64,000 nt of DNA from Trypanosoma brucei. Its lineage: Eukaryota. Each line of letters begins with the position of its first letter. The stretch's first letter is position 1. The stretch lies in contig CM000207.1 in NCBI GenBank assembly GCA_000002445.1, forward strand, positions 2,784,001 to 2,848,000, read 5' to 3'. Shown here piece after piece: positions 1 through 64,000 of this stretch. The notes beneath the pieces are model-generated. The model saw only the letters and a list, made by a program, of their open reading frames with translations. It did no database searches and was not told the origin of the DNA. Position numbers and translations under genes: made by a program.

Positions 1-650
1 CTTTACTAATTTTAGTGTGGCTGTATAGGGGCTGCCGCCTCCTGTGCTGCTGTGGACGGAACCTGAGTTCATCTTTGCGTGCACTGCCGAAACAGCTAAT
101 GCTGCTGCTATGACACCTTGTTGCTGCTTGATTGCTGTGGTTGCAGAATTGACTGTTTTTCGGACTCTCTCCAGCTCAAGCTCGTTGGCCTCGAGCGCAT
201 CGCTTATCGTTAGTTCCAGTGCCGTGAGCAAACACTTTTGTCCCTGTTCCTGCGCTTTGGCTGCTGCCATCCGCCACTTTCTAGCTTCCGTTTTCTGCAG
301 CCTAATTGTGGCTTTAATGTCGTTTAATTTCCCTTGTATATGCTGGCTGAGCCTCGTTAAATAGGCATGCTCTTTGCACACATCTGTTGCCGCTTCTGCC
401 GCTGGGTCATTGGCCTTGTTGGCGGTGCAGGTTGTCGCGGCGTTGAAAATGAGTAACAACGTCGGTATTGTTGAGTATGGCATCGGCAGAGTTTTGGTAA
501 TTAACGTTTCTCTTAATGGACTATGCTCTCCCTGTCGGTTTTTCATTTTTCCTTGATAGTTGCTGCCTTGGTATTACTTGTTGACGCAAGGTTGTGACAA
601 AAGCTTTAATTGCTTGTCGTGCGAAGCTATGACCTTGTAAGTGAAAAAGA
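1..650 (-). pseudogene. VSG N-terminal-domain fragment, truncated by the window edge (C-terminus would lie beyond position 1)
   Basis: The minus-strand translation of 44-364 gives a long helical Ala/Lys/Gln/Leu-rich stretch (…LQKTEARKWRMAAAKAQEQGQKCLLTALELTISDALEANELELERV…) typical of the VSG N-domain. A reverse-oriented 70-bp repeat sits upstream at 1440-1520. The ORF track reports no intact minus ORF here, so this is a partial copy or pseudogene. Confidence 0.4.
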
Positions 651-1439
651 CTGAGTTTTGCCGATATTTTCCCCTTTTATAATCAAAACCATATAGCTAC
701 TTATCTATTTTACCTATTCCGGGCTTCATTAAAGTCCTTCTATTGATCAAAATACTGCACATACCTTCATTCCTGAAAATTCAAATCTCATGGTTTCTAA
801 TGGCTTCTACTTGAAAGCAAATATCCAGTGCTTTTTGGCGTAAAAAGAAAGCAACGCTGCTGCTTCCCACCGACACGCTCACCCATTTTCCTTTTTTTTT
901 AAGCTGACAGGGCCTTGTAGCGGTTGTGGTTGAGTTTGCGCAACTTCTGTCCAAAACGAAACTTCCTTGCAACTTTTGTTTTATGTATCGGCGCTGATAG
1001 CTGAGTTTAGGTGACATCTCTTATATGTATTGTTCACCTCTTGAAGTGTTTAGCGACTCTCCAGGGTTAAAAATAAGAGAATGGAGAAGTATAATATAGA
1101 AACTTTCTGTACTTCATAAAGCTCTTCCGTGTGCTCCAGTCCACAGTTTCTTATCCTTGAGTTTCTCCTTTTATTTTCTACTTTATTCAGCATGTTATTC
1201 TTCCTTTAATGCAGCGGACGCCATAGACAGTCCATATGACCAGTTCACTAGACTATCTCTCTTCATCACTGTCCCATCCATCACCTCTTATGCACGATAA
1301 TGACCCCCATCGTATTTCGTTGCTTCAAGCCTTAAATATTTTATCTCTCTTTATTACTCGCCCTCAATTACTCACAATGAACTCTTTCCATTTTTCAAGT
1401 GATACTTTTCTTTATTATTTTCATCATTACTGCTCTTAT

Positions 1440-1520
1440 TATATTATTATTATACACATACACTCACAACAGTCTCCTATCATTATTATTACTATTATTA
1501 TTATTATTGTCAGTATTATA
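1440..1520 (-). repeat. 70-bp repeat (VSG upstream recombination repeat), reverse orientation
   Basis: CACTCACAACAGTCTCCTATCATTATTATTACTATTATTATT is the reverse complement of the (TAA/TGA)n + GAGTGTTGTGAGTG consensus. Confidence 0.8.
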
Positions 1521-1724
1521 ACCCTTAGTGATATTTATAAAATATACCAAATTGTAAGATCATTAATTTTTCATATATTGACACACTAGCAATTCACACT
1601 CATAAGCCACTATCAAACACATTTTACTACTTTTTATTTTTTATTTTTTCATAATTTTAAATTTTTATTAAAAGGTGTTAAAATATGTTAAAATATTAAA
1701 AGTTCTTGTAAATTCTTAAAATCA

Positions 1725-3170
1725 TTAAAATAGAAAACTAATAACAGAATCAGCCATCATAGCCAATTTTTTGTTTACTAGAAAACTATCATTTCGGAAA
1801 TTTTCTGTATCTTTGTCATCTTCGCCCTTTTATCTTTTCTTAATGCACAATTTTGTTTGTCACCTGTTTTGTCATTTTTACAGGCGGTCTTATCAGTTCC
1901 ATGTTTTTCAAATCCAGTTGTAGCTGTTGACCCTGAAGCTCCATTTGTACATGCTATGTTTGTCTGTCCTTCTCTCTTTTTAGGTTTGCATGTTTCTTTG
2001 TCCTCAGCAGTTCCCTCCAACTTGCAGTTATTATCTGTGCAGGTTGTATTAGTTATGTGATTCCCACAGCTCCTGTCAGCGCTCGTTGGGCTTGCCGTTG
2101 GAACAGGTTTCGTGGTCAACCCGTCCTCTTTCGGCATTTCTGACGCCTTGTAGAGCTCTATTGCTGCCTGAGCTGCTCTTTGTATCTTCGTTTTTGTGGA
2201 CGCCACTTGCTGTTTGTGCTTGTCGTATGTTGTTTGCATTTCCAGCGCTTGTTTCATCTTTTCTAGCCATTCGATGCCGGCGAAACCTTTGCCGTTTTTC
2301 TTTAAGGATTACTGATAATCAACACAACTCGAGGCTTCGTTAGTGCAGTCTCTGGTTATTTTCCGGCCGTAGACAACTCCGCCGTAAACGTCGTCGCCTT
2401 GTCCTAACATGCTTTGAAACGCCGCTATCGCTGTTCTCAGCTGGTTTTCTGACTTGGTGGTGCCCGTTTCTGTCGAACAGTTGCTTAATAGTTCCGCTGT
2501 TGCGCCGGTTTGTAGATTGTTGCCGTTCTCAAGCAAGTTTGTGGCTGTTCCTTGCATGCATTCGCCGTTCGTTCGTGTGGCGCACAGACACGCCATGTCG
2601 GTTAAGACTGATTTGCCTGCTTCTCTGTTGGCGCAGGTGCTGCTTTTGGCATCCGTCGGATTTTTGAGGTCGCGGGCCTGTGTTCCCGCTGTATACTGCG
2701 CTTTACCGCTGCATAATGCCTCTGCTAGTGTCTCATTGATGGCCTTGCGTATTGGCTTATCGTCGATTAGCGGCTGTGACCGCGCCGTTGCCACGTCCCT
2801 TGCAATTTCCCGCGCTAATTCCCTTATTCTCCGTGCTTTGTCGGACCCTGAGGTTGTCTTGGCTGCCCCCTTCGTCTCTTGCGCCCATCTGCTGCTTTTA
2901 TTCGTTAGATCCTTCGCTGATTGGCGCCAATATTCCCATTCCTTCCCGCCGTCTATTTTGTCGTCTTTTGCTTTTGGGCCATCTTTTTTCTTCGCCTACG
3001 TGTTTTCTGGTGTCTGGTCGATGAACATGGCTTGCCATTCTTTCTGGCTTACTGACATGTTCGCCGCTAGAAGTACGTTGTAGTCAGTATCTGTTATGAA
3101 TGCGTCATCGGGTGCCGCTATGAGGGCCTTTGCCGACCTGTAAATTGCACACAGCGTGTCATACTGTCTA
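1725..3170 (-). pseudogene. VSG pseudogene
   Basis: The C-terminus in one frame reads NDSFLVNKKLAMMADSVISFLF* (stop at 1725-1727). The upstream ORF 1778-2257 is in a different frame, so there is a frameshift. The N-domain ORF 2309-2794 is followed by an in-frame TAG further 5'. The VSG 3'UTR 16-mer (AACATATTTTAACACC) lies on the minus strand near 1670-1690. Confidence 0.8.
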
Positions 3171-4799
3171 CCACTTTTTCAGTGATTCGTAGACGACACT
3201 AGTGTTGCCAATGCGATACTAGAGATAAAAACGGCATCAATAACCAGGCTCATTCGGTGTACCTAACTTAGCCGGTAGTCTGTGTTATCTACTTAACTTG
3301 GCTTGTTTCCCGTCAGAGGGTCGTTGTTTAATGCGTTTGCAAGTAGAGCACAAAAAAATTAGATGAAAGTCGCTGCTGGCGCTTGGTTGGCCAAGAGGTA
3401 TTGTAAATTAGGCGATTTTAAAGTCTCTTTCACTCACGCCGTAGCGCTGTTTGCGCCTTTGCTCTTTTGTAATGATATTTTCGTGGCGTCACATGATTGT
3501 TACTTATATGCCCTCACATCGAAGCTTTTGAAGTTTATATAAGATATTCGTTATAAGTTTTAGTTCAAAATTTCAATAACTGGCGTTTTGTCGTCAAATT
3601 CAAAACTAACATCTACCCGTTTTGACTCTATTTCCTCTATTTCAAGCATCCCCAATTTCACACATCTGCAGGTCATAACTGTGAGAATACCTTTTTCAGT
3701 CACCATGACTCTAAGCACCAACCTTTCCACTTATTTTTTTACTTCCTCCATCCACTGCCGACTAAAGTGCGGTTTCTTTGAAGTTAGTTGCATCGCTGAC
3801 ATTCTTTTTATTTGGAATTCGTTCGCTAGGGATGAAGACAACATGTACTTAACTGCGTTTCATAGATGGTTTTGGATTTGAGACTTTCTTTGTGTATATG
3901 GCCCAGGGGTTGCCTGCAAAAGTTAGTGACAAATTTTTCTATATGAAGCGTTTTTTAATTATAGAACCAATTGTTTCCAAGTGCAGGTCTTCTTTGTAAT
4001 CCAAGGTCTACGTTACCTCTATTTATAAAGTTTCAATCCACATTCATCACTCATCTATCAAATTCTTATATATTTTCTGTCTAAAAAGTTTCCTTTCGTC
4101 TTAAATCATTGAAAACGTTTTTCATCTAAAATTTAAACATTTATGACTGTCACTGACTTCTACTTTTTACAGTTTTTCTGATTTTACACCTTCTGAAATA
4201 ACAAATAAAGGCGAGTGTTTTTACCGACGTAATTAGTCTGACTCTTCTGTTTTGGAGCCTTCTGCTCTTTTGTTCGGTTCCGGTTTAGAATCTACAATTT
4301 GGTCCAAAAAGCGCATTTCTTATTTTTTTGTTAATAAAATCTGTTAATCCTGCGTTAGAGATCAACTTTATATGAATTACTCGGTTCTTGAAACGTCTTA
4401 ATTCCTGCCAATTATAACTAAAGAGAGTTGGAGGACTGTAACAACGGATTGACTCGGCTTCCTATAGCTCCTCTATTGGTTCTGTTATGAGTTATTTCAA
4501 GCATTTACCGCTTTTTTATTTTGTTGTTTACCGTAATCCATTAATACCCATAGTTTCAAAATACTTCTGTCAATAATATCATATAGTTTCACACAATTTG
4601 TAATCATTACTACTGCATTTGATCATAATAATTTGAGATTTCTTCACTCTTATACAATTTCTTCTTTCTACTTCTAATTTTACTTCTGTTTCTGACGACT
4701 TTACTCACGTACAAGCTCACTCACTTGTTCTCACTACATCCTTGCTACTGGTTCAGACTTTTATATTATTATATCCAGTTGCTTTGCACCACCTTTTTT

Positions 4800-4870
4800 T
4801 TACGTATTGCTATAAACTCACTCACAACACTCTCTTATCAATAAATTATTATTATTATTATGACCCTAAT
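4800..4870 (-). repeat. 70-bp repeat, reverse orientation
   Basis: CACTCACAACACTCTCTTATCAATAAATTATTATTATTATTATGACC. Confidence 0.75.
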
Positions 4871-5115
4871 AAATAAACATGAAATAAGTGATGACTATAT
4901 TAGAATAGCATATACATTTTTATATACTATTGCTATACTACTTTACACCCATGATCCACTTTCATACCAAATTTTTCATATTATTTCATTATTCACTAAT
5001 TTTCGGCAGTTTGTATACTTTCGTCAAACAATGTTAAAATATATTAAATTCTCTCAAAATAGCAAATTTAATAAATATCATAAATTTAAGCAAAAATACT
5101 TGAAAAACTAAAACT

Positions 5116-6560
5116 CTAAAAAAAAATATAAGCAGCATCCATTAAAGCCGATTTCATATTGAGGATAAAACTGGAATCTTTGCAAGCATCATTTTCCCAT
5201 TTACAACTAGGAGATTTGCATTATCCTCTCAATTTTTCTTTGAATTTCCCTGTTATTGTTTTTCCGCTGTCTGCACTCCTGTTGCTGGAGTTGCTGTTTC
5301 TTTCTCTGTTGCTTTTGGATTGCACTTCTTTTATTTTTCATCATCATTGCATTTATCTCGAAAGCACGTTGCATTGCTACCGTGGTACTTGTTGCATGCT
5401 TCCTCTGTCGATGCTGCCGTTGGTGCAGTCGCTGCATTCTTTCTGGCTGCTATTACGGTGTTTGTTGTCTCTAATGGCAATTCACTGCTTCCAACTCACT
5501 CGTGCTTCGATCTTCAACGCTGCTGGTTTCGCTACTATTGTGTCACCTGTTGAGTCTAGAGCTTCATTGGAAGCAAGTTTAGAGGCGAGGTTTGCAAGCT
5601 CTTAGCACCACGGTATTACGTTCAAATCTGTTTTGGTCGTTTTTTCAGCGTGCTATACCAGAAACATACGCTACTGTCTTGTGCCCCTTTACAACCTGTT
5701 GGAAGGAACACTCCAATGTACGCGCCTCTTGCCGTGATTGTAAATGAAGACGCTATTGCGGTTAGTGCTTGCTCTACGGCCGCTGCTGTCAGCTTTGTTG
5801 GTTTCTGGCTGCCACACATTTTGATTAGGTCTTGTATCTTCGTTGGAACTTCACCTGCGTTTGTTGGATATGCCGCATCTGCCGCTGTTTCTGACCAGCA
5901 TGTGTCCTGCACTGGTGTCCCCGATGCCCTGTTTGCACATACACAAATAGCTACAGTCGCCAGATTTTCCCCTGTGTTATCGGCTACGTTGGTGTTTTTT
6001 TGCAGCCGGTGACCATGTTGGCAGTTGTGTTTCCTCCATTTAGGATCGCTTCGGATTGTACAGGGTCCGTTCCTAATTTGCCATCTTTTTTTCTCAGAAC
6101 AACCGTAGATATTCTGTCTTTAATATTCGGTGTCAGCTTGCGCCTCAGCCACATTACCTCTAGAGCAACTTCGTTGGGGTATGGTATTGTTGTATATAGA
6201 TTCCGCCAAATTTGTAGGACTATACAAATACCACGCTGTTGGTTTGGTTGCACCTCCTAATTCCTCTAAGTTTCGTTTCTTTCATTTGTTCCCTCTTCTC
6301 AATATTCCATCCGTAGTATACTTTCGTTTAGATATTACCACTATTTGTCCCAATCAACAATACCCTCACAGCACATCTTCTTACAAGAGCTAGGTAATCA
6401 GCTGTACGGCTATTCTCAACTACTCATGCACAAAAAAGCTGACTTACATCCCAGCTTCGGTCTCTATATCTGATGTTTTTGGTGAGATCTGGTGTAGTCA
6501 TGGCCTCTGACATTGCTTTTACATTGATTGCGGACATTGTTGTTTCGCTCGCTGATCTTT
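5116..6560 (-). pseudogene. VSG (pseudo)gene; C-terminus intact, N-terminus uncertain
   Basis: Minus strand reads …CKWENDACKDSSFILNMKSALMDAAYIFF* with stop at 5116-5118. ORF 5622-5912(-) is a VSG C-domain. No clean signal-peptide start was found. Confidence 0.7.
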
Positions 6561-7559
6561 TTTCACGAGTAAAGCCTCTTTATTCAAGAGCTGGTTCCGA
6601 CACAATTCCTTGTATTCCCTTTAATACGGCTCGCAGTCTCTAAATGAATCTAACACTTTCAGCTACATCCATTTATTTTTCCTACTTTTTTCGGTTTCTT
6701 AAAACTTTGTGACACAGAAAGTTGTGAGGAAGATTAAATAATTATTCGGAGTGAATTCTGTCTTCTAACACAGACCGTTCTTACATTTTGTAACTTTCCT
6801 TGGTTTTAACGTACTAAACTACTACTTAATCTGTTATTTCACACTTCAACATGCTTCATTCTAGAAAAATACTTGCTTCTATCTAATAAATTTGTCAATT
6901 TAATTGTTAGTAGAGGCTCCCAAAGCTCACCACTTCTAAACAATCCTGCAATGCAATAGCAGGCTTGTTGCTGCTATTTGCTTATCGGCTCGCTGCATTC
7001 AGCAGTTTGTTGGTATCATTTCTATATTTGATGCTGGTTTTAGTACATTTCTGGACGTTCTTTCAATCATCAGATGCCTCCTTTGACTTCACTTCGGTTG
7101 TTTTGTTACTGCTGATACGGGACACACCTTGAGGCTACATTTATAACCTTTTTCAGTTAAATTCTTTTTCTTAAATTCCTGTGTATCCATAATAGTGCTT
7201 TCAGTAAAATAATGCGTTTTCAATGAGTTTTTGTGAATATATTGGCATTTCGGCAGTTTGTCACCTTCTACTTGCACTACTTCTTTCTGCTCGGTGCAGG
7301 ATCTTCATTTGACTTGTAGACGAGACTCTTTTTTCCCCTCATTGTCTCCTCAATTATTTCCTTAAATGATTATGCCAATTGTCATATTTGTGCTTAAAAA
7401 ATTTAGCACACTTCATATCCGTTTCTTTCCTTTCCTTACGCCATTTCCATTGATGATATTCATTTCTCTCTCCAACTGGCTCTCAATCACTTGTTTCTTT
7501 AAAATTTTCTATTTTTAAATGTTTCTATTATCTTAGTATATTTACTCTTCACAATTTTT

Positions 7560-7700
7560 AATACAATACTAGTATTTTCACAGTCACAGCACACTCCGAT
7601 AAATATTATTATCATGACTTTTATGATTATAGTTACTATTTTATTTGTAACTAACATCCAGAAAATAAACAAAAAATTAAAATACCACTCATTTTTCATA
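7560..7700 (-). repeat. Degenerate 70-bp repeat-like TRR-rich tract
   Basis: ATTATTATCATGACTTTTATGATTATAGTTACTATT lies upstream, in the minus sense, of the VSG at 5116-6560. Confidence 0.4.
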
Positions 7701-7866
7701 CTGTTTCACTATAGTACCTTTTATCTATCAACCACTATCATGCGGATTTTTCTAAAATTTCACCAATTTAAACATTTCTATAAATTTTTTTGAAATATAT
7801 CAATTTATAGAAAATTTAGCATAATTTCATAATTTTTTATAAAATTGAGAAAAAATCCTTTAAAAT

Positions 7867-9356
7867 TTAAAATGCTACCAAACTCATAAAATCAGCAGTC
7901 ATCAAAGCCAATTTGTTATTAACGAGATAAAACTGGAATCTTTGCATTCTGTTCCATCCCATTTGCTACCTTGTGTGCTGCCACTTGTTGTTTCTTTCCC
8001 TGTGGAAGCTGATGTAGTTTTTCCACCTTCTTTTGCTCCCTTTTCTTTTTTTTTTTGGTGTGTATGTCGGATCATTGACGCACTTTCCTTGTTACCCTTT
8101 CCCTCCACTTTGCAGCCCTCTTTGCAGTTATCTCCTGTTCCTTTCTTTTCGCAAGTCTCTTCTGTTTCGGTTGGATCGCGTTTCAGTGGCGCGCCTGCTG
8201 CTGGTGCCTCTGTGGCTGCTGGTCCTGCTCCCAGAATTGCCTGGTCGTAAAGACTCCATGCTGCTGTGCGCACTGCTTGGATTTTTGCTTCAATTGCTTC
8301 AGCTTTCGAGGCGTCTGTTTTCATCTGGACGAGTTCTGTTCGTGCTGCTTCTAATTCTTTTATCCATGGGATGCCGCTGCCGGTGCCTCCCAGCTGCTGC
8401 TTGTAGTTTATGCATTGGCCTTGTCCGCTGCTGCTGTCGCAGGTTCCGCCGGTGTGGGGTTTGCCGAAGGTGAAACTTATTGGCGCGTCTGTCTGTTTGG
8501 TCGTGTGCCGCCCGATTTGCGCTGAGAATGCTGCTATGCGTGTTGTGATCAGTTCGGCTGTTAGGGGCGGCGCGGTCGGCGGCTTTCTGCAGGCGGCCGC
8601 TATTGTCGTCAAGCGATCTTGAGCGTCGGTTCCGGTTGTAGGGTTGGCAAGACCGGTTATTGTCGTTCCTTGTAGACATTCGCCAGCGCTGTTGTCGTCG
8701 GTTGCCGTGCAAAGACATATAAAATCGTAAGCTATGCCGCTGCCCGTTTTGGTGCTGCCGGTTGCTTCCCCACAGTAGCTTTTGAGGTTGGAAGTCAGGA
8801 CCGCTGTATCTAAGTTAGCTTTGTCTTTGCCGTACAGCGCGTTTTTCAGAGCGGTTTGAACTCTTTGTTTCCGCTGCTGCGCCTCGGCTATTATGTTTGC
8901 ATAGACGCTGCTTAGGGTTTTCGCCGACTCTAGCAGTCTTTTCATTGCCGATGCGGTCTGTTTTCTTTGCCATGTGTCCGGAAGTCTCTTGTATTTTTGT
9001 TGACCGTCTGACCCTGGCTTTTGGTTTAACTTTTCCTTTTCTTTTTGCCAGGTTGTTCGAGCTTTCGCATTGTCTTTACCGTCCTTGTCAGAAAGTTCTC
9101 CTTCTTTGTCTTCTAACCATGCGTCACTTGCCGCAGAAAGATTAAGCGTCTCAATTTCTGTCACTGTTTCGGCAACGTCTGAATTGGCATGTGGAGGTGA
9201 AAATACACCAGGGTTGGCTGCCAGGTTGTAAATATCGCACATTGCCCTGAATTCTGCGGCGTTATCGTTTGCTGCTCCCTGGCATTCGGATGTAATCGCG
9301 CAAAGCGCTACCGCTGCGAACCTCCAGAACGCTATGTTTCTCGCTACTGCTGGCAT
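7867..9356 (-). pseudogene. VSG, near-intact (484-aa ORF with signal peptide MPAVARNIAFWRFAAVALCAITSECQG) but with a 1-nt frameshift about 20 codons from the C-terminus
   Basis: ORF 7902-9356 ends …KWDGTECKDSSFISLITNWL*. The +1 frame continues …LVNNKLALMTADFMSLVAF*, the canonical GPI signal, with stop at 7867-7869. Restoring one C in ATC(C)TC gives DSSFILVNNKLAL…. Confidence 0.85.
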
Positions 9357-9399
9357 TTTCTGAGCTTGGAAAATAGATAATCTGTAGAAGTTGTGTAGT

Positions 9400-9968
9400 G
9401 GAGCTCTTATGAATTGCAGTGTGCAAGACTATTTTCTAGAAACAGCAGGTGTTGGACGCCTATGGTCACTAAAGGTCGGTTCCGCAGCTACTTCGGTTCA
9501 TCCGCTGTTTGGACTCAGGCTGTAATTGAAAACTCCGGCGCTATTGCGATTTTTTACCGCCTTCGCCTCAATGTCTAGCAAAAACGAATGGTCTGCTGTT
9601 TGCAGTCGGTTGCTCCTCTCCAGTACTGCGGGTTACATCGCTTTGGCTTACACTGCAAGGGGCGCTGTTACATTGAAGGCTTGCGTTCGGCACTTTAATT
9701 TGGTGTTTTATGTTGGGAGATGTTTCGCTACTTGCATATCAGAGTTGCCACAGTGATCGATGTTGTAGAGTAGTTGGGACGAACTAAAAATGTTAGGGCT
9801 CCGCACCGTCTGCACCCCTTGCACTACCTGCATCGACATTGCTTGCTGATATCTTCAGTTGTAACCGGAATACTGTCGCTGCTGTCTGGTGTCGTTGCGA
9901 TGACGTAAAGTGCACTGAGATACTCTGTTATTGCTAAAACGGCTGCTGTAAGCTTTGTGAAACGCATG
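9400..9968 (-). pseudogene. Signal-peptide-bearing N-terminal gene fragment (VSG-like?) immediately upstream of the VSG start at 9356
   Basis: Minus-strand ATG at about 9968 gives MRFTKLTAAVLAITEYLSALYVIATTPDSSDSIPVTTEDISKQCRCR*. It is a short remnant; the family assignment is weak. Confidence 0.3.
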
Positions 9969-11589
9969 TCATTGTCCTTTTTTAGTAACATTATTTTGGT
10001 TTGGCCACTAGCTCGATTTTTCTATCGCTTTGAAGTTGCAGTTAGAATGTGGTTGCCGATTGAATTAGCTCACTGAGGTGTTTCTTTTTTGCGGTAGCAC
10101 GTTTTCATGCCGTCGATGGTGGCATCTTTGTGTGGGTTTATGCTGGTTGTAACTTTCAAGTAGAAATAACAGCTCAAAAGAAAATCCTGATGCAGCGCTA
10201 GTAAATATGCTGCTGCGTCCGTGTAGGCAATCCCAGGTTTTTTGTGCTCCTTCCTTTGTTTTGCACTTGTATAGATCATTAGGTCTCATTTTTGTTGTTC
10301 TTTCACGCAGATAAACTATGACATACCCTGTGTGAGCTGCCGGCTAACGCCACCGCCACTTGGCGCTATATGCATACATTCAGTGCCTGTCAGACACTGC
10401 TCGCTTCGATTTGCGGTACAAGTTTTATCCACTTCTATATGAACAATGTCTATTTTACTAAGTTCTTGTTCGATTACGCAGCTTCGGCATGGTTTGTGGC
10501 TGCCGCTCTGCCAAGCTTTTGAAGCTCCCTTAGCTACTTTATCCGCAACCCTAGCGCTAAATTTTGCTGGATAAGCTGCTTAGTCATTTATGCTTTTGAG
10601 TGGTTGAGTTGTTTTATATTGTTGGTTCCACTTTGTTGCTGCTATTTTAGTGTGTTTCTTCCCTACAAGCTGCAACGTAAATGCTGTTGTTATACCCATT
10701 TTTCCTTACTATTATTTCTTTTTTTAAATCTGATCGGCGCAGGAAGCGGTGGGAAAGATAAAATGTTCATGAGAAATAGTTGTTCTTTAGTTACCTCTGC
10801 TTGTTATTTATAAATAAGGTTTCACTTTTCTAAAGTATCACGAATATAACCTAATTAATATGTCATTTAGACACACATTTCAATCTTTATCTGTTTGAAT
10901 CTAAATACAACGATTCGCTCGCTTCTATCCAATAACTTTTTTCAATTTATCTGAATGTACAGACTGCTAAAGCTCACTTTCTCTTTATCGCCTGATGATG
11001 CAACGACATCCATATTGATGCCACCTCTTTCTTTGTTGATGCATTCTTCAGCCTATTTCTAGTATTTATCGATTGTTTCCTGCTTTTAGTACATTTTTAA
11101 AGCTTTGTTGGGGTTATAATTTTGTAGATTCACACCTACTTTGCCACTCTTGGAATTACTGTTGGAAGAACACCTTTAAATGCATTATATCTTGTTTATT
11201 ACCTACATTCTCTGTGCTAAATTACTCCTTGTGCATTATAGTGCTTTAACCGTAACTAATTATTACACAGGGGGTTTGAAAATCATATTAGCAGTGATGC
11301 TATTGTATAATTTTTTTCTCGTTTAAATTAGCTATATCACCGCCGTTTTCCGGTACAATAGACTTTTTTACATCATTTTCTTCATTTGTCAGATTCTTGA
11401 GTATGATGATATCACCATCATAACTTTTTGATGCTACACATACCACATCTCCTTTTTATTCGTTGTCATTCTGCATTTCCTTCAACAATATTACTCATGC
11501 TCTTTTTATTTTTCTCAATGACCCACTATTTTTGGTCGCTTCCATTTTTTTAGTTCATTCGGTTTCACAGGCAATCGTATTATGCCATT

Positions 11590-11670
11590 AGTATATGCAC
11601 ACTCACAACACTCTCCTATCATTATTATTATCACTATTAGTATTATCATTGCTGTTAAAATTATAACCTA
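11590..11670 (-). repeat. 70-bp repeat, reverse orientation
   Basis: CACTCACAACACTCTCCTATCATTATTATTATCACTATTAGTATTATCATT. Confidence 0.8.
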
Positions 11671-11711
11671 ACTAATATCTATATTTTTTCATATAATTGA
11701 AATTTTTTTTC

Positions 11712-13004
11712 TTAAAATGAAAAAATCACAAATGTAGCAGCTATACTCAGCGCTAAATTCTTATTGAGGAGGAAACTAGAATCATTGCATTTGTTGTCTT
11801 CCTATTTGCACTCCGGATTCTTGCATTTGTTCCCTTTCCCTGCACATTTCTCTTCTTTCTCTTCTTTTTCTTTCACTCCGTCTTTAATTTTTCACTTTCC
11901 ATCTTTGTCAGTTTCTTTCCACTGGCATTTATCATCTTTGTCGCACTCGTCTTTATTTTCATTGTTGCAGCTTGTTGTTGTTTTCTCTGAGATTTCAGAA
12001 GAACTCTTTTGACAGTCTTTGTCAGCTTCTTCCTGTGCCTTTGTGGTCGCCGCTGCAATGACGTATGCTGTTGCGAGCTGCTGTAAGCTGGATAGTGTCT
12101 TCAGTTCTACCGCTGTGTCCCTTTTGTCGAGTTGCAGGTAAAATTTGGTTGTTTCAATTTTGTTCCATATTTTGATTGCGAATTCGTTTTCTTCTTTACC
12201 GTAGATTCTGTTGATTGTCTCTGTGACCTCTGTTTTTTCCGCTTGGCTGAGTTGTTCTTTAAAGGGTTTGTTTAAAATATGCAATCCTATTTCGTGTTTG
12301 AAGGCTTTTTGGCGGTTATTGTATGCTCTGTATGTTGTTCCTTGTTGAATCTGTGTTCTCATCATAGTGTTTAAGAGTCGTTCCGCTTCAGCTATGGCGT
12401 CCGCGGCTGGTTGTGTTGGTGTTAGCCACGTCTTGGTTTGTCCGCTGCTTTTTGTTAGGCGCGCTGTTGTGGTTGTCTGCGTTGCTGTTTCGAATAGCTT
12501 GTGTTGCTTGATGCTTATGTGCGTCACTCCGCCTGTGGTGCATGCCGCCCCTGAAGCTCCAATGCAGCACATCGCTGTTGCCGCGACTTCGGCGGCGGCT
12601 GTTTCTATTTGGTCTATCTTTTTTATGTCGGCTATCCATTGTTCTAACGCTTGTTCAGCTCCTTCGACAGATGACTTGGATACAGGCTCACCCAGCGAAC
12701 AGAACGATCCGGGACTGGCTGCTTTGTCTGATTTAAGTTGGATTTTCTTGTAAGAAACCGCGGTTTTGTGAGCTGTCTGTGATACTGCTGCGATCTCTGC
12801 TTCGCCTACGGCCGTTAGCGTGGCAGTCGTTCCAAGTGCTTGCGCTAGGTTCAGTATGTGTTTTTGGGTTTTTTTTCCAGGTCTTTAGCAGCCACGGTTT
12901 CTGCTGCTGCGCACGAAAAGAGAAGTATCCTTAGGGGCGTCGTCGTCTGCCGATGTTGAGCATCGCTAGTTAAGGCTGTATAAACCTGTAGCTGATGTAG
13001 CATG
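11712..13004 (-). pseudogene. VSG pseudogene (frameshifted)
   Basis: Minus-strand start at about 13004 gives MLHQLQVYTALTSDAQH…LRILLFSCAAAE (signal-peptide-like). ORF 11892-12572 is an N/C-domain piece. The C-terminus reads …CNDSSFLLNKNLALSIAATFVIFSF* (stop about 11712) in a different frame from 11892-12572. Confidence 0.75.
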
Positions 13005-46520: not shown

Positions 46521-48866
46521 TCAGTTCTTCCTTATGTTTTGTTGGAAAGTGGTTGCCGTGATACCAAACCTATGAGTGTTATCATGGACTTCTTCCGACC
46601 TAAGCACTCGCTTCGCATAAGCAATGATGTCGGGGATCCATGTATCTCGCAACTGTGGTAAATCTGCGGACTTTTTGGCCATTTCATCACAAACCTCATT
46701 CCGTTTCACGCCACAATGGCCAAACACAAATTGCAGTTGGATACGCACCTTCCTTCTCTGAACTTGAAGCAGAAGCCTCCATAGTCGTCTTATAATTGGG
46801 TCAGTTACGGCTAGGGGGCCTGTCTGCAGTGCTGTTAACATTGACAGCGAGTCAGAGAAGATGGACAACCTGCTCGGTGTGCTTCTGTATGCCGGAAGCC
46901 ATTTCAGCAGCCGTTGCAGTCCTATCTCTAATGCTACGCATTCCGCTCTGTAACTGCATGAGAGTTCCCCTGCTCCGGTCTTGGGTGCACAAATCAGCGT
47001 GTTTTTTCTATAGAGCAGGGCAGCTGCCCCGGACTTCTCACCGAGGGACACGGATCCATCAGTACACAATTCGTAGTGCTCTCGCCGCGGTGGCTCCTTC
47101 CCCCTCCGTGCAAAATGCCGTTCAATCCACTTTTCGGAAACCTCCCTTTTGACATCGTCAGGGTCATCAGCGCACACAGGCTTTATCTGCGTGTGAAATA
47201 TCGGTCGGCAGCTGTGGCGGAGCGTCGCTGTCTCTAGTGGGTGCTCGCGTGGCTCAATGCGGAGGTGGGGATAAGACCGCATGATGCGGGAATGTAAGAC
47301 TCTGACTGGATGTTTGCTGTGGTATACTTCCTCATCACTGCGCCGCAAACATCCGCCTCGTGACTCACACATCAGCATGAATTTTATGCTGTGCACAAGA
47401 GTGGCCGTCTTGAGTGGCAGGAGGTTTGCTTCCAGCAGAGAGTTCTCTTTGCGCGTCCCATGCGGTATGCCGGCTATGATGCGACTGGCTTTGTGTTGTG
47501 CTGCTGCAAGGAGGTCTAGACTTCGTTTTGAAGCGTCCCAGTACCATACCTCAATGCCATACATGGTGTGTGCCTGTACGAGTGCTAGATAAAAAGCTCT
47601 CAGTACTTGTCGTCTTGGCCTCCATGTAGAAGCTGAGATGGATGCTATCTGCAGTAGTCTCAAGTCCATCTTGCGTCTCGTTTCGGCCGCATGTGTTGCC
47701 ATCCCTTGCAGACACTGGAATGTTACTCCTAGAAGCTTCGGTGTCCTGTCAGCTCCTATTCTTTCGCCGTCTAGTTGTAATGTAAGGGGATGGCGCTCTA
47801 TACACCCGAAGAGTGTGCACTTTGTTTTCGCTATATTGACAGACATGAAGTACTCTTGTGACCACTGTAACACCACGTTGAGGCCGCATTGTAGTGTGTG
47901 GTTGATGGCATCCCTCTCTGTGTGTCTCGCAAGTAGCGTTAGGTCGTTTGCAAAGAATCCGTGCTGCAGTAACGGCACTTCTGCAAGGCGCTGGCTCAAC
48001 GAGTTCATGACAATAATGAACATGATTGGGCCAAGGACAGTTCCTTTTGACACTCCTCGCTCAAATGTTCTGCTTCTGGAAAGCCTCTCCTTGAATCTCA
48101 CTCTGCCAGTTCGGTTACTCAGAAATGATACGCACCACTTCACAATGTGGGGTGATACCTTCATTCTGTGCATTTTCCTCGCAATTTTGTCGTGATCTAC
48201 TGTATCGAATGCCTTCTCGTAGTCAACGAATACAGCACCTGTACGATATTGGTGCGTGGGACGGCAGAGGGCAGCGCGGACGTGCAGCAGTTGTTCGAGC
48301 GTTGAGCATCCGGGGCGAAAGCCTGATTGCTGCGGCGTCAGCTGGGACTCAACAGTGTCTCTAAGCCTCGCGGCAATTATGCGCTCCATGACTTTGCAGA
48401 GACAGCTTGTGAGCGTCACAGGCCTGTAAGAATCGAGGTCCTCCGCCTTTTTTCCGGCCTTCAGGATGGGGATGATAACACCAATCTTCCATGCAGGCAG
48501 CACGACTCCCGTTCGTAGGCTCTCATTGAATAGCCTCAGCACAACATTCAGCGCTGTTCTACCGAGATGTTGCAGTGCCTCGTTGTATAGGCAATCAGGT
48601 CCTGCTGCGGATCCACTCGGAAGTAGTTTGATCGATCTCCGTAGTTCAGCCATCGTGATGGGACTGAACTCACTCGCTATCGTCTTTATTGGTGCCGGTG
48701 GGTGTGAGTCGGGTTGCCTTCTTGCGCGGGACGAGTACAGTTTACTGAACCTCTCAGCTTGACGGTAGTCCGTGATGGCCGCGTTATCAACAAGTACAGC
48801 CAGTGTGGTTAGTGGTCGTGGCGCATATACCTTCTTGACAATGTGCCAACTGCAGCGGTCTGACAC
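46521..48866 (-). CDS. ingi copy 2: RT plus RNase H ORF (781 aa; N-terminal part separated by a stop relative to copy 1)
   Basis: Same RT blocks as copy 1: FDTVDHD (copy 1 has FDTVYND), FFANDLTLLA and the RNase H blocks. The upstream piece 48891-49079(-) ends TTKKR*, where copy 1 reads through. Confidence 0.9.
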   Translation of the reverse strand: MSDRCSWHIVKKVYAPRPLTTLAVLVDNAAITDYRQAERFSKLYSSRARRQPDSHPPAPIKTIASEFSPITMAELRRSIKLLPSGSAAGPDCLYNEALQHLGRTALNVVLRLFNESLRTGVVLPAWKIGVIIPILKAGKKAEDLDSYRPVTLTSCLCKVMERIIAARLRDTVESQLTPQQSGFRPGCSTLEQLLHVRAALCRPTHQYRTGAVFVDYEKAFDTVDHDKIARKMHRMKVSPHIVKWCVSFLSNRTGRVRFKERLSRSRTFERGVSKGTVLGPIMFIIVMNSLSQRLAEVPLLQHGFFANDLTLLARHTERDAINHTLQCGLNVVLQWSQEYFMSVNIAKTKCTLFGCIERHPLTLQLDGERIGADRTPKLLGVTFQCLQGMATHAAETRRKMDLRLLQIASISASTWRPRRQVLRAFYLALVQAHTMYGIEVWYWDASKRSLDLLAAAQHKASRIIAGIPHGTRKENSLLEANLLPLKTATLVHSIKFMLMCESRGGCLRRSDEEVYHSKHPVRVLHSRIMRSYPHLRIEPREHPLETATLRHSCRPIFHTQIKPVCADDPDDVKREVSEKWIERHFARRGKEPPRREHYELCTDGSVSLGEKSGAAALLYRKNTLICAPKTGAGELSCSYRAECVALEIGLQRLLKWLPAYRSTPSRLSIFSDSLSMLTALQTGPLAVTDPIIRRLWRLLLQVQRRKVRIQLQFVFGHCGVKRNEVCDEMAKKSADLPQLRDTWIPDIIAYAKRVLRSEEVHDNTHRFGITATTFQQNIRKN

Positions 48867-49490
48867 CGCAAGTCTGGAGCATAGTGTGCTTCACCTCTTT
48901 TTTGTGGTACGGTCCAGGATCTGCTTACGCGTGGCTACCAACATTTCCCTTCGGTGGGAGGATCCGCATCCAGCGATCTCTTCATCGAGTTTCGCGAGCT
49001 CAGGTGTCCAATGTGGTGGCGTTGCTCTGCAGCTACGGGGGACGGAGACCTTCGTCGCAATGCGGATGGCGGAGCTCAATTTCTGTTCCAGGGTGTTGAC
49101 ATTCTTCTCTCTACCAATTTTCCTGCAGAGCTCGTCAACCTTGAGATGGAAATTCCTTCAGTTAGCTTTTAGCCATGCGTACATGGGCTTTCGAGGCCGC
49201 GTGCAACTCAGTGCATCTGTGTCGTCTCCAACGATAACGTCGAAAAATATGTGATGGTGATCGCTATCTGGAGAATACAGCGATATCCACGTGTACACTG
49301 TGCAATTCCTTGACAGTGTCACATCAGGGGTGGACTCCCCGTGGTGGCGCGCGTACCTGGTGCACTGACCAGTGTTGCAGACCAGAAACTGGTTGTCAAT
49401 GCACCACTGTGTGAGGGTTTCACCCTTGGTATTTGGTGGGCTCGCGCGATCCCATGCCAACGAGTGTGCGTTAGCATCTGCACCGATGAG

Positions 49491-49916
49491 CTAAGCACTG
49501 TCAGTTGTCAGAAGCGTATCTAGGTCAGTTGCCGTGAAGGTGTGTTTTGGTGGGATGTATGCCGACGTGACAGTCAGCGCCTTTCCACGTGCAAGGTGAA
49601 TTGTTGCATGCACTTGTTCAATGCGACCAATAACGGCCATACAGGTCTCGACTGGTAGGTCTTTCCTCACTAGTATTGATACACCACCTCCTCTGCAGTT
49701 ACGAGCTATTCCGTTATGTTGGTAGCCAGCAACGCTAAAGCAAGCCGCCTCTCCAGGCGTCATTCTTGTCTCACTCAACAGACAAAAGGCGATCCGCTCA
49801 TCAACAAGGGTTTTGTGGAGTGCTAATCTCTTTCCTTGAGATAGCCCGGCGCAGTTCCACTGCATCCCGCGCAACGACGGGCCGGGATTCTCTTCCATGT
49901 CACCGAACAGCAGCAT
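49491..49916 (-). CDS. ingi copy 2: 2A-like peptide plus AP-endonuclease segment
   Basis: MLLFGDMEENPGPSLRGMQWNCAGL… is nearly identical to 18652-19077. Confidence 0.8.
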   Translation of the reverse strand: MLLFGDMEENPGPSLRGMQWNCAGLSQGKRLALHKTLVDERIAFCLLSETRMTPGEAACFSVAGYQHNGIARNCRGGGVSILVRKDLPVETCMAVIGRIEQVHATIHLARGKALTVTSAYIPPKHTFTATDLDTLLTTDSA

Positions 49917-50629
49917 CTTAGTGCGGATGATACTGCTGATGGCACGCTGGCACGTGCCCAGGGACCGACAAATGAAGAACGGTGTCCCAGCAAGACGCTG
50001 CTGATCCCTGTGCTGTATGATGCCGTAGCCGGAGCACAGCAGTGTTCCCCATGAAAGGAACGCTGCTGCCTCTTGGCTTCCCCAGATGATACGGGGTACT
50101 GGACCCTGGCACCACGTTGAGGTGGCCGTAATCGCCAGGTGTTTGGCTTGTCTCTGCCTGTTCCGAGAATTAGTTACCTATGGTGGAGGACGAATTTTTA
50201 GGTGAATTAAGAAAAACCATACCAGCTGTATTTTTTGTGCCAGATTGCCGTGTATCCATGATAGAGTCATGAGTCGAAACTATGAACTTTTCAAAGAATA
50301 TATGAGAGCATATAAACAGTGCGGCGGTTAGTTGCCTTCCACTCCAAATCCTTATTTGCGTCAGTTTCAAAGACTGTATTTCCCCTGTGTATACTCGACT
50401 GTTCCTCTATATCATTTCATCTCCATCATATCCTTGTGTACGATTGTGCACACAATCATAACGTTAGTGTTTGAACCTGGAAAACTTCTATACTCTATCT
50501 TTCTTCTCCTTTTTCCATTTTATTTAGCAATATTCCACATCATCACTTCAAATCCATTATGCATACGATTACTCTCGTTGCACACATACCATTGTCTTAA
50601 CTGCATTTTTTGTGTTTTTCATTCATTTT

Positions 50630-50750
50630 TATAGTTACTACTCTTATTATAATATTCGTATATACACACTCACAAAACTATCCAATAATAATTATTACTG
50701 CTACTATATTACTATTACTATCCTTACTATCACTGTTATAACCGTAACTG
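50630..50750 (-). repeat. 70-bp repeat(s), reverse orientation
   Basis: …TATATACACACTCACAAAACTATCCAATAATAATTATTACTGCTACTATATTACTATTACTATCC…. Confidence 0.8.
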
Positions 50751-50992
50751 ATATACATAAAATATATAAAGAAAATAAAAATATTACTCATTTCCATACT
50801 TTACTACTACACTACGTTATACCTGTATGTTATAGTAATACGCTTCTTTTTAAAACTTTTAATTTTGTGACCTGTTTTCATATTTTTACTAGAAAGCATT
50901 AGAGTTCATCGAATGTTATCAATTTTAGCAAACTATCTCAAAATAGAGAATTTCATAACATTCTTAAAATTGGGCAAGTTTTCTTTTAAGTT

Positions 50993-53278
50993 TTATGCTA
51001 TAATCAAAAAAGCAAGCAAAAATAGGGGCCTTGTTAATGACAACAGAATTGCTTCCTGTGGTGTTTGTGGCTTTTCTATCATCTTCTGATTTCATTCCTT
51101 CTTAAAGTTTGCACTTTTCACCTTTGTGCTCGCAATCTTTGTCTGCTGTACATTTACTTTCTTCTGTATCTTCCTTGCATTTTTTGATTTCTTCGAATCC
51201 ACTGCTTTTGTTTGTTGAGCCGCCGCTATCTGCGCGCGATCGGCTAGCAATATGCTTATTGCATTTAGTGCCTTGCCTTCGGTGCTGACGTCCCCAATAT
51301 CCACAGCTTGCACCTCTCCCCCTTTATAAATTTTAACCTTGTGGCCTGGTTTTAGAGTAGTGAATTTTGCGTTAAAGGCGTCGTTGTCTTTTCCATATGC
51401 GTCTTTTAAAAATTTAGTTAGTTGTTTGCTCTTCCTCTGAAAGTTTTGCCTTCCTCTGCACCCCTGTAGGTGGGTGCTGGCGGCTTGGACGACCAGCATT
51501 TCCGCAGCTAGTGCTTCCACGTTTAATGTCATTTTCTGGAATGTTGCTGGTTATGTTCGCAAGGCGTTACAGATAACTTTTGTGGCGTATTCTGCTGGCT
51601 TTCCTTCCTCTGTTGCATCGTTGTGCGTTGGGTTGCAGTCACGGACACTGTCTTGGTTCCTGTAAATTTGTAGTTTTTTGATCGGCTCAGTTCTCGGGGT
51701 CGCTTGTATTCCCGTCTGAATTATGGTTGGCGACAGAGTTGTTATTGTATCTTGTACGCAGTTAGCTGCAGCGTCTGCCCAGGTGCCGTAGCTTTGCGGA
51801 CTTTGGTTGCATCTTCCGCTCATGGCCAGTTGTATGACAGTCCAGCGGTTCCTTTTGTCTTTTTACTGCTGTCTGCTACGCGTAAACTTAGCAGCTTGCT
51901 TGGCTGCGTGTCTAGACTGATAATTTTGCTCTCGCCTGCTCATTGTGCGCGGTGCACCCTATTGCTGGTCAATCTTTCCTTGCTTTGCGAGACTTGTCAA
52001 AACCGTTATCAGCGCCAGTTCTTTAAGATACTATGTCAGGTGCGCTGCTGTGTTCGCTGCCTCGGTTGCAGGCTGTGTCACTTGTGCTTTTGACTTCTCC
52101 TCGTCGGCTGCCCCGACGATAGTACACAGAAATCCAAATATCTTTTTTTTTCTCCCTTGGCTGAGCACGCTGCTTTGCACCCCATTTGCAGCAGGGATAT
52201 TGCCAGTGTTGCCGCTACTATGAGCATTGGTTGCTTTACTCGTTTGGTGCCGTTCCGCGGCACCAACGTATTTAGCTGCTGCCTCTTCATTAAGCCGCTA
52301 GTGGTTGTGGCTTCTAGCGTTGTCCTGTTGTGGTGTTGGTGAACAGAAAATGTGGACCCTGTTTGAGTCGTTAACTAGAGTGCTCGTCGCAGATAGTGCC
52401 GGCATCGATCCCCGCGGACGGCAAGTATTTAGCTTACACCAAGGATGGATCTGCCTCAACGTGGCGCTATGGTCTAGTACCAGAAGAGAAATAGGCTGGG
52501 AAGCCAAATGTTCCATCCAAACGGCGGCCGCAACACCAGATATGGTGCGACCGCTCCGTGGGGAGAGAACCATTACTTAGTGTTCCACCACGGTTCAGCA
52601 CCCTGATCAGGTGGGGGAACGAAAATCCCTGATACAACCTCTGTCCGAGGAGGCAGATAGATATGGTAAACATGGTTCAGACGCAACGTGTCGGGGATCA
52701 AATGGGCGTCAAATGGAAGACCGTACCCCTTGACACGCACACATGCGGTCGCCCACATGTTGGTGTCAATTCTCAAAAAAAAACAGGGTCTTTTAGTGTG
52801 TAGGAATGACAATCTCCAGTGTGGAGTCTCACACTACCACGTTCTAGTGGCGTGGTGTGCGTAAATGCATTTCCTTTTTACCCTCTGGTGGACTGGCTGC
52901 GTGGTCCTGACGGTTGCACGAGGGAAAAAAAAAATTTTTACTGCCGCTTTTTCTTTTTGTTTTAGGTTTGTTGTTAATTCTCTAATTTCGGAAATTATTG
53001 CTTCCTTTCTTGGATGCCGCCTCTTATGTGTTGCGTTTGACTTGTTTTTTTCTAGATAGAGGTCTGCTTTGGGTTTCAACTTAATAAGCTTATTAATGTT
53101 GCCGGTCCGGTCGGTCAGTAGTTTGACTGCGCGTGCTGGCGCTTTTACTGGAGCTTCGAATAACTTCGCTAGTGCGGTCATTTTCCCTTGAGAGGCGTCC
53201 ACCATCGTCTGCACAAACCGGCGGGATAACATTGATTTCCAGTATACTGATCACGAGTATTATGCAGTGTGCCTTCAT
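50993..53278 (-). pseudogene. VSG pseudogene, heavily fragmented and over-long because of an internal foreign insert
   Basis: The C-terminus reads …NSVVINKAPIFACFFDYS… with stop about 50993. C-domain and hinge ORFs lie at 51092-51532 and 51551-51823, and N-domain pieces at 52078-52290 and 52834-53232. A signal-peptide-like start at 53278 reads MKAHCIILVISILEINVIPPVCADDGG. Confidence 0.7.
52340..52935 (+). other. Unassigned about 0.6-kb GC-richer segment ending in an A10 run, embedded in the VSG pseudogene N-domain (candidate retroposed insert)
   Basis: Composition shifts sharply relative to the flanking VSG sequence. Internal ORFs on both strands have no VSG character (for example …WATACVRVKGYGLPFDAHLIPDTLRLNHVYHIYLPPRTEV…). 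The segment terminates at GCACGAGGGAAAAAAAAAATTTTTA (52917-52940). No match to the ingi/RIME termini was seen. Confidence 0.35.
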
Positions 53279-54149
53279 AGTCTGCTGTGTTGCTTTAGGT
53301 AAACTATAGATAGTTACTGAAAGAGCCTAAGTTCCTCTGCTTTCTGTTTGTTTTAAAGCTCGCCGATTTCTTGGTTGTTCTGGTGGTCAAGAGTGGCTAT
53401 GAGGGCGAAAACTTTTATGTTTAACACCTGTATGTAGTTGGAAACCCGAAGCCTGATGCCAGCTACGCAAACCACATGTTGTTGGTTTTTTTTGAAATCT
53501 TCCGATTATTTATTTGGGGTTACGGTTGGCTAGAATTCTGAGTGCATGCCGTTTATCCTGCGCTGCTACGCAGAAAAAATTAGAACTCTTTGTAGAATTC
53601 AAAACCGTCTTTACTATCTTCAATAAAATTCCCTCTGCATCATGGTTATACTCCTTCAAAAGTGAAAGCACAAAAACGCCCTATAAAGAATCAGTTAACT
53701 TTTGTCAAACAGCACGTTAGTTTTAGCTTTAAAATTAAAAGGTGGAGCCGCTACCATAACCACTGCTATAGGGTCTACCCCTTTTTGAGTAAAAACGGGG
53801 TATCATCGGCTGAAGATGTATTATTTTTCACTTTTCTGATGTGTATATCGTTTTTTACTCTATGTTTCCTTATTTTCTTCTTTTTCTGCTTCCATCACTC
53901 CGGACAACATACAAAGTTCGTTTGGCCAACATAATGCACTCTGTCCCTCCATCATTGACATTCTCCATCACCTTGTGTATAATAATGACCATATTCGTGT
54001 TAGTGCTTAAAAAATTTAGCATGCTCTATTTCCGTTTCTCTTTTTGTTTTTCTACTTTTCCTTTAATTATATTCCTCCTACTTTCCCACCCAACTCACTC
54101 ACTTACATTGCACACTCGCTATTTTTAAGTCTTTCTGTATTACCTGGAC

Positions 54150-54260
54150 GGAGTTTCTTCACTACTATTGCTCTTATTATAATATACATAATTATATACT
54201 ATTCCATTTATATCGTTTTATCCGCTGCTTCGATTACCATTATTATAAAAAGCCCAAATA
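54150..54260 (-). repeat. Degenerate 70-bp repeat-like tract
   Basis: CTCTTATTATAATATACATAATTATATACTATTCC is the reverse complement of the …GTATATA…ATTATAATAAGAG part of the repeat. Confidence 0.4.
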
Positions 54261-54474
54261 CTATCCATTATATATACAAAATAAACTAAATTAGAATGGC
54301 ACTCATTTTTCATACTTCATCACTATACTGCTTTGTAACAATTGTATACCATCACGTACGTTTTAGCAAATTTTGAAACTTTCAAATTTTTACATTTTCA
54401 ATGTAAAGTGCCAAAATATGTTAAATATCAGCAAACGTTTTCAACAAAATTAATAAAATTGAGCAAAAATCTTC

Positions 54475-56000
54475 TTAAATGTAAAATGATACCAAAATCA
54501 TCAAAGCAGCATCCGTACTCATAGAAAATTTCTTATTGAGGAGAAAACAGCCATTTCTGTACTTTTCTCTTTCTTTGTAATCTCCACCCTCTTTTCCCTT
54601 CCTCCATGCACAATTTTTCTCGTCTCCTGTTTTGTCTTTTTCACAAGCGGTCTTATCATTTCCGTGTCTTGCACATCCAGCTGGAGCTGCTCCCTCTTTT
54701 TCTGTCTCTCCTGTTCCTGCTGCTGTGGTTTCTGTTCCTGGTTTAGGCTTGCATTCCTTTTTAGTTTTTTCATATTCGCAAGAATCTGTTGGGCAATGGG
54801 TTTCATTGTTGTTAAAACTTTCACAGACTATCTCCTTTCTGGCGGTGGCCGTTGTCGATTGTACTGGTATTGTTTATGCTGCTGCTTGTCCTTTAGTGTT
54901 TTACTCGTATTCTGCTGCTTTTTAAGCGCTGCCAACTGTTCCTTTAGTCGTATCCGCTTTTGTTTATCTGCTTCGTACAGTTTGTAGGCGCCTGCCGCTT
55001 CTTTTAACTTTTTGATCCATGGCACTTTGTTTAGTCCTCCGTCCGGTCCACTGAAATAGGTGTGGTAGTCAACACAGTTGGCGTCGCTGTCAGTGGAGCT
55101 TACAGAGGTTTCTTTTCCGAGGACGGTTTTTCTATTGAACGGGTCCTGCTGTGCCATTGGTGCGCCTATTTGGGCGATGGCGGCGGATATTTTAGAGTCT
55201 AATTGTTGAACTGGTGCTTTCTCGGGGCATGTGCCGGCAGTCCCTTCTATTCTGTCGTTGGTGCTGTCGCCTTTGGCATATGTGTTGGCGTTCCTTGCTC
55301 CGCAGGCGTTGTCTGTGCCGTCCGCGCAAACACATACTAGGTCATTGCCGATACTCTTGCCGTTTTCTGCGATCGCACAGTCGGTTGCCTTGGTTATTGC
55401 GGTTGCCACCTTTTTGCATGTCTTTGTGGATGCCTCAAATTTGTATTTTGTTTCGGCTCCACACATAGCCTCCTGTAGCGCCGAATTGATTTTTTCTATT
55501 AATCTACGCCGTCCTTTGTAGGAGGTGCTTTTAGCTGTTCATTGATCTGCTGGGAGATGTGAGGTGTTGGATTTATTGCCCGTGCCGCACGCGCCCTCTC
55601 CTCTTTTGATATTGGCCGAGGATTTTCCTTTGCCCAGTTGTTGTCTTTCGCACCTGGTTTTGTGTGTTGTCGCTGTCTTTGCCATTCTTTACATTTTACT
55701 GTCCAATCAAAGTGCTTTTTCTGAGCATCTAGCGTTACCTTCATTTTATCCCACGTTCCTGCTTGTGCTGCAGTGCCAAGCAAGGCGTGTCATTTGTCGT
55801 CTGCTGCACTCATATTATAGTATAGTATATCTATGTAGTCTGTTTCGTCCGGCGGCGTCGTGAAAGCCGAAATGCTGCCGCTCTTGGCTATCTGCCAGAC
55901 GTTGCACAATGCCAGGAAAACATTCTGTGCGTCGCCTGCCGTTCCATGTGCACGCTGTAGCGACTTCGCTGCGATAAGCAATAATATTAATTAAATTCTG
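54475..56000 (-). pseudogene. VSG pseudogene (frameshifted)
   Basis: The tail reads …NGCFLLNKKFSMSTDAALMILVSFYI* (stop 54475-54477) in a different frame from ORF 54519-54824. N-domain ORFs lie at 54828-55466 and 55499-55783. The 3'UTR 16-mer-like element lies at about 54400-54430. Confidence 0.75.
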
Positions 56001-56405
56001 CTTTTTCCCATGTTCAGTGTTGTTAAACACTACCTTTCCCTTTCTGATTGTGCTGTTGTTTTATTATTTAACTACCAATAATTGATATGATTGGCTAGAA
56101 AGCCTTTTGAAAATTATAGTCATTGAATCTTGTGCTGTTTTAGGTACGAAATTTGTCGTCTAATCATCATTCGGTGGTTGGACGCGTCTGCATCTGCTTT
56201 TTGGTGGTTGTGAAGCCGTCCCAGCTTGGCGGAGTGGGGTGGTGTGCTTTTATCTTTCTGTGTTTCGTTGAAGTACTTCATTGGCTCTTGTTTGGAGGTA
56301 ATTTGGTAGTGGTGTCGAGGAACCGGAAGATAGATCTTCAAGCTTCTTAGCTATAAACAAATCCCCTTCTTTAAATGTACCATCACAATCAGCCCATAAT
56401 ATATA

Positions 56406-64000: not shown

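Follow-up and report, generated by a model that had tools for sequence, protein, structure and literature searches.

The minus-strand VSG pseudogene at 50993-53278 is interrupted by about 0.6 kb of DNA that differs from the sequence on either side of it, which raises the question of what this block is and how it came to lie inside a VSG gene. A preliminary description, made from the letters alone, had placed the block at 52340-52935, called it markedly different in composition and full of GC-rich words, and proposed an uncharacterised retroposed element, either SINE-like or copied from a cellular RNA. In the window (the whole 64-kb stretch of T. brucei DNA analysed here) a distinct block can indeed be seen at about this place. 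Its GC content is 0.515, compared with 0.467 to its left and 0.429 to its right, so the difference in GC exists but is modest. The stronger signal is the AT skew, which is +0.08 in the block and −0.38 and −0.39 in the flanks; the latter are T-rich on the plus strand, as expected of minus-strand VSG coding sequence. The two A-runs noted before were found again: the block ends in A10 at 52925-52934, and an A9 run (52775-52783) ends 141 bp upstream of it. Runs of nine or more A occur only seven times in the 64 kb.

The short ingi-clade elements of T. brucei are RIME (500 bp, 86 copies), TbSIDER1 (571 bp, 10 copies) and TbSIDER2 (573 bp, 12 copies) (PMC3820030). TbSIDER2 was described by Bringaud et al. 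2007 from 12 copies in strain TREU927 (PMC2323293) and has been revisited since (PMC3820030, PMC4035085); it is regarded as extinct (PMC4035085). The references used were the sequences in Additional file 1 of Sanchez-Luque et al. 2014 (PMC4035085), which gives seven TbSIDER2 copies in full, each with flanks of 22 nt, and also several TSIDER1 elements. When positions 52100-53200 of the window were used as the blastn query, 7/7 TbSIDER2 copies matched end to end with 79.3-86.9% identity and E-values from about 1e-146 (8e-146) to 0. Each match started no more than 4 nt from the first base of the reference and ran into the A-tail. The closest of the seven was Tb427_03, with 87.0% identity. In a MAFFT alignment of the window copy with the seven references, homology begins at CCCTG (52357) and stops at the A-run, while the flanks cannot be aligned, except for the 3′ flank of two chromosome-3 copies (Tb427_03 and Tb927_03). 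These two copies lie at Tb427_03_v4:6,279-6,853 and Tb927_03_v4:5,793-6,411. Alignment to the published copies thus gives exact limits of 52357-52934 on the plus strand, 578 bp, slightly inside those first proposed. We put the probability at about 96% that this interval is a single TbSIDER2 copy. TbSIDER2 is a retroposon already known from the trypanosomatid ingi clade; it is SINE-like, non-coding and extinct. The features of the element are as follows.

52357-52934, plus strand: full-length TbSIDER2, antisense to the VSG pseudogene, delimited by blastn and MAFFT against the seven published copies
52357-52517, plus strand: extended 5′ signature region, beginning with CCCTG, aligned with the published copies and with the first 79 bp of the window ingi
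52454-52481, plus strand: core of the ingi-clade 5′ signature, CCTCAACGTGGCGCTATGGTCTAGTACC, matching the two ingi 5′ ends of the window at 24 of 28 positions
52775-52783, plus strand: internal A9 tract, with an A-rich run at the same alignment column in 7/7 references
52785-52931, plus strand: 3′ module common to TSIDER1 elements at lower identity, from alignment to TcoSIDER1 and TbSIDER1a
52925-52934, plus strand: terminal A10, the retroposon A-tail, aligned with the tails of the references, all of which are A-rich

The idea of a poly(A)-terminated, SINE-like retroposed element is borne out by these matches, and the idea that it was uncharacterised is not, the family having been in the literature since 2007 (PMC2323293). 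A retroposon family or SINE not recognised before would account for the poly(A) end and the foreign composition of the block, and would fit with the absence of a second copy from the 64-kb window (searched in full with the block by blastn) and of any Rfam or Pfam match. Such a family is nevertheless highly improbable in view of the full-length likeness to all seven TbSIDER2 copies, and the size, signature, tail and divergence of the block are typical of that family too.

The length of 578 bp falls inside the range of 558-587 bp published for TbSIDER2, whose copies diverge from their family consensus by 8-13.7%, with a median of 11% (PMC2323293). Divergence was measured here against a consensus of 573 bp that was built from the seven references and is not the authors' 12-copy consensus. 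On this scale the window copy diverges by 11.7%, within the published range, and the seven references diverge by 5.8-13.5%. No ORF is conserved among the eight copies (window plus seven), as expected of a non-coding element. Nothing useful came from a Pfam search with the plus-strand frames of the block and with the VSG fragments, six SIDER2-derived peptides, concatenated and searched as a protein, returned no homologue, and a conserved 30-mer of the element, scanned through metagenome contigs, found no match. The internal A9 aligns with an A-rich run in every reference and is read as a conserved A-rich tract of TbSIDER2, not as a second tail. The block is thus a typical family member, with nothing to set it apart from TbSIDER2.

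The second origin proposed at the outset, a retroposed cellular RNA (a tRNA, snRNA, rRNA fragment or mRNA), is consistent with the A-tail, and the family consensus carries A-box-like TGGTTTAGTGG and B-box-like GGGATCGATCC strings within its initial 60 nt. However, neither Rfam nor ARAGORN gave anything in its favour. A cmscan search of 52000-53300 at E≤10 returned only a chance miRNA match, which scored 17.7 bits where the gathering score is 85, and ARAGORN predicted 0 tRNA genes in the window copy and the seven references. No protein homologue was found in any frame, and the element is part of a multi-copy family with an ingi-clade signature. A cellular RNA is therefore a very improbable source.

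The block had also been said to match neither end of ingi or RIME. For the 5′ end this does not hold. The window contains two ingi elements, of which the complete one lies at 18428-23677 and carries an A10 tail. The stretch 52454-52520 resembles the 5′ signature of ingi-clade retroposons, and blastn within the window supported this: in a comparison of the block with the whole window, the core at 52454-52481 matched the 5′ signatures of both ingi elements, at 18446-18473 (plus strand) and at 50122-50095 (minus strand), with 24/28 identities each. In addition, the block starts with CCCTG. For the 3′ end the earlier statement was confirmed, since nothing in the block matches the ingi 3′ end by blastn against the whole window. 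The start and the 28-nt signature core in common with ingi, together with the size of RIME (about 500 bp with an A-tail), could suggest that the block is itself a RIME or a truncated ingi. RIME, however, is made up of the two ends of ingi, about 250 bp from each (PMC3820030), and the block matches only the 28-nt core of the ingi at 18428-23677. This identity can be set aside with even more confidence than a cellular origin. Putative RIME LAMP primers, used as a lead only, match the ingi 3′ end and not the block.

In TbSIDER2 the 5′ signature extends over about 161 bp and contains two tandem hallmarks of the Pr77 or '79-bp signature' type (PMC2323293, PMC4035085). In L1Tc the 5′ signature acts as an internal promoter and HDV-like ribozyme (PMC3820030, PMC4035085), whereas TbSIDER2 constructs did not cleave in vitro (PMC4035085). 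The window copy is degenerate in this region and reads CCCTGT...GCTATGG where the consensus has CCCTGG...GCCAGGG. The bases expected to pair as an HDV-like P1 are mutated accordingly (CCCTGT and CTATGG, against CCCTGG and CCAGGG), and no HDV-type ribozyme match was found in Rfam at E≤10. As judged from its sequence and the Rfam search, the window copy does not fit an L1TcRz-type HDV-like ribozyme, for which P1 pairing of the CCCTGG start with the downstream CCAGGG, a nested double pseudoknot and self-cleavage are characteristic.

At the other end, the module at 52785-52931 matches positions 419-565 of TcoSIDER1 (68% identity over 149 nt, E 3e-15) and also TbSIDER1a (68% identity over 124 nt, E 3e-10). 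This likeness of the 3′ 120-150 nt, combined with a similar size, a 5′ signature and an A-tail, might be taken to mean that the block is a TbSIDER1 (TSIDER1) element. But TSIDER1 resembles the block in no more than the signature core and the 3′ module, with 68-71% identity, while TbSIDER2 resembles it over the full length with 79-87%, and the TSIDER1 upstream motif TTTTxxxxxA^A is missing at the required offset. Membership in TSIDER1 is about as remote as a RIME origin. In the 2011 description, TSIDER1 has only the 5′ signature in common with other elements (PMC3820030).

The sequence on either side of the element was compared with VSG homologues of T. brucei and T. equiperdum, which were obtained from a protein search with a conceptual VSG translation and then mapped back onto the DNA. 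Three stretches can be distinguished.

52935-53278, minus strand: 5′ part of an A-type VSG, from the start codon to about codon 116 (by tblastn of the T. equiperdum VSG P0009); right flank of the element
51940-52356, minus strand: left flank of 417 bp with VSG-like composition and no homologue found
50996-51939, minus strand: distal N-domain and C-terminal domain of the VSG pseudogene (by the VSGs P0001-P0008), of a lineage different from that of the right flank

Residues 1-116 of P0009, an A-type VSG (PF00913), map to 53278-52933 by tblastn. The T. equiperdum contig that encodes it (L001) is free of SIDER2 and shows 83% DNA identity to the window over 53783-52936, with the match ending beside the A-run. 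Beyond the junction L001 carries VSG sequence unrelated to the window. The A-run is thus located at a boundary of homology, as had been supposed. At the far end, residues ~171-486 of the eight VSGs P0001-P0008 cover 51939-50996 by tblastn, with 57-67% amino-acid identity and with frameshifts, and the same interval is 74-78% identical in DNA to the T. equiperdum contigs L002 and L003.

For the left flank, blastn and tblastx gave no match in the window or in the three T. equiperdum contigs, a profile of seven related VSGs (the VSG-Y profile) gave no significant match, and a word-indexed search of all three minus frames found nothing. Two candidates in this flank were rejected. A full HMMER search with its 88-aa open stretch returned one bacterial repeat protein, a spurious match without BLASTP alignment; permissive tblastn gave weak colinear VSG N-domain matches (E 0.002-0.013), which the profile search did not support. 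The statement that the block lies inside N-domain coding sequence therefore stands for the homology at 53278-52933 and 51939-50996, but no such homology could be demonstrated for 51940-52356. A 132-aa ORF spans the junction, and the window holds two intact VSG ORFs; none of these three has an identical protein among recorded sequences.

That the block itself had no VSG-like translation was confirmed, and its being ordinary diverged VSG N-domain sequence, as the VSG-homologous stretches on its two sides might suggest, is the least probable of all identities, given that none of nine VSGs produced a tblastn match inside 52357-52934, that there was no Pfam match, that the AT skew is opposite in sign to that of the flanks, and that the block is homologous to TbSIDER2 copies which sit at loci on chromosomes 4, 6 and 8 without VSG flanks.

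If both flanks are read as coding, they amount to about 570 codons, compared with about 485 in related VSGs. Cutting out exactly 578 bp keeps the upstream frame in phase with the most VSG-like downstream frame, an outcome with a chance of 1/3. We conclude that the VSG pseudogene is composite; its two flanks may or may not derive from a single VSG.

The marks of insertion were examined on both sides. The following stretch adjoins the 5′ end.

52323-52356, plus strand: 5′ flank, agreeing in part with the ingi4 target motif, at T9, G13, T14, G16, G17 and T29 (6/10)

The ingi4 target motif is AxxxxxxxTxxxGTxGGxTxxx^xTxTxxTxxxxx (PMC3820030). The 34 nt upstream of the element agree with it at 6/10 positions, among them T9 and GTxGG, which are correctly placed. 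As background, a score of at least six has a probability of about 0.03 across the window and 0.05 within the local flanks, and the complete ingi at 18428 reaches 8/10 on the same motif. The preliminary description had advised a look for short flanking direct repeats, and none that convinces was found. At the place where a 12-bp target-site duplication is expected (52345-52356), AGAAAATGTGGA agrees with TTTTTACTGCCG at 1/12 positions, and the best 12-mer repeat after the A-tail, with 8/12, occurs only where low-complexity sequence overlaps the A-run. The complete ingi at 18428-23677, intended as a positive control, is likewise without a clean target-site duplication. Since a degenerate duplication has been reported in only one TbSIDER2 copy (PMC2323293), its absence here does not argue against membership in this family. 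The copy is old, as shown by its divergence from the consensus (11.7%), the degeneration of its 5′ signature and the lack of a recognisable target-site duplication.

Transcription of ingi-clade elements is driven from the 5′ signature, and target-primed reverse transcription then places a copy of the RNA in the genome, with endonuclease and reverse transcriptase supplied to non-autonomous members by an autonomous partner (PMC3820030, PMC4035085). This leaves an A-tail and, in a fresh insertion, a 12-bp target-site duplication. For TbSIDER2, Bringaud et al. 2011 (PMC3820030) proposed a partner from the ingi4 subclade (Tbingi or TbDIRE).

How the present copy reached this VSG may be another matter. 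The 22 nt that adjoin the element on its right, TTTTTACTGCCGCTTTTTCTTT, show no difference from the published 3′ flank of Tb427_03 and Tb927_03, while the 5′ flanks of those two copies differ from that of the window. By these 22 published flank nucleotides, the junction between a SIDER2 tail and a VSG 5′ fragment occurs in at least three places (the window, Tb427_03 and Tb927_03). Given this identity on the right, the difference on the left and the different nearest relatives of the two flanks of the window copy, we infer that the copy probably arrived, at least in part, when VSG array segments already bearing the element underwent segmental duplication or recombination. Fresh retroposition into this exact gene would be less likely than such duplication or recombination. 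Today the copy is most likely an inert relic that plays a part in making the VSG a pseudogene.

A wider reading, which we regard as unlikely, takes the element to be a joint between pieces of different VSG genes, with the extinct SIDER2 copies serving as portable homology for duplication and recombination of the VSG archive. It is suggested because the junction of the VSG 5′ fragment with SIDER2 recurs on chromosome 3 of two strains with a different other side, and because the published TbSIDER2 copies look patchily converted. As a separate and equally unlikely idea, TbSIDER2 and TSIDER1 might go back to a common extinct partner or ancestor, since they have the 3′ module of about 150 nt in common.

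The significance of the locus is mainly one of annotation: the block should be labelled TbSIDER2 and the VSG around it a composite pseudogene. It also provides a further case of a SIDER2 carried in a VSG array, with a junction common to other copies, which bears on spread by duplication rather than by retroposition. The 3′ likeness of TbSIDER2 to TSIDER1 could help to place these elements more precisely in their family tree. In its location, antisense in a silent subtelomeric VSG array that also holds the two ingi elements, the copy fits the published, mainly subtelomeric placement of T. brucei retroposons. It has been reported that 95.5% of TbSIDERs are found outside directional gene clusters (PMC2323293).

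Among known systems, Leishmania SIDER2 belongs to the same clade and has the same architecture, with two tandem signatures, a length of about 550 bp and an A-rich end, and it too is extinct. It differs in its abundance (about 1000 or more copies per genome), in its position in 3′UTRs and in having been co-opted for mRNA decay, whereas the copies in T. brucei number about a dozen, lie nearly all outside transcription units and are not known to have such a role. RIME and ingi are of the same clade as the element and have in common with it the signature core (24/28), the A-tail and, probably, an ingi4-type target preference. The element differs from them in having no homology to the remainder of the 5′ 250 bp of ingi or to its 3′ end, and in its age: RIME copies are young, with a published median divergence of 4%, compared with 11.7% between the element and its consensus.

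The TSIDER1 elements (TbSIDER1, TcoSIDER1 and TvSIDER1; PMC3820030) resemble the element in length, 5′ signature and A-tail and, in addition, in a colinear 3′ module of about 130-150 nt with 68-78% identity. In contrast, the middle of the element cannot be aligned with them by blastn, and they carry a single signature of about 90 nt and an ingi6-type motif (TTTTxxxxxA^A). From the published TbSIDER2 copies the window copy differs in that its tail is a pure A10, where theirs are interrupted (e.g. AAAATCAAAAAAA), and in that its first signature has lost one base and bears substitutions (CCCTGT...GCTATGG). In its size, CCCTG start, long 5′ signature, internal A-tract, 3′ A-tail, non-coding nature and place in a subtelomeric VSG array, it agrees with TbSIDER2.

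The 22 nt that follow the A-tail of the TbSIDER2 copy at 52357-52934 (plus strand; antisense in the VSG pseudogene at 50993-53278) (window positions 52935-52956) are repeated without a difference 3' of two chromosome-3 copies from the literature, Tb427_03_v4:6,279-6,853 and Tb927_03_v4:5,793-6,411. The 5' flank of the window copy is unlike those of the Tb427_03 and Tb927_03 copies. These flank sequences suggest that TbSIDER2 was duplicated as one block with the VSG 5' fragment next to it. A comparator without the element was found in T. equiperdum, in which contig L001 (CZPT02001228.1; locus 5300-6152) encodes an uninterrupted A-type VSG, P0009. The region upstream of P0009 together with its first 116 codons is 83% identical to the right flank of the window copy (53783-52936), which makes L001 useful for comparison.

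The published TbSIDER2 copies printed in Additional file 1 of PMC4035085 look, to judge by their sequences, as if conversion had acted on them in patches. Between Tb427_03 and Tb927_03 the 3' half is identical and the 5' third differs, and in the chromosome 4 pair from T. b. brucei and T. b. gambiense the flanks are near-identical, while the interior is just 86% identical.

The neighbouring features of the window are as follows.

18428-23677, plus strand, complete ingi, 5250 bp
About 50140 down to about 44900, minus strand, second ingi
52143-52151, T9 run within the left flank of TbSIDER2
52785-52931, 3' module (TbSIDER2 consensus 399-529)

The left flank (51940-52356, 417 bp) lies between the 5' end of TbSIDER2 and the onset of clear VSG homology. 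In composition it resembles VSG coding sequence on the minus strand, and no homologue of it was detectable at the DNA or protein level. The two ingi elements of the window lie one on each strand. The plus-strand element carries the canonical 5' signature and an A10 tail, and is preceded by an 8/10 match to the ingi4 target motif; a clean 12-bp target-site duplication was not found there. About 850 bp lie between the start of the minus-strand ingi and the 3' end of the VSG pseudogene.

Strings resembling tRNA A and B boxes (TGGTTTAGTGG; GGGATCGATCC) occur in the first 60 nt of TbSIDER2 (window 52357-52420; consensus 1-60). Because neither ARAGORN nor Rfam made a tRNA call on them, this likeness is unsupported.

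At the other end, the 3' 130-150 nt of TbSIDER2 form a module that was not found in the complete ingi of the window and shows colinear similarity to the 3' region of two TSIDER1 members, TbSIDER1a (71% over 132 nt, E 1.7e-15; local score 52, shuffles 12.3 +/- 1.7) and TcoSIDER1 (68-78%, E ~3e-15 to 3e-16). According to the 2011 TSIDER1 paper (PMC3820030), the 5' signature is the sole part that TSIDER1 has in common with other elements.
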